Program-made: the position numbers and the translations under genes
Origin: an uncultured Chloroflexia bacterium
GTDB taxonomy: Bacteria > Chloroflexota > Chloroflexia > QHBQ01 > JADMIH01
Length of the DNA: 64,000 nt
Direction of reading: 5' to 3'
Assembly: GCA_963797095.1 (NCBI GenBank)
Contig: CAWCNY010000005.1
Coordinates: 544,001-608,000, forward strand
Shown here: positions 1-64,000 of the stretch, one piece after another
How the letters are laid out: each line of letters begins with the position of its first letter
Position numbering within the stretch: position 1 is the stretch's first letter
The notes under the pieces: generated by a model
What the model was told of the DNA's origin: nothing
What the model saw: only the letters and a program-made list of their open reading frames with translations
Databases searched by the model: none

Positions 1-23
1 CCACTACCGGTTGCTCACAATGC

Positions 24-1199
24 ATGCCGACAAATGTACTTATGCAGGTTTACCCCGGTGCGGTTGGCGCAACCAGGGTCTGGAACACTGCGCCCTACCT
101 GCAAGGGCAGGGAGTAACAGTCGCAGTGGTGGACAGCGGTATAAATGCCAACCATTACGACCTGCAGACGCCTAATGGCTCAAGCCGCGTCGTCGCCCAA
201 GTCGAGTACAGCGCATCGGCCAACACCAACGACGGCTACGGCCACGGCACGCATGTAGCGGGCATCATCGGCGGCAACGGATCCAGTTCCAACGGCGGGT
301 ATATTGGCATCGCCCCCAAAGTAAGTCTTGTGAACGTCAAAGTCGGTGACGATGCGGGTAATATCCTGGAGTCGGATGTAGTCGCTGGGCTTGAGTGGAT
401 ATACAACCACCACGACACCTATAACATAAGGGTGGTCAATCTCTCGCTCACCAGTTCTACTCTCCTCCCCTATCTCCTCAGTCCCCTCGATGCGGCTGCT
501 GAAATTCTCTGGTTCAATCGCATTGTGGTGGTGGCCGCCGTGGGCAACACCAACCTGGCCGCTCTTTATCCACCCGGCAACGATCCTTTCGTGATCACGG
601 TTGGCGCGGTAGACGACCACGGCACGCCCTCTTTGGCCGACGACGAAGTAGCATCCTATTCGGCATGGGGGCCGGTGCTGGGTAGTCCAAACCTGCTCAA
701 GCCCGACCTGGTAGCCCCCGGCACGAATATCATCAGCACCCTCGCAAGCACAAACGCGGTCATTTACCGCGATCATCCGGCCAATCGAGTCAACACTGAC
801 TACTTCAGAATGTCGGGCACCTCGATGGCAACGCCAGTAGTGGCCGGGGCGGTGGCGATACTGCTACAAGACGAGCCGAACCTGAACCCAGACCAGGTAA
901 AGTATCGCCTTAAGTCGACAGCAAACCACAATATCTTCCAGTGGCACTACAACCTACTCAAGGCAGGCTCCGGTTACCTCGACATCTATGCTGCCGTGCA
1001 CGGCACAAGCACTCAAACCGCCAATACAGGCCAGATAGCGAGCCTTCTCCTATGGACCGGCCTTACGCCGCCGCTGTGGGGGTCCCATACCTGGGACTCG
1101 GTCAATTGGAGCTCGGTCAATTGGAGCTCGGTCAATTGGAGCTCGGTCAATTGGAGCAATGGAAGCTGGGGTGGTGACGAGTGGAACGTCCTGCGGTAG
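24..1199 (+). CDS. S8 subtilisin-like serine protease (AprX-like), probably 5'-truncated by the window edge
   Basis: Catalytic triad motifs VAVVDSG, HGTHVAGII and SGTSMATP. C-terminal Trp-rich (SVNWS)n tail. The frame is open to the window start. Confidence 0.93.
   Translation: MPTNVLMQVYPGAVGATRVWNTAPYLQGQGVTVAVVDSGINANHYDLQTPNGSSRVVAQVEYSASANTNDGYGHGTHVAGIIGGNGSSSNGGYIGIAPKVSLVNVKVGDDAGNILESDVVAGLEWIYNHHDTYNIRVVNLSLTSSTLLPYLLSPLDAAAEILWFNRIVVVAAVGNTNLAALYPPGNDPFVITVGAVDDHGTPSLADDEVASYSAWGPVLGSPNLLKPDLVAPGTNIISTLASTNAVIYRDHPANRVNTDYFRMSGTSMATPVVAGAVAILLQDEPNLNPDQVKYRLKSTANHNIFQWHYNLLKAGSGYLDIYAAVHGTSTQTANTGQIASLLLWTGLTPPLWGSHTWDSVNWSSVNWSSVNWSSVNWSNGSWGGDEWNVLR
1097..1157 (+). repeat. Perfect 15-bp tandem repeat CTCGGTCAATTGGAG x4, encoding SVNWS repeats
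   Basis: Read directly from the sequence. Confidence 0.95.
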
Positions 1200-1220
1200 C
1201 AAAGAGAGCTTGAGAGAGAC

Positions 1221-1245
1221 AAGGGACGGCCCAGCCGTCCCTTTT
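1221..1245 (+). terminator. Rho-independent terminator after the protease
   Basis: AAGGGACGGC-CCA-GCCGTCCCTT hairpin running into a T tract. Confidence 0.8.
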
Positions 1246-1333
1246 GCTGGTTTAGAAGTGCGGGCCAGGCGTGCGAATATGTATATCGTATTTGAAAGGG
1301 CTCTTGATGGTGCACTTGTAGTAAAATGGGCAT

Positions 1334-1936
1334 ATGGCCGCGGACCTATCAGCACTGGAACCCTTCACCTACGAGCAAAGATTTAGTGGTCTTTCCCTGG
1401 TAAGGAAGACGATTGCCGGGAAGGAGTTCGATACTTGCATATTCGTGGGGTGCAGCTTCGTTGAGTGCATCTTTGACGAATGCAAATTCCTGGATTGCAC
1501 ATTTGACGAGTGCATGATAAGCACGGCACAGCTCACGAACAGCTCCTTTGTCAATGTGCGATTTGTCGGGTGCAAGGTGATCGGTGTGGACTGGACACTG
1601 GCTTCCGTGTTGAGCGAATTGAGTTTTGATGGGTGCGTGTTGAACTTTTCCACGTTCAACTCTTTGAAGCTGAAGAAGCTCGTGTTGAAACGGTGTGAGT
1701 GCAAGGAAGCCGACTTCATCGAAACAGACCTAACCGATAGCGATTTCGAAGGGACTGATCTTGAGCGGTCGCGCTTCCAGAGAGCTAATTTGACCAGAGC
1801 CAACTTCAGAGGAGCGCAAAGGTACGATATCGATCTTCAGCAGAACAATGTGAAGGGCGCGAAGTTCTCGATGCCGGAGGTGCTTTCCTTGCTGAGGGTT
1901 TTCGGCATCGTACTTGTTGATTCGCCTGGTGAGTAG
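1334..1936 (+). CDS. Pentapeptide repeat protein (MfpA/Qnr-like fold)
   Basis: Continuous 5-residue periodicity (CxFxx, ADFIE, TDLTD, ANLTR). Confidence 0.9.
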   Translation: MAADLSALEPFTYEQRFSGLSLVRKTIAGKEFDTCIFVGCSFVECIFDECKFLDCTFDECMISTAQLTNSSFVNVRFVGCKVIGVDWTLASVLSELSFDGCVLNFSTFNSLKLKKLVLKRCECKEADFIETDLTDSDFEGTDLERSRFQRANLTRANFRGAQRYDIDLQQNNVKGAKFSMPEVLSLLRVFGIVLVDSPGE

Positions 1937-2040
1937 AGCGGGGCAGTTTGGGCGATGAAGGGACGGGCTGTAGACGTGGACATTAAGGGTGTGGTCTGGA
2001 CACGATTGCGGATTAGCACCAGCGCCAGGTAGTCACCAGA

Positions 2041-2706
2041 ATGCCTAATCAACTATCCAATTATCATAAGTGGGATGTGACCCCAGAAGAAGCCATAGCG
2101 ATACAAATTTCGCTGGCCGCACGCGCATCACTTACTCCCGACCTGAGGGATGTCCACTATGTTGCGGGCGTCGATAACAGCGCCACTGGAGTGGCCCGTT
2201 GTGCCATTGTGGTGCTCACCTACCCAGACCTGGAAACTGTCGAAATCGCCAGGGCCGAGAAGCCGCTGGTCTTCCCCTACGTCCCCGGCCTGCTCTCATT
2301 CCGCGAAGGTCCTGCAATCCTCGCAGCCTTCGATAAGCTTCAACACTGGCCCGACCTCGTCTTCTTCGACGGGCAGGGCATCTCTCACCCGCGCAGGCTG
2401 GGCATAGCCTCGCACATTGGTGTTCTCCTCGACCTCCCCACAATAGGCGTCGCGAAATCGCCTCTGTTCGTGCGTGGCGAGCAGCCCCCGCTCGAACCGG
2501 GCACCTGGACGCCCTGGCACGACCGCAAAGGCGATGTCCTGGCTGCCGCCCTTCGCAGCAAACGCAACTCCAAGCCTCTCTTTATCTCCGCAGGCCACAA
2601 GATGGACCTTCCCATGGCACTCCAATACGTACAAGCTACCCTCAAAGGCTACCGTCTCCCAGAACCAACGAGGCAAGCCCACAACGCCGCTGCGAACCGT
2701 GAGTAG
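2041..2706 (+). CDS. nfi: Endonuclease V (deoxyinosine 3' endonuclease)
   Basis: VAGVD, FPYVPGLLSFRE, DGQGISHPRRLGIASHIG, PTIGVAKS and YRLPEPTR motifs. Confidence 0.97.
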   Translation: MPNQLSNYHKWDVTPEEAIAIQISLAARASLTPDLRDVHYVAGVDNSATGVARCAIVVLTYPDLETVEIARAEKPLVFPYVPGLLSFREGPAILAAFDKLQHWPDLVFFDGQGISHPRRLGIASHIGVLLDLPTIGVAKSPLFVRGEQPPLEPGTWTPWHDRKGDVLAAALRSKRNSKPLFISAGHKMDLPMALQYVQATLKGYRLPEPTRQAHNAAANRE

Positions 2707-3312
2707 TTCATAAAGTAAGCGGCAAGCAATACGCAATATGCAGTAATTGCGCCCCTTCAACGGCTTGGCAGCAGATGAAAAATGAACCATTTAGGCACTT
2801 TTGTTGTGTTAAGTAGTGCAGAGGCGAAATGCACCCTGCACACCCCCTCAGGAAATGTGACCGATGTTGCAGGCTGTGCTTTTTTGCACAAGTACTTGCC
2901 AATCGCCTCACTTTGTGGTACTATGCCGGATAAGTGTGCCCGGTATATGCTCTGGAAGTTATCCGGTCGCATCCTGAAAATTCAATATCGCTTTGGATTA
3001 GTGCAAATCTTTGGAAGGGAGGTGGTAAGGACCTCAGGCAGGCGTAGACTGGGCAAGTTTACGCATGACGCATCACCCACTTATAACAAGTGACGCGTAG
3101 CCGTGAGGCATGAGGAACAGATAGACCCCAGGTAACATGAATTTGCAACCATGTTGCTTTTTGCAAACCGCCAGCGATCCATTGCCCACGGCACTTTGAT
3201 AGCGCACCAACTGTGTTATTAAGGAGCCGAGAGTCGCGAGCAACCTTTTCCGTGTGAGGATTTTAGCCTTTAGATTACCTTTTGGTTATACCAACAAAGG
3301 TAGGAGGAAAGA

Positions 3313-5763
3313 ATGAACGAAACAAAGCGTAATTGGGGCCGCGTAGCTCTTTACGCTAGCGTAGCCGGCGCATTGATGGTCTCCCTGGTTCCAGCAGGCG
3401 CTAGGCAGGCTGCAGCGCAAGGCACGTCCCGCAAAATCGGCGATTTCGATGTGACAGGCCGCTTCCTCGAAGTGTGGCAAGCCCAGGGTAATGACCAGGC
3501 TTCCACCTATGTCAACGGCCTCCCTATCACCGCTAGCCGCGCCGAGATTTCGACTGAAGACGGTAAATCGTACTCAACCCAGTGGTTCGAGCGCGCTAAG
3601 TATGAGGCTCACCCCGAAAATACAGCCCCCTACGACGTGCTCCTCGGCCGCCTCGGCGCTAACTTCGTCGAAGGCCGTGGCTCGATTGACGGCGAAACCG
3701 GTCAGGTCCGCAACCCAGCCGACGCTCCATTCGTGAAGGTAGATCAACCGAGCGATCTGAGCGCCACCAAGCTGTGGTTCCCCGAGACCGGACACACTAT
3801 CTCAGGCAAGATACTCCAGTACTGGCAGCAGTACGGTGGTCTTTCTCAGTTCGGCTATCCTCTGAGCGAAGCATTCGACGAGGTGTCGGCTACAGACGGC
3901 AAGACGTACAATGTGCAGTACTTCGAGCGAGCACGCTTCGAGGTACACCCTGAGAAGCAAGCCCCCTACGAGGTAGAGCTGGGTCTGCTGGGTGTGCAGC
4001 AGTACAAGACCACTCCTGTGGCCGCTGACCAGCTGCCTATCGCGCCTCCTCCGTCGATGACTTCCAGCAAGGATACCTACACCGGCGGTTCCCTCCAGGA
4101 GCCTGATACCCTGTTCTGCAACGAGGCCAATACAGTAGTGGCCCAGCGCTTCTGCGCCGCTATCACCTTCCAGGACGGCCTGGTGGGTGGCGACGACAAG
4201 GAAAACTACTTCCCGCTGGCAGCCTGGTATGTACCTACTCTTGAGAACGGCGGCTCGTTCTTCGTGGGCACCGGCGGCGACATGCACCTGGTGACCAAGT
4301 ACAAGCTGCGCAAGGGCATCAAGTGGAGCACCGGCACCGAGGTTACCTCGAACGATGCGGTCTTCTCCTATCAGTTGATCCTAAATGACCCCAACTCTAT
4401 CAGCACGTCAGTCCAAACAAAGATTTCTTTCGTTGACAACCCTGATAAGTACACGGTCATCTACAACTGGATGTCGCTAAACCAGGCCAAAGCCAAACTG
4501 GCTGATCCCGCCACAGACAAGGATCAGTTCAGCTTCCTGAACGTCTTCATCGACCAGAATAAGCCTGTTATCGACCTCAACTACTTCTTGATCGGTACAG
4601 TGCACGACAAGGCCGTACTGGAGAAAATTCCTATCGACAAGATCCAGGAATTGAGCGAAGGCCAAAAGCCGACCGGTTATGGCCCCTACATTGTCCAGGA
4701 ATGGAAGCAGGGCGATCAGATGACCCTGGTCAGGAACCCTAACTACAACCTGACCGCTCCCCCGTTGATCAACCGCATCATCAACCGCTTCAACACCGAC
4801 GTCAACGCCAATGTTAACGCGTTCTTGACCGGCCAGCTCGACGCTATCGAGAGCGAAGGCTTCGTAGTACCTCCCGATCAGTCTGACCAGATCACGGCTG
4901 CCGGTGGCGTGGTTTCTAGCGTGCCTGCCGCCTCCTGGGAGCACCTCGAGCCTGCGTTCGCAGACTGCCTCGACGGCTATTGCCAGTTCCAGGACCTGGC
5001 AGTGCGCCAGGCACTTCTGTATGGCATCAACCGAGATCAGATCGTCCAGACAGTGTTCAAGGGCGCTGGCGCCGTTATGAACGGCCCCAACCCGCCTGCA
5101 GTCTGGCACTCTCTGGAGAACCCTAACTTCGCCACGGAATTCCCGGATCTTGCTGCGAAGTACAAGCTGCCTGATTACCACTACGATCAGAACATGGCCA
5201 ACACGCTCCTGGATAACGATGGTTGGGTCATGGGCTCGGACGGCGTCCGCACCAAGGATGGTCAGAAGCTTACCTTCGAGTATGCAACCACCCGCAATAC
5301 CACCCGCCAGGCTATCCAGGCGCTCGTAGCAGCCGACCTGAAGGCCATCGGCATGGATCCGCAGGTAGTGAACTACCCGACAGGCTTCTTCGATCCGGAT
5401 GGCCCGAGGGCAACCCGCAAGGTCGAACTCGCCGAGTTCGCCTATGTGGGCACCTCCTCCACCAACAACGACCCGTATGACAGCAAGGAGTGGAACACCG
5501 ATACGTATGCCGGCCAGAACGAGCAGCACTACAAGAATGCCGCAGTGGACGACGCGAACCGCAAGTTCAGCGCCACCATTGACCGCAACGAGATCGCTGA
5601 GTACTCTGCCATCGTACAGGTCGAAATGATGAAGGACGCCGCCGTAGTACCTCTGGTACAGCGCGCCAACATCGAAATCTACTCCGGCAACCTTATGAAC
5701 CGCAAGACCACCAACACCTCGATCGCTCAGTGGTGGAACATCGGCTCGTGGTACTTCAAATAA
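3313..5763 (+). CDS. Peptide/nickel ABC transporter substrate-binding protein (family 5) with N-terminal Chloroflexota-type surface repeats
   Basis: Signal peptide; two 'Q(W/Y)FERA..E.HPE...PY.V.LG.LG' modules plus FPETGH; SBP_bac_5 features (PTGYGPY, VRQALLYGINR, GWVMGSDGVRTKDGQKL). Confidence 0.9.
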   Translation: MNETKRNWGRVALYASVAGALMVSLVPAGARQAAAQGTSRKIGDFDVTGRFLEVWQAQGNDQASTYVNGLPITASRAEISTEDGKSYSTQWFERAKYEAHPENTAPYDVLLGRLGANFVEGRGSIDGETGQVRNPADAPFVKVDQPSDLSATKLWFPETGHTISGKILQYWQQYGGLSQFGYPLSEAFDEVSATDGKTYNVQYFERARFEVHPEKQAPYEVELGLLGVQQYKTTPVAADQLPIAPPPSMTSSKDTYTGGSLQEPDTLFCNEANTVVAQRFCAAITFQDGLVGGDDKENYFPLAAWYVPTLENGGSFFVGTGGDMHLVTKYKLRKGIKWSTGTEVTSNDAVFSYQLILNDPNSISTSVQTKISFVDNPDKYTVIYNWMSLNQAKAKLADPATDKDQFSFLNVFIDQNKPVIDLNYFLIGTVHDKAVLEKIPIDKIQELSEGQKPTGYGPYIVQEWKQGDQMTLVRNPNYNLTAPPLINRIINRFNTDVNANVNAFLTGQLDAIESEGFVVPPDQSDQITAAGGVVSSVPAASWEHLEPAFADCLDGYCQFQDLAVRQALLYGINRDQIVQTVFKGAGAVMNGPNPPAVWHSLENPNFATEFPDLAAKYKLPDYHYDQNMANTLLDNDGWVMGSDGVRTKDGQKLTFEYATTRNTTRQAIQALVAADLKAIGMDPQVVNYPTGFFDPDGPRATRKVELAEFAYVGTSSTNNDPYDSKEWNTDTYAGQNEQHYKNAAVDDANRKFSATIDRNEIAEYSAIVQVEMMKDAAVVPLVQRANIEIYSGNLMNRKTTNTSIAQWWNIGSWYFK

Positions 5764-5775
5764 GGTCTAGCGACC

Positions 5776-5819
5776 TATAGAGCCTGGCTCTGTAAGTTAT
5801 AGAGCCTGGCTCTGTAAGT
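5776..5819. repeat. 22-bp direct repeat x2 (TATAGAGCCTGGCTCTGTAAGT); each unit is nearly palindromic
   Basis: Read directly from the sequence. Confidence 0.9.
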
Positions 5820-5825
5820 CAAAAT

Positions 5826-5870
5826 GGATACGGCCCGACCTCGCGATGCGAGCGAGGGCCGTATCCTTTC
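5826..5870 (+). terminator. Probable terminator hairpin after the SBP gene
   Basis: GGATACGGCCC ... GGGCCGTATCC inverted repeat followed by TTT. Confidence 0.65.
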
Positions 5871-5908
5871 ACCTCAACACGTGCAACACATGTGACACCT
5901 GCAATATG

Positions 5909-5937
5909 TGTAACCAGCGCAAGACGTATCGCGTATT
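5909..5937 (+). promoter_or_regulatory. Putative ECF-sigma promoter TGTAAC-N17-CGTATT
   Basis: Same architecture as the motif upstream of the ECF sigma gene at 38969. Confidence 0.45.
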
Positions 5938-5948
5938 ATCTATCAGAA

Positions 5949-6614
5949 ATGGCATCATTCGCATTCATCAAGAGAATAGTACGACGTTGGACCAAAGACA
6001 GCTACGATCCGGCGGCGGATAATGACCGAAGTTACGAGGATGCGTTGCTCGATTTGAATATACGTCGCTATATGCAAACCGAGTACGGTCTGGCAGAGCC
6101 TCCACATGGCGTGTTCGGCAAGGTCCTGGCCGCTATCAGATCGAATAGTGCTGCTGCAACCTCGATCCGCATAAGACTTGAACATCGCCTGGGCAAATTG
6201 GCGTCCGCATTCTACAATGCCCTTACCAGGCCCAGCGCGGCCTCCAGACTTGTGCCCGGACTCGTTGCCTTTGGCTTTGTGATAGCAGTGCTCACTTCCA
6301 ACTCTCATAATTTGCTCTTCAACATTAACAGCTTAGGCAGTTCAAATTCATCTACATATAATCACTCATTCGAATTCGACCCGCACGACCTGGTAGCTAC
6401 CAAACTTGCCGAGCAGGCCGCGAAAGATCAGGCCACCATCCGGGGCAACGTCCCAGAAGGCTTATCCCAATTTTACCCGCCTGCGAACGTGGCATTTTAT
6501 CACCCAGTAGAAAGACACCTGGCTCCTAAACTACATACCAATACCAGTAGCGATACCAACAAGCAGGAAACCGACACCGATTACTTCCTGGTAACAAATG
6601 GCGCAGGTTACTAG
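5949..6614 (+). CDS. Hypothetical single-pass membrane protein with anti-sigma-like layout
   Basis: 222-codon ORF from ATG 5949; 'EPPHGVFGKVLAAI' segment followed by one hydrophobic helix (LVPGLVAFGFVIAVL). Confidence 0.6.
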   Translation: MASFAFIKRIVRRWTKDSYDPAADNDRSYEDALLDLNIRRYMQTEYGLAEPPHGVFGKVLAAIRSNSAAATSIRIRLEHRLGKLASAFYNALTRPSAASRLVPGLVAFGFVIAVLTSNSHNLLFNINSLGSSNSSTYNHSFEFDPHDLVATKLAEQAAKDQATIRGNVPEGLSQFYPPANVAFYHPVERHLAPKLHTNTSSDTNKQETDTDYFLVTNGAGY

Positions 6615-6678
6615 CTTAGCCCGCAAGCCTGCCTGCCGTAGTTAAGCTGACAATTCAGTGTAGCGATCTCCTCGCTCG

Positions 6679-6718
6679 AAGGTTAGAAACAGGGTAGACC
6701 CTGTATTTCTAACCTTTT
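6679..6718 (+). terminator. Rho-independent terminator
   Basis: AAGGTTAGAAA...TTTCTAACCTT inverted repeat with T run. Confidence 0.7.
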
Positions 6719-6894
6719 CCATATACCTTCTCTCGCATAACCTCATTAATTGAACAAAAATGCCCAGTGATTCGTTGATTAATTGAACCGGCTTTGCTCC
6801 AAATATGTGTATAGGATAGAAGCGAGCGGAGGCCGTGCGAGAGCGCGCCTTCTCGCATACCCATATCTATCAGCTAGGAATGCATAGCAGGGTA

Positions 6895-6924
6895 TTGACA
6901 CAGACCTATACTTCTTGATAAACT
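6895..6924 (+). promoter_or_regulatory. Sigma70-type promoter of the permease genes
   Basis: TTGACA-N18-TAAACT with an extended -10 TG. Confidence 0.55.
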
Positions 6925-7060
6925 CGCTACAATCTGCGACGCAAACAGCTGATTAATAAGATCGTGCTCATGTTACTTCGTTGCTTCGTTACTCCGTTCG
7001 CAGATGTTTGGCAGCACCCTATAGACCCGACAAGGGATTATCTCATCACAGGAGACAATT

Positions 7061-8173
7061 ATGGCAACATATATCATTCGGCGCTTCATACAGGGGCTTA
7101 TCGTCTTGGTGCTGGCAACCTTCGTGATCTACAGCATCCTGGTGATTACTCCTGGTGGACCCGCCGATCAGGTCGCTGAGCTAAAGGTGCTGAGCGGTAG
7201 TTCCAGGCCGATCAATGCCAACTACCTTGAAAACCTGCTCAAAGCCTACAAGCTCGATTCCCCATATCCGATCAATTACCTTCGCTGGCTGTTCGATCCA
7301 ACCGACACTACTTATATCGATCCTGATGATGGCAACCTCGTCAAGACGAAGGGCATCGATATCACCATCTTCGGCCTGGAAATAAAGGGCGCGGGCGCTC
7401 TCACCGGAGATTTCGGCAACTCCGTTCAGATACAGAAAGGCTCTCCTGTGATGCAGTTGATGGGCGACAAGTTGGGCAATACACTTGCGCTCACCAGCAG
7501 CTCCCTTCTCCTATCCATCCTGATCGCCTTTCCAATCGGCATTATTGCCGCAATCAGGCAGTATTCGCGGTTGGACTACGCGGTGACAGCCTTCTCGTTC
7601 GTGGGACTCTCGATGCCGACCTTCTGGCTCGGCCTGATGCTCGCGATCTTTCTGGGCGTGCTCGCAAAGGAGGCGCACGATGCAGGTGCGACCTGGTTGC
7701 CGTATCTACCCGTGGGCTTCGCCTACGACACTGACCAGGACAGCAATATCATCAACCGCATCTACCACCTGATCTTACCGGTCACCGTGCTGTCCTTCGT
7801 CAACATAGCTTCCTATTCTCGCTATGTACGCTCCTCAATGCTGGAAGTGTTGCGCCAGGACTACGTGCGCACGGCCTGGGCCAAGGGCCTTGCTCAAAGA
7901 ACGGTGATTTTGCGCCACGCACTCCGAAACGCCCTGATCCCCGTGATTACGGTCGTTACGCTGTCGCTGCCGTTCCTGTTCTCCGGTGCAATAGCCACCG
8001 AGACGGTATTCTCGTATCCGGGAATGGGCAAGCTCTTCATCCTGGCTATCACAGTCCTGGATGTACCGCTGATTATGGCCTTCCTCCTGATAATTACAAC
8101 CCTGATCATCGTGTCCAACATACTGGCCGATGTACTGTATGCGGTCGCTGACCCGAGGATCCACTACAGCTAA
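7061..8173 (+). CDS. Peptide ABC transporter permease (OppB/DppB family)
   Basis: GDFGNS, SMPTFWLG, RSSMLEVLRQDYVRTAWAKGL, HALRNALIP. Confidence 0.95.
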   Translation: MATYIIRRFIQGLIVLVLATFVIYSILVITPGGPADQVAELKVLSGSSRPINANYLENLLKAYKLDSPYPINYLRWLFDPTDTTYIDPDDGNLVKTKGIDITIFGLEIKGAGALTGDFGNSVQIQKGSPVMQLMGDKLGNTLALTSSSLLLSILIAFPIGIIAAIRQYSRLDYAVTAFSFVGLSMPTFWLGLMLAIFLGVLAKEAHDAGATWLPYLPVGFAYDTDQDSNIINRIYHLILPVTVLSFVNIASYSRYVRSSMLEVLRQDYVRTAWAKGLAQRTVILRHALRNALIPVITVVTLSLPFLFSGAIATETVFSYPGMGKLFILAITVLDVPLIMAFLLIITTLIIVSNILADVLYAVADPRIHYS

Positions 8174-8274
8174 TATGTGATACTTCAGAACACAAACCAA
8201 GTTGCGTATCACGTATCAAGCACCCACCAGACAGACAGCACCCCTGCAGTAAAAATCCCCAATAGGAGAATGAA

Positions 8275-9309
8275 ATGGCTACAGCAGTTGGAACAGCAGA
8301 AAGAGAACGATTAGCCCCGGCTGAACAGAGTCAGTTGGCCGTAACCTGGCGGCGGTTCAGAAGGCACAAATTAGGCGTCGCCGGTATGATCTCGTTGATA
8401 TTGATGGCAATAGCTGTGATCGTAGTGCCATTCCTCACCGGCTGGACCTACGATGGGATCGACCGTGATGCTTTGCTGCCCGATCCGTCTAACCCGGCCA
8501 CAATCGCCAGCTACGAATTCAAGCCAGCCCTGTGGGTAGACACGAGCGTCATTGACGGCACTCACCAGATGCACGTGCTCGGTACAGACAAAGTTGGACG
8601 CGATAACCTCACCCGCCTCTTCCAGGGTGGGCGAATATCGCTGTCGGTGGGCCTGATAACTACCGTTATGGTGATCATAATCGGCTCCATCGTTGGCGCG
8701 CTGGCAGGCTTCTATGGAGGTTGGGTAGACACACTCTTGATGCGCTTCGTTGACCTGTTGCTCTCGCTACCGACTCTGCCTATCCTCCTTGTCATCTCCA
8801 AGATGCTCGATCAGTCGGGTGTCATGAAGAATTTATTCGGGCGAGACCTGGGTACGGTAGCTACCATCATCCTGGTGCTGACTCTGTTCGGCTGGCTGGG
8901 CGTCAGCAGGTTGGTGCGCGGCTCTATCCTGTCGCTCAGGTCTCTTGACTTCGTGGAGGCAACGAGGGCGCTTGGAGCCAACAATCGTCGTATCATCCTG
9001 CGCCACCTCATGCCCAACTCTCTCGCCCCTATCATCGTGGCCGCCACACTCGCCGTCGGAGACTTTATCATCACCGAGTCGTTCCTCTCCTTCCTCGGCC
9101 TCGGTATCCAGGAACCGACGCCCTCCTGGGGCAACCTGCTTCAGGGCGCACTTGAGTATGCTGCCCAGATCACCAACATCAACCCAACGGAGGAAATACG
9201 CGGATACCTGGTGCTCTTCCCAGGCATCCTCATCCTGATCACTGTGCTCTCCATCAACTTCATGGGCGATGCCCTCCGCGACGCTCTCGACCCTCGCCTC
9301 AAGATGTAG
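8275..9309 (+). CDS. Peptide ABC transporter permease (OppC/DppC family)
   Basis: LGTDKVGRD, FVEATRALGA (EAA loop), SFLGLG, PSWG, GDALRDALDP. Confidence 0.95.
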   Translation: MATAVGTAERERLAPAEQSQLAVTWRRFRRHKLGVAGMISLILMAIAVIVVPFLTGWTYDGIDRDALLPDPSNPATIASYEFKPALWVDTSVIDGTHQMHVLGTDKVGRDNLTRLFQGGRISLSVGLITTVMVIIIGSIVGALAGFYGGWVDTLLMRFVDLLLSLPTLPILLVISKMLDQSGVMKNLFGRDLGTVATIILVLTLFGWLGVSRLVRGSILSLRSLDFVEATRALGANNRRIILRHLMPNSLAPIIVAATLAVGDFIITESFLSFLGLGIQEPTPSWGNLLQGALEYAAQITNINPTEEIRGYLVLFPGILILITVLSINFMGDALRDALDPRLKM

Positions 9310-9357
9310 CCTTATTTCGGAAGAAACATGGGTCATCCCAAATTTCGGGGAGGGGCT

Positions 9358-9411
9358 TTCTAAAAAGAGGCGAAATTGGCGGCTAGCCGCCAATTTCGCC
9401 TCTTTTTAGAA
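9358..9411. terminator. Perfect 54-bp palindrome, likely a bidirectional terminator between convergent genes
   Basis: TTCTAAAAAGAGGCGAAATTGGCGGCT|AGCCGCCAATTTCGCCTCTTTTTAGAA. Confidence 0.75.
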
Positions 9412-9487
9412 CCAGATTGCACGCCTGCGAAGCTGAATCTAAAATTCGGGCTGTTTCATGTTGGTTAAGGTTAATATCTCCGATTTA

Positions 9488-11185
9488 CTAAGCGAGCTCC
9501 AGGTCGGCCTGTAGCGTGCCTGCGCGGTCGCTACGGATAGTCACGTGCGCTGTGCCGCCTTCTGGGGCTTGCACGACCCACTCAAGGCGCTTCTGGTTGT
9601 CTGTGATATGGCGCGACGAGTACCACCCACCATATATCTTGTTGGTCCGGCCTTCCAGTTGGCCGACCTCCTGCTCGCCCTTGCCGCTCAAGAGGGTCGC
9701 GCCTTCGGGAAGGTCCAGCTTTACCTCTACGGGGCGCACCGCCTTACGCTCCTGTGCCCGCTTGCTTGTATAAGTTGGCAAGAAGCCTGAATTAGCCACT
9801 ATGACATCGATCTTGTATACATCCTTGCCGTGCGCCTCTACTTCGGTCTTGAGAAACTCAAGACGCGAGGACATCAGGGCATGAGCCAGAGTGAACGTGC
9901 ATTGCTTCTCGCATATTCCAGGGAGATACTCGGCGGGCGCGTTTTGCCAGGCATATTTGTAGTCCCAGCCTCCGATCTCCACCTTGCCAAGCTGTGGGTG
10001 ATCGAATTCGCGCCAGGTCTCGAAGCCCTTGCCGCCAAGCTTTTCATCGTTCCACTTCATGATCTGTAGATCGTCTTCCTCAGGGTGGCGCTTGGTCCAG
10101 TTGATCCAGTCTTCCTTCATATCGACGCCAGCAGCCGTGGGAGCATCCCACAACTCGTCGGTGAACCCGAACCACCCGTAGAAATCGAAGGCGTAGTCGT
10201 CCATCGCACCGTGCATCGGCTCTTTGGGGTCGTAGGCGAAGTTGTGGAACACCGACACATTGGGGTAGCCTGTAATCTCGGTGGCACGCCCACCGATAAT
10301 TTTGAAGACTTCAAGATCATGCGTAGCGAAATGCGTGTCGGGGTGAGTTGAGTAGGGGCGAAGGAAGACTCCTGAGTAGGTGTGATAGGCCACGAAGCCG
10401 TTGATGTTGCGATGGGTGGACCAGAACTGGGCCACCGCCCGTGTTTCCGGCTCGGAGAAGGGGAAATCGCCCGCACCCATTTGGTCGCCTTCCGGGGCCC
10501 AATCGTAAGGGAAGTTGCGGTTCAGGTCCAGCCCGTACCGTCCTGGGGCCATCTTTATATCGTGCCCGTCCCAATTGTTGATAGTCCCTTCGCTAACGAG
10601 GCTGTAGTATTCGCCGCTGAACTCATCGGGAGAGCGCTTGACCATCACCCTGTGGTCCTTGTCCGATACGCGCCATGCGCCGTTCGGGTCTTTGATCCTC
10701 ATCTGGAGGATGCGACCATCGCCGTCTACATCGTCGGGATAGAGACCGTCACGATCCTCAATGTAGGGGTATCTTCGGGTGGAAGAGCGTAGCACGTGAG
10801 GGGTTGTGAGGTACATCTCCGACCCATCTACCGAGATCCTGGGCACCACATAGACCGTGTAATCATTCAGCAGGCGGGTCACGCGCTCGTCTTTGCCGTA
10901 ATTCGTCACGTAATTCCAGATCGTGTAGAGCGCCACCGTGCAACCGGTCACTTCACCGGCGTGGATGTTGGCGTCGATCCAGTAAGCGGGCTTCTCGGTA
11001 TCCGGTCCCGTCTTCTTATTGGTCAGGGTTGCAAGCATGATCTCGCGCCCTTCGTGCGATTTGCCTATAACGGACGCCGACATGAGGTCGGGGTATGCCT
11101 TCTCCGCCTCACTCAGGAAGTCTCGTATCTCCTGGTACTTGTAGAACCGCGAAGCATCAAATTTCAACACGTGCTTTCTCCTCAA
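9488..11185 (-). CDS. M14 family zinc carboxypeptidase
   Basis: IGKSHEGR, NIHAGE zinc motif, DLNRNFP, FSEPET, YHTYSG. Confidence 0.93.
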   Translation of the reverse strand: MRRKHVLKFDASRFYKYQEIRDFLSEAEKAYPDLMSASVIGKSHEGREIMLATLTNKKTGPDTEKPAYWIDANIHAGEVTGCTVALYTIWNYVTNYGKDERVTRLLNDYTVYVVPRISVDGSEMYLTTPHVLRSSTRRYPYIEDRDGLYPDDVDGDGRILQMRIKDPNGAWRVSDKDHRVMVKRSPDEFSGEYYSLVSEGTINNWDGHDIKMAPGRYGLDLNRNFPYDWAPEGDQMGAGDFPFSEPETRAVAQFWSTHRNINGFVAYHTYSGVFLRPYSTHPDTHFATHDLEVFKIIGGRATEITGYPNVSVFHNFAYDPKEPMHGAMDDYAFDFYGWFGFTDELWDAPTAAGVDMKEDWINWTKRHPEEDDLQIMKWNDEKLGGKGFETWREFDHPQLGKVEIGGWDYKYAWQNAPAEYLPGICEKQCTFTLAHALMSSRLEFLKTEVEAHGKDVYKIDVIVANSGFLPTYTSKRAQERKAVRPVEVKLDLPEGATLLSGKGEQEVGQLEGRTNKIYGGWYSSRHITDNQKRLEWVVQAPEGGTAHVTIRSDRAGTLQADLELA

Positions 11186-11265
11186 GTGTGATATGGTCTA
11201 GTTTACATTAAATTAGCAAGATAGACATATATCTAAACGCAAGGGCACACAAACCGGCCCGAGCA

Positions 11266-11916
11266 TTACTTCTCGCCAGGCCACACAAGCCTCGCCGCCA
11301 GGCCGATGAACACCGTGCCGGTAAACCATCGCTGAATACTTGCCACCCGAGTGCTGGTCCTCAATCTGTCGCCAAGCGAGCCTGCGATGAGGGCTACCCC
11401 GCTATTTACCAGCGTGCCCGACGTATCGAAGATCAGTCCGAGCAGTACCACCTGCCAGCCGATTGGCCCACGAGCCGGGTCTACGAATTGCGGTATGAAT
11501 GCGATGAAGAAGAGGGCCACCTTGGGGTTCAGCACGTTGGTGATCACGCCCTGCCGGAAGATGGCCGGGTAGTTCGAGGCACCCCTGGGCGAAAGGCGCA
11601 GGCCACTTTTGTCGCTGTTGTGCGGCGCGCCTAGTTTTGTGTCCCTTGCCAGCAGGGTCCGAACTCCCAGGTAGGCAAGGTAAGCCGCACCGATGTACTT
11701 CACCGCGTCGTAGGCCACGGGCACGCTCAGGAGCAACGTCGAGAGGCCGAGCGCTAACGCCGCCATGTGTACGAGAGTGCCTGCTCCTATTCCGAGCGCA
11801 GAAGTCACACCCGCCCGCTTGCCCTGCCCCACGCTGCGAGCGATGACGTAGAGCATATCAGGTCCCGGCGTGAGGTTGAGGGCTATAGTCGCCAGAAGAA
11901 AGAGGGTAAGATCCAT
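11266..11916 (-). CDS. LysE/RhtB family amino-acid exporter
   Basis: TPGPDM, KYIGAAYLAYLG, NVLNPKVALFF. Confidence 0.95.
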   Translation of the reverse strand: MDLTLFLLATIALNLTPGPDMLYVIARSVGQGKRAGVTSALGIGAGTLVHMAALALGLSTLLLSVPVAYDAVKYIGAAYLAYLGVRTLLARDTKLGAPHNSDKSGLRLSPRGASNYPAIFRQGVITNVLNPKVALFFIAFIPQFVDPARGPIGWQVVLLGLIFDTSGTLVNSGVALIAGSLGDRLRTSTRVASIQRWFTGTVFIGLAARLVWPGEK

Positions 11917-11947
11917 AAGTCCTTCCGCTATATGAGTGCGCTGGAAC

Positions 11948-13027
11948 CTACAATATCAACATTGCGTCCCCGAAGCTGTAGAACCTGTAACGTTCTTTTA
12001 TGGCTTCAGAGTATGCCTTCATCATCAGGTCGTAAGTTGCGAAGGCGGATACCAGCAGGAGGAGCGTTGTCCTGGGCAGGTGGAAATTGGTGATCATAGC
12101 GTCAACCAGGCCAAACTGCGAGCCAGGCATCAAATAGAGGTCGGTCCAGCCCTCAGAGGGGCGTACAGGCTCGTTGCGGGCATCCAGGCTGAGCGATTGG
12201 GAGCGCGCCGCAGTCTCCAACACGCGCACGCTGGTGGTCCCCACCGCCAGAACCTTGCCACCCCGCGCTCTGGTATCGCATATAGCACGCGCCGCCTCTT
12301 CAGGCAAGCTGTACCACTCCCGGTGCATGGGGTGATCCTCCACGCGCTCCTCGTGCACCGGGCGAAAGGTGTCCAACCCCACGTGCAAAGTGACAGTCGC
12401 CCAACCCACACCCTGCGCCTTTAGCTCTTCCAGCAGCCGTTCGGTGAAGTGCAGACCGGCTGTGGGGGCTGCCGCCGAGCCTTCGGTGTGCGCATAGACG
12501 GTCTGGTAGCGCGTTGGGTTATCCAACCTTTCGTGGATGTAGGGAGGGAGGGGCATCTGCCCAAGCACATCCAGCATGGGGCGCGGCGGCTTATAAAAAC
12601 GCAGAATGCGCCCACCCAACTCAGACCGAGCAATGACCTCGGCTTCCAGGTAAGCCCCGCTCTCCTCAGACCCGAAACCAAGCACCGTACCGTCGTGTAT
12701 ACGCCTACCGGGGCTGACAAGACCCTCCCACACTCGCGGCTCGGCCCCTTCATCCTCCGGCTGCACGACAGGTCTCAACAGCAGCACCTCGACCGCGCCG
12801 CCCGTGCCGACCTTGTGCCCCAGCAAACGCGCAGGCAGCACCTTGCTCTCGTTGGCGACCAGCAGATCGCCCGGCCTCAGGTACTCGCCAAGCTCGAAGA
12901 ATCGCCGGTGCTCAAGGCTGCCGCTATCCCGGCGCACCACAAGCAGGCGCGAGCTATCGCGCGGCTCGACGGGAGTTTGCGCGATAAGCTCAGGTGGCAA
13001 ATCATAATCGAATTGATCAATTCGCAT
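11948..13027 (-). CDS. queA: S-adenosylmethionine:tRNA ribosyltransferase-isomerase
   Basis: FDYDLPPELIAQ, PLPPYI, YQTVYA, AAPTAGLHF, TNFHLP, YRFYSFGDAM. Confidence 0.98.
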   Translation of the reverse strand: MRIDQFDYDLPPELIAQTPVEPRDSSRLLVVRRDSGSLEHRRFFELGEYLRPGDLLVANESKVLPARLLGHKVGTGGAVEVLLLRPVVQPEDEGAEPRVWEGLVSPGRRIHDGTVLGFGSEESGAYLEAEVIARSELGGRILRFYKPPRPMLDVLGQMPLPPYIHERLDNPTRYQTVYAHTEGSAAAPTAGLHFTERLLEELKAQGVGWATVTLHVGLDTFRPVHEERVEDHPMHREWYSLPEEAARAICDTRARGGKVLAVGTTSVRVLETAARSQSLSLDARNEPVRPSEGWTDLYLMPGSQFGLVDAMITNFHLPRTTLLLLVSAFATYDLMMKAYSEAIKERYRFYSFGDAMLIL

Positions 13028-13095
13028 TGGGCGTTACGTTACCCTCTGTGTGGAAGACTAATGAGGAGATATTCGGTGGGGCAGGCCGATTATCG

Positions 13096-13186
13096 AGTTC
13101 CTGGTTCCTGGTTCATAGTCCCTGATTCCAAGTTCTGGTTCCTTGTGCCTACTTCAACCAGGAACTTGGAACTTGGAACTTGGAAC
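13096..13186. repeat. Inverted heptamer repeat array (GTTCCTG-like / GGAACTT)
   Basis: gttcctggttcctggttc... on one side and ggaacttggaacttggaacttggaac on the other. Confidence 0.8.
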
Positions 13187-13797
13187 TAGCAGCTATACCC
13201 AGCCGCGAAGGCCTCCCAGGCTGCCTGCACCTGCCCTCGGGTCTCCTCGATGGTGCCGGAGTTATATATGACCACCGTGGCGCGGGCTAGCTTTTCTTCC
13301 TGGGGAGCCTGGGCATCAATGCGCATCTCGGCTTCCTCCTGGGAATACCCGCGCGTCCTCATCAGCCTCTCCAGTTGTTGCTCCCTGGTGCAGGTGACTA
13401 CCCACACGGCATCACACTTGTCGGCCCAGCCAGACTCGATCAGCTTGATTGCATCTATTACAACTACAGGTTCTGGTGCGTCCGCGATTTCATCATCTAT
13501 CACGCGGCGCACGATCGGGTGCTCGATCTGCTCAAGTGTGCGCAGCCGCTCAGGGTCGGCGAAGACGATACGCCCGAGTGCGCGCCTGTCGATCTCGCCG
13601 CTTGCGTCAACAATAGACGGGCCGAACTCCGAGATCACGGGCCAGTAGGCAGGGCCGCCCTTCTTCAAGATGATGTGGATCAGTTGGTCGGCGTCGATGG
13701 TGTGCGCGCCAAGTTCGCGAAGCTGGCGCAACACCGTGCTCTTGCCGCAGGCGATATTGCCGGTCAGCCCCAGGAGCGCTTTACCGTGGTACGGCAT
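13186..13797 (-). CDS. coaE: Dephospho-CoA kinase
   Basis: GLTGNIACGKST P-loop, IDAD, IDRRALGRIVF, HP; ATG at 13797 taken as start. Confidence 0.95.
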   Translation of the reverse strand: MPYHGKALLGLTGNIACGKSTVLRQLRELGAHTIDADQLIHIILKKGGPAYWPVISEFGPSIVDASGEIDRRALGRIVFADPERLRTLEQIEHPIVRRVIDDEIADAPEPVVVIDAIKLIESGWADKCDAVWVVTCTREQQLERLMRTRGYSQEEAEMRIDAQAPQEEKLARATVVIYNSGTIEETRGQVQAAWEAFAAGYSC

Positions 13798-15910
13798 TGG
13801 CTTCCTCTTCGGCGGACTGCCACACACTGTAAGCCTGATCAAGCTCCTCTTCCAGTTGTGCGTACTCTGTGCCCAGCTTGACTATCGCGTCCAGGTCGCG
13901 CTTTTCGGTGGCTTTGGTGAGGGCGTCCGATACGGCGTTCAGGCGAGCTTCAAGGGTTGATATGCGGTTCTCGGCCTCCTGGCGGCGCTTTTCGAGGCGG
14001 GCCTTTTCACGCTCGGCGGCGCGCTCCTGCCGCTGGATGGCTTTGCTTTGCTCTCGCGTATCCATCTTCGGCTGCGCGCCATTGCCTGTTGCCCCATCCG
14101 GCTGCGCGATCAAGCCTTGTTCGGAGCGGCGCGCCTTCTCGGCCAGATATTCGGTGTAGTTGCCGTCGTAGGCGGTAAGCGTTTCGTCTTCCAGCGACCA
14201 TACCTGCGTGGCAATATCGTCGATGAAGGCGCGGTCGTGCGACACGAACAGGATGGTGCCGTCGTAGCCGTTCAACACCTCGGTCAGCGCCTCCTGGGCG
14301 TCGAGGTCGAGGTGGTTGGTTGGCTCGTCCAGGATCAGGAAGTTAGCATCGGTCAGCATCAGTTTGGTGAGGGCTACGCGGCTGCGCTCGCCGCCGCTGA
14401 GGTCGCCCACCATCTTGAAGACGTTGTCGCCTGAGAAGAGCATCTTGCCGAGCAGGTCGCGGGCGGCCTCCTCGGTCATGTTGCGCACCGACCGCACCTC
14501 CTCCATCACGCTGTTGCGGGCATCAAGGCCCTCATGCGCCTGCGCGTAGTAGCCGAAGCGCACGTTGTGGCCCAATTCGAGGTGGCCTCCAAGCGGGGGC
14601 AGCATACCCATGATGGTCTTGAGCAGGGTGGTCTTGCCCGCCCCATTGGGGCCGATAAGGGCCACGCGCTCGCCGCGCTCGATCTCCAGGTCGCTGCACT
14701 TGAATAAGACCAGGGACGATGGACGGTGGACAGTGGACGTACCGGGGTTTTCGTCGTGCGTCGTCCGTCCTTCGTCGGCCAGGTGATAGCCGATCACAAG
14801 ATCCTCGGCCTCGAAGACGCTGAGGCCGGAGCGGACGTGCGCTCTGAAGGTCAGGCGCATCTCGGCGCGCTCGGAGGGGCGCTCAAGAAGGCCCTCGTTG
14901 TGGGCGCGTTGCAGGCGCTTGAGGCGACCAAAAGCCTGTTTCTTCTTCTGACCCTCTTTATAGCGGCGTATGAAGGCCCACGTGCGCTCGACGGTCTCTT
15001 GCTGCGCCTCGTACTCGGCAAGGAGGCGCTCATAACGCTCGGCCTTCATCTGGAGGTACTTCTCGTAGGGCACGGGGTAGTCTTGCAGCCTGCTGAAAGC
15101 GAGCTGCTCACCCTCGGTGCGTAACTCGCCGCTCTTAGAATACCAGGTGAAGGTCTTGGGGGCGGTGAACTCCATATCGAGGGTGCGCTTGGTCACTTTG
15201 TTCAGGAAGCGGCGGTCGTGGGCGATCACGAGGAGGGTGCCCTGCCATTGCAGGAGGAAGCCCTCAAGCCACTCTATGGCAGAGATATCGAGGTGGTTGG
15301 TTGGCTCGTCGAGGAGGAGGAGATCGGGGTCGGCCAGCAATGCGCGGGCGAGAGCGGCGCGTGTGCGCTGCCCGCCGCTCATAGTGCTCAGGGTCTGCTC
15401 GTGCTGCAACTCTTTGAAGCCAAGACCCTGCAACACCTCCTCGATGCGGTGCTCGAAATTATAGCCTCCTACCAACTCGAAGCGATGGGTGGCCTCCTCG
15501 TATTCTTCCATCAGTGTAGCCCACTCGTCGGCATCGCCCTCTATCTCGGCTATCTGCAACTCAAGCTCGCGCAGGCGCGCCTGTAGAGCGCGTACAGGGC
15601 CGAGGGCATCGATCATCGAGTGGAGCAGCGTGTCCTCAGGCGAATACGATAGGTCGGCCTCTGAAGCGAACGACGATGCAGCCTCCTGCGGCAGATATAC
15701 CACCCGCACCGCCTTGGCTTTTACCACGCTGCCACCGCCGGCGGCTTCCTGCCCGGCGATGATTTTGAGCAGAGTAGACTTGCCGACGCCGTTGGGGCCA
15801 ACCAGTGCAACGCGCTCTCCGGCGTTCAAAGTAAAGCTGACACCCTCGAATATCGGGTAGATATTGTAGGACTTGGATAGGTTATAGACAGTTAGAAGGG
15901 TTGTAGGCAT
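13781..15910 (-). CDS. ABC-F family ATPase (Uup/YdiF-like ribosome-associated factor)
   Basis: Two ABC domains (GPNGVGKST/MSGGQ/LDEPTNHLD and GPNGAGKTT/LSGGE/LDEPTNHLD), no TM helices, C-terminal coiled coil. Confidence 0.95.
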   Translation of the reverse strand: MPTTLLTVYNLSKSYNIYPIFEGVSFTLNAGERVALVGPNGVGKSTLLKIIAGQEAAGGGSVVKAKAVRVVYLPQEAASSFASEADLSYSPEDTLLHSMIDALGPVRALQARLRELELQIAEIEGDADEWATLMEEYEEATHRFELVGGYNFEHRIEEVLQGLGFKELQHEQTLSTMSGGQRTRAALARALLADPDLLLLDEPTNHLDISAIEWLEGFLLQWQGTLLVIAHDRRFLNKVTKRTLDMEFTAPKTFTWYSKSGELRTEGEQLAFSRLQDYPVPYEKYLQMKAERYERLLAEYEAQQETVERTWAFIRRYKEGQKKKQAFGRLKRLQRAHNEGLLERPSERAEMRLTFRAHVRSGLSVFEAEDLVIGYHLADEGRTTHDENPGTSTVHRPSSLVLFKCSDLEIERGERVALIGPNGAGKTTLLKTIMGMLPPLGGHLELGHNVRFGYYAQAHEGLDARNSVMEEVRSVRNMTEEAARDLLGKMLFSGDNVFKMVGDLSGGERSRVALTKLMLTDANFLILDEPTNHLDLDAQEALTEVLNGYDGTILFVSHDRAFIDDIATQVWSLEDETLTAYDGNYTEYLAEKARRSEQGLIAQPDGATGNGAQPKMDTREQSKAIQRQERAAEREKARLEKRRQEAENRISTLEARLNAVSDALTKATEKRDLDAIVKLGTEYAQLEEELDQAYSVWQSAEEEANAVPR

Positions 15911-15923
15911 GAGGGTAATTGAT

Positions 15924-15962
15924 TATTGCGTATTGCGTATTGCGTATTGCGTATTGCGTATT
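15924..15962. repeat. Heptamer tandem repeat (TATTGCG) x5
   Basis: Read directly; an inverted degenerate partner lies at about 16051-16072. Confidence 0.95.
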
Positions 15963-16057
15963 GGATTGCATTCTGATCTTCATGATATTATAGCAAGGCT
16001 AATCAGGCCCGCACAACAAGACCACCTGGCTATCAAAGGCACTGCACAGCACGCAAT

Positions 16058-17435
16058 ATGCAATACCATACGTCCCTCCGCATCAAACGTGTATTCAACA
16101 ACCTTCAGGCCAGCCTCTGGTTCATGCCTTCACTGATTGTTGTTGCCCTGATGGCACTGACACTTCTTATGGTGTGGCTTGACCGAATCATCGGCTACCA
16201 GACCACGCGGGAGATGACCTTCTTCTTCAGCGCGGGGCCCGAGGGCACACGCGATATGCTCACCACCATCGCAAGCACCATGCTGACGGTGGCAAGCGTG
16301 GCCTTCTCATTCACTATCGTGGTATTCTCCTTCGCGTCGAGCCAGTACGCCTCGCGGACGCTTCACAGCTTCATAGACGACAACACCAACCAGGCGGTGC
16401 TCGGCACGCTGCTGCGCAGCTTCGTTTATTGCTTGTTGGTCCTGCGGACTGTACACCTGGAGTCGGGCAACGAGTTCGTGCCTGTGCTTTCCGCATCGGT
16501 TGCGTTGTTGCTTGCTATCGTTGGCCTGGGCCCGTTTATTCTCTTCATCCACCACGTAGCCGATCATCCACCGCCACGTAGCCGGGGCGATCCAGGCTTA
16601 CCATATTATCTACCGGGTCGGCCATGCTACCAGCCGCGCTATCGATACTCTCTTCCCCAAAAACCTCGGTACCACAACAAGCATCACCGAAGAAGATACC
16701 GAAACAATGATATCTGAATTCACCACCGTGCTTGTACGCGCACAAAGTACGGGCTATCTTCAAGCCATCGACACCGGTTACACGCTCGCCCTTACCTCGC
16801 GTCACGACCTGATCGTGGTCCAACATAAAGGCGTAGGCCACTTCGTTGTGCGTGGCGAGACTGTGGCGTTGGTGGGACCAGCCGAGTATGTAACTGACTC
16901 CATCTGCTAGCAGATCTGTGATTACTTCATCCTGAGCCAGCACCGCACTATCTATCAGGACCCGGAATATGGGGTTCTCCAGCTTGCGGATATAGCGATC
17001 AAAGCCCTGTCGCCCGCCATCAACGATCCTAATACGGCGGTGATGGCTCTCAACGAGATCAGCAAAGTCTTCCGGCAAATCGCCCGCAAGGAGCTACCCA
17101 AACACCTGCTGACCGACAAGCAAGGCAAGCCCCGCATAATCGCCGACGTACCCACCTTCGAGCAATTGGCCGCTCAGGCCTTCGACCAGATACGGCGCTA
17201 TGGTATGGCCGAGGCGGTCATACCCGCCAAAATGCTCGACGTTATCACTGAGATCGCGGAGGAAGCCGGTCTGGAATCGGAACGGGCAATTTTGCGCGAG
17301 CATTTGATCGCCCTGGTTGCCGATGCGGATCGGGCGATCCATAATAAGCGCGACCGAGAGCTCATCAATATGGAGCTTCGGGACGGCATACACGCTCTGC
17401 AAATGGGCGATGAGGAGGTGCCGTTGCTCAAGTAG
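16058..17435 (+). pseudogene. DUF2254-family membrane protein, disrupted
   Basis: Family motifs SLWFMP, ASSQYASR and QDPEYGVLQLADIAIKALSPAINDPNTA are spread over three ORFs; frameshift near 16565 and in-frame TAG at 16908-16910. Confidence 0.8.
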
Positions 17436-17667
17436 GGGCACCCTACACAGTAATGCGACAGAATTGCCTCTGGTGAATGCCCTTTTGGCACTGCTCTGGC
17501 GCATGGGATGCGCCGGTAATGTGTCGTGCTCCTGTTGCGGCATAAGCAACCTCAGATCGTTGTCCTTGCTGCCAGTGTGGGGTGCGCGCCATCTTTTAGG
17601 AAGGAAAGAAAAATGATACCCTCTAGGTGAAGACATCCCGGCTAAGGCCGAAATCCTGGAGGGTATC

Positions 17668-19238
17668 ATGCAGAGTAGCGAGTTTCAGGCCGTTTGCGAC
17701 CTGTCACCTGCCCTCACTAGTATTGTGAAGGAATTTGAGGGGCTCGTCAAACAACTTTGGATATATGCTCAACGCAACCCGGATGCTACTTTGAGCAGTC
17801 TCGAAGAAAGAGCACGTCAACTGCGCTCGGACTGTTTCGCCTCAGCCTTAGAAGCCGCAGCCCAACTGCATCGTGCCATGATAGAGGAAGAATGGCTGCT
17901 TGGGCACAAGCAGTGTGACTGCGGGCAGACACCCCAGTACAAGGGTAAGCAGCGGCGCACTGTGCAAACATGGGTAGGCACGGTCACATTGGAGAGAGGT
18001 TACTTCTACTGTAAAGGGTGTGGCACCGGACGCTACCCGCTGGATGAGGCTCTAGGCATACCCGCACGGGAACACTTCTCGGACGGAGTGCAACAAGGAG
18101 TGTGCCTGCTGGGTGTGCAGATGCCTTTCGAGCAGGCTGCACATGCAGTGGAGGTACTCACTGGCATGTCGGTCTCTCCAAGAGAAGCCGAGCGCATGAC
18201 TGAACAGAGGGGGCTTACATTAGAGGAGGGGGCTTACATTAGAGGAGAGCTTGCAAGAGGAGAGGAGAGCTTGCAAGAGGAGAGGAGAGCTTGCAAGAGG
18301 AGAGGAGAGCTTGCAAGAGGAGAGGAGAGCTTGCAAGAGGAGAGGAGAGCTTGCAAGAGGAGAGGAGAGCTTGCAAGAGGAGAGGAGAGCTTGCAAGAGG
18401 AGAGGAGAGCTTGCAAGCAGAAGATCAAACGCTAGGGGCAAGTCCCACCTCTCAGAAAGGTTCAAAGGTTGCAGATGGAGCATTGGGCTTGGGCACATGG
18501 GCGGCGACGCTGGACGCTGGCAAGGTGCGCTACGAAGATGGGTGGCATGACGCTAAAGCGGGAGTGGTGTTTTGGGCCGAGCCTGCATACAACGAAGCAG
18601 GAGAGATAGAGGGGGCAAGAGCCACCCATCAGAGCTATGTGGCGGAGGTCGGCTCGATGGAGCGGGCAGGAAAGCGGTTGAGTGCTGAAGCATGGAGGAG
18701 AGGGATAGGCCCTGAGGAGCAGGTTGTATGTCTGGGAGATGGGGCACCCACCAACTGGATACAGTTCGATGAGCACTTTGCCAACAGGGTAGAGGTACTC
18801 GACTGGTATCACGCCATGGAGCACCTGTGGCAAGCAGGTAATGGTATCTTCGGGCAGGGCACACCAGACGCCGCAAGATGGGTGAAGCGTTGGGAGAAGG
18901 AATTATGGGAGGGAAGGGTAGAAGCAGTCATTGTGGCTCTACACAGAGAGAGCAAACGTGAAGGGGAGGCGGGAGAAGCGGCACGAGAGCAGATTTATTA
19001 CTTCCAGACGAACAAAGAGAGGATGCGCTACTCCGAGTACCGGGCATTGGGCTTCCCAGTTGGTTCAGGCACGGTGGAGAGTGCATGCAAGCGGCTGATT
19101 GGTGCCCGTCTCAAGGGAGCAGGCATGTGTTGGAGCAAACCAGGAGCACAAGGGGTGCTGACACTGAGAGCCGAACTGCTCAGTGAGAGGTGGGAGCAAT
19201 GCTGGCCCAAAACTCGCCCTCTCAGAAAAGTCGCCTAA
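17668..19238 (+). pseudogene. ISKra4-type DDE transposase, frameshifted by a tandem repeat expansion
   Basis: Zn finger (CDCG..YFYCKGC), PLDEALG, GDGAxxNW, LDWYHAMEHL, RMRY, GSGTVESAC; the two halves are in different frames. Confidence 0.88.
18207..18417 (+). repeat. 19-bp unit x2 followed by 20-bp unit AGAGGAGAGCTTGCAAGAGG x9
   Basis: Read directly; no spacers between units. Confidence 0.97.
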
Positions 19239-19382
19239 ACGATGGCGCGCACCCGCCAGTGTGTAACTGCTTGCCGTCCGAGCAACCCTTGTGCTACAAT
19301 GTCCAATGGCCCATTGAAACCCGCGCGCCGCAAAGACGCACAATTGGGTTTAGATATTCTTTATTGGCAAGGAGTGGCATGG

Positions 19383-20771
19383 ATGCCAAAACCCGTTCTG
19401 GCAATCGTCGGACGCCCTAATGTGGGCAAGTCCTCGTTTTTCAATAGACTAATCGGCGAGCAGGTCGCCATCGTGGAAGACCAGCCCGGCACTACCCGCG
19501 ACCGCATCTACGGCGACACCGAGTGGAACGGCGTTGTCTTCACGGTGATCGATACGGGCGGTATGGTGCTTGGCGAAGCAGCCGAGCCGGGCACCGGGCC
19601 GCAAGGCGAGGTCACAGAAGAAGATATCATGAGCCGCACCCGCGAGCAGGCCGAGGCCGCCATCGAAGAGGCTGATGTGATCCTCTTCATGGTGGACGCC
19701 AAGACCGGCCTCACAGCCGCCGACAACGATATCGCCGATATCCTGCGCCAATCCAAAAAGCCGGTCATCCTTGCCGCCAACAAGGCCGATTCAGAAGAGC
19801 GCCGCCTCAATGCCGTCGAATTTTACGCTCTGGGCCTGGGCGACCCTATCCCTATTTCGTCCAAGCATTCTATCAACACAGGCGATCTGCTCGACCAGGC
19901 GGTTGATGCCTTCCCCAAAGAGGAGGAGATCGAGGAAGAGGAAGAGGAGCAGGTCAAGATCGCCATCGTTGGTCGCCCCAACGTGGGCAAATCCCGTCTA
20001 CTCAACGCCATCCTGGGCCAGGAGCGCGTGATCGTATCTGACATGCCGGGCACCACCCGCGACGCTATAGACACCCAGTTCGAGTATATCGAAGGAGAGG
20101 GTGAAGAGGCAGACAAGTACGATGTCACCCTCATCGACACCGCAGGCATCCGCCGCCGGGGCCGCATCGACCCTGGCATTGAGCGTTACTCCGTGATCCG
20201 CACCCTTCGCGCCATCCAACGTGCCGACGTAGTTCTACTTGTGATCGACGCTACCGAAGGCATCACCGCCCAGGACACGCATATCGCGGGCTATGTCCTC
20301 GAAGAAGCGAAGGGATTGGTGCTGGTCGTCAACAAGTGGGACCTGGTCGAGAAGGACTCCAACACCATCTACGAGTACACAGACCATTTGCGCCAGGAGT
20401 TGAGCTTCATCCCATACGTGACATTTGTGTTCATCTCGGCCAAGTTCGGGCAGCGCGTCAATAAAGTTCTTCCAGCCGCGATCAAGGTCGCCAGAGAGAG
20501 GACCAAGCGAGTGTCTACCGGGCAGCTAAACAAGCTTGTGAAAGAGGCAGTGGACGCCCATCCGCCCGCCAGCAAGCCGGGCAAGTGGGTCAAATTCTAC
20601 TACGCTACCCAGGCCGACATCAAGCCGCCCACCTTTGTCTTCTTCACCAACGACGCCGAGAACGTGCACTTCTCCTACAAACGCTACCTCGAGAACCAGC
20701 TAAGAGGGGTGTTCGGCTTCGAGGGCACCCCCATCCGCCTCGTCTTCAGGACACGCCAGCATACGGAGTAA
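19383..20771 (+). CDS. der: Ribosome biogenesis GTPase Der (EngA)
   Basis: Two GRPNVGKS G-domains, PGTTRD, DTAG, NKWD, C-terminal KH-like domain; ATG 19383 preceded by AAGGAG. Confidence 0.98.
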   Translation: MPKPVLAIVGRPNVGKSSFFNRLIGEQVAIVEDQPGTTRDRIYGDTEWNGVVFTVIDTGGMVLGEAAEPGTGPQGEVTEEDIMSRTREQAEAAIEEADVILFMVDAKTGLTAADNDIADILRQSKKPVILAANKADSEERRLNAVEFYALGLGDPIPISSKHSINTGDLLDQAVDAFPKEEEIEEEEEEQVKIAIVGRPNVGKSRLLNAILGQERVIVSDMPGTTRDAIDTQFEYIEGEGEEADKYDVTLIDTAGIRRRGRIDPGIERYSVIRTLRAIQRADVVLLVIDATEGITAQDTHIAGYVLEEAKGLVLVVNKWDLVEKDSNTIYEYTDHLRQELSFIPYVTFVFISAKFGQRVNKVLPAAIKVARERTKRVSTGQLNKLVKEAVDAHPPASKPGKWVKFYYATQADIKPPTFVFFTNDAENVHFSYKRYLENQLRGVFGFEGTPIRLVFRTRQHTE

Positions 20772-20903
20772 GCGCACTTTCAACTGCTGTTGAAGCGGAA
20801 CATTCCCTAATACATTAGTCAGGCTCAAATCCCCTGGCTTGGTACATCATAACATTGAGCTCACGGCGCTGTTCGTCACTCTACCCACAAGAGAGGACTA
20901 CTT

Positions 20904-22499
20904 ATGCCTGACGGCACCCAAGCCCACCCCGTCGACGAATCGCCATCCGCACCTGTGGAAACCAGTGCCTTCGACAAAGGCACGGGCACATGGGTGCTGG
21001 CAGCCACCATCCTCGGCTCCAGCATGGCTTTCATCGACGGTACAGTCGTCAATGTAGCCCTCCCCGTTCTCCAGAGCGACCTGGGAGCCACAGTACTCGA
21101 CACCCAGTGGATTGTAGAAGCATACACCCTATTTCTCGGTGCGCTGATCCTGGTCGGTGGCTCGATGGGGGACATGTATGGGCGACGGCGAATTTATGGT
21201 ATTGGTGTAGTCCTCTTCGCACTCGCTTCCATATGGTGTGGCTTCGCAACCAGCCCTGGGATGCTCATTCTGGCCCGCGCCTTCCAGGGTGTAGGCGGGG
21301 CGCTACTGGTGCCCGGCAGCCTTGCTATTATCAACGCAATCTTTCCATCCGACAGGCGCGGTCGAGCCATCGGCACATGGTCGGGCGCTACGTCCATCAC
21401 CACTGTGCTCGGTCCCGTGCTCGGCGGCTGGCTCGTCGAAAATCTCTCCTGGCGCTGGGTCTTCTTCATCAATGTCCCTCTCGCTATCATCGTGCTCTTC
21501 ATCTCCTTCACCCACGTGCCTGAGACCAGAAGTTCAGCGTCCAGAGGCGGTCTTGACTGGCCGGGCGTGCTCCTCGCTACCGTCGGCCTCGGAGGCCTCG
21601 TCTACGGCCTTATAGAATCGAGCAATTCCGGCTGGGGCGATCCACTTGTGCTGGGCACAGTCTTCGGGGGTGCAATAGCCCTTATTGCCTTCGTAGTAGT
21701 CGAGGCTCGCTCTCGTGCCCCTATGATGCCGCTGAACCTCTTTCGGTCGCGCACCTTCTCCGGCGCGAACATGCTCACCTTCTTCCTGTACGGTGCTCTC
21801 AGCGGTACCCTCTTCTTCTTCCCGTTCAACCTCATACAGGTGCAGGGTTACGGGCCTACCGCTGCCGGGGCGGCATCGCTCCCATTCATCATTCTGCTGT
21901 CAACTCTCTCGCGATGGTCGGGCGGCCTCATAGACCGCTACGGGGCGAAGATACCGCTGGTGATCGGCCCCACCATCGCTGGCATAGGCTTCGCCATGTT
22001 CGCCATCCCCGGCACGCATGCCGACTACTGGACAGGCTTCTTCCCCGGCGTGGTGGTGCTCGGTCTCGGTATGGCGGTCACGGTCGCCCCGCTCACTACC
22101 GCCGTCATGGGCGCGGTAGACGTGGCCCATTCAGGGGTCGCCTCCGGCATCAATAACGCGGTATCGCGCATTGCGGGCCTGATAGCCATAGCTGTGCTGG
22201 GCATAATCATGCTGGCGACATTCAACAGCAGCCTCGACAGCAAACTCCCCCCTCTCAATCTGCCCGCCGAGAGCGTGCAGCAGATCGACAGCCAGCGGAT
22301 CAATCTGGCGGCAATAGAACCGCCCGCCAACCTTGATCCCCAGCAGAAAGAGGCGATCCAAACCGCCATAGACGAGGCGTTCGTAGACGGCTACCGCCTT
22401 GTAATACTGGTGGGCGCATCTCTGGCCTGGGCAAGTGCAATCAGCGCTTGGCTGTTGGTCGAGGGACGAGTAGCCAAACCACGAGCAGACCAACAGTAG
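20904..22499 (+). CDS. DHA2-family MFS drug/metabolite transporter
   Basis: DGTVVNVALP, GSMGDMYGRRR, WRWVFFINVP, about 14 TM helices. Confidence 0.93.
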   Translation: MPDGTQAHPVDESPSAPVETSAFDKGTGTWVLAATILGSSMAFIDGTVVNVALPVLQSDLGATVLDTQWIVEAYTLFLGALILVGGSMGDMYGRRRIYGIGVVLFALASIWCGFATSPGMLILARAFQGVGGALLVPGSLAIINAIFPSDRRGRAIGTWSGATSITTVLGPVLGGWLVENLSWRWVFFINVPLAIIVLFISFTHVPETRSSASRGGLDWPGVLLATVGLGGLVYGLIESSNSGWGDPLVLGTVFGGAIALIAFVVVEARSRAPMMPLNLFRSRTFSGANMLTFFLYGALSGTLFFFPFNLIQVQGYGPTAAGAASLPFIILLSTLSRWSGGLIDRYGAKIPLVIGPTIAGIGFAMFAIPGTHADYWTGFFPGVVVLGLGMAVTVAPLTTAVMGAVDVAHSGVASGINNAVSRIAGLIAIAVLGIIMLATFNSSLDSKLPPLNLPAESVQQIDSQRINLAAIEPPANLDPQQKEAIQTAIDEAFVDGYRLVILVGASLAWASAISAWLLVEGRVAKPRADQQ

Positions 22500-22520
22500 G
22501 GGCGAGGCATGTCTCGCCCT
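22496..22520 (+). repeat. GTAG-type REP-like palindrome
   Basis: GTAG-GGGCGAGGCATGTCTCGCCCT; near-identical inverted copy at 56168-56191. Confidence 0.7.
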
Positions 22521-22542
22521 GACCGGAGAGGCGCATCCGCTC

Positions 22543-23076
22543 CTAAGACACGGTATCAGGCTGCCTTGCGCGCAGGATCAGCGTCACGTAATAGAAGACG
22601 TAGTAGCCGATCATCAGGAAGTAAGACGCCCCAGTAATCGGGTCGCCCGCGAACTGGGAGCTGATTGTGATCGCCCCGCCCGAACGAGCCTGCTGCGCTA
22701 CAGTCTGGACATAGGGAAGGGTTTCGATCAACCTGTAGCCAAACCGCACCAGAAACACCGCAAACACGGCGATACCTATATAAGGGTTAGGCTTGTAGTA
22801 AAGGCCATCGGGTTGGCGGTCAAAAGTTGTGAGGCGCAACCCAAAATAGGCTACTACCGCACCGGCCACCAGGCCAGCCAGGTCGCCTAAGAGAATAAGC
22901 GAGTCGGTGAGCGAAAGAGCCAGCACCACCACGCCCAGCACCCCAAAGATTCCCAGGCGCAGCATCATGCTCTCCTGGCGAATCTTCTGGCGCGTAAAGA
23001 GGGCGCGTGCGCGGCGAAATATTGCAAACAGAACCAATGCAGCGATAATGATGAAAGTGATCGTTCCGTTATTCAT
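22543..23076 (-). CDS. CcdC/DUF1453-like membrane protein
   Basis: GLRLTTFD...YYKPNPYIG...LVRFGYR pattern with several TM helices; GGAGG upstream of ATG 23076. Confidence 0.7.
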   Translation of the reverse strand: MNNGTITFIIIAALVLFAIFRRARALFTRQKIRQESMMLRLGIFGVLGVVVLALSLTDSLILLGDLAGLVAGAVVAYFGLRLTTFDRQPDGLYYKPNPYIGIAVFAVFLVRFGYRLIETLPYVQTVAQQARSGGAITISSQFAGDPITGASYFLMIGYYVFYYVTLILRARQPDTVS

Positions 23077-23290
23077 TGTAAGTCCCTCCAACCTTTTCGA
23101 GTTTAGTGCTCCCAAAAGCCATACAGAATGGCCTGAGAGTTCCGGATGAGCGCGCGGTCGTTAGGAGGGATGCTGCCGTGGGCAGCTTCTGAGGGAGAAT
23201 CAGGGAATCGTTGGGGCGACGTGATCATGGATGCTTTTTACGACTGCAATATACGAAAGATAATAATCTAAAGTTTCTCTTAAAGTAAAA

Positions 23291-23313
23291 TGGGCACCCT
23301 TCGCGGGTGCCCA
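23291..23313 (-). terminator. Terminator downstream of galK
   Basis: TGGGCACCC-TTCGC-GGGTGCCCA hairpin followed by TTTT on the minus strand. Confidence 0.75.
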
Positions 23314-23336
23314 TGACAAGCGGAATTTATGTTGTA

Positions 23337-24509
23337 TTAGGCCGCCAGCAGGTCTACCTCAATCCCACCTACAGGCTTCACCACAAAAGGCTCAGCCTTC
23401 AGCGAGGTATCTTCTGAATAGCGACGCACCACGTTTCGATTGAAGTCGCGCAGGGCGTCCGTCTTGACCAGGTTGACCGTGCAGCCCCCGAAGCCCGCGC
23501 CCGTAAGCCTGGCCCCAAGCACGCCTGGCGTCTCGCGGGCCAGGTCCACCAGGCGATCCATGAACGGATTGCTGACCTCGAAATCCTGGCGCAAGCTCTC
23601 ATGCGACTCGTTCATCAGCCTGCCTACTTCTTCGAAATCGCTGCTTTGCAAAGAAGCCACCGTCTTCAGCACGCGCTCGTTCTCCGTGATGACGTGCCGG
23701 GCGCGTTTATATAGCGTCGGGTAGAGCTTGCTACCGTGCCTCTGCAACATCGCGCTGTCCACATCTCGGAGCGATTGCAATTCGAGGTTGTAGGTAATCA
23801 CTCTCAATGCACCCAGCGCGGCCTCACATTCGCGCCGCCTGCGCGTATAGGCTGAATCGGCCTGGTCACGGCTCATACCGCTGTTCACCACTACCAGCGA
23901 CAGCCCTTGAGCGTCCAGGTTGAGAGGCACAGGCGTGGTGGTCAGCGAGCGGCAATCGATCAGCAGCGCCGATCTCGGCTCCGCCTGCGTGATCACAATC
24001 GGGTCCATAATCCCTACCGGCACACCTAGAAAGTCGTTCTCTATCTTATGGGCCGCACGCGCCAGTTCGGGTCTCGGAATTTCCCACCCGGCCAGCGAAG
24101 TCATAGTGCCGAGCATGCCAAGCAACAGCGAGGCCGAAGAAGAAAGCCCCACGCCCACCGGCAGATCGCCCCAGATCAGGATGTCCGCACCGGTCGGGTG
24201 ATAGTCATGCTCTTCCATCCACCAGGCCACGCCGCGCATGTAGTTCGCCCAGTGCTGGGTTTCCCCAACCAGGCCGGACGAGCTATCGAGGTCAATCTCC
24301 ACGCCCTGGCCCATCGTCTCCGAATAGATGTTGAGCTTGCGGTCGGTACGCGAAGATGCGGCCAGCTTGGTATAGCGGTCAATTGCCGCAGGCAACACAT
24401 AGCCCAGGTTGTAATCGGTGTGCTCACCGATGAGGTTGACACGCCCCGGTGATCTTACCAGGACACTCGGCTCTTTGCCAAAACGCTCAGAGAAGGACAG
24501 CTCCTTCAT
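23337..24509 (-). CDS. galK: Galactokinase
   Basis: PGRVNLIGEHTDYN, GLSSSAS, GARLTGAGFGGC. Confidence 0.97.
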   Translation of the reverse strand: MKELSFSERFGKEPSVLVRSPGRVNLIGEHTDYNLGYVLPAAIDRYTKLAASSRTDRKLNIYSETMGQGVEIDLDSSSGLVGETQHWANYMRGVAWWMEEHDYHPTGADILIWGDLPVGVGLSSSASLLLGMLGTMTSLAGWEIPRPELARAAHKIENDFLGVPVGIMDPIVITQAEPRSALLIDCRSLTTTPVPLNLDAQGLSLVVVNSGMSRDQADSAYTRRRRECEAALGALRVITYNLELQSLRDVDSAMLQRHGSKLYPTLYKRARHVITENERVLKTVASLQSSDFEEVGRLMNESHESLRQDFEVSNPFMDRLVDLARETPGVLGARLTGAGFGGCTVNLVKTDALRDFNRNVVRRYSEDTSLKAEPFVVKPVGGIEVDLLAA

Positions 24510-24539
24510 AGGAGGACTCCAATACAGTTATTTTGTGCA

Positions 24540-25604
24540 CTATTCTTCATATCCAAGTGGGTGCCGCTGATGCCAGTCCCAGGCAGTCTTTATTATATCT
24601 GCAAGGTGCGGGTAGCGTGGCTTCCACCCCATTTTGGCTACTATTCCCTCCGAAGACGCGACCAGCACAGGCGGATCGCCGGGTCTTCTGGGCCCCACTT
24701 GCGCCGGGATGGGGTGCCCCGTCACGTGGCGCGCTTCCTCGATCACTTGCTTCACAGAGAAGCCTTCTCCGTTCCCCAGGTTGAACACTCCGCTTTCCCC
24801 ACCATCCATAAGCCAGTCGAGCGCCAGCAGGTGCGCCTGGGCCAGGTCCACCACGTGAATATAGTCGCGTATAGCCGTTCCGTCTGGCGTCGGATAATCA
24901 TCCCCGTACATCTGAACATAAGGACGTTGTCCTAGCGCCACCTGGAGCACTATCGGAATCAGATGCGTCTCAGGATCGTGCACCTCACCGAATTTGTCGG
25001 AAGCTCCAGCCGCGTTGAAGTACCTCAGCGAAACATACCGAATCCCCGTTAGCTCGTCAAACCATCTGAGCATGCGCTCAAACATCAGCTTCGACTCGCC
25101 ATAGGGGTTGATCGGCTCCTGCGGGTCAGAATCGTGGATGGTATTCCCTTCAGGCACTCCAAACGTTGCTGCCGACGACGAGAAGACGATCTTATCCGCT
25201 CCCGTCCGCTGCATGGCTTCCACCAGTTTGAGGCTGGCTGCCACGTTGTTGTCGAAGTACTTGCCGGGGTTCTCCATCGACTCGCCAACCAGGGAGTGCG
25301 CCGCGAAGTGCATCACAGCGCGCACTCCGTGTTCCTGCATGGTCTTCTCCAGCAATGCCTCGTCAGCTATGTCCCCCTCCACAAAGGCCGCCCTCGGATC
25401 TACCGCCCCCTGGTGCCCTTTGATCAGGTTATCATAGACAACAACTTTGTGCCCGGCATCACACAACTGCTCGACAGCTATGCTGCCGATGTAGCCCGCG
25501 CCGCCCGTCACAAGCACGCTGGTCTTTCCCCCACCACTTCCGCGACTATCTTGCATATTATGTTGTTCAGGCTGGCCATCGTGCGCCAGGTCTATGTTTC
25601 CCAT
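24540..25604 (-). CDS. galE: UDP-glucose 4-epimerase
   Basis: VTGGAGYIGS, HFAA, PYGESK, LRYFNAAG, DGTAIRDYIHV, RRPGD. Confidence 0.97.
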   Translation of the reverse strand: MGNIDLAHDGQPEQHNMQDSRGSGGGKTSVLVTGGAGYIGSIAVEQLCDAGHKVVVYDNLIKGHQGAVDPRAAFVEGDIADEALLEKTMQEHGVRAVMHFAAHSLVGESMENPGKYFDNNVAASLKLVEAMQRTGADKIVFSSSAATFGVPEGNTIHDSDPQEPINPYGESKLMFERMLRWFDELTGIRYVSLRYFNAAGASDKFGEVHDPETHLIPIVLQVALGQRPYVQMYGDDYPTPDGTAIRDYIHVVDLAQAHLLALDWLMDGGESGVFNLGNGEGFSVKQVIEEARHVTGHPIPAQVGPRRPGDPPVLVASSEGIVAKMGWKPRYPHLADIIKTAWDWHQRHPLGYEE

Positions 25605-25848
25605 TATAGCATTCCTCCGAATGTGTAATATCGTACCAAAGGGCTAGAACCGGGGTGAATGGTGGAGGTATTTTTCGGCTAATACTCCTACGGGACCCCC
25701 ATATGAGAACAAGGTACTGTCACCTCTATCACCCATTGGTACGGGTCTGCCCACCCGGTTGCACGGCGCTAGTAAATTGTCTTAGATTGTACTATTTAGC
25801 TTACTCATTTCCCGCGTTATCATCAACCTATCGAATCTGTAGGTGTGC

Positions 25849-25864
25849 TGGCACATAGTTTGCA
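25849..25864 (+). promoter_or_regulatory. Putative sigma54 (-24/-12) promoter
   Basis: TGGCAC-ATAGT-TTGCA (GG-N10-GC), about 70 bp upstream of the DoxX start. Confidence 0.55.
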
Positions 25865-25934
25865 ATACTTTCAAAACAAATAGATTAGCGCTGTCAATAG
25901 ATCAAATATATAGGATCATAGGAGGCTTACTAAA

Positions 25935-26621
25935 ATGAAAGATTTCGCACTCTTGGTTCTACGGCTAGCCTTTGGTGGCCTGTTGGCCGGCCACGGAGCG
26001 CAGAAGCTCTTTGGCTGGTTCGGTGGTCATGGCCTCAAAGGCTTTACCGGAACGGTCGAATCGATGGGCATGAAGCCCCCTGAAGTGTGGGCCATCGCAG
26101 GTGCCGCATCGGAGTTCGGTGGCGGGGCGCTTACACTTCTTGGCGCTCTCAACCCCATTGGCCCCCTGAGCACAATAGGGGCTATGGAGATGGCAACAGC
26201 CAAAGTACACTGGGGGAAACCGATCTGGGTAACCAGCGGCGGGGCCGAATTGCCCCTGACCAATATGGCAATCGCATTGGCGGTGGCTCTCGCAGGCCCA
26301 GGTAAGTTCTCCGTGGACAGTGCGCTCGGTATCAAGCTGCCCCGCCGCCTGATCCTCATACCCGGTCTTGCATTAGCCGGTGCGGGCGTGGCCTACGGGG
26401 TAATATCAAGCAACAAGAATCGATCTCAAGCAAAAGAGCAGCCACAGCAAGTGCAGCAAGCCCAACCGCAGGAAGAGACCATCAAACCCGTGCCCGTCCC
26501 TCAAACGCCAGCCCAACCTGACGGATCGCACGCCCCGCACGAAGTCCTGAACGAAGTAGGTGTCGAGCACCTCACCGACCAGAGAATAGAAGCCGGTGAG
26601 AGCCAGCACAACCCAGGTTAG
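25935..26621 (+). CDS. DoxX family membrane protein
   Basis: HGAQKLFGWFGG, EFGGG, GPGKFSVD. Confidence 0.93.
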   Translation: MKDFALLVLRLAFGGLLAGHGAQKLFGWFGGHGLKGFTGTVESMGMKPPEVWAIAGAASEFGGGALTLLGALNPIGPLSTIGAMEMATAKVHWGKPIWVTSGGAELPLTNMAIALAVALAGPGKFSVDSALGIKLPRRLILIPGLALAGAGVAYGVISSNKNRSQAKEQPQQVQQAQPQEETIKPVPVPQTPAQPDGSHAPHEVLNEVGVEHLTDQRIEAGESQHNPG

Positions 26622-26763
26622 GTCCGCAACTTCGCCCCCTTTAGTTGTGCTATAATGGCACAACTAAAAGGCATGCCTGAAATCCGCAGTTGATCGCACA
26701 CGCCAATGCTTTACCTCTGCGAATCCCGCAGCCCGACCTCCTGATCCCACAAAGGAGTCCAAT

Positions 26764-28041
26764 ATGCACACCACTCTCCCCCTTACAGGCCGCAATACGG
26801 ACCTGCCCTTGCATGATGTTGACCCCGAAATCTGGCAGGCCATCGAGGACGAAAAACGCCGCCAACGCGAAAAGATCGAGCTTATCGCCTCCGAGAACTA
26901 CGTCAGCCGGGCCGTGCTCGAAGCGCAGGGTTCCGTACTCACCAACAAGTACGCCGAAGGCTATCCCGGCAAGCGCTACTATGGCGGCTGCGAATACGTG
27001 GACGTGGCCGAGAACCTTGCTATAGACCGCGCCAAGCAGCTTTTCGGAGCCGACCATGTCAACGTGCAGCCGCACTCAGGCGCGCAGGCTAATATGGCCG
27101 TCTATATGGCCGCCCTCAACCCCGGTGATCACCTGCTAGGAATGGGCCTTGCCTTCGGGGGCCACCTCACGCATGGCTACAGCATTAACTTCTCAGGCAA
27201 GCTTTACACCGCAAGCGCCTACGGCGTGGACAAGGAAACCGAGCGCATAAACTACGACGTGCTCCAGGCCCAGGTAGAGGAGGAAAGACCCAAGATACTG
27301 GTGGTCGGCGCGAGCGCCTACTCACGCGTCTTCGACTTCGAGCGGTGCAGACACATAGCCGATTCGGTGGGCGCGCTGCTGATGGTCGACATAGCCCACA
27401 TCGCAGGGCTGGTGGCCGCCGGTATCCACCCCTCCCCCATCCCCTATGCCGACTTCGTCACCACCACCACCCACAAGACGTTGCGCGGCCCAAGGGGTGG
27501 TATGATCCTCTGCCGGGCGCAGTATGCCAAGGACATAGACAAATCAGTCTTCCCTGGCATCCAGGGCGGTCCTCTCATGCATGTAATCGCCGCCAAGGCG
27601 GTCGCCTTCCATGAAGCTCTGCAACCCGCCTTCAAGGAATACCAGGCCCAGATCGTCAAGAACGCCCAACGCCTGGCAGCGGGGCTTGAGTTGGCGGGCC
27701 TGCGCCTCGTATCCGGCGGCACAGACAACCACCTGATGCTGGTCGATGTATCGCCGCTCGGCCTCACAGGCAAGCAAGCCGAACACGCTCTTGACGAAGT
27801 GGGCATCACAGTCAACAAGAACGCGATACCGTACGACCCGCAACCGCCCGCCAAAGCCAGTGGTATTCGAGTGGGCACTCCCGCCGTTACAACTCGGGGC
27901 TTCCGCGAACCCGAAATGGATACAATAGCCAGCCTCATCGGCGATGTCCTGCGCGCCCCCGAAGATGTAGAGATAATGGAGCGTGTCAGGGGAGAAGTGG
28001 CCAGTCTGTGCGCGCGGTTCCCCGTTCCCGGAATAGATTAA
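26764..28041 (+). CDS. glyA: Serine hydroxymethyltransferase
   Basis: [44 protein letters not shown]. Confidence 0.99.
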
Positions 28042-28042
28042 A

Positions 28043-28669
28043 ATGGAGAACCTTTTCGTATCTGACCACCCACTCATAAAGCATAAGCTTGCTCTCATGC
28101 GGTCGGTAAGTACCGAGCCCAAGAAGTTTCGCGAGGTAGTGCGCGAGATCACGGGCCTACTCCTCTACGAAGCCACCCAGGACCTTTCCACGCAGTTCGT
28201 GGAGGTGCAAACCCCCCTGGCGGTCATGGAGGGGCGAAAACTCGCCGAGAGAATCGGCTTCGTCCCCATCCTTCGTGCCGGTGTGGGCATGGTGGACGCC
28301 GCTCTCGACCTCATACCCACTGCCCAGGTGTGGCATATCGGTCTCTACCGGGACCACCGCACCCTCCTCCCCATCGAGTACTACAACAAACTGCCCGACC
28401 ACGTAACTGTCGATATCTGTTTCGTGCTCGACCCTATGCTCGCCACGGCAGGCTCGGCCACCGCCACCGTCAAAATCCTCAAGGACTGGGGTTGCCCACG
28501 CATCAAGTACGTGGGACTGATCGCCGCCCCCGAAGGCATAGAGCGCTTCCACGGTGAGCACCCCGATGTCCCCATCCACGTCGCCGCCGTAGACAGCCAT
28601 CTCAACGACAAAGGCTACATAGTCCCAGGCCTCGGCGACGCCGGCGACCGCCAGTTCGGCACATCTTGA
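28043..28669 (+). CDS. upp: Uracil phosphoribosyltransferase
   Basis: [35 protein letters not shown]. Confidence 0.98.
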
Positions 28670-28735
28670 AGTGTAGAGTGTGGAATATAGGAACTGAGGC
28701 CGCTCCGCACTCTACGCTTCGAACCCCGCACTTTT

Positions 28736-29935
28736 ATGGATTTCCTCCTCATGCCCCTGATTTTCGCTGCCACGCTGGCGGTGTCGCTCGCGCTGACGCC
28801 GCTGGTCAGGCGGTGGGCGATAGCCCGCGAATGGGTTGACGAGCCAGGGGAAGCAAGGCGCGTCCATCGCATACCCGTGCCGCGCCTCGGCGGGCTTGCT
28901 ATGTATGCGGCCTTCCTGGTGGGTGTGCTGCTAACATTCGTTTTTCCATCTATCCGAGCCGGAAAGACCGGCAACGAGCTTTTCGAGACGAGCCGCGTGC
29001 TGCTCCTGCTACTGGGCGCGGGCGTCATCACCGCAGTGATGGCGGTGGACGATGTGCGCAAGTTGAAGCCGCTGCCACGGCTGCTGTGGCAAATCGCCGT
29101 GGCTCTGCTGGTCGTCCTTCCCAGCGTATTCTTTCCGGGTGGCGCGAACCCGGCCACACCTACCAATCCCATCGCCGACCCGCCCGGCACGATCCATTAC
29201 GACCAGGGCGCGGGCGTGCTCGCCACAACCATACGCAATCCCTTCGTATCCGATGACAGCCCATTTGCCACCATAGAGTTCCCGCTACTGATCGCGGTGG
29301 CACTCACCATCTTCTGGCTTGTGGGCACCACCAACGCGATCAATTGGATCGACGGCCTCGATGGCCTCGCCGCCAGCGTATCTGCCGTGGCCGCCGCTGC
29401 CATGTTCATAGTCACAGGTCCCGTCCTCAACCAGTGGTCACTCGCCTACCTGCCACTAATCCTCCTGGCGGCGGTAGTCGGCTTCCTTCCGTACAATATT
29501 CACCCCGCCCGCATCTTCATGGGCGATTCTGGTGCGATGTTCCTCGGCTTCACCCTGGCCGTACTCTCAGTGATCGGCGGCGCAAAGGTGGCTGCTGCCC
29601 TGCTGGTGCTGGGCATCCCGCTCCTCGATGGGGCCTACATGATCGTCTACAGGCTCTATCGTGGACGCTCCCCTCTCTCCTCCGACCGGGGCCATCTCCA
29701 CCACCGCCTCTTCGATATAGGGTTTAGCCAGGGGCAGGTGGTGATTATTTACCTGGTACTGTGCGGTGCGTTCGGGATCGTGGGAGTGCTCCCGATTCCG
29801 CGCATCGTCAAGCTTGGTGGCCTGGTGCTTATGGTGCTCGTGCTGATCGGGATCTTCATCTACATAGCCCGCAGGCAATTCGACGAAGGCCGCAAAACCG
29901 CCGACCATAAGCGCGAAGTGCTCAGCAAGCAGTAG
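28736..29935 (+). CDS. Undecaprenyl-phosphate HexNAc-1-phosphate transferase (WecA/TagO, MraY family)
   Basis: PRLGGLA, DD motif, NAINWIDGLDGLA, IFMGDSG, DRGHLHHRL. Confidence 0.93.
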   Translation: MDFLLMPLIFAATLAVSLALTPLVRRWAIAREWVDEPGEARRVHRIPVPRLGGLAMYAAFLVGVLLTFVFPSIRAGKTGNELFETSRVLLLLLGAGVITAVMAVDDVRKLKPLPRLLWQIAVALLVVLPSVFFPGGANPATPTNPIADPPGTIHYDQGAGVLATTIRNPFVSDDSPFATIEFPLLIAVALTIFWLVGTTNAINWIDGLDGLAASVSAVAAAAMFIVTGPVLNQWSLAYLPLILLAAVVGFLPYNIHPARIFMGDSGAMFLGFTLAVLSVIGGAKVAAALLVLGIPLLDGAYMIVYRLYRGRSPLSSDRGHLHHRLFDIGFSQGQVVIIYLVLCGAFGIVGVLPIPRIVKLGGLVLMVLVLIGIFIYIARRQFDEGRKTADHKREVLSKQ

Positions 29936-29944
29936 GCAGTAGTC

Positions 29945-30688
29945 GTGCACCGATTCTTCGTGCCCCCGCACACCCTTGCGACCACCCGGGTGCAGATCAG
30001 AGACGAGGTCGCCCACCAGATTATCCGCGTCCTACGAATGCAGGCAGGCGACGCAATCTGCCTGCTCGATGGTCAGGGCTACGAATATCGGGCGAAGATC
30101 CTCTCGCTGGGCAAAGACGAGGTCATATGCCAAATGGAGGAGCGCACCCTTTGCCTCAGCGAGCCGCACCACAAGGTAACTCTCTACCTGTCACTGCTCA
30201 ATAAAGCCGACAAGTTCGAATGGGCGTTGCAAAAGTGCACCGAGATCGGTGCTGCCGCCTTCGTACCTGTACGCGCTGCCCGCAGCATCGCGGACGTGCC
30301 GGCGAGCGCCAAGCTGGAACGCTGGAGGCGCATAATTCAGGAAGCAGCCGAGCAGAGCGGGCGTAGTATTGTCCCGGCGCTGGAAAAGCCACTCACCTTT
30401 GAGGAGGTCCTCGCTTCGCAGGCCGGGCAATTGGCTACAATACCTGCGCTGGGCTTTACAATAACCCTTAAGAACGCTCTAAGAAATACAGCGCGAGAAC
30501 AACAAAGTGGCATCAGCATCTTCATCGGGCCTGAAGGCGGCTTCACGCCAGGCGAGGTTGACGAAGCGAAAGCGGCAGGCATAGTGCCAGTGACGCTGGG
30601 GCCGCGCACCCTTCGTGCCGAAACTGCCGCCGTTGCTGCGCTGACCATGACGCTCTATGAGCTTGGCGATATGGGTATCAAGGGATAA
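29945..30688 (+). CDS. rsmE: 16S rRNA m3U1498 methyltransferase
   Basis: HRFF, VLRM, QKCTEIG, EAAEQSGR, IGPEGGF, LGPRTLRAETA. Confidence 0.97.
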   Translation: MHRFFVPPHTLATTRVQIRDEVAHQIIRVLRMQAGDAICLLDGQGYEYRAKILSLGKDEVICQMEERTLCLSEPHHKVTLYLSLLNKADKFEWALQKCTEIGAAAFVPVRAARSIADVPASAKLERWRRIIQEAAEQSGRSIVPALEKPLTFEEVLASQAGQLATIPALGFTITLKNALRNTAREQQSGISIFIGPEGGFTPGEVDEAKAAGIVPVTLGPRTLRAETAAVAALTMTLYELGDMGIKG

Positions 30689-30700
30689 CAGGAGAGCGCA

Positions 30701-31333
30701 ATGCAACCACTAACTCTGGAACTGGCAGACAGCCTGGCCCACGACTTCTTTAGCGACCATGCACATGTATCGAGCGTCTCTCGCGATTACAGTGTACAGG
30801 AGATGCTGGCCTTCCTGAGAGCCAATATTGAGGCGATGCAGGCTGAGGTAGAGGGGATGACTCCCGAACAACTCGCCTATAAGCTTCCCGGCGCTCCCGA
30901 TGGCCCCGATGCGAGCGGCGATGAGGCCCACTTCGACACCGCCGAGATCGTTACGCACATGGCGACGGGCACCGCCTTCCACTGGTGGAACATCACGCGC
31001 GCCCTGCGGCACGAGCGCCCTCCCATGCCGAAACCACCCGAAGGCACACCCGCCACGGGCAAGCGCAGGGACAGCATGGGCGCGGGGGGCTGGCGCGGAC
31101 TGTCAGGCCCTGAGCTTTCCGCTCTGCTGGGCAGCACGGCGGAAGCTTTCGTGGCCTATATCGAAAGACTATCGCCTGAAGAGATGGAAGGCGGCACGTC
31201 CAGTTTTGGGCTGTTCCGCGATATGTCGCCTCACGATTGGCTGTTCCTGGTGGCAATACACTCCGGTATGCATCTGAACCAGATCAGGGAGATGAAGGCG
31301 CAGTCTGATTATCCGGCAAGCGTGAGCCACTAG
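30701..31333 (+). CDS. DinB/DUF664-like four-helix protein
   Basis: AEIVTHM ... HSGMHLNQI histidine pattern. Confidence 0.7.
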   Translation: MQPLTLELADSLAHDFFSDHAHVSSVSRDYSVQEMLAFLRANIEAMQAEVEGMTPEQLAYKLPGAPDGPDASGDEAHFDTAEIVTHMATGTAFHWWNITRALRHERPPMPKPPEGTPATGKRRDSMGAGGWRGLSGPELSALLGSTAEAFVAYIERLSPEEMEGGTSSFGLFRDMSPHDWLFLVAIHSGMHLNQIREMKAQSDYPASVSH

Positions 31334-31470
31334 ACTCGGGTCCGCAAGCGCACAATCTGATTCTAAAAAGGAATAAATGAGGAGGGGTTGGGGTCTTGGG
31401 ACGTCCTGACGCTGTTTTACTCACGATTCCAATATTCGGGATTACTCACGTTTGCAGAGTTACCGACTCC

Positions 31471-32367
31471 CTAGCGAAAAATAGAGAATAGCTGTGAGAC
31501 CAACTGAAGTAGGAAGGGCAAGCTCATGGCAAGCAGCAAAATCCCGTAGCACACCCGCACCCACTTCGAAGTTCCCGACCAGCGTTGCGAGTCGTAATCG
31601 GAGCGTTCGATCCTCTGGAGGCGGGGCAGCGAAGGCGTGCCATATTCGTACCTGGCTCTCCCTTGCCATTCACTTGTGTCTAGAGGATAAAGATCCTGAT
31701 CGGTGGGGGCATTCGTGCGGGCTTCCAGCCGATGCCAGCCGCCTTCGTCGCCATGAGCGCGTTGATACTCTTTTTGAGCGCGTACATCCCGCTCCGAGGG
31801 CAACATTGTCCAACCTTCGGGCAGCCTGCTTCCGCCTATGCCCCCGCTCTCAGGTCGAAGGTCGGCGTTCCACAGCCTGCGCAACTGCTCAATGCCGCGC
31901 TCTTTCCTGGCGTCAATGTCTTCGTCAGGCTCGTCCCACACGTCGAAACGATTGCCGTAATCACTCCCCCACGACGGCGGGCCTGGATCGGGGCTGGAAT
32001 CGAGCAACTCCCGCGCCTCGTCCTCCTGGCTCTCAGGAACAAGCAGGTCCTGCGGCACAAAATCGTTGCCCGAAAACTGGGCAATATCCGCGCTGGGCGA
32101 GCGCCGCATCAACACGGGAATGCCCGCGTCCTCAAGCTGGCTCTTGATCAGGCTGCCGATAATGGCGTTCGGCATGTTGGTGACTACTTTCCAGTGGGGA
32201 TCGTCGTCTGGCCCGTAAGTGCCGCGACCGCCCTTGATTACATCCAAATGGGGCTGGTCACCCGAATCGATGGTTTCGGTGAGCACACCGCAATCAGGAC
32301 AGATCTCTACCCACGGTTCGTAATCGTAACCGCACTTCGGACAGTAGTGCCGTTGCCTCGCGCTCAT
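31471..32367 (-). CDS. Zinc-ribbon plus DUF2007-like domain membrane protein
   Basis: CPKC..CPDC; IKSQLEDAGIPV...VPESQEDEARELL; C-terminal TM helix. Confidence 0.7.
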   Translation of the reverse strand: MSARQRHYCPKCGYDYEPWVEICPDCGVLTETIDSGDQPHLDVIKGGRGTYGPDDDPHWKVVTNMPNAIIGSLIKSQLEDAGIPVLMRRSPSADIAQFSGNDFVPQDLLVPESQEDEARELLDSSPDPGPPSWGSDYGNRFDVWDEPDEDIDARKERGIEQLRRLWNADLRPESGGIGGSRLPEGWTMLPSERDVRAQKEYQRAHGDEGGWHRLEARTNAPTDQDLYPLDTSEWQGRARYEYGTPSLPRLQRIERSDYDSQRWSGTSKWVRVCYGILLLAMSLPFLLQLVSQLFSIFR

Positions 32368-32423
32368 GACCCCATTATACCAGACGCACAATGAGCGCGA
32401 CGGCGACGCTCTCTGGGGTTTAG

Positions 32424-33987
32424 CTAGGCTTTGTACAAAACTGGGTCAGTAACAAAGCGCGTAGGCGAGCCTATCCATGTCTGAGCGTGGCACTGATAAC
32501 ACATCAGGGTCCTGGGCGGATGTTACATAATCGAAATTGCCCCATAACTCCCTGCGCACATCAGCCAGCACGTCCGAGAAGGTGGCCTCTGTTTTTGGAT
32601 ACCACGCTGTTCGTAGCACAGGTATGTCTCCCGATGGATGTAGCTCCTGTCCTATCACCGCTACCAGGCTGTACAAACCCAACAGTCTTGGTGTGCTTCG
32701 CTCTATCGCCAGATCTGACCATTGCCGTTGTTGTCTCTACTCCCATGTGCGCCCTGCTCTCCTCAATCGTCACCTCGATGGTCCACCTCCTGATGAAACT
32801 GTGCACTACCTCTATTGCTTCTACTGCTTCCTCTTCGGGGTCGGGTGTGAAATAGGCTTTTGGTGGATAGTTACCGGAGGGGTCACGGGTCAGTACCCAT
32901 CTGGGGGGTAATACCGCAGAGCTTGCCCTGTACCATACTCCTGTGCCACTCACCACCTCTAGCATTCGTTCGCGCCCGTCATACCAACATACCTTCATGG
33001 GCAACCATTGTGTGTGTGGATCGTCCAGCACCGTGCTCAATTTGGGTAATACTGCCCCTTTCACTCGTGGTCGACCCTTCTGACCCTTACCTTTAACCTT
33101 CCCCTTCCCCACCATCTTCCCACCGGTTATGTCAGGAGCAGGCACACAGGGCACACAGGGCACACAGGGCTCGTACAAGCGCGAATCCAGCCGTAAAGGA
33201 TAAAGGAGCCACCAGAGTGACCTTACGCCTGGTACAACAGAGCCCCAGTTCCAGGATCGAGTAGGCAGTATCACCAATCAGCTTCATGGGCACCACAGTT
33301 GCATCCGGGCACCAATGACGCACTGTGATTATCATTTGCTGAGCTATTTCTCCTATCGTTTTATGAGGATTGCCCTGCTTCTTGCTCACTTTGGGTGTGG
33401 TAGCCAGCACTGAAAAGAATGGGAGTGCCCACGATCTACGCGTCCAGGGTACTTGCACCACTGCCATCATTACCACCCACCTCAGGCCGCTTGATGAGAT
33501 CGCCTGATCCTTGCTCGATTTCATCTTATCTCGATAATGACCTCGTTTGGATATTTTGGAACCCCATCTACGCTCCAAGGTCTCGTCGATAACGATCTCG
33601 AGTGTACCTCCTGCGTGAATGAAGGTGCTGATAATCAATTGGAGAAGCAGACGGCTCATAGTGAGAGAGGACCAGCAAGCTCTATTGAGTACCTGGTGGT
33701 AGAGAGTGCAGTCTCCATCATCGTGTAAACCCATTTGCTTGAGAACGGCAGTGACGGTACTCCTGCCGCGGGCCAGGAGAGTGCCAATCACCAACACTTT
33801 AGCTTTGCGCCAGGTAGGGCGGGTGAAGGCTGGCCGGAAATGCTGAAGGACCTGTATAATCGGTGTGGGTAGGGACATCGTAAGTCTCCAAGTTTAGATA
33901 GAGCTGTGGTAGGCTACTATCTTACAACAAAGAGCTTATGGGTCCCTTTTCCCGCATTAATCCCCCTTATTTTTGTACAAAGTCCGG
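32424..33987 (-). mobile_element. IS701-like (IS4 superfamily) insertion sequence, decayed
   Basis: Imperfect TIRs sharing CTTTGTACAAAA (32424-32440 and 33971-33987); 5-bp TSD TTTAG at 32419-32423 and 33988-33992. Confidence 0.8.
32446..33878 (-). pseudogene. IS701-like DDE transposase split by at least two frameshifts
   Basis: FRPAFTRPTW, IDETLERRWG, WALPF, GDTAY, RRWTIEVTIEESRAHMGVET and WYPKTEATFSD lie in three frames; 9-bp repeat GGCACACAG x3 at 33141-33170. Confidence 0.85.
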
Positions 33988-33988
33988 T

Positions 33989-36506
33989 TTAGGTCCTGCG
34001 CCTGACGGCCCGCCGGGGCAGCACAACAAGGATCACCAACCCCACCACCACCGCCAGCAATGATAGGAACGAGATCAAACTGCCCCACACCCACGAATCG
34101 GGCTTGAACTGCATCACAAGCGTGTGGGAACCTGCGTCCACTCGCACAGCCCTGAAAGCGTGATCCGCGATCTCGATGGGCACGCTTCTACCGTCCACGG
34201 TGGCTTGCCAGCCGGAATACCAGGCGTCGGTTAGCACCACCCAACCGGGCGCGTTCGCCTGTACATCTATCACGATATCCTCCGGCTGATACTGTGTCGC
34301 CATCACGTGCTCTGCACCCTCCGAGCCGCCTGCCGACGCTTCAACCGTGCTGGGTAGGTCGCTCCGCTCCGTAGTTCCAGCTTCGAGCAGCACCGTGTGC
34401 CTGGAGTCCACATCGAAATTGCGAATCCGCTCAACCGTATTGAACCCATCAGGCTCTACTATCATATCGTGCACCAGGAAGAGGCGAGGTACCGCGTTAG
34501 CATCCTGGTAGAGCTTGAAACCCTTGTAGGCATCTACCAGCTTCCACTTCAACGTGTTGGTAAGCTCAGTGCTGGCCGACACCACCCTTAAACTTGGCGC
34601 CAACGAGATCATACAAAGGCGAGTCGAAGTTCTTCTTGGCTATCGTCCATAAATAATCATATTTCTGTAGCTTGAGCGGGTTGAATGCCCCGCCTGCATC
34701 ATACACCTTCCCTTCCGGGTCCTCGCTTACCAGCAGCGCGGTTGACGGCTGCCACACGTTCTGTGCGTCCGAATCGCTATCTACTCTGTAGGGCACGCCC
34801 GTGGCGGGATCTCGCGTCTGCTTATAGACAGTGGAGCGCGCCCCGAACTCCTGGTAGCCCGACAGCAGGTTGTCGGTGGTGGGGTTGAACTGCGAGTTGG
34901 GTGAGAAGATGTCGAGCACAAGCAGCCCCACCATCCCCACGCTCAGCAGACCTGCGCCGACGCGCCCGCGCCAGGCGGCCCACCCCAGCCCCGCCAGCGC
35001 CCCGATCCAGAGGATCAATATACCCAGGTCGTTGATTGCCTGCGGGAGCCTGCTGTACTGCGCGCCTGACAGTTGAAGCGTCTGCGAAAAGAACAGCGGC
35101 ATCACAAAGAGCGCCGCCACACCCACCGCCACGCTCAGGCCGACTAACCACCACATGAGCGGTCTGCGCTTGTGCGCTTCGTCCGAGCGCAGATAGATTA
35201 GCACGCCGTCCAGGCCGAATGCTGCCAATCCCGCCAGCGCGAAGCCCAGCAAAATCAACGCACGACCGCTCGACCGCAATGAGCCGAAGCCCGGCAGGAA
35301 GCCGTAGATCCACGCCCCCGCGATAGAGAGGTCGCCCACCATGATAAGAAGCGCCGCGCCCGCCAGGATCGTGAAGAAGGCCAGCATCCTGCTACGGCGC
35401 AACACGAGGCCCGCCGCCGCCAGCGCCAGCGTCACCACGCCGTTGTAGCCCCAGTTCTCGGTGTTCTGCCAGTCGCCGGGCATATAGTTGCTGGGATTGC
35501 CGCCGTACACACGCGGCAGCAGCATGTTGAGCATGGTCAGTGGTTGGTCGGCATATGCCCCCGCCTCCTCATAGCTGATCGATGCGCGCACCGATTGCGA
35601 GCTAAGTTCCAGGCTTGGCAGCAGTTGGATGGCCCCCAGCCCCAGCATCACGACCAGGGCCAGCGCCCCCTTGCCCACCCACTCCGATGCCCCGCGAGCG
35701 GTGAGCGGCTTGCGGTCGAATAAGAGGAAGAGCCATAAAAGTCCGGCGGCAATCATGCAATAGGAGAATATCTGAACGTGCCCGGCAAGGAGGCCCATCG
35801 CCATGACCGCACCCGCGCCAACGGCCCACGCCCAACCGCCCGGACCATGCGTGTAATAGGCACGACGCAAGCAAAGGAGTATGGCAGGGAGCCACGCCGC
35901 CACCAGGATCATAGGGAGGTGCCCCAGGTGCGCCGTCATGAACCCGCAGAAGGCGAAGGCCACCCCGCCCGCAAGCGCGCCCGCCCGCCCTATGCGCAGA
36001 TCGCGCAGGAACACGTACATCAGCGCCGAAGCAAGCCAGTAGTGGAAGATCAGTAGCCACTCCAGCGAGCCGTAGTCTACCTTCACGAAGAGGTAGAGCA
36101 CCCAGTTGATCGGGTAGAAGAGGCTCGATTGCACATCGGCGGCCAGCGGCATCCCCGCAAATAGGTGCGGGTTCCAGAGCGGCAGCATACCTTGTTTTAT
36201 CTCGGAGGCCGCGTAGAGGTAGGTGGGGTAGTAGAAAGAGGCGATATCTCCCCCACCCTCAGGCATCATGATGCCGCTTTCGATAAGCACTCGCCAGAAG
36301 AAGCCGCCTGTCAATAGCGCCAGCAATCCCAGCCCCAGCACATCGAGGTGCAACGTGGGGCGTCGTCTATCTGCCCTGTGCCACAGGTAGGTGAGGGCCA
36401 GCGCCACCAAAAGGACGCCGAATATCAAGGCAACACCCCATATCTGCAACAGCCCGGGTAGCTGTTCGAGGACCTGCGCCGGTGGTGCCAGGAGCATGAA
36501 ACTCAT
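33989..36506 (-). pseudogene. YfhO-family (GT-C-like) membrane glycosyltransferase, split by one frameshift near 34585
   Basis: LPLWNPHLFAGMP, FYP, GHVQ in the N-terminal part; PRLFL and DAWYSGWQATVDG...FRAVRV in the C-terminal part; an apparent extra G at AAG-G-GTG; may be a sequencing error. Confidence 0.75.
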
Positions 36507-36516
36507 AAAGGGAAAT

Positions 36517-37566
36517 CTACCGCTTACCTATCGCCTGCGATTCGGGCTTGGCGGGCCGCGCCTCGGTGACTGCCAATCCGCCATCCGTAGTTTGCGCGCC
36601 ACCTGAGCCAAGCGCCGCGAAGTTGATCCCCTGCTGGATAGCCGCGATCACGCCCAATATAGCCACGGGCACCAGTCCCACGAAGTGGTAAATAATGGCG
36701 AATGCTCGGCTTGTATCGAGCGGTTGTCCAAGCGTGGTCAGCACCAGGATCACCGCCCCCTCGAATGTGCCCACGTAGCCCGGCGCTGACGGCACCGCCA
36801 TGCTCAGGTTAGTGATCACCACCAGCACAGCGGCCACTACCGGAGTCACCTCCACGTTGAACGCCAGCAGCATGAAATAGACGGTCACCATGTTGACAAG
36901 CCAGGTCGCCAGCGACCACAGTCCCAACTGCACCGCCAGCCCAGGATTGGAGAGCGGGGCAAGCCCCTGCAAGGCGTGATCTGTGCCCTCCGCGATGCGC
37001 GGGCCGAGGCGCGAAGGCAACCGCCCGGCCACCAGGCCGACCAGCCTGCGCGCCAGGTCGGGCCTTACGATCAGAGCAAGCAGCACCAGCGTAACCGCCA
37101 GCACCCCCACGCCCAGCAAGATCACCGGCCCCTGGTCGAAAGCCCCAGGCAGCGATACGAACGGCAGGCTGATCCCCAGCAACAGCAGCAGGGTCAGCAC
37201 ATCAAGCACCTTCTCCACCACTATAGTCGAGAAGACACGTGCCGCCGGTATGCCCGTACGTGCACTCGCGGCCGCCCCCCGCGCCACCTCGCCCAACCTG
37301 AACGGCAGCGGTATGTAGGAGATCATTAACAAACCAAAGAGCAAGCCGACCGGGGCGCGCTCCTCGTCGGGGTGGAACAGCACACGCCACCGCCACACCT
37401 TCGTCATGAAAGTGAGGATATACGGCACGATCATCAGCGCGAACGGCAGCCAGCGCACCCGCGTGAGCGCGTCCCACACGTCGCCCAGGTCGAACCCCTG
37501 GAACGCCAGGTAGAGCGCTGCCACGCTGATAAGTAGCCCTATCAATAAGAGAATAATGCGTCTCAA
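36517..37566 (-). CDS. Lysylphosphatidylglycerol-synthase-TM / UPF0104 flippase-like membrane protein
   Basis: WRWRVL, PFRLGEVAR, VVEKVLD, PSAPGYVGTFE. Confidence 0.9.
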   Translation of the reverse strand: MRRIILLLIGLLISVAALYLAFQGFDLGDVWDALTRVRWLPFALMIVPYILTFMTKVWRWRVLFHPDEERAPVGLLFGLLMISYIPLPFRLGEVARGAAASARTGIPAARVFSTIVVEKVLDVLTLLLLLGISLPFVSLPGAFDQGPVILLGVGVLAVTLVLLALIVRPDLARRLVGLVAGRLPSRLGPRIAEGTDHALQGLAPLSNPGLAVQLGLWSLATWLVNMVTVYFMLLAFNVEVTPVVAAVLVVITNLSMAVPSAPGYVGTFEGAVILVLTTLGQPLDTSRAFAIIYHFVGLVPVAILGVIAAIQQGINFAALGSGGAQTTDGGLAVTEARPAKPESQAIGKR

Positions 37567-37677
37567 TGTAACCGATTCGTCTTCAACAATCGCCCTGCGC
37601 TCTCTGCCTCATCTTTAACCTCCGCGACAAGCACAGGTTTCATGGAGCAAATGGTTGGATTGCCCTGTGCCCACACA

Positions 37678-38427
37678 CTACACCTTCAAAGCCCGCCGGT
37701 ATTTGGCGATCAATTCTTCGGCCTTCTTCCTGCTGTTGCTAACCAGGCTCTCCTGCAACAGGTCCCAGTTCGGGCGCTCGTGATAATCGAGGTGATAGAT
37801 CACGTTCTCGTCCTGCACGGTGGCTGACCGTCCAAGCAGAGGGAACAACTCCGTGAGGAAGGCGATCTCCCACACCTTGTTCCCCGACCGCTGCTTGTCT
37901 AGCACATCTACAGTCGAGTCGTAATAGTCGAGCAGTATGTTCCGCACCAACTTATCCTGCCGGAACACCCCACCCGGCGAGTAGTGCGGCCTCCCGCCCA
38001 GGGCAGTGCGCACGGTCCCGGCGTTCTTGCAATAAGGCGACAGCCACCCGTAGTCGGGGTTGCTCTCGATGTATTGAAGCATCTGGGTGATCGCCCCTGA
38101 GGGCATCACCACATCGTCGTCCATGAAGCAGATATTGGACCCACTGAGAGCCTCCAGCAATGTAAGCCGCCCCAGGCTGAACGCGCGCTTGTCGTCGTGC
38201 AAATGGTCGTATGTGCACCTTATTCCCCGGTCAGCCGCCAGCCGCAGCACCGACTGCACCTCTACCCTATCGATAATCGGCTGCGGAGCCGTGTCCACGA
38301 TATGTATGCGAATACGCTGTTCGTCCTGCAACAACAAAGAAGAAAGCGCCATCGAGAGCGTAGACTTCCCAATAGTAAGGATCCCGATCTCCATCAAAGG
38401 CGCGCTAACGCTGCCGTTCAAATTCAC
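37678..38427 (-). CDS. GT-A fold (GT2-like) glycosyltransferase
   Basis: IHIVD, ICFMDDDV DxD motif; GTG start assumed at 38427. Confidence 0.7.
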   Translation of the reverse strand: MNLNGSVSAPLMEIGILTIGKSTLSMALSSLLLQDEQRIRIHIVDTAPQPIIDRVEVQSVLRLAADRGIRCTYDHLHDDKRAFSLGRLTLLEALSGSNICFMDDDVVMPSGAITQMLQYIESNPDYGWLSPYCKNAGTVRTALGGRPHYSPGGVFRQDKLVRNILLDYYDSTVDVLDKQRSGNKVWEIAFLTELFPLLGRSATVQDENVIYHLDYHERPNWDLLQESLVSNSRKKAEELIAKYRRALKV

Positions 38428-38429
38428 AC

Positions 38430-38861
38430 TCAAACCTCTACCCTTCCCCTCTTGCGCACGCGCACAATATACCATATCCCCAACGCCGCCGTTGCGGAAA
38501 GCCCATCCACCGCCACATCCCATATGTAGCCCACGCGCCTGGGCACGAACAACTGGTGGATCTCGTCAGTCATGGCATAGAGAGTGCTGACCAGCACCCC
38601 TACTTGCCACACCCGCAACAGCACGCGCCGGGTCGCCGGACCACTCCCCCAGCCTGTGAAATACGCCAGCAAGCCACGCCCCACCAGCAACGCCAGCACC
38701 GAGTACTCAAACACGTGGCCGCACTTGCGAAGCGCAAGCACCCACGGAGGCCCCTCGAACACAGTCCAGGTATTCTGCGACGACACGACGAAGATGGCCG
38801 CCGCCCACAGCACAGCGGGCCCCCACGCCAATGCAATCTCGCGCCAGGAAGGAGATACCAT
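38430..38861 (-). CDS. VanZ family protein
   Basis: WAAAIFVVSSQ, RKCGHVFEY, YAMTDEIHQLFVPRR, DVAVD; start codon uncertain. Confidence 0.9.
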   Translation of the reverse strand: MVSPSWREIALAWGPAVLWAAAIFVVSSQNTWTVFEGPPWVLALRKCGHVFEYSVLALLVGRGLLAYFTGWGSGPATRRVLLRVWQVGVLVSTLYAMTDEIHQLFVPRRVGYIWDVAVDGLSATAALGIWYIVRVRKRGRVEV

Positions 38862-38968
38862 GTCGCCCCTATCAACTTCCCGCTGTTCGTCTGCATGCAT
38901 CATGACAACAAGTATACCAGCACCCAAACCCTACACCAACCTGATATACTGGGGGCGAAAAACCCCTA

Positions 38969-38997
38969 TGCAACCTTCCCCCACCAACCCACGTATA
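38969..38997 (+). promoter_or_regulatory. Putative autoregulatory ECF promoter TGCAAC-N17-CGTATA
   Basis: AAC/CGT boxes directly upstream of the ECF sigma gene, followed by a GGGGAG RBS. Confidence 0.6.
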
Positions 38998-39018
38998 TAG
39001 GGTGTATAGGGGAGATGC

Positions 39019-39939
39019 ATGATGACAACGCACTCAGGGGTAGCAGTTTCACATACAACTTTCGCGGTGTCCCTCGGTGACGTGGTGCGCGATAGACTTT
39101 CCGGCTGGCGTCACACCCTCACCGGCGAAGACGAGCGGTCCACCAGGGCCGCCTTCCAGATGCCGCTGGGAGCGGGCGGGCAGAGTAGCGCGGCCCACAC
39201 AGCCACTTCTACCGCCACGGCAACCGCCACTACCGCTACCGCCAGGCCAACAGAGGAGAAAGCAAGACCAGTGTCGACCGACAATGGGCGCGAAACATCC
39301 TCAGCTCTCAGTTCAGCCGACCAGGATCGCCTGGACGTCCGGGCTGCGCTGGCGGGCGACCAGTCGGCCTTTGCCGACCTCGTGACCCGCTACCAGTCTG
39401 CCGTGTACAACATGGCTTACCGCATGCTAGGCGACCCCACCGAGGCCGAGGATGCAGCCCAGGAAGTGTTCGTTCGCGCCTGGAACCAGCTACGCACTTT
39501 CCAGATCGACCGCCGCTTCTCCACGTGGCTCCTCTCCATAGCCTCCCACCACTGCATCGACATGCTACGTCGCCGGAAGCCGACCGCTCCCCTCGAAGGC
39601 GTTGCCCTCTTCCTGCCGTCCGATGCCCCTGAGCCTGATGAGCTGGCTTTGCAGGGCGAACAGCGAGATATGGTGCAGAAATTGCTTAACACTTTGCCTG
39701 AGAAATACCGCACAGTGACAGTCTTGCGCTATTATAATGACCTATCATATGACGAGATAGCCCGCGCTACCGGGCTGACGGAGAGCGCCGTGAAAACACA
39801 ACTCCACAGAGCCAGGCGTATGCTGGCCGAGCAATTGGTAGCCGCAGACCGGGCAAACAATAAGGGCGGGCAAGCTCTCCATAACACCGATCCCCCCACT
39901 CACAGACGAAGAAAGGAGGTGGGCCGAGATGATGCATGA
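39019..39939 (+). CDS. ECF RNA polymerase sigma factor (SigW/RpoE-like) with a long N-terminal extension
   Basis: GDQSAFADLV, EAEDAAQEVF, FSTWLLSIA, LSYDEIA, VKTQLHRAR. Confidence 0.95.
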   Translation: MMTTHSGVAVSHTTFAVSLGDVVRDRLSGWRHTLTGEDERSTRAAFQMPLGAGGQSSAAHTATSTATATATTATARPTEEKARPVSTDNGRETSSALSSADQDRLDVRAALAGDQSAFADLVTRYQSAVYNMAYRMLGDPTEAEDAAQEVFVRAWNQLRTFQIDRRFSTWLLSIASHHCIDMLRRRKPTAPLEGVALFLPSDAPEPDELALQGEQRDMVQKLLNTLPEKYRTVTVLRYYNDLSYDEIARATGLTESAVKTQLHRARRMLAEQLVAADRANNKGGQALHNTDPPTHRRRKEVGRDDA

Positions 39940-40726
39940 AACATTTGATGAACTGATGTCGCTCAAGCTAGATGGCCTGATCGACGACTATGACGAACGT
40001 CGCCTTACCGAGCATGTTGGAGAATGCAACCACTGCGCGCAGATGTGGGCACTATTCCAGCAGGCTCACAGCATCCTGCAAGCCTCCGCGCTGGAGCCAC
40101 TGCCGGTTCCGTCTACCCTCCATTCGAAGGTGATGGTGCAGGTAGCGGCTCCCGCGCTCCAACCGCAGGTCGAAGTCGCAGGCAGCAAACCGTTTTTCTT
40201 ACCGGCCACCTCCACGGGCAGGCTAGGCGACACTCCCAGCCTCCTGGGCGTTGGGGTGCCTGCGATCCCTGCCCCTTCGGCGACGGGCGCGCTTGTTTCC
40301 CCGTATGCCCCTACACGCAGGCTCCCCTCGGCCCCCACTATAGGTCTCATTGATTTCGGTGCCGACTGGCAGGTCCGCGTGCTCAATTATCTCCGCAACA
40401 CAGTTGCCTTCATCCTCGCTATTGCGGGAATCACGGCTCTCCTGCTGGCCCTCACCATCTCCGGCGTAATCAAGCTGGGCGGCGCTTTCGGCGACGGCAT
40501 AAGCACCATCCGTACCCTCTTCGAGGCAGTCGGCGCGTGGTCCCAATCCCTATTCGCCACCTCCGGCTCGGTTCTCATCGCGGTAGTGGCCCTTGTCGGT
40601 GGCCTCCTCCTGCTCGTAGGCTGGCAGGTAGTGGCCGCCTATCAGCGTGCCGCCATCGAGGGCCGCAGCTACACCGGCGCGCTTACCGGTGCTCTCAACT
40701 CAGGCTCGCTGGAGGTAGCAGCCTGA
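39929..40726 (+). CDS. Zinc-binding (ZAS/zf-HC2) membrane anti-sigma factor
   Basis: HVGECNHC (HxxxCxxC), two TM helices, overlaps the sigma gene stop. Confidence 0.85.
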   Translation: MMHETFDELMSLKLDGLIDDYDERRLTEHVGECNHCAQMWALFQQAHSILQASALEPLPVPSTLHSKVMVQVAAPALQPQVEVAGSKPFFLPATSTGRLGDTPSLLGVGVPAIPAPSATGALVSPYAPTRRLPSAPTIGLIDFGADWQVRVLNYLRNTVAFILAIAGITALLLALTISGVIKLGGAFGDGISTIRTLFEAVGAWSQSLFATSGSVLIAVVALVGGLLLLVGWQVVAAYQRAAIEGRSYTGALTGALNSGSLEVAA

Positions 40727-40823
40727 GACTGATAGTGCGGGGCGGGTTTCAACCCCGCCCCTGTCACACAAACGCAAAAGGTTTACAAAATAAGGCGTAC
40801 TAGCAAAGAGATAGCTGGATATT

Positions 40824-42062
40824 ATGACACTCAGCATAATTAGACGAATAGCAATCCTGCTCATGACAGTATGGGCCATCCTGATCACTTCGGTAGCCCT
40901 TACCGCCACACCCTCCGCCTTCGCGCAAAGCGAGTCCGGTGACACTGTCGTAGACCATGACCTGACAATTGACTCCGGCCAGACGTTGCAGGGCGACGTT
41001 AAAGTCAATGGCGGCGACCTCACGGTCTATGGCATCATCCAGGGCACAGCCAACGTGGTCGATGGCAACGCCGACATCAGCGGCCAGGTCCTGGGAGACC
41101 TCACCGTGCTTGGCGACGGCAATATCACCCTGGGCGAAGGAAGCTTCGTAGATGGCAACGTAATATCGGCGGGCAATATTGAGATCGATGATAACAGCCA
41201 CGTCACGGGCAGTGTCACATCGCTCGGCGGCAACATCTCCGTATCTGAAAGCGCCATCGTTGATGGCACTACAGGCAAAATCGACAATCCTGCTCAAGCT
41301 ATCGAGAACTTCATCAACTCGAACATGCCGCATACCTCCGGTTCTCCCTCCAACCTCGATGAGCAAATCGGCCCGTTCTCGCGCTTCTTCGGTTGGATTG
41401 GCCTGGGCATCTTTAGCGCGATAGTGCTGACCCTCGCCGTGGGTCTCACAGCCCTCGTGCCGCGTCGCATCCGCGTATCCAGCGTCACCCTTGAGTCCGA
41501 GCCTGGCCCTTCCGTAGTGGTAGGCGTAATCGCGGCCCTGCTCATCTTCCCGGTATTCGGCATAGCCACTATGGCCCTGGCGATCACCGTCGTTGGCATC
41601 GTCCTCATCCCTGTGCTTGCGCTGGCGGTCTTCCTTGCGTTCCTCTTCGGCTTCGTTGTAGTCAGTCAGTGGCTAGGCAAACGCCTGTACGAGAACGTCC
41701 GCCCCAATGATTCGCCCTTCGAATTGCGCCAATCTCAGTCGACCGCCATCGTTATTGAGGTACTATTGGGCGCGTCCGTGATCCTCGCTTCCATGACCTT
41801 CCCTGCTATCTTCCTTCCCGGCTGGATCACTGCTATGCTGCTCGGCATTATCTACCTCGTATCCTGCATAGGTATAGGCTCGGCCATCTTGAGCAAGCTA
41901 GGCACCCTCCAACCCCCCAGGCGCAACGGCCACAGGCGCACCATCATATATCCCACGCCCGTTCACAACCACTACGGCTCGGCCCTACCTCATACCCCGG
42001 TCCATGTCCACGGCAACACACGCCCCCTCGGACCCGTCCCCACCCTTCCCAAAGAAGAGTAA
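40824..42062 (+). CDS. Membrane protein with a bactofilin/polymer-forming beta-helix-like N-terminal domain
   Basis: Signal peptide, repeated V.GDV/I.G.V motifs, then about 5 TM helices. Confidence 0.75.
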   Translation: MTLSIIRRIAILLMTVWAILITSVALTATPSAFAQSESGDTVVDHDLTIDSGQTLQGDVKVNGGDLTVYGIIQGTANVVDGNADISGQVLGDLTVLGDGNITLGEGSFVDGNVISAGNIEIDDNSHVTGSVTSLGGNISVSESAIVDGTTGKIDNPAQAIENFINSNMPHTSGSPSNLDEQIGPFSRFFGWIGLGIFSAIVLTLAVGLTALVPRRIRVSSVTLESEPGPSVVVGVIAALLIFPVFGIATMALAITVVGIVLIPVLALAVFLAFLFGFVVVSQWLGKRLYENVRPNDSPFELRQSQSTAIVIEVLLGASVILASMTFPAIFLPGWITAMLLGIIYLVSCIGIGSAILSKLGTLQPPRRNGHRRTIIYPTPVHNHYGSALPHTPVHVHGNTRPLGPVPTLPKEE

Positions 42063-42224
42063 ACAGCGCTTCAAAAACTGTACTTAAGTACAACCCAAAA
42101 CCTGTCCAGTTTTGTCCCACCAATGCCCTTTAGTTAATGAGGGAGATCCAACCCTCTAGCACCGAAAGATCGCCAAAAACAGCGGAGATAACGGAAAACC
42201 TGTACCAAAGTCTACATTTCACGC

Positions 42225-42923
42225 TCAAACGATCTCAATAATCTCGTCCAGGCGCTTGCGCCGCAAATCGGGAACCATGCACCCCGCCGCCGGATAACCC
42301 ACAGGCAGCAACAGGAACGGCTTTTCGTTGCGCGGTCTCCCCAGGATGCGGTTCAGGAACCCCATAGGGTTCGGCGTATGCGTCACGCTGACCACCCCCG
42401 CCTGGTGCAGGCTTGCGATTAGCAGCCCCACCGCCAGGCCCACCGACTCTTTCACGTAATAGTGCTTGATGTGCCGCTCAGGCTCGCCAGGCGCACTCCC
42501 AGGCTCTACCCCGTAATCTATCTGGAACACCACTATCAGATAGGGCGCATCGTCAAGGAAATCCTTGTGCCAGTCGGTTCCCAACCGGGCCAGGGCATGC
42601 TTCCACTCGTCCGGGAAACGGCGCTCGTAGTTATCACGCTCCTCCGCTTCGGCAGCTTCACGTATCGCGTGCTTAACCTCCGGGTTATGCACCACCACAA
42701 ACCGCCAGGGCTGCTGGTGCGCCCCCGAAGGCGCGGTATTGGCTGTCTCTATCGCGCTCAAGATCAACTCAAGGGGAGGCACCCGCCCAGGAGCGAAATG
42801 CCGCACAGTCCGCCTCTTCCTCATAACATTGAGGAAGTCACGGCTCCGTTCCAATGCTTCGTCCTCCGGCACCGCTTCGTATTCTAGAGGTACATACACA
42901 GCCTCAGGATATTGCTCTATCAT
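42225..42923 (-). CDS. Nitroreductase family protein, iodotyrosine deiodinase-like
   Basis: RRTVRHF, APSGAHQQPW, LGTDWHKDFL, YYVKESVG, THTP. Confidence 0.88.
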   Translation of the reverse strand: MIEQYPEAVYVPLEYEAVPEDEALERSRDFLNVMRKRRTVRHFAPGRVPPLELILSAIETANTAPSGAHQQPWRFVVVHNPEVKHAIREAAEAEERDNYERRFPDEWKHALARLGTDWHKDFLDDAPYLIVVFQIDYGVEPGSAPGEPERHIKHYYVKESVGLAVGLLIASLHQAGVVSVTHTPNPMGFLNRILGRPRNEKPFLLLPVGYPAAGCMVPDLRRKRLDEIIEIV

Positions 42924-43999
42924 ACGCGCTCACCAACCTCCAGCCCATATGAGGGCAATACGCGCTCGGCAATCGTGTGCATCTCATGCTCCCGCGCAAC
43001 ATACTCGATCCCCCGCCGTCCCAACTCCGACCAGGTCTCAGCGTGCAAAATCAACTCCTCCAACACCGAGTAAATATCGCGCCCCGACGTCCTTCGTCTT
43101 TCGTCCGCAAACGGCTCAGCACTAACTATCGGCAGATCCTCAGCATAACACTTCCGCAGGTCGTCCCGGATGCGACATACTACCGGCACGCCCTTCGCCA
43201 TCATCTCGATAGACACCGTCCCGTACGCGCCGATCATCAACTGGTCAACAGCGATATCCGCCCGGTCGCAGAACTGCACTACCTCGCTATGAGGCACACC
43301 CTCCAGCAGCATCAACTCCATCGGATATCCGGCACCTTTCAATCGCTCGACGGCAGCCACCAGGTGCCCCGTCCCCTTGATCGACCGGTCCGAGGGCGCG
43401 TGCAAGATCCGAACGGGGTCGTCCGCCGTAATAGGCGTCGTGCGCGGCGGTCGAGGCGTCCACTTGCCCAGGTCAACCGGGCCGGGCATCAGTACCGCCC
43501 CTGGCACAAACTCCAGGAGGTCCGGCGTAGACACCAGCGTAACATCCGCCCACTTAGGGTCTGGATGATGCTTTTGCATACACACCAGCGACAGGCACTC
43601 GCTGCACCCGCTAACCTCGTACTTACTGATCGAAACATCCCGCCCGCGCACCTCGCACCCGCAAAAGTGGAACACGATCTTCTTGCCCAGCCGCTTCAAC
43701 AAAAGCAAATCCGGGTAGGGATAAGGGAACAGCGTATTCCCGAAGTAGAGATGAAACACATCGTAACGCCCGATCGCGTCCAGCGCGAACAGTCCGGTCG
43801 CGACCACCTTCTTCACAGGATTATCCCCGTGTGCCAGGTTCAGCGTGCGGTCGGTGCCAAAATCGTACTTGTGCGCCACATACTGGACCGAAGTGGCGTC
43901 AAATCCCAGGTCCCGCTCGGCCCGCGCCAGCAGGCCCGCGATCCCGGCTATATTGGTCGGCGCGTGCAATATTCGCGGCCCGTTCTTGTGCTCTACCAT
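42920..43999 (-). CDS. GT-B (GT4-like) glycosyltransferase
   Basis: HFCGCEVR, HAPSDRSIKGT, ADIAVDQL, EMMAKGVPV. Confidence 0.85.
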   Translation of the reverse strand: MVEHKNGPRILHAPTNIAGIAGLLARAERDLGFDATSVQYVAHKYDFGTDRTLNLAHGDNPVKKVVATGLFALDAIGRYDVFHLYFGNTLFPYPYPDLLLLKRLGKKIVFHFCGCEVRGRDVSISKYEVSGCSECLSLVCMQKHHPDPKWADVTLVSTPDLLEFVPGAVLMPGPVDLGKWTPRPPRTTPITADDPVRILHAPSDRSIKGTGHLVAAVERLKGAGYPMELMLLEGVPHSEVVQFCDRADIAVDQLMIGAYGTVSIEMMAKGVPVVCRIRDDLRKCYAEDLPIVSAEPFADERRRTSGRDIYSVLEELILHAETWSELGRRGIEYVAREHEMHTIAERVLPSYGLEVGERV

Positions 44000-44008
44000 C
44001 CTTCAATT

Positions 44009-45241
44009 CTAACAAATATCAAGGAGTCTTTCGTATACCTCCACCAATTTCCGCCCTTGCGCCTCCCATGTATATTGCGGCGCTACCCGCAACAGGTTTT
44101 CCCGCACTCCTGCTGCCTCAGCAGGTCTTGTCAGCAGCCCGTTTATAGCCGAGGCATATGCCTGCGGGCTATCCAGCTTCGCCACCATTCCCAGCCCATC
44201 GCTCACGATCACCTTGCGCAGATACGGCAAATCGCTCGCCACGATTGGCAACCCGGCCTGGATGAAATCGAACAGCTTGTTGGGCGAAGTGTAGTAATTG
44301 TTCAAGTCCACCGCCTGATAAGGTATCACCCCTAAATCCGCCGACGCGCAATAGGCCAGGAGGTCGCGCTGGGGCACAGCGGGAATAAAGTGCACCAGCC
44401 CCTCAGGCTCCGCGCTCGCCATCTCCCTCAAAATCTCCTCGTACTCGCCATAGCCCATGAACACCACCACCGCGCCATCAACCAACAGCCGCGCCGACCT
44501 CACTAGGTTCTCCAGTCCCCTTCCCTCCGACATCCATCCCTGGTACAGCACCACCTTGCGCTCAGGTGCCAACCCCAACTGCTCGCGTATGCGGTCATAC
44601 CTTCCGCGTGGGTCGAACCCTTGCGGCGGATCGGGGCAATTCAGCACCACTAGCGGTGGCGGCACGCCATAACGCTTACCCATCTCCTCCGCGATCAACT
44701 CGTTCACCGTGATCGCCAGGTCAGCCTGGGGCAGCAACCTTCCCTCAAGCCGCCGCCAAGATCTGCGCTTCAACCGCACCCAGCGGTTCGCCATCTCAGG
44801 GAAAAGCTCATGCGCATCATACACGAGCTTTGCCCCTCGCTTCCTGGCCGCACTGTAGGCCACCTGCAAGTTATTCAAATCATGCGCGTGATAAACGTCA
44901 CCAGCCCCTCGCACAGCCGGGCTCAGTGCCCGCAAAGTGAAGGTATGCTTCCCGGTCAGCACGCTCCAGAGGGCCGCTGCCTGCGTTCCGCGCGTCACCC
45001 CAGCCAATCGGTACAACCACCCGAACCGTGGATCTCGCCCTCTCACCGCCACCCACTCAACCGGCAGCCCGTCCACGCTGCCCATCTCGTCGCGCTCGTC
45101 ACCCGACCGGGTGATAATCCGCACGTCCAACCCCGCATTGGTGAGTGTACGTGCCTCCTGAAGAATGCGGCGTGTCACCTCCACGTCCTGCGTGATCATC
45201 ACCACTCTGGTCTTCCGTTCGCGTTTGGCAGCTTCAGGCAT
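44009..45241 (-). CDS. GT4 glycosyltransferase
   Basis: YHAHDL, VYDAHE, RGLE, SPNKLFDFIQAGLPIVASD. Confidence 0.93.
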   Translation of the reverse strand: MPEAAKRERKTRVVMITQDVEVTRRILQEARTLTNAGLDVRIITRSGDERDEMGSVDGLPVEWVAVRGRDPRFGWLYRLAGVTRGTQAAALWSVLTGKHTFTLRALSPAVRGAGDVYHAHDLNNLQVAYSAARKRGAKLVYDAHELFPEMANRWVRLKRRSWRRLEGRLLPQADLAITVNELIAEEMGKRYGVPPPLVVLNCPDPPQGFDPRGRYDRIREQLGLAPERKVVLYQGWMSEGRGLENLVRSARLLVDGAVVVFMGYGEYEEILREMASAEPEGLVHFIPAVPQRDLLAYCASADLGVIPYQAVDLNNYYTSPNKLFDFIQAGLPIVASDLPYLRKVIVSDGLGMVAKLDSPQAYASAINGLLTRPAEAAGVRENLLRVAPQYTWEAQGRKLVEVYERLLDIC

Positions 45242-45387
45242 AGGTCCATTGTATGGGCGAGCCTGACCCCGGTCAAGCGCATCGCCTTATATTGAACAAT
45301 GAATGGCTACTTTTCGGCCTGTAAACTGAGCGCCCGTACGAGCGACAATATCACCATCAAATACCATGTAAGGAGGGTACTTCCCCC

Positions 45388-45873
45388 ATGAAACGAGCCA
45401 GACTCACCCTGCTCCTGGTGCTGGCCTTAGCCCCCGTACTTGCGTCCTGCGACAGTGGCACATCTTCATCAGGCGCTGCCTCATGCTCAGGCAGCTTCGA
45501 AGCGTCGGTTGACCAGGACACAATCGTCGCCGGGAACCTCAAGATCGATGTAGACCAGTCAGGCAAACTGACAGGCACACTCACCCCTGCCACAGGTGAC
45601 GCTCTCGCTGTATCCGGTGCAGTAAGCGGTCAGGCCATCAATATAGCCATCTCGATGGGCAACGATCAGTACCTCTTCGGCTCTGGCACATTCACGCAGC
45701 CCGTTAGCCAGTGCGCGGGCGTGGCGGGAGGTACCTTCGCGGTCGAGACTATCAAAGGCGGATCCACTGCGGGCCGCCTCCCGATCCTCGCTGCCCCACT
45801 ACAGCAGCCTCCTTCGCAACTCACAATCGAGAATAAGCGCATAGGCATCTGGGGCTATGCTATCGGCGGCTGA
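45388..45873 (+). CDS. Hypothetical lipoprotein
   Basis: Signal peptide with lipobox LAS-C; AAGGAGG RBS upstream. Confidence 0.75.
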   Translation: MKRARLTLLLVLALAPVLASCDSGTSSSGAASCSGSFEASVDQDTIVAGNLKIDVDQSGKLTGTLTPATGDALAVSGAVSGQAINIAISMGNDQYLFGSGTFTQPVSQCAGVAGGTFAVETIKGGSTAGRLPILAAPLQQPPSQLTIENKRIGIWGYAIGG

Positions 45874-45900
45874 CCGTGATCCGGGAAGCGAGAAGCATAT

Positions 45901-47922
45901 CTAATGAGAGCCGGCACCTTGTCCCGCCCTGCGGAACACATCCAGCCACAGCACAAGGTTGGTCCATCGCCACACCTGTGCAGTGCCCCCAGGCTGTGCA
46001 AGCAGCTCCGGCACTCTTCCTCGTATGTGGTGCAGGTCAAGGAACTCCGACCCTGTGCCGGACGACAATATCTCTAGCAGGCGTCCTTGCCCCGCTTTCA
46101 GCCACTGTTGCTCAGGCGTCTCGAAGCCAACCTTGTCGCGCCGCCACACTATCTCCTCAGGTAAGCTATTCGACACGGCCTCGCGCTGAATCCACTTGGT
46201 CCAACCATCTTTCAACCGCAGGTGTGGGGCCTGGGTGAACACGTACTCCACCAGTCTGTAATCAAGGAACGGCACTCTCGCCTCGATTGAGAATGCCATC
46301 GAGTTGCGGTCCTCATAACGCAAAAGTGTGGGCAGAGAATCTTCAAGCATAAGGCGGGCAAGGTGCGTGTTGAGGTTTCGCAGGTTGGAATAGCCATCGC
46401 CCCAATCCTCCGCGACTCCCCGCACTCTATGCCCAAGGTCGGGAGCAAGCCCCGATCTATCCAACGCTTGCCTCACCCGCAAAGCTCTCACCTGTTTGAG
46501 TAAGGGCGTGGGCAACTGCCCCGCTACCCCGCGCACGAGCAGCGATAGAGGACTTAGGCCCGTGATCTCCTGTATCCGCTGTGCCTCTCCGAGCGCCTGC
46601 GTCAAGCTCCCGGAGCGCAACAATTGCCCCAACCACACAGCGAACGGTCGATACCCACCCAGCATTTCGTCCGCCCCCTGCCCATCAAGCAGCACCGTCA
46701 CCCCTCGCTCGCGCGCCAGCCGCATCACGCACCACTGCGCAAACATACTGGTCGATTGGAAAGGCTCGTCCTGGTACCACACCAGCTTCTCAAGATCATC
46801 CCACAGTCCCTCACCTGTCGGGTACACATAGTTCTCGGCCGCACCCATGTTCTCGACCACCTGCTCAATATATCGCCGCTCGTTCCAGGGTCCTTCCGCC
46901 TGATAGACAGCGCTGACTGTCTGCTGGTGTTCGCCAAGCCGCTCCAACGACACCGCATGCTCTGTCTGCATCAACCTGCCCGCCACCGCCACTATAGAAG
47001 ACGAATCAAGACCCCCTGACAGGCATGTACCAACCGGCACATCGGCGCGCAGTCGCAGGCGTACTGCGTCGGTAAATAGCTCGCCATAGCGTGTTACCGC
47101 ATCAACCTCGGATACATGTGCATCACTTGGCTCAACGGGAAGCGACCAGAACCGGCGTGCCCTGCGCCCTTCCCGCGAGATAGTCGCGTAATAGCCTCCC
47201 GGCAGCGCCTGTACCCCGTTGAAAAAGGTCTCGCCACGCACATGCGACGGCATTACGCCTTCGGCTACATAGCGCGCCACCGCGCCCTCCGACGGGCTGA
47301 AACCCACCAATCCACCCGCCAGCAGCGCCTTGATCTCCGACCCGAAAGCGAACGCGCCATCGCTTCGCGACACAGTATACAAGGGCTTTATTCCAAATCG
47401 GTCTCGCGAAACGACAAGTTGCCTCTTGCGCGCATCCCATAACGCCAAAGCCCACATCCCGTTGAAACGTTGGAAGCACTCGGTACCCCACTGGCGGTAT
47501 GCGGCCAGGATCACTTCACTGTCGGTACCTGTAACAAATCTGTGTCCATAGCCAACCAGTTCGTCCCGCAACTCGATGTAGTTGTACACTTCACCATTGA
47601 AAATCAGCCACGCATCGCGTTCGCCAGCCGGCATAGGCTGGTGCCCTGCGGGCGACAGATCCAGGATGGAGAGCCGCCGGAACCCAAACGCCAGGTCAAA
47701 CCGTTCGCCAATGACCGCCATATACTCGCGGATGTGGGGCAATCCCAACTCGGGCCGCGTATCGTCCCCACCGCACAACACTACACGCCCGGAGCGAGTG
47801 TCAACCAGCAAATACCCTTCATCGTCCGGCCCCCGGTGCCTCAGCGAAGCTATAGCTCTACGCACCGCCCCCAGGTCGACCGACCTGCCGTTTGTCTGCC
47901 AGATACCATAAATACCGCACAT
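45901..47922 (-). CDS. asnB: Asparagine-synthetase-like glutamine amidotransferase, probably acting on glycan uronic acids
   Basis: MCGI, HRGPD, RRLSILDLS, FNGEVYN, LSGGLDSS, GQGADE, RVPFLD. Confidence 0.93.
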   Translation of the reverse strand: MCGIYGIWQTNGRSVDLGAVRRAIASLRHRGPDDEGYLLVDTRSGRVVLCGGDDTRPELGLPHIREYMAVIGERFDLAFGFRRLSILDLSPAGHQPMPAGERDAWLIFNGEVYNYIELRDELVGYGHRFVTGTDSEVILAAYRQWGTECFQRFNGMWALALWDARKRQLVVSRDRFGIKPLYTVSRSDGAFAFGSEIKALLAGGLVGFSPSEGAVARYVAEGVMPSHVRGETFFNGVQALPGGYYATISREGRRARRFWSLPVEPSDAHVSEVDAVTRYGELFTDAVRLRLRADVPVGTCLSGGLDSSSIVAVAGRLMQTEHAVSLERLGEHQQTVSAVYQAEGPWNERRYIEQVVENMGAAENYVYPTGEGLWDDLEKLVWYQDEPFQSTSMFAQWCVMRLARERGVTVLLDGQGADEMLGGYRPFAVWLGQLLRSGSLTQALGEAQRIQEITGLSPLSLLVRGVAGQLPTPLLKQVRALRVRQALDRSGLAPDLGHRVRGVAEDWGDGYSNLRNLNTHLARLMLEDSLPTLLRYEDRNSMAFSIEARVPFLDYRLVEYVFTQAPHLRLKDGWTKWIQREAVSNSLPEEIVWRRDKVGFETPEQQWLKAGQGRLLEILSSGTGSEFLDLHHIRGRVPELLAQPGGTAQVWRWTNLVLWLDVFRRAGQGAGSH

Positions 47923-47963
47923 GGAGGGATTATAACAGACTAAAGGTTGAGGACGTCACAATC

Positions 47964-49331
47964 ATGTCTTATACTACGGCGAGGTCTATTCAAATGGGCA
48001 TTGGTCGAAACAGCATATTTGGGATGGCTGCTGATGTTCTGGTTTTTGGCTTAGGCATCATTGTCAGTATTATTCTCACACGAAACCTCGGACCTGAGCA
48101 GCGAGGAGTTTATGTATTGCTGGTTACCACCAATCTCCTCCTGTCAAATCTGGTTCATCTGAGCCTGGCTAATGCACTCAGCACAATGTTGGCCCGTGGG
48201 CGCTATCGTTTGGGTGAGGCCAATGTAGTTGCTCTGTTATTAGCTGTCGCACTGGGGATTGCATGTCTCCTTGTTGTCACCCTGATCTTTCCATTCATAT
48301 CTGATAGTGTTTTTCACAACGTCCCATATGGCCTTTTGTTGGTATCGCTTGTTCTCATTCCGACCACAATCTATCAGATGTATTGGAGTGCCATCATGGT
48401 TGGCACGAACCGCCCTTTGCTGTTAAGCAAGGTGAATCTATCGACAAACATAGTCAATGCCGTTCTGATGATCTTTCTGGTGGGATTCCTAAGTCTTGGT
48501 ATGACCGGTTTTATTTCTGCATGGACTACAAGTTCAGTGCTCGGTTTTGCAGTTATGGTGTTCATATCCATCAGGATGGACGAGCACACTTGGAAACCAA
48601 GTCGTGCAGCCGTTCAGGACATGCTTAAGTTTGCAATCAAAGGTCATGGAGCTCAAGTAGCTCATCAGATCTTCTTAAGGTTCGATGTTTACGCAGTGAA
48701 TATACTTATCGGTTCAGCCGGTGTTGGCTACTATTCTCTGGCCACATCCCTAGCTGAGAAGCTTTGGTTGCCATTGAACGCAATGCACGCTGCATCAGTC
48801 GGCAAGATTGCACAACTTCCTCAGGATGAATCAGCCATGCTCACTGCTAAGATAACTCGGACATCCGTCTTGCTTATGATATCAGTAGCAATACCATTTG
48901 GTCTGATAAGCCCCTGGTTGATCCCATTTCTATACGGAACCCAATTCGACGCTGCTGTGGGGCCGCTGCTTATTCTACTGGGTGGCACCCTGAGCTTTGC
49001 AGTTATGTGGGTTGTGAACGACTACATTCTCGGCCAGATGCAGCGTCCCGGATTACTCTCTGTAGTTGCATGGATCCAACTTGGTATCAGTGTGCCACTC
49101 TATATAACACTAATACTCTGGCAAGGCATCGTTGGCGCGGCTATTGCTTCAACCATTACGTACTTAATTGCGATGGGAGTTACACTCTATATCTTTTGTC
49201 ATCATTCTGGTCTCAAGCTGGCATCTCTTCTAATCCCCAAGCGCGCTGACTTCGCAGATTACTTACGCGTTCTTGCTTCCATGCTTACCTTCTTGCCGTT
49301 CCTCAAACGTGTCGATCGCCGTCCTTCATAA
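47964..49331 (+). CDS. Wzx-type oligosaccharide flippase (MOP family)
   Basis: RNLGPEQRG, GYYSLA, LYGTQF, GIVGAAIAS; 12 or more TM helices. Confidence 0.9.
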   Translation: MSYTTARSIQMGIGRNSIFGMAADVLVFGLGIIVSIILTRNLGPEQRGVYVLLVTTNLLLSNLVHLSLANALSTMLARGRYRLGEANVVALLLAVALGIACLLVVTLIFPFISDSVFHNVPYGLLLVSLVLIPTTIYQMYWSAIMVGTNRPLLLSKVNLSTNIVNAVLMIFLVGFLSLGMTGFISAWTTSSVLGFAVMVFISIRMDEHTWKPSRAAVQDMLKFAIKGHGAQVAHQIFLRFDVYAVNILIGSAGVGYYSLATSLAEKLWLPLNAMHAASVGKIAQLPQDESAMLTAKITRTSVLLMISVAIPFGLISPWLIPFLYGTQFDAAVGPLLILLGGTLSFAVMWVVNDYILGQMQRPGLLSVVAWIQLGISVPLYITLILWQGIVGAAIASTITYLIAMGVTLYIFCHHSGLKLASLLIPKRADFADYLRVLASMLTFLPFLKRVDRRPS

Positions 49332-49336
49332 CATCC

Positions 49337-50482
49337 ATGCGTGTGCTCATAATCCCCTCCTGGTATCCTACATCTTCGAAGCCTGTGAACGGCATTTTTA
49401 TCCGTGAGCAAGCGGATGCACTTAGTTCAGAACATGAAGTACGAGTGCTTTACCTTGATGTTCTGCCCCGTAAAACGAACGCTAAGCCAAGGCATACTCT
49501 CAAGTCGGATCGAGGTTATGTTGAGGAGATTATTGAGATATCCAATACGACCTTGGTATGGCAGTTTGTATACCTATTGCGCCTGGCCCAGGTACTTAGG
49601 AGGCTTCGTCACGACTTTGTACCAGAGATAGTCCATGCGCACATTGCTGTACCAGCTGGATGGGCTACCGCTTTGCTTCATAAGATTGTCGGTGCCCCGG
49701 TCGTGCTGACAGAAAATAGTAGTGAATTCGGATCTTGGTTGAAAAGACCTGGCTTAAGATGGATGGCTAAATTGGCTTTTTCCCATGTAAATCTTGTCAT
49801 CGCCGTCAGTGAGGGTCAGCGAAAGAGGATCGAAAATACGTTTCACAGGCATAAAGGCATGGTGGTCGTTCCCAATATAGTAGACACCACAAGGTTCAAG
49901 CCGAGCCCCCTACCAGGGTCAGATAGAGCTTATCGCCTTCTGTTTGTAGGTTTGATGGACACGGATCAAAAGGGTGTACAAGTGCTCCTGCGCGCACTTG
50001 CCCTCATACAAGATCAGAATGCACTGGCAGTACCCTTGCATGTAGACATGGTTGGTGACGGAGTCTTAAGATCACAATACGAACAGGAGGCTAAGCGCTT
50101 GCATGTGGACAATATGCTCACCTTTCATGGATTGCTGGAGCATACTGCTGTCGCTCAGTTGCTACGCCACTGTCACGCGCTTGTTTTACCCAGCCTCCAT
50201 GAGGCATTACCCCTGGTAATCATCGAAGCCATGGCGAGCGGGCGCCCCGTCATCAGTACACGATGTGGGGGACCGGAGTATATGATTTCAGACGAAACTG
50301 GACTGTTAGTAGAACCCGGGCAACCAGAACCGCTAGCTGCGGCCATTGTAACCCTGCTTGCCCATTTGGAGAGTTATGACCCTCAGAGGATAGCTGCCTA
50401 TGCAAGCAGTCGGTACAGCTACGATGCTGTATCGACTGCTCTTGCGAGACTATATTTGTGTTTGCGGGCTAATTACGTCTAA
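49337..50482 (+). CDS. GT4 glycosyltransferase (TuaC-like)
   Basis: [37 protein letters not shown]. Confidence 0.92.
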
Positions 50483-53193
50483 TTTGCACCCGGTCGTAAG
50501 CTGCAGCCAGGATAGAAAGTATTGCCCACTATCTTGGATGTCTGGCCTCGCGTCACATTGCTGTTAGGTCGGAAGTATGGACGGTTGTTGGGTGGTACGC
50601 ATGGCTCAGGACTCCCACACGGATATCCCTGCATGATAAGTCTATCACCCAACCTCTGAATGAAGGGGTAGAAGGTGGATCCCTCAGGTACATCCTCGAA
50701 TGTTTGCCCTGTGGGAATCTCATCGAATCCAGCAGCGTTCGACACAATCTTGGCAAGTTGTCCCCCGGTAGTCGTGGCTCCAGGACGGAAGTATGGACGA
50801 TTGTTCGGTGCTACACAAGGCTCTCCTGGCCCACCACATGGGTAACCGGACATTACTTGGTGTAGCACCAATCGCTCAATCCACAGCCAGAATGTACTTC
50901 CTTCCGGCACATCCTCGAATGTCTGTCCACTTATCGCATCATCGAATCCGGCGGCCGCTGAAACGATCTTGGCTACCTGACCTCTGCTCACATTAGCATT
51001 TGGACGAAAGTAGGGATCGCTGGTGCTGTTGCAAGGCTCACCGGGCCCACCACAGGGGTAGCCATTGATTATCCCCTGACAGGCAAGACATCGCACAAAG
51101 GGATAGGATGTGCTGCCCGGCAATACATCTGCGAACTGAATCGGGCATATTGTAGGGCTGGCTACCGGGCTGGCTGTCGCAGTGCTCGTATGTGTGCTGG
51201 TAGCTGTATTGGTTGGTGTTGTGGTATTCGTGGATGTGCCAGTTGCGGTCGGCGTATTTGTAGCCGTATTGGTCGGCAGAGCGGTGTCTGTAGCTGTTTG
51301 GGTAGGAGTATTGGTCTCGGTTGGAGATGAGGTATTAGTTGGCGTATTTGTTGGGCTGGCGGTATTTGAAGGGGTCTCAGTAGGTATATCTGTAGCTGTA
51401 TTGGTTGGAGTGGAGGTAGGCGTATTAGACTCCCTCCAAGATAGGAAGACTAGGACAGCGATGACCCCGAAGAATCAAGCTTGGTCACGAAAGCATCTGT
51501 TTCACCCGCAAGTGCAGGTTGGAAAGGAGACTCAGTCGGAAAATTCGCGGAATCGGTATAACCGGTTATATAAGAATTGCCACCGGAGTTTAGAGAGATT
51601 TCCTCCCCGATATGGTTACCTGAGCCTCCAAGATATGTGCAAAATTCAAGCCCGGATCCTAATGAGGTAAACTTTGTAACATAGGCGTCGCCATTTCCTC
51701 CATAAGATGGCTGAAAAGCATTCATAACAGGTAGGTCACCTGAGAGTGTATAACCACTAGGTATGCATTGCCTAAGGAATCGACTGCGATGCCGTAACCT
51801 GTATCAGCCCCGCTCCCACCGAAATAGGTTGCACAGGGTTCTGTTGCACCTGCCGCCTCGATCTTGACGTCCTGTATGCCGCTCAAGGATCCTTGATAAG
51901 CATTGTGAGTCGGAAAGTCTGACGACCGGGTATCACCTACGACATAGGCATTTCCGGCAGCATCAAGCGCTAAGCGTGTCGCATGGTCAGGTCCGCTTCC
52001 GCTAACAAAGGTAGAGAACAGCAACCCAGAACCGGAGGAATCGAGCTTTGTTATGAAACCGTCAACTCCTCCGCCAATGCTGAGCTGGACAGCCTTAGTA
52101 ATGGGGAATGATGCAGACGTTGTGGAGCCGATCAAGTAAACTTCCCCTAGGCTATTCACAGCAATGTCCTGGCCTTGGTCGTCTGCTGTGCTACCGAGGT
52201 AGGTTGAATAGATGAGAGTTGTTCCAGCAGCACTTAGTTTGGTTACAAATGCGTCATTCCCGCCCGCATAAAAGGGTTGAAGTGCGTTTGTTATAGGGAA
52301 GTTCGAAGAGAGAGTGGGACCTGTTACATACATATTCCCTTCGCTGTCGATAGCAATACCCTGCCCACGGTCTGTGCTGGTGCCTCCCAGATACGTGGAA
52401 TATAATAGCGTGGGATCGAGCACCAATGGCAATGACCTGTCATACACTCCCATTATGAAACCTACTGTACCATCGCCGTAAACCTTGAATTGGGCCACTA
52501 CGGGCACCTGCGTGCCCCCGACTGTCTGCCAGGCTACCGGGGCGGCTTCAGTAGCCGTCAGTGCTTCCCCATCCTTGGATGAGAGAGTTAGCTGTAGATT
52601 GCCCTGAGCGTCGATATTTGTGTTGCTTATGGCGGTATAGCTCCATCTAATTACTGATGGATCGGCGCCTGGTGCTATCGTATAGGTGCTTTTTAGGTGT
52701 CCTTCTGTGCCTGAGTACGTCAGGTCTATCCCGTCGTAGAGTTGCGAGTATGTGATGCCTGCGTATGTTGGCAGATCGGTGTGCCACTCGGCGGGGTCGT
52801 TGCCTATGATGTAGTTCACCCGGCCCGGCAGCGGATCGCCAACAGCTACGACCGGCAGAGGATTAGCGCCCGCAAACTGGTTCTCAGCACTCCTGTATCT
52901 GGACTGGCCCCTTTGAGGCTGAGCACCACTTCTGATGGAGCGAAGTAGAAGGTGCCTCCTGAGGCTCGCGCCATGTATTGAACTTCGCCGTTGGTTTGCC
53001 CTGCATTGGGCTCGAAGGAGAGCGGCAGTTTGCTGAGGCTAGGTGTGGTGGAAGTCTGTTGGATTGTGTGCGTCACCGACAGGGAAATGGCAGCTACTAA
53101 AGCACTCACAGTTAGCAGGAGCGTAAGTAGAAAAGGCCACATTCTATTGGGAGGTAAGTCTGAGGTTCGAACGCGCGTTGCCTGGGCAAGCAT
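50479..53193 (-). pseudogene. Secreted beta-propeller (SBBP) / Pro-Thr linker / SLH-like surface protein, multiply disrupted
   Basis: LPLSFEPNAGQ, YSTYLGG and DAFVTKL repeats, PT-rich linker, [16 protein letters not shown] modules; frameshifts near 52850, 51745 and 51430 plus TAG at 51450. Confidence 0.85.
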
Positions 53194-53409
53194 GAGACTA
53201 CCTCCTCAAGTCAGGGCGGGTGAGCGGCATACACTCGAATCGGGCTGGGTCTCCGCAGCCCGGCTTACGGTGCTAGTCTAGCATACTTATACGCGATAGG
53301 CAATAGTACCTTCGCACTGTGGGTATTAGCCCCTTCAGTGGATAGAGCAACGCGACTCACAGTATGTAGCCGTTACCCTGTCGCCTCCTGCAAGGCCTAT
53401 CTTTTTGCG

Positions 53410-54705
53410 CTAGCGCCCCATACCTATATATTGCAGTCCTGCCGACCTTATCTCGGTGCGGTCCAGGCTGTTGCGGCCATCCAGCACAAGCCTGTACCCT
53501 TTGGCCGCCAGCGCCCCCCAGTCAATTGAGCGGTAACCCTCATGGTGGGCCTGCAAGATCACGGCATCGCCCGTGGGGATATCGTCTAGCGGAACAGCAC
53601 TCACGCCGAACTGCTCGATCTCCTTGTCGGTGTAGAGTGGGTCGTTCACAAGTGGGGTGGCTCCAGCCTCCTTAAGCTCCTCGATCAGGCGCACCGCCCC
53701 CGAAAAGGCGATCTCTTTAACGTTCTCACGGTAGGACAGTCCGAGGATCAACACTCGTTTGCCTTTCAGGCCACCCAGCGCTTCTGATACTCGTTCGAGT
53801 GCCCAGGCCGACATGGTATCGTTCACCTGGCGGGCGGTGCGTGGGAGGTTCATCTCACCCTCGCCTGCGCTGTTGATCAGGAAATAGGGATAGACCGGGA
53901 TGCAGTGCCCCCCGACCGCTATGCCCGGCCTCAGGATATGTGAGTATGGCTGGGAATTGGCCGCAAAGATCGCTTCGTCTATGGGCAACCCGCGTGCCTC
54001 GGCGAAGCGGGCAAACTCGTTGGCTAAGGCTATGTTCACATCTCGGTACGTGGTCTCTATCAGCTTCACAAGCTCGGCGGTGTCCGCGTTCTGGGTGGTC
54101 AGGGTGCCCGCACCTTCAAGCACCTTCATGTAGAACTGGTTGGCATGCTCGGTGCATTCTTTGGTGAGGCCGCCCACCACCTTCGGGTATTGCCTCAGGT
54201 CGCGAAAGATGCGGCCACTGTAGACCCGCTCAGGGCTGAAGGCTAGCCGGAAGCCTCGCCCTACTCTTAGTCTGGATCGCTGCTCCAGAATAGGAGCGAA
54301 GCGGGTGCGGGTGGTGCCCACCGGGAGGGTGGTCTCGTAGATGACGAGGGTGCCCGGCTGCAATCCCGCGCCCACCGAGGCGGTGGCGGCATCAATGCTT
54401 CTGAAATCGACTTGATGCGTTGATTCGTCGACGAGCACAGGCACGATAATAACCACCACGTTGCTCTGGCGCACCGCTGCCGTGGTATCGGTGGTGGCGG
54501 TCAGGTAGCCTGAGGCCACGGCATCGCGCACGCGCTCTTCGAGGCCCGGCTCCTCCTTGATGTGAGAGTGCCCGGCGTTGATGGTCGCCACCACTTCGGG
54601 GTTGATGTCGCAGCCTATAACGCGCTGGCCGCTGTGCACGAATTGAGCCGCAAGCGGGAGGCCTATCTTCCCTAACCCCACTACAGCCACTGTGTACTCA
54701 GACAA
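53410..54705 (-). CDS. UDP-HexNAc 6-dehydrogenase (WbpA/WecC-like)
   Basis: GLGKIGLPLA, FSPER, KLIETTYRDVNIALANE, GGHCIP. Confidence 0.93.
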   Translation of the reverse strand: MSEYTVAVVGLGKIGLPLAAQFVHSGQRVIGCDINPEVVATINAGHSHIKEEPGLEERVRDAVASGYLTATTDTTAAVRQSNVVVIIVPVLVDESTHQVDFRSIDAATASVGAGLQPGTLVIYETTLPVGTTRTRFAPILEQRSRLRVGRGFRLAFSPERVYSGRIFRDLRQYPKVVGGLTKECTEHANQFYMKVLEGAGTLTTQNADTAELVKLIETTYRDVNIALANEFARFAEARGLPIDEAIFAANSQPYSHILRPGIAVGGHCIPVYPYFLINSAGEGEMNLPRTARQVNDTMSAWALERVSEALGGLKGKRVLILGLSYRENVKEIAFSGAVRLIEELKEAGATPLVNDPLYTDKEIEQFGVSAVPLDDIPTGDAVILQAHHEGYRSIDWGALAAKGYRLVLDGRNSLDRTEIRSAGLQYIGMGR

Positions 54706-55744
54706 GGCTCTCTCCCATTTCTATCACTCTCCCATTCATGCCTGCTTGCACCAGCTTTTGTACTATTGCGAGGGCGGCTATGCCGTCTTCTGCCGATACT
54801 ACCGGTGCATCTTCGCCCCTTGTGGCGCTGAGGAATGTTTCAAGCTCGATCCTCAATGGTTCAGACTTGTCGATCCGGAGGCGCACCATATCGCCTTCGC
54901 TCACGCCTGAGATATTGGAGATGGTGTCCCAGTCGGTCTTGACGTAGTTGTTTTCGTAGAAGTAGAGGTCCTGCGTCAGGTAGTTGACGTGGAACATGCC
55001 GCGCTCGCCTGTGATCATCAGCTCGCGTATCTTGGTGGGGGTCAGCCAGTTGATATCGAGCACTCCGATTATGCCATCCTGAAACCTGAGAAGGCCCGAT
55101 ACGAGGTCTTCGTGCTGGGTGTGTATCTGGCGGGCGGTCTCGGCGTAGACGCGCTGCACTTCGACTCCGCTCAGCCAGCGCATGATGTCAACGTCATGGG
55201 TGGCCAGGTCGATTACCACACCTACATCGCGGACGCGAGGGGGGAAGGGGCCAAGCCTGCGGGCGTGCATCTTGAATACTCGTCCCAACTCGCCCGCCCG
55301 CAGGCGGCTGAACAACTCGACTATGGCGGGATTGTAGCGTTCTATGTGGCCGACAGCGAGGAGCACGCCCGCCTGTTGGGCTGCCTGCATCAGCTCGCGA
55401 CCTTCCTCTACAGTGGAGGCTATCGGCTTTTCGACTAGCACATGTATGCGGCGTGCAAGGGCGTCTAACACCACCTGGCGGTGCAGAGCGGTCGGTACGG
55501 CCACTATCACGGCATCGGGCTTTTGTCCATCCAGCATCTGGAGGTAGTCGGTGTAAGACGGGATGCCGAAGCGGCGCGCCGCCCGCTGTGCGGTGGACTC
55601 ATCGGCATCGGCCAAGGCTATAAGGTTGGCGCTATCGATGTCGTGCAGGACGCGCAGGTGGTTGCGGCCCATCGCGCCCGCGCCTATGACGGCTACGCGC
55701 TGCGGGTTATTCTGGGTTACGGTGGAGGATTGGGTGTTGGTCAT
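54698..55744 (-). CDS. Gfo/Idh/MocA oxidoreductase (WbpB-like 3-dehydrogenase)
   Basis: GAGAMG, VEKPIA, GHIERYNPA, DLATHD. Confidence 0.9.
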   Translation of the reverse strand: MTNTQSSTVTQNNPQRVAVIGAGAMGRNHLRVLHDIDSANLIALADADESTAQRAARRFGIPSYTDYLQMLDGQKPDAVIVAVPTALHRQVVLDALARRIHVLVEKPIASTVEEGRELMQAAQQAGVLLAVGHIERYNPAIVELFSRLRAGELGRVFKMHARRLGPFPPRVRDVGVVIDLATHDVDIMRWLSGVEVQRVYAETARQIHTQHEDLVSGLLRFQDGIIGVLDINWLTPTKIRELMITGERGMFHVNYLTQDLYFYENNYVKTDWDTISNISGVSEGDMVRLRIDKSEPLRIELETFLSATRGEDAPVVSAEDGIAALAIVQKLVQAGMNGRVIEMGESLV

Positions 55745-56018
55745 TCGGTGTCGAGCCTGAGTTGTTTGATGGTTTGGTATACCCCAATGGATACTATTCT
55801 GTATTTTATCTCCTTTTTCATTGTCTCGTTGTTTTTGGGTGTATTCTTCCCTCTACTTAGTAAATGACATTACTCCCCGGATTCTGGACAGGAAATTGGT
55901 ACGAATCTGATAGAGTTTTCCACATCCTTGCGATCTTTGGAAGGGTTAGGCCTGGATAGCGTAGATCAACGCGCCTTTCCTCATGTAACTGTCTCTGGAA
56001 AACCTCTCCGTCCCTCTC

Positions 56019-56124
56019 TGCCATCCTGAGCGAAGGACCTCGATCCTGTCGAACATCTCTTGGGATGACTCGCTCCCCACGATGATCTTGGAGAGCGAGA
56101 TCCTTCGCCTCGCTCAGGATGACA
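56019..56124. repeat. Palindromic repeat element / MITE-like (TGTCATCCTGAGCGA ends)
   Basis: 15-bp inverted termini matching at 14/15 positions (56019-56033 and 56110-56124). Confidence 0.65.
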
Positions 56125-56210
56125 AGGTGGGCATGGGAGGCTACTCCTAAGAGCTCCGCAAGGGATTGGGCGAGGCATGCCTCGCTCCTAGAGGTTGGAT
56201 TGGTTGGCGG

Positions 56211-57290
56211 CTAAAGGGTGTTGACTGCCTCCAATATGGTTTCGAGGTCTTGCTGGGTGAGGCCTGGATGAACGGGGAGGGAGAGGACTTCGCGGGCGGC
56301 TCGCTCGGATTCGGGGAAGGATTGGCCGCCGTAGCCGAGGTCGAGATAGAGTTGCTGGCGGTGGACAGGCACGGGATAGTAGATCTCGGTGCCGATGCCG
56401 CGCTCGGCCAGCTTGCGGCGGGCTTCGTCGCGGTCGAGGGGAGGGAGAACGCGCACGGTGTACTGGTGGAAGACATGGCGAGTGCCTGGGCGCACCTGCG
56501 GCACCTGCACCTTGTCGGCGGAGAGATGGGCGCTGAGATAGGCGGCGTTGGCGATGCGGCGCCCGTTGAAGTCTTCGAGCTTGGGGAGCTGAGCTTTGCC
56601 TATGGCGGCGTGGATGTTGGTCATGCGGAAGTTGTAGCCGAGGCTCTCGTGGTAGTAGCGTACCCTCATGCCGTGCGCCCTGGCGAGTCGTGCGCGGTCG
56701 GCTGCGCAATCGTCGTCTGTGGTGACCATGCCCCCTTCTCCGGTGGTGATGTTCTTGGTGGGGTAGAAGGAGAAACAGCCTGTGCCCCAACTGCCTGCGC
56801 GCTTGCCACCTATTTCGGCCCCGTGTGCCTGGGCCGCATCTTCGATGATCAGCAGGTTGTGCCGCCGGGCGATCTCAGCTATGCGCGGCATATCGGCGGG
56901 ATTGCCGAACAGGTCGATAGGCATGATGGCCTTTGTGTGCTTCGTTATGACGGCCTCTATAGCGTCCACGTCGATGTTATAGGTAGCGGGGTCGATATCG
57001 ACAAAGACCGGTTTGGCACCCACGTACAGGACCGAGTTGGAGGAGGCTATGAAGGTAAACGGAGTAGTGATAACCTCGTCGCCGGGGCCGATCTCGTGGG
57101 CCAGCAAGGCTACATGGAGGGCGGTGGTGCCGTTGCTGGTGGCGATGGCGTGCTTAACGCCACAATAGGCGGCGAACTCCTGCTCGAACTCGGCAACGAC
57201 GCTGCCCTGGGCTAGCTGGCCGGAGTCGAGCACTGCCATTACAGCCGCTTTTTCTTCTTCCCCGATCTGTGGCCGGGCGATGTTGATCAT
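56211..57290 (-). CDS. DegT/DnrJ/EryC1/StrS aminotransferase (WbpE-like)
   Basis: SNGTTALH, EDAAQAHGA, FSFYPTKNITTGEGG, GYNFRM. Confidence 0.95.
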   Translation of the reverse strand: MINIARPQIGEEEKAAVMAVLDSGQLAQGSVVAEFEQEFAAYCGVKHAIATSNGTTALHVALLAHEIGPGDEVITTPFTFIASSNSVLYVGAKPVFVDIDPATYNIDVDAIEAVITKHTKAIMPIDLFGNPADMPRIAEIARRHNLLIIEDAAQAHGAEIGGKRAGSWGTGCFSFYPTKNITTGEGGMVTTDDDCAADRARLARAHGMRVRYYHESLGYNFRMTNIHAAIGKAQLPKLEDFNGRRIANAAYLSAHLSADKVQVPQVRPGTRHVFHQYTVRVLPPLDRDEARRKLAERGIGTEIYYPVPVHRQQLYLDLGYGGQSFPESERAAREVLSLPVHPGLTQQDLETILEAVNTL

Positions 57291-57335
57291 GTTAGTACTC
57301 CATACGTGATACGTGATACGTTAGGATAGCGTTAG

Positions 57336-57383
57336 GACGAGGGATGAGTGACGAGGGATGAGTGACGAGGGATGAGTGACGAG
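57336..57383. repeat. 14-bp (double heptamer) tandem repeat GACGAGGGATGAGT x3.4
   Basis: Read directly; TACGTGA repeats adjacent at 57303-57323. Confidence 0.92.
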
Positions 57384-57404
57384 TTGCTTATTCCTTGATT
57401 GGTG

Positions 57405-57989
57405 TTATTTGGGTATGTCTAGTGCGATTTCTCGGGCGCAGTGGGGGCATTTCCAGATGTCTTGTTCTTTTGGCTCCAGTTTGTGGCCGCAGGGGCAGGC
57501 CCATCCTCTGAGGCGGGCGGGATTGCCGTATGCTAGACCGTAGTCGGGGATGTCGCGTGTTACCACCGAACCTGCGCCTATCATGGCCCAGCGGCCTATG
57601 GTTACTCCTGGTACTATTATCGACCCGGCACCAATGGATGCGCCTTCCTTTACTAATACGTGGCCTAGCTCCCAGTCGTCATCGCTCTTGAGGGTGCCAT
57701 CGGGGTTGATGGCCCTGGGAAGGCGGTCGTTGGTGAATATCACATGGGGGCCGACGAAGACGCCGCTTTCAAGCTCTACACCATGATAGACGCTTGAGCG
57801 GTTCTGAATCTTAACATTGTTACCGATGTGCACTCCGAAGTCTATGTAAACACCTTTGCCTAGAATGCAATTGCGCCCGATCACTGCGCCCTCACGTACC
57901 TGGGCTTCGTGCCAAACGCGCGTACCCTCGCCCAGTGTGGCTTTGGGTGATACGTCGGCTGTGGGATGGATGTAGATGTTTGGGTTCAT
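57405..57989 (-). CDS. Hexapeptide N-acetyltransferase (WbpD-like)
   Basis: IHPTADV, VKIQN, FTND, GASIGA, GNPAR, C-terminal CPCG..CPHC. Confidence 0.93.
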
Positions 57990-57994
57990 GGTGG

Positions 57995-58045
57995 GTGGCG
58001 AGTGGCGAGTGGCGAGTGGCGAGTGGCGAGTGGCGAGTGGCGAGT
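57995..58045. repeat. Heptamer tandem repeat (GTGGCGA) x7
   Basis: Read directly from the sequence. Confidence 0.97.
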
Positions 58046-58063
58046 ATTAGCAGTAGTGGTTGT

Positions 58064-59128
58064 TCAGGCGTTGGATAGTAGGTTGGCTATGGCCTGGGAT
58101 GCCTGGCCGTCGCCGTAGAGGTTTGGCGGGGTGTTGGCCGGGCGGGGTTTGGATAGGGCGGCAAGGATTTGGGCGGGGTTGGTGCCTGCCAGGGTATTCC
58201 AGCCGCACTCAACCGTTTCTACCCATTCGGTTTCTTCGCGCAGGGTAATACATGGCACACCTAACCAAAGAGCTTCTTTTTGGACGCCGCCAGAATCGGT
58301 CAGGATGGCGCTCGCGTGCCTTTCGAGGGCCAGCATCTCAAGATAGGAGACAGGCTCGGTGGCGATGATGTTGTCGCCTGGTACAATGCCTGCTTCCTGA
58401 ATAGCTTTGCGGGTGCGGGGGTGGATCGGAAAGACGACGGGCTGCCCGGCCATGCTCAGGGCAGATATGATAGCCGCAAGGTTAGCTGGATCATCGGTGT
58501 TTGAAGCACGATGCACGGTGGCTAGTAAATAGCCATTGCTTTGGACACCTAGCCTTGATAGGACCGCATCGGCATCGCTTCCTTTTTGCTCTACGGCCCA
58601 CAGGATGGCATCGAACATAACGTCACCAACGATATAGACGCCTTCGCGTATACCCTCTTGCTCAAGATTGTAGGCAGCTACACCTGTGGGGCAGAATAGG
58701 AGGGAGGAGAGCCTGTCGGCCAGCACGCGGTTGATCTCTTCGGGCATAGCGCGGTTGAAAGAGCGCAGGCCAGCCTCGACATGGGCAACGGGTATGGATA
58801 GCTTGGCGGCGGCAAGCGCCCCGGCCAGGGTGGAGTTGGTGTCGCCATAGATGAGGACGCAATCGGGCTTTTGGTCGAGGAGGACCGACTCAATGCCAGT
58901 TAGCATGGCGGCGGTCTGCGATGCGTTGGTGCCTGAGCCGACACCCAGGTTGTAGTCGGGAGGGCGCAGACCCAGTTCATCGAAGAAGACGGCAGACATG
59001 GCCCGATCATAGTGCTGGCCTGTGTGAAGGGATATTTCAGTGATGCCTGCGCGCTGGAGGGCGCGGCTTACAGGTGCGGCTTTTATAAATTGTGGACGAG
59101 CACCTACTACGGAAAGAATCTTCTTCAT
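58064..59128 (-). CDS. wecB: Non-hydrolysing UDP-HexNAc 2-epimerase (WbpI/WecB-like)
   Basis: VGARPQFIK, HTGQHYD, GDTNST, HVEAGLRS, TDSGGVQKEA, LYGDG. Confidence 0.92.
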   Translation of the reverse strand: MKKILSVVGARPQFIKAAPVSRALQRAGITEISLHTGQHYDRAMSAVFFDELGLRPPDYNLGVGSGTNASQTAAMLTGIESVLLDQKPDCVLIYGDTNSTLAGALAAAKLSIPVAHVEAGLRSFNRAMPEEINRVLADRLSSLLFCPTGVAAYNLEQEGIREGVYIVGDVMFDAILWAVEQKGSDADAVLSRLGVQSNGYLLATVHRASNTDDPANLAAIISALSMAGQPVVFPIHPRTRKAIQEAGIVPGDNIIATEPVSYLEMLALERHASAILTDSGGVQKEALWLGVPCITLREETEWVETVECGWNTLAGTNPAQILAALSKPRPANTPPNLYGDGQASQAIANLLSNA

Positions 59129-59205
59129 AAATGTGATGCCTGCGTGGGCCAAAGGGTATTATACCACCCTCATGTGGGAGGTCGCAAAGGGTTTTGCAGG
59201 CTATG

Positions 59206-59369
59206 CAGGGCGGGTGCAAAGTCAGGCGTCAATGCGAAGTTAGCTGGTTGGGCAACCGTGACCGGCATATTGCCAGGTCCGGCTAGGCGTCAATGGCAAG
59301 AGCTACTTTCTCGGAAAGGGTTCCAGCGACCATAATTGCGGGTTCATGCCTGACTTTGCATCCGCCCTG
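59206..59369. mobile_element. 164-bp MITE with ISAs1-like ends
   Basis: 24-bp TIRs CAGGGCGG(G/A)TGCAAAGTCAGGC(G/A)T matching at 22/24; 10-bp TSD GCAGGCTATG at 59196-59205 and 59370-59379; no transposase ORF. Confidence 0.88.
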
Positions 59370-59453
59370 GCAGGCTATGGGTTCGTGTGCAACCTGCAAA
59401 CCTGAACTAAGATTTCGCGAGGTCCTGTGTTTAGCGTTATTCTGAGGAAGTAA

Positions 59454-60491
59454 TTAGCTTGCCTGGATGGGTCTGCCGGAGGCTGCTTCCTGGGGAGTGT
59501 TGTCTGCCAGGCCGCGAAATATGGTCATTATGTCCTGCTGGACGGCAGAGCGTGCAACCCGAATGGCGTTCTTGATGGCTTTGGCATTGGAGCGGCCATG
59601 AGGCTTGATGAGGATGCCGTCGACGCCCATCACAATTGAGCCACCATACTCGGCATAGTCGAGACGGTTGGCGATGCGCCTGAAGTTGGAGCGCAGGGCA
59701 GCGGCCAGGAGCTTGGAGAACAGGGAGGAGGTAAGCTCGGCGCGGATGGAGTTGAAGATCATTTTGCCCACACCTTCGGTTGTCTTGATGATCACATTGC
59801 CTGTAAAGCCATCGGTAATGACCACATCGGCCACGCCAGCCGGGATGTCTTTGCCTTCGATGTTGCCGATGAAGTTGAGATCGCTCTCTCGGAGGAGCTT
59901 GAAGGCTTCCTGCACAAGCTCGGAGCCTTTGATCTCCTCTTCGCCGTTGGAAACGAGAGCGACGCGCGGGTTGGGCACTGCTAGGACTCGTTCTGTATAG
60001 ACCGCGCCCATGCGCGCCCATTGCAACAGATAGTGGGGCTTGGCGTCGGGGGTCGCACCTACATCGGCGAGGAAAACCTTGCCGATGTTGCCCATAGCCG
60101 GGAAGGGAACGCCGAGGGCAGGGCGGTCGATACCGGACACGCGCCTGAGTATGAACGTTCCACCCGCCACTACCGCGCCCGTGTTGCCGCCGGAGACGAC
60201 AGCGTCCACTTTGCCACCGGCAAGCAGGTGAAGGGCCACGGAAAGAGAGGAGTCGGGCTGACGCCGCCATGCGGTAGAGGGTTGGTGTTCGTCCATAGGG
60301 ATCACGGAGGCAGCAGGCTCGATGGGTAGGGAAAGACCGGTGGTATTGGCTTTGCCAAGCTCGCTTTGTAGAGCACCAGGATTGCCTACGAGCACGATCT
60401 CTATTTCGTATTCCCTGGCGGCCAGCACTGCACCGGCCACCGTTTCGACAGGAGCATTATCCCCGCCCATAGCGTCAAGCGCGATTCTCAT
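59454..60491 (-). CDS. plsX: Phosphate acyltransferase PlsX
   Basis: IALDAMGGDNAP, SGGNTGA, GIDRPAL, TDGFTGN, HGRS. Confidence 0.98.
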   Translation of the reverse strand: MRIALDAMGGDNAPVETVAGAVLAAREYEIEIVLVGNPGALQSELGKANTTGLSLPIEPAASVIPMDEHQPSTAWRRQPDSSLSVALHLLAGGKVDAVVSGGNTGAVVAGGTFILRRVSGIDRPALGVPFPAMGNIGKVFLADVGATPDAKPHYLLQWARMGAVYTERVLAVPNPRVALVSNGEEEIKGSELVQEAFKLLRESDLNFIGNIEGKDIPAGVADVVITDGFTGNVIIKTTEGVGKMIFNSIRAELTSSLFSKLLAAALRSNFRRIANRLDYAEYGGSIVMGVDGILIKPHGRSNAKAIKNAIRVARSAVQQDIMTIFRGLADNTPQEAASGRPIQAS

Positions 60492-60926
60492 TGCAAGTTC
60501 CTGTTTCTAGGATTGAAGTTTGAGATTTGAGCTACCGGAACGAGGGTTGTGTTCCTGTAGCATCGAGATGGGGCCATTATACACAAAATCGTCGGATGGG
60601 CTTGCTAGCAACCGGCGAGGGTTGAGATTAAAGCAAAAAGCGGCTTTCGCCGCTCTTTGCACCGTGTGAGATAACCTTTAGCCACCCGGTTAGACCACCC
60701 AGAAAGCCCCGAATCTCTCTAAACAAGTCTCCTTTGCAGCCAGGCCATCTTTGAATTCAAAGCGTTAGATGAATATCTTAAGCCCTTTATCGAAGTATAG
60801 CAAATGTGGAAAACTCCCACAATAGGTCTAAGGTCGTATCTGGGGTAGGACTCTTGTCGCTCGTTTGTGCGTAATGCGGGACGCTGGGCGAGGAGTGACG
60901 AGTGACGAATGGCGCGCAGAAGTGAC

Positions 60927-61877
60927 TTATCGCGTTTCTTCCAGGCCTGCCAGGATGTCATCTTCGGAGTCGGGGGCCGGAACGCGGCTGGCTACCAGGC
61001 TGTAGTGTTCTGAGCCCATTGCAAACTCGGCTATGTCCTGGGGCATTGTGGTAAAGAGTCCGTTGGGATCGAACTGAGTGCGATGCTGGCGAGCTGATTC
61101 CATCTTTTCGGCAAGGAATGGGCGCACGTCTATTCTGGTGGTGACGGAAGGGGGTACATATTCGGGGGCCTTTTCTTCCGCCTTGTTGTCGGCGCTCTCG
61201 GTTATTTCTTCAACCTCTTTCTCTACGGCTTCTTCGGTGCTCTGATGCTCAGGATCGGCGTCTTGCTGCTCTTCTTCGTCCCAGGGCCACTTGAGGCCGC
61301 GTTCCTTGTACATGTCGTGGGCTTTTATCCAGCCTTCCTCGTTCCAGTGTGTGTAATAGAGCTTGAGAGGGATCCACGGCTCGCCCAGCTCGGGGGCGAA
61401 TGTGGGATCACCCGCGAGATCGAAAGCGCGGTGGGTGACTTTGTTGCACTGTATGTGATCGGGGTGCCCGTAAGCCCCGTTTTCGTCATAAGTGACCATT
61501 ATTTGGGGCTTATACTTGCGCACCAATTCCACAAGCCTGCGCGTAACGACATCGAGGTCGGCGTTATGGAAGTTGGCGGGATTAGCGTTGGCGTCTGTAC
61601 CAGCCATACCGCTATCTCTATAGCCCAGCATTTCGAGGGTACCGATTTCAAGGAGGGCTGTGCCTCGACGTAACTCTTCGCGTCTGATCTCACCCAGGCG
61701 TGGGCGGGCCTCATCGGGGTTAAGGTCGGGATCTCTTATCTCGCCTTCTTCGCCACCGGTTGCCGTGACCAGTACGGTGCGGACGCCTCGTCGCGCGTAG
61801 GATAGGAGAGTGCCTCCTGTGAATACGACTTCATCATCCGGATGAGCGTGAACAGCCATGATTGTAAATTGCTTCAC
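60927..61877 (-). CDS. PIG-L family deacetylase (MshB/Mca-like)
   Basis: VHAHPDDE, ATGGEEG, YRDSGM, YGHPDH, KLYY. Confidence 0.9.
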   Translation of the reverse strand: MKQFTIMAVHAHPDDEVVFTGGTLLSYARRGVRTVLVTATGGEEGEIRDPDLNPDEARPRLGEIRREELRRGTALLEIGTLEMLGYRDSGMAGTDANANPANFHNADLDVVTRRLVELVRKYKPQIMVTYDENGAYGHPDHIQCNKVTHRAFDLAGDPTFAPELGEPWIPLKLYYTHWNEEGWIKAHDMYKERGLKWPWDEEEQQDADPEHQSTEEAVEKEVEEITESADNKAEEKAPEYVPPSVTTRIDVRPFLAEKMESARQHRTQFDPNGLFTTMPQDIAEFAMGSEHYSLVASRVPAPDSEDDILAGLEETR

Positions 61878-62055
61878 TTTGCTGTACCTCGGTCTTTATG
61901 GTTTTGGGGATTAGTTGGCAGCCTTTTCCCTAGTATAAAACTTTCGGTCAGACTGTGTGAGCAGGGCTTTCAGGGGAGCCAGCCATGACCCTGAGGGTCA
62001 CCAGCGTGTAATGAAAATGAGGGGCTGGCGCGCTCCGTGCTGTGCTATATTCCAG

Positions 62056-62292
62056 ACACTCTGAGCGCAACAAGGTCGGGATACGTTGGTGCATGCAGCT
62101 TTGCTGCCGCGAGCCCGCAGGAGGAGTCTGACCCTGGTGTCCTAAGGCACCGTTGATTGTTGCTCCCGACAGCTACTACTCGGCGTATCCGGGTAACTGT
62201 AACAAGTTTGATAAGCCTGGTAACCCTGGTAACCTGAAGGGAAGCACGTAGAGCAGAATTCTACTAATAGGTGGACACCATGCTCAGTTGTC
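62056..62292 (+). ncRNA. Putative bridge/seek-RNA-like structured RNA, copy 1
   Basis: Lies in the IS110 left non-coding end after TGcTATATT; closing stem GACACTCTGAGC...GCTCAGTTGTC; blockwise homology to 63706-63906. Confidence 0.6.
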
Positions 62293-62346
62293 TTGCAAGC
62301 AACTAAACAGACAAGTAATCAGGCAACCGGACAGGAGGTATCTGCT

Positions 62347-63597
62347 ATGCAAGTGGTTTATGAGCGCTGTTGTGGATTGGACATACACAAGAAGACAGTA
62401 GTGGCTTGTCTTATCACGCCGAACTCTAATAAACAGGAACTGCCTTTGCCTCATAAGGAAGTCAGGAGTTTCGGTACCATGACTAATGACCTGCTGCAGT
62501 TGTCAGACTGGCTCATGGCCAACAGTGTGACAGCAGTGGCCATGGAATTGACCGGAGTTTATTGGAAACCGATCTACAACCTATTGGAGGGAGAGTTTGA
62601 ACTGCTCTTGGTCAATGCCCAGCACATCAAAGCAGTGCTTGGTCGCAAGACCGATGTACGCGATTGTGAGTGGATCGCCGACTTGCTCAGACACGGCCTG
62701 CTGAGAGGCAGTTTCGTACCTGATCGCCCCCAACGGGAGTTAAGGGAACTAACACGATACCGCACGCAATTGATAAGAGAACGCTCTACTGAGGTCGACC
62801 GGTTGCAGAAGACGTTGGAGGGAGCCAATATCAAGCTGGCAAGTGTTGCCACCGACATCATGGGAGTATCGGGGAGGCAGATCCTTTCGGCGTTGCTGGA
62901 CGGACAGGTCGATGAGCGAGCGATGGCGGAACTTGCCAGGGGGCGGATGAGGGAGAAGATACCCCAACTGCAAGAGGCACTCCGAGGATGCTTTGGTGCC
63001 CATCAACGCTTCATGCTAGCTCACCAGTTAGCCTTGATCGACGTGCTAGACGCATCGATTGAGGGGTTGAGCCGCGAGATAGAAGAGAGGGTGAGCCCTT
63101 TTCAGTTGGCGTTGGACTTGTTGGTGACGATCAGGGGAGTGGGGCAGCGCACAGCGGAGGTGATCGTCTCTGAGGTAGGAGTTGATATGAGCCGATTTCC
63201 CACATCTCGGCATCTGGCCTCGTGGGCAGGGATGTGTCCTGGCAACAACGAGAGTGCAGGTAAACGCAAGAGCGGTAGGACCCGTAAAGCTAATCCGTGG
63301 CTGAGAACGGCATTAGTGGAGGCCGCTCAAGCAGCTGCTCACTGCAAACAGAGTTACCTGTCAGCACAATACCACCGGATAGCCAGGCGTGGAGGTGCCA
63401 ACAAAGCTGCAGTAGCTGTAGGTCATACTATTCTCGTTATTGCTTATGAGATGCTGACGCATCAAACCACCTACAATGAGTTGGGAGGAAACTACTTCCA
63501 TGAGCGAGACCGCAAGGCCAAAGAGCGGCGTCTGATCCATAGCCTGGAGCGACTTGGATACAAGGTTTCACTTGAGCCGGTTGCTTCGGCTGCATGA
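62347..63597 (+). CDS. IS110-family DEDD recombinase/transposase
   Basis: GLDIHK, MELTG, GRKTDVRD (D-E-D-D), GMCPGNNESAGK serine motif; AGGAGGT RBS before ATG 62347. Confidence 0.95.
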   Translation: MQVVYERCCGLDIHKKTVVACLITPNSNKQELPLPHKEVRSFGTMTNDLLQLSDWLMANSVTAVAMELTGVYWKPIYNLLEGEFELLLVNAQHIKAVLGRKTDVRDCEWIADLLRHGLLRGSFVPDRPQRELRELTRYRTQLIRERSTEVDRLQKTLEGANIKLASVATDIMGVSGRQILSALLDGQVDERAMAELARGRMREKIPQLQEALRGCFGAHQRFMLAHQLALIDVLDASIEGLSREIEERVSPFQLALDLLVTIRGVGQRTAEVIVSEVGVDMSRFPTSRHLASWAGMCPGNNESAGKRKSGRTRKANPWLRTALVEAAQAAAHCKQSYLSAQYHRIARRGGANKAAVAVGHTILVIAYEMLTHQTTYNELGGNYFHERDRKAKERRLIHSLERLGYKVSLEPVASAA

Positions 63598-63705
63598 ATT
63601 CCAGTTATTTTCAGAGGAGAGGAGTTTGTCATGTCGCTGGGGACACCAGCGTATGAATGAAAATGGTTGAGCCACCCCTTGACCATGTGCTATGCTACTC
63701 GTTAG

Positions 63706-63906
63706 GCACTCTGAGCGCAACAAGGTCGGGCTTGGTCTGGTGCTGCGAGCCCGTAAGAGCAGTTTGACCTGGGTGTCCCGAGGCACCACGTATTGTTGCT
63801 CCCATGCCTGTCCAGGCATCACCACTGTTGTGGGTCGGTGATTGGGTTGGGGATGGGAAGCACGCACAGCAGAATCTGTGATCAGGTGGACACCTCGCTC
63901 AGTGTC
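63706..63906 (+). ncRNA. Putative bridge/seek-RNA-like structured RNA, copy 2
   Basis: Same scaffold blocks as copy 1 with different loop sequences; preceded by TTGAGC-N18-TATGCT. Confidence 0.55.
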
Positions 63907-63939
63907 ATGGTAAGTGTCATTTGTCTTAGCAATCTGAAC

Positions 63940-63997
63940 GAACGCGAACGCGAACGCGAACGCGAACGCGAACGCGAACGCGAACGCGAACGCGAAC
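63940..63997. repeat. Hexamer tandem repeat (GAACGC) x9
   Basis: Read directly from the sequence. Confidence 0.97.
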
Positions 63998-64000
63998 AGG

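Follow-up and report, generated by a model that had tools for sequence, protein, structure and literature searches.

The end of the analysed window, a 64,000-nucleotide stretch of DNA from an uncultured Chloroflexia bacterium, very probably carries two different insertion sequences of the IS110 family arranged head to tail, each with its own bridge-RNA gene. In both elements the RNA gene lies in a long left end, the DEDD recombinase gene comes next, and the right end is very short, made up of ATTTTC, five bases and the two-base core AG. As the original prediction had noticed, the non-coding DNA on the two sides of the first recombinase gene (61968-62292 and 63609-63906) is homologous and co-oriented; a full-length alignment recovered the blocks in the same order with a mean column identity of 73%, and the variable segments quoted between the shared blocks were found on direct reading of the sequence. 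The sequence past position 64000 revealed a complete second IS110 recombinase gene, with 79.6% amino acid identity to the first, that begins 19 bases beyond the window end, and the downstream module therefore belongs to a second element, E2, as its left end, in agreement with the tandem arrangement that the prediction had preferred. The final ACAGG of the window, which had been offered as a sign of that arrangement, does not equal the ACAGGAGG ahead of the first gene; the sequence continues as ACAGGGCATAGGAGGTG, and the ATG of the second gene lies at the window-equivalent position 64019.

Both recombinases show the domain composition of the IS110 family, an N-terminal RuvC-like DEDD domain and a C-terminal Tnp domain, with matches above the curated cut-offs to PF01548 (E 1.8e-29 and 8.4e-30) and PF02371 (E 5.2e-24 and 2.3e-24). 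In an alignment with the IS621 transposase (8wt6), residues E67, D103, D106 and S303 fall opposite their counterparts, and together with D12 they are invariant in the four local proteins. In the catalytic DEDD set of IS621 the acidic residues are Asp/Glu/Asp/Asp. The catalytic serine of IS621 is S241 (PMC11208158). The mode of insertion is likewise of the IS110 type, being site-specific and lacking long terminal inverted repeats; copies of the elements E4, E5/E6 and E1 have 4-7 bases of left flank in common, and AG stands at both junctions.

The upstream element, E1, extends from core to core over 61977-63619 (all window coordinates refer to the plus strand) and comprises a left end with the RNA gene, the recombinase gene and a short right end. 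Its left target is AGGGG plus core AG (61972-61978), with the core position taken from the family register; TCAGGGGAG is also found ahead of a second, truncated copy of the E1 left part at C5:63754 on the minus strand of the same contig, and the two copies are identical from TCAGGGGAG onward and differ before it. Within the left end lies a hairpin, GACCC-TGA-GGGTC (61987-61999), that covaries in the family: left-end columns 61-71, 62-70 and 63-69 are paired at 0.82-0.90 against 0.38-0.51 expected (z 6.1-7.6). It is followed by TGAAAAT (62012-62018) within the conserved block AATGAAAATG, the reverse complement of the right-end ATTTTCA; TGAAAA recurs in 71 of the 86 upstream regions compared, and 59 of 66 right ends contain TTTTC. 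The predicted bridge-RNA gene occupies 62052-62293, with a closing helix P1, a target module (P2/P2a) and a donor module (P3/P4) whose P4 carries a long insertion. Within it, the family rule places the left-target guide CAGGAGG, core AG and then UC at 62118-62128, which fits the flank CAGGGG-AG-CC only with one additional guide base, and the left-donor guide AGAGC plus core AG at 62250-62256. The recombinase gene (62347-63597) encodes 416 amino acids with the DEDD_Tnp_IS110 and Transposase_20 domains, and the right end (63607-63619) reads ATTTTC, donor-left AGAGG and core AG, one mismatch away from the left-donor guide. This mismatch fits a chimeric origin of E1, which from about 62585 onward is identical to a copy on another contig, C8, that has a different left end.

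Only the start of E2 lies in the window (63623-64000); the element extends to the window-equivalent position 65309 (C5:609309). Its left target, AGAGG plus core AG (63618-63624), overlaps the end of E1, and AGGAG occurs twice at this junction. The left end contains the segment CACCAGCGTAT (63644-63654), which is matched in sense by the donor-loop 5' strand of the RNA, CACCACGUAU (63784-63793). The predicted bridge-RNA gene, for which the centroid fold recovers P1-P4, is placed at 63702-63907. Its right-target guide position GCUUGGUCU (63730-63738) predicts the right target AG-ACCAAGC, and the present right flank, AG-CAGCAG, does not correspond to it. The left-target guide UAAGAGC, core AG and then UU (63754-63764) ends in the first two bases of the E2 left end, and the left-donor guide ACAGC plus core AG (63866-63872) equals the E2 right end ATTTTC-ACAGC-AG (C5:609297-609309). 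The recombinase gene, with its own Shine-Dalgarno sequence, starts 112 bases after the RNA and runs beyond the window from C5:608019 to 609287, encoding 422 amino acids. An AGCAG repeat behind E2 was considered as the true right end of E1 and rejected, as the family motif ATTTTC is missing there.

The junction between an E1-type right end and E2 is present on two contigs of this eight-contig draft genome, C5 and C8, and the two E2 copies are identical. How the pair arose can be read in two ways. The tandem may have formed not by RNA-guided insertion but through exchange between IS copies (homologous recombination or duplication), or it may be an assembly join across repeats, to which a draft of this kind is open. 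The chimeric E1 lends weight to recombination, as its switch to C8 identity at about 62585 falls in a conserved part of the gene and exactly where the truncated E1 copy ends, so that the present arrangement on C5 owes something to homologous recombination. Such an exchange, however, accounts for the arrival of the block at this locus and leaves the original contact of E2 with an E1-type right end unexplained. The E2 junction has the core dinucleotide, the five-base spacing to CATG that is usual in the family, and a left-target guide match of four of five bases plus the core and the two bases that follow. A 360-nt metagenome contig, possibly derived from the very sample used for the genome assembly, spans the junction exactly, which argues against an assembly join, and the same pattern recurs in another genome (locus L056), where the left-target guide of the downstream element also fits the upstream right end. 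We therefore consider an origin without guided insertion quite unlikely. The two E2 copies probably represent one insertion event that was duplicated later, and the targeting of E2 therefore rests on a single junction. Among the 20 relatives searched, the left flank was found only at 64-71% identity, within the neighbouring gene, and the right flank was not found, so the pre-insertion site could not be rebuilt. The tally takes in one unpublished genome, on which none of the conclusions depends.

The RNA scaffold was examined by comparison with relatives, as the original prediction had suggested. At least 591 relatives were confirmed among the 597 matches listed, and 80 loci were kept for analysis. 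A covariance model, R1, the seed of which included both window RNAs, matches the window exactly twice, at 62052-62288 (81.4 bits, E 2e-17) and at 63702-63903 (104.9 bits, E 4.9e-23), both hits being seed members, as well as 79 of the 80 related loci, which come from many phyla. Thirty-six external loci were outside the seed, and 35 of these were matched; the exception, L034, has no upstream DNA. The scaffold, judged by these matches, is no rarity and is common to a large IS110 clade. At the gathering score, a search of Rfam returned no family for either RNA, with best E-values of 0.1-0.27 inside the recombinase genes and not in the RNAs.

Three of the four stems proposed earlier were supported by the relatives, and these stems covary. 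The closing helix P1, CACTCTGAGC/GCTCAGTG, is more stable with its own partner than with those of other RNAs (-20.3 versus -12.0 kcal/mol; own partner better in 45 of 46), and in both P3 (GGTGTCC/GGACACC) and P4 (TGCTCCC/GGGAAGCA) all seven pairs have changed on both sides. The fourth stem, GGTCGGG/TyTGACC, was retained only as a helix of 4-5 bp, P2, formed by GGTC(G)/(U)GACC. Compensatory changes were observed in 20 of 22 modelled pairs of the structure-fitted alignment, in which 91.4% of cells are paired against 72.9% when shuffled and 31-50% when slid, figures inflated by the fit of the alignment to the model's own structure. On an unfitted MAFFT alignment, the pairing of P2, P2a and P4 is 88-94%, and P2 and P3 also emerge from RNAalifold. 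Single-sequence folding was not significant alone (z -1.29 for both RNAs), and the support for the predicted RNA structure is comparative. Minimum-energy folds prefer a local hairpin, GGUGUCC-N3-GGCACC, to P3; covariation favours the long-range P3, and the local hairpin was rejected as the real fold. A further pairing, in which the right-target-guide region and the donor-loop 5' strand would extend the conserved UGGUGC/GCACCA, was also rejected, as E2 and locus L033 misfit. A shared block previously read as an extended -10 may act as a promoter from which the RNA would be transcribed: a simple sigma-70 scan found nothing on the plus strand, and some Bacillota relatives carry TATAAT at the aligned place. 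A search of RNA sequencing runs listed none that contains this stretch, which speaks neither for nor against transcription.

The original prediction had viewed the two modules as a natural pair that separates the scaffold from programmable positions, and this proved correct when loop bases were compared with insertion-site flanks by permuting junctions among non-redundant elements. The left-donor guide (LDG), which forms the 3' loop strand in the donor module, agrees with the element's five final bases and the core at an identity of 0.89-0.96 (z 6.9-11.5, n=58), with seven of seven bases matching in 44 of the 58 elements. In the target module, the right-target guide (RTG) lies on the 5' strand, ending at model column 145-146, and the left-target guide (LTG) on the 3' strand, beginning at column 163. 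LTG identity to the left flank is 0.62-0.77 (z 6.9-9.6, n=62), and the two bases after its core agree with those of the left end at an identity of 0.65-0.70 (z 6.3-7.1, n=62); 20 of the 62 elements match at nine of nine positions and a further 13 at eight of nine. The RTG is antisense to the right flank (z 4.4), with contiguous runs of 4-7 in 18 of the 65 elements listed, taking the best of five offsets. The core is identical in both loops in 64 of 77 cases. The variable loops are, on these correspondences, guides, and the two modules accordingly correspond to bridge-RNA genes, with a covarying structure that has been kept and loops that follow the target and the ends of the element to which they belong. 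A right-donor guide (RDG), which would be antisense to the first bases of the left end, was sought next to the donor hairpin as antiparallel diagonals between the donor-loop 5' strand and the core plus these bases. No diagonal exceeded a z of 3, whether or not G-U pairs were allowed, and a free scan gave z of at most 3.4 in scattered columns; the donor-loop 5' strand instead matches, in sense, a left-end segment farther in. A donor-side handshake, between the bases after the LDG and the right flank, reached a z of only 0.4-1.1. In the genome, a 12-mer built from the guides of E5 has two exact sites against about 0.7 expected by our own estimate, too few to count as support, and the predicted targets of E2, E4 and the E1'-type gave no exact site among the first 12 matches listed per pattern.

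It could be argued that the conserved left end is instead a DNA-level or mRNA-leader element, such as a promoter, a set of recombinase sites or a translational control, as the left-end hairpin and the TGAAAAT inverted repeat do resemble protein- or DNA-level signals. We regard this as very unlikely, since compensatory changes occur in four helices and P1, and the loop strands track flanking DNA that lies outside the element; the same logic has been shown experimentally for IS621 and for ISEc21/ISEc11 (PMC11208160, PMC11187229). That a single recombinase works with two guide RNAs of different programming, encoded on either side of its gene, fits the window when taken alone, where two homologous modules flank the gene, and is now close to impossible: the complete second gene, which the original prediction had itself named as decisive, refutes it, the second module and second gene recur as a unit on C8, the second donor guide is identical to the right end that follows the second gene and not to the one that follows the first, and the RNA lies upstream of its own recombinase gene in 79 of the 80 related loci.

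Taken as two guided elements, the pair suggests the following mechanism. The RNA is closed by the long helix P1 and contains two modules, in each of which an outer helix and an inner hairpin enclose an internal loop. The RTG, as the 5' strand of the target loop, is antisense to the core and right flank, and the LTG, as its 3' strand, is a sense copy of the left flank, the core and the first two bases of the element; in the donor module, the LDG on the 3' strand is a sense copy of the element's five final bases plus the core. Through these guide strands the recombinase-RNA complex may base-pair with the target and with the ends that are joined in the excised circle, and recombination would occur at the shared core, by analogy with IS621 and the IS1111/IS110 seekRNAs. 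E2 presumably sits behind the upstream element because its LTG AGAGC-AG fits the right end AGAGG-AG at four of five bases plus the core; its RTG misfits the right flank, so that the insertion, at the end of a relative, would be half matched. The window copy was probably reshaped afterwards by homologous recombination within the recombinase gene, an order of events that we infer.

These elements share with IS621 (Durrant 2024, PMC11208160; Hiraizumi 2024, PMC11208158) a DEDD + Tnp recombinase, placement of the RNA gene within the long left end, ahead of the recombinase gene, two internal-loop modules matching target or donor with the target module first, a core dinucleotide read in both loops, and two bases beyond the core that match the other DNA partner in the handshake manner. 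In contrast to IS621, the protein is distant (a partial phmmer match, E 2.7e-9) and longer (416 versus 326 amino acids), the core is AG and not CT, the handshake-like bases follow the sense guide and not the antisense guide, a long helix closes the whole RNA, and no RDG adjoining the core was found by the scans above. The IS621/IS110-type arrangement, with LTG and LDG on the 5' loop strands, is absent: LTG (50-58) precedes RTG (77-80) in IS621, whereas RTG precedes LTG here. This order, with the top-strand complement 5' of the bottom-strand match, is that of the IS1111-type seekRNAs of ISEc11, ISPa11 and ISKpn4 (Siddiquee 2024, PMC11187229). A short inverted repeat near the ends may be another likeness; TGAAAAT/ATTTTCA has only 7 bp (the IS1111 range is 7-17 bp) and is asymmetric, lying 5 bases from the core on the right and about 35 on the left. 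[quoted passage not shown] ISEc21 (PMC11187229) and CazIS110-1 (10.1101/2025.10.25.684509) also have an upstream non-coding region, and the guide order of ISEc21 is opposite to that found here. A structured RNA gene in a long non-coding end, with loops that covary with flanks and ends, agrees with both bridge and seek RNAs. Three features are mildly unusual, namely an IS1111-type guide order in an RNA upstream of the gene, the failure of the scans above to find an RDG, and one donor-loop strand that reads as a sense copy of a left-end segment.

Tandem IS110 modules and bridge or seek RNAs are already published, and a guide RNA of its own for each element is ordinary for the family. Tandem complete IS110 modules (n = 437) have been described in a preprint (Hu et al., 2026; 10.64898/2026.08.14.744561), and those loci resemble ours in their tandem modules, non-coding repeats beside the gene and one-sided donor-end matches. 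Unlike the duplicates described there, our two modules are different elements, with 79.6% amino acid identity and different guides, and the target guide of the downstream element fits the end of the upstream one. The clade and its guide order may already be covered by published covariance models and guide tables; a literature search found no paper on a circularly permuted IS110 bridge RNA.

For annotation, the end of the window would thus be described as two mobile elements and not as one gene with two regulators. The value for the field is modest: the pair and about 80 relatives offer an alignment-based read-out of the programmable scaffold bases (five bases, core and two; five bases and core; four to seven antisense bases), and E1/E2 would be a case from nature in which an IS110 targets the end of a second one. 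If uncatalogued, the guide order and the sense-copy donor strand would bear on the diversification of IS110/IS1111 bridge RNAs and on donor recognition, and could widen the scaffolds usable in programmable recombination. A bolder and rather doubtful reading is that the clade represents a third bridge-RNA architecture, with an upstream RNA, IS1111-like strand-permuted loops, no RDG, sense-copy donor strands and programmed stacking. One donor strand would then copy the right end plus core and the other a left-end segment beyond the covarying DNA hairpin, so that the RNA might pair twice with the donor bottom strand around an extruded hairpin and produce an RNA-DNA four-way junction for the RuvC-like enzyme. 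Mimicry of right ends would in that case make stacking a programmed outcome and not an accident; left targets resembling right ends do occur, as 10 of 70 flanks have TTTC where a right end would carry it, and E2 and L056 both sit on the end of a relative. As a minor observation, a GAACGC microsatellite (63936-63997) lies between the E2 RNA gene and the ribosome-binding site, and one metagenome contig is shorter by 25 bases at this place.

Pairwise alignment over the stretch 61968-64000 revealed that the non-coding modules on either side of the recombinase gene are homologous and co-oriented, with a mean column identity of 73%, and that their conserved blocks occur in the order originally described. 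The recombinase gene of the first element, E1 (61977..63619), extends from 62347 to 63597 and encodes 416 aa from a conserved ATG, with the Pfam domains DEDD_Tnp_IS110 and Transposase_20; its product shows distant similarity to two solved transposases, those of IS621 (E 2.7e-9) and ISCro4 (E 2.8e-7), in an alignment that includes the Glu, two Asp and Ser positions. Continuing the sequence past the window end (G000:C5:544001-608000; locus L002) revealed a second complete IS110 gene, which starts at an ATG at C5:608019 (window-equivalent 64019) and encodes 422 aa with the same two domains and 79.6% identity to the E1 recombinase. This identifies the downstream module as the left end of another element, E2, which begins at 63623. 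The original prediction had offered either one recombinase with two guides or a tandem of IS110 elements; the former is refuted by the second gene and the latter is correct, both elements being ordinary members of the IS110 family with predicted bridge RNAs.

A combined tblastn and profile search found ten left ends of the E1/E2 type in the 6.0-Mb draft. In addition to those of E1 and E2 on contig C5, these comprise a second E2 on contig C8, identical to the first and again directly behind an E1-type gene (E1'), which differs from E1 in its left end and its first ~75 codons; a truncated E1 (L092, C5:63119-63754, minus strand) retaining the left end and 87 codons; two identical copies of E4 on C6; E5/E6 (L090, C1:484546-486017, and L091, C5:324948-326254, both on the minus strand), with frameshifted recombinase genes; and a fragment, E7. 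A 15-base tandem repeat, read as WLRCW in one frame, lies in the E5/E6 genes and differs in length between the copies; the RNA genes of both elements are intact, as are the guides, which match the DNA on either side. The C5 and C8 loci are unrelated before window position ~62585; from there to the end of E2, over about 2750 bases, they are identical except for two substitutions and a difference in the length of one repeat. The switch point lies in a conserved part of the recombinase gene and coincides with the end of the truncated E1 copy. As identity is confined to the sequence beyond ~62585, E1 in the window is a recombinant, with an E1 left part joined to an E1'-type right part, and the two E2 copies probably represent one insertion that was duplicated afterwards. 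A 360-nt soil-metagenome contig (L103 1787-2146) spans the E1/E2 junction (2019-2025) without difference, and the metagenome run may be the source sample of the genome.

The RNA scaffold is widespread. In a scan of one genome per species, at least 591 relatives were confirmed among the 597 stretches listed, and 80 loci from these listed relatives were kept, belonging to Chloroflexota, Bacillota, Acidobacteriota, Actinomycetota, Planctomycetota and others. A profile seeded with 23 left ends, 5 of them local and 18 external, had matches in 83 of 84 upstream regions, the seeds among these matching by construction. A covariance model built from 49 RNAs (alignment A3) gave 89 matches overall: the 64-kb window has exactly two, at 62052-62288 and at 63702-63903, and 79 of the 80 external loci are matched; outside the seed, 35 of 36 external loci matched, the exception (L034) being a locus without upstream DNA.

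Helices P2 and P3 were found by RNAalifold on a plain MAFFT alignment, with compensatory changes in 10 of 11 pairs. Counted on the unfitted MAFFT alignment, the four-helix structure paired at 92% in P2, 94% in P2a and 88% in P4, and at just 49% in P3, because the register of P3 drifts there. On the model-fitted alignment A4, which leans towards the structure, 91.4% of 1776 cells pair, versus 72.9% in 500 shuffles (0/500 as high) and 31-50% with partners slid by 1-3 columns; the stems do covary among homologues, 20 of 22 pairs having changed on both sides in this fitted alignment. As the closing helix of the RNA, P1, does not align by column, it was judged by duplex energy: 5' and 3' segments of the same element gave -20.3 kcal/mol, versus -12.0 kcal/mol with partners from other elements, and the own partner was better in 45 of 46 (Wilcoxon p 2e-12). 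A blind column-by-column covariation scan recovered the same helices, together with pairing between the two donor-module strands (columns 189-237, z 8.7) and, at LE columns 61-71 of the family alignment, a hairpin of the left-end DNA that covaries. Single-sequence folding of both RNAs was unremarkable (z -1.29 each), and the promoter is a putative one. The left-end hairpin lies at 61987-61999 and 63633-63647, 7-20 bases inside the left end, and covaries across the family although the RNA is presumed to start only downstream of it; the hairpin could function at the DNA level or within an extended transcript begun at the joined ends.

To relate the RNA loops to DNA, junctions anchored at CATG in the left end and at ATTTTC in the right end were each compared with every RNA column, with junctions permuted among non-redundant elements as a control; the resulting statistics rest on these chosen anchors and a profile alignment. 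The seven bases (five plus two) directly 3' of GGAAGCACG(C/U) equal the element's own right-end five bases plus core (the shared dinucleotide) following ATTTTC, at an identity of 0.89-0.96 (z 6.9-11.5, n=58), with 7/7 bases matching in 44 of the 58 elements and six in 5. GAGCCCG is directly followed by five bases plus two that reproduce the flank adjoining the left end together with the core (identity 0.62-0.77, z 6.9-9.6, n=62), and the next two bases equal the first two of the element (identity 0.65-0.70, z 6.3-7.1); all nine match in 20/62 and eight in 13/62, the low scorers including elements with a 4-base rather than 5-base spacer. That this flank lies outside the element is indicated by copies of E4, E5/E6 and E1, which diverge 4-7 bases left of the core. 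Finally, the stretch just 5' of (U)UGGUGC is antisense to the core plus right flank (z 4.4), with contiguous runs of 4-7 in 18 of the 65 rows listed (best of five offsets, a list without separate control) and a 7/7 match in E5/E6. By sequence comparison, these segments are thus the predicted left-donor guide (LDG), left-target guide (LTG) with a handshake-like extension, and right-target guide (RTG), respectively. The core is AG in 59/77, AA in 7 and AC in 1, and is identical in both loops in 64/77. The segments originally noted as differing between the two modules are exactly these guide positions (E1: LTG 62118-62128 and LDG 62250-62256; E2: RTG 63730-63738, LTG 63754-63764 and LDG 63866-63872), and the target-loop bases follow the insertion-site flanks. 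Exact unoccupied 12-base targets predicted from the E5 guides (TACAA-AG-TCGAG) occur at C1:486493 and C2:259474 (+); the two copies have similar neighbouring bases, possibly a dispersed repeat used as target.

An antisense guide to the first left-end bases (RDG) was not found in the E1/E2-clade RNAs. The donor-loop 5' strand is a sense copy of the left-end segment following the covarying hairpin, as in E2, where CACCACGUAU (63784-63793) copies CACCAGCGTAT (63644-63654). Column tests reached z 8.2, and own donor-loop/left-end pairs beat other pairs in 61/72 (p 1.4e-10); in E1 the likeness is limited to the conserved CACC. Hypothetically, both donor-loop strands would pair with the donor bottom strand, on either side of an extruded hairpin.

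In IS621, the bridge RNA is described as running stem, LTG (50-58), stem-loop, RTG (77-80) and handshake bases, where the LTG base-pairs to the bottom strand, the RTG to the top strand (PMC11208160, PMC11208158). Relative to that description, the E1/E2 clade has the same kinds of guide, but its target module has the antisense guide first and the sense guide second, and in the donor loop, too, the sense guide occupies the 3' strand. The clade thus joins an IS110 layout with an IS1111 guide order; it also carries an inverted repeat of 7 bp, TGAAAAT at the left end and ATTTTCA at the right. Durrant et al. report bridge-RNA models for 85.7% of the IS110s in ISfinder, with six diverse structures shown (PMC11208160), and this arrangement may already be on record there; how the guides are ordered in the clade, and how it recognises its donor, merit a closer look.

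A 2026 preprint (10.64898/2026.08.14.744561) describes complete IS110 modules in tandem (n = 437), as well as repeat units adjoining the gene and matches to donor ends on one side only. Here the junction reads ATTTTC AGAGG AG AGG AG TTTGT CATG and, with the usual five bases from core to CATG, the E2 core falls on the second AG, which makes AGAGG the left target of E2. The E2 LTG, AGAGC-AG-UU, matches this junction at 4 of 5 bases plus the core and the next two, and its AGAGC-AG is identical to E1's own LDG, a fit that would account for the stacking of the two elements. The E2 RTG predicts AG-ACCAAGC and the actual right flank is AG-CAGCAG, so that the guide match, at this single junction, is limited to the left half. 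In the sole other tandem among the 80 loci, L056, the upstream IS110 gene is a fragment of 305 residues, and here as well the LTG of the downstream element (CCAAAA-AA) fits the right end of the upstream one (TTTTC-CAAAG-AA). TTTC occurs at the position of the right-end ATTTTC in 10/70 left flanks (two of the ten being near-duplicates), where we estimate ~0.5 by chance. A search of 20 relatives did not recover the empty, pre-insertion site. A subclade of four loci (L020, L039, L022 and L032) has core AA and right target TGAC; in L039 the left flank (ATTTTC-GTACC-AA) repeats the right end of the element itself exactly, no recombinase gene was detected in the 1.5 kb upstream, and the target resembles a right end.

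AGGAG is doubled at the E1/E2 junction (63615-63624), and (CAG)n(AGCAG)4 follows the E2 right end at L002:3204-3235 (C5:609303-609334) and C8:95660-95689, with CAG counts differing between the two copies. CazIS110-1 is reported to yield tandem repeats as by-products (preprint 10.1101/2025.10.25.684509), and the right-end short repeats may belong with this published IS110 phenomenon. Each repeat unit behind E2 ends in the core AG, and AGAGCAG equals the E1 donor guide and the E2 target guide. Between the E2 RNA gene and the ribosome-binding site, GAACGC occurs ~10 times (63936-63997), in a length that varies, since one metagenome contig is without 25 bases of it; E4 has a GATCGGATCA-type repeat at the equivalent place. 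An open frame at 57966-58118 with a repeated WRVASGE motif is another short tandem repeat, and the genome seems rich in microsatellite-like repeats.
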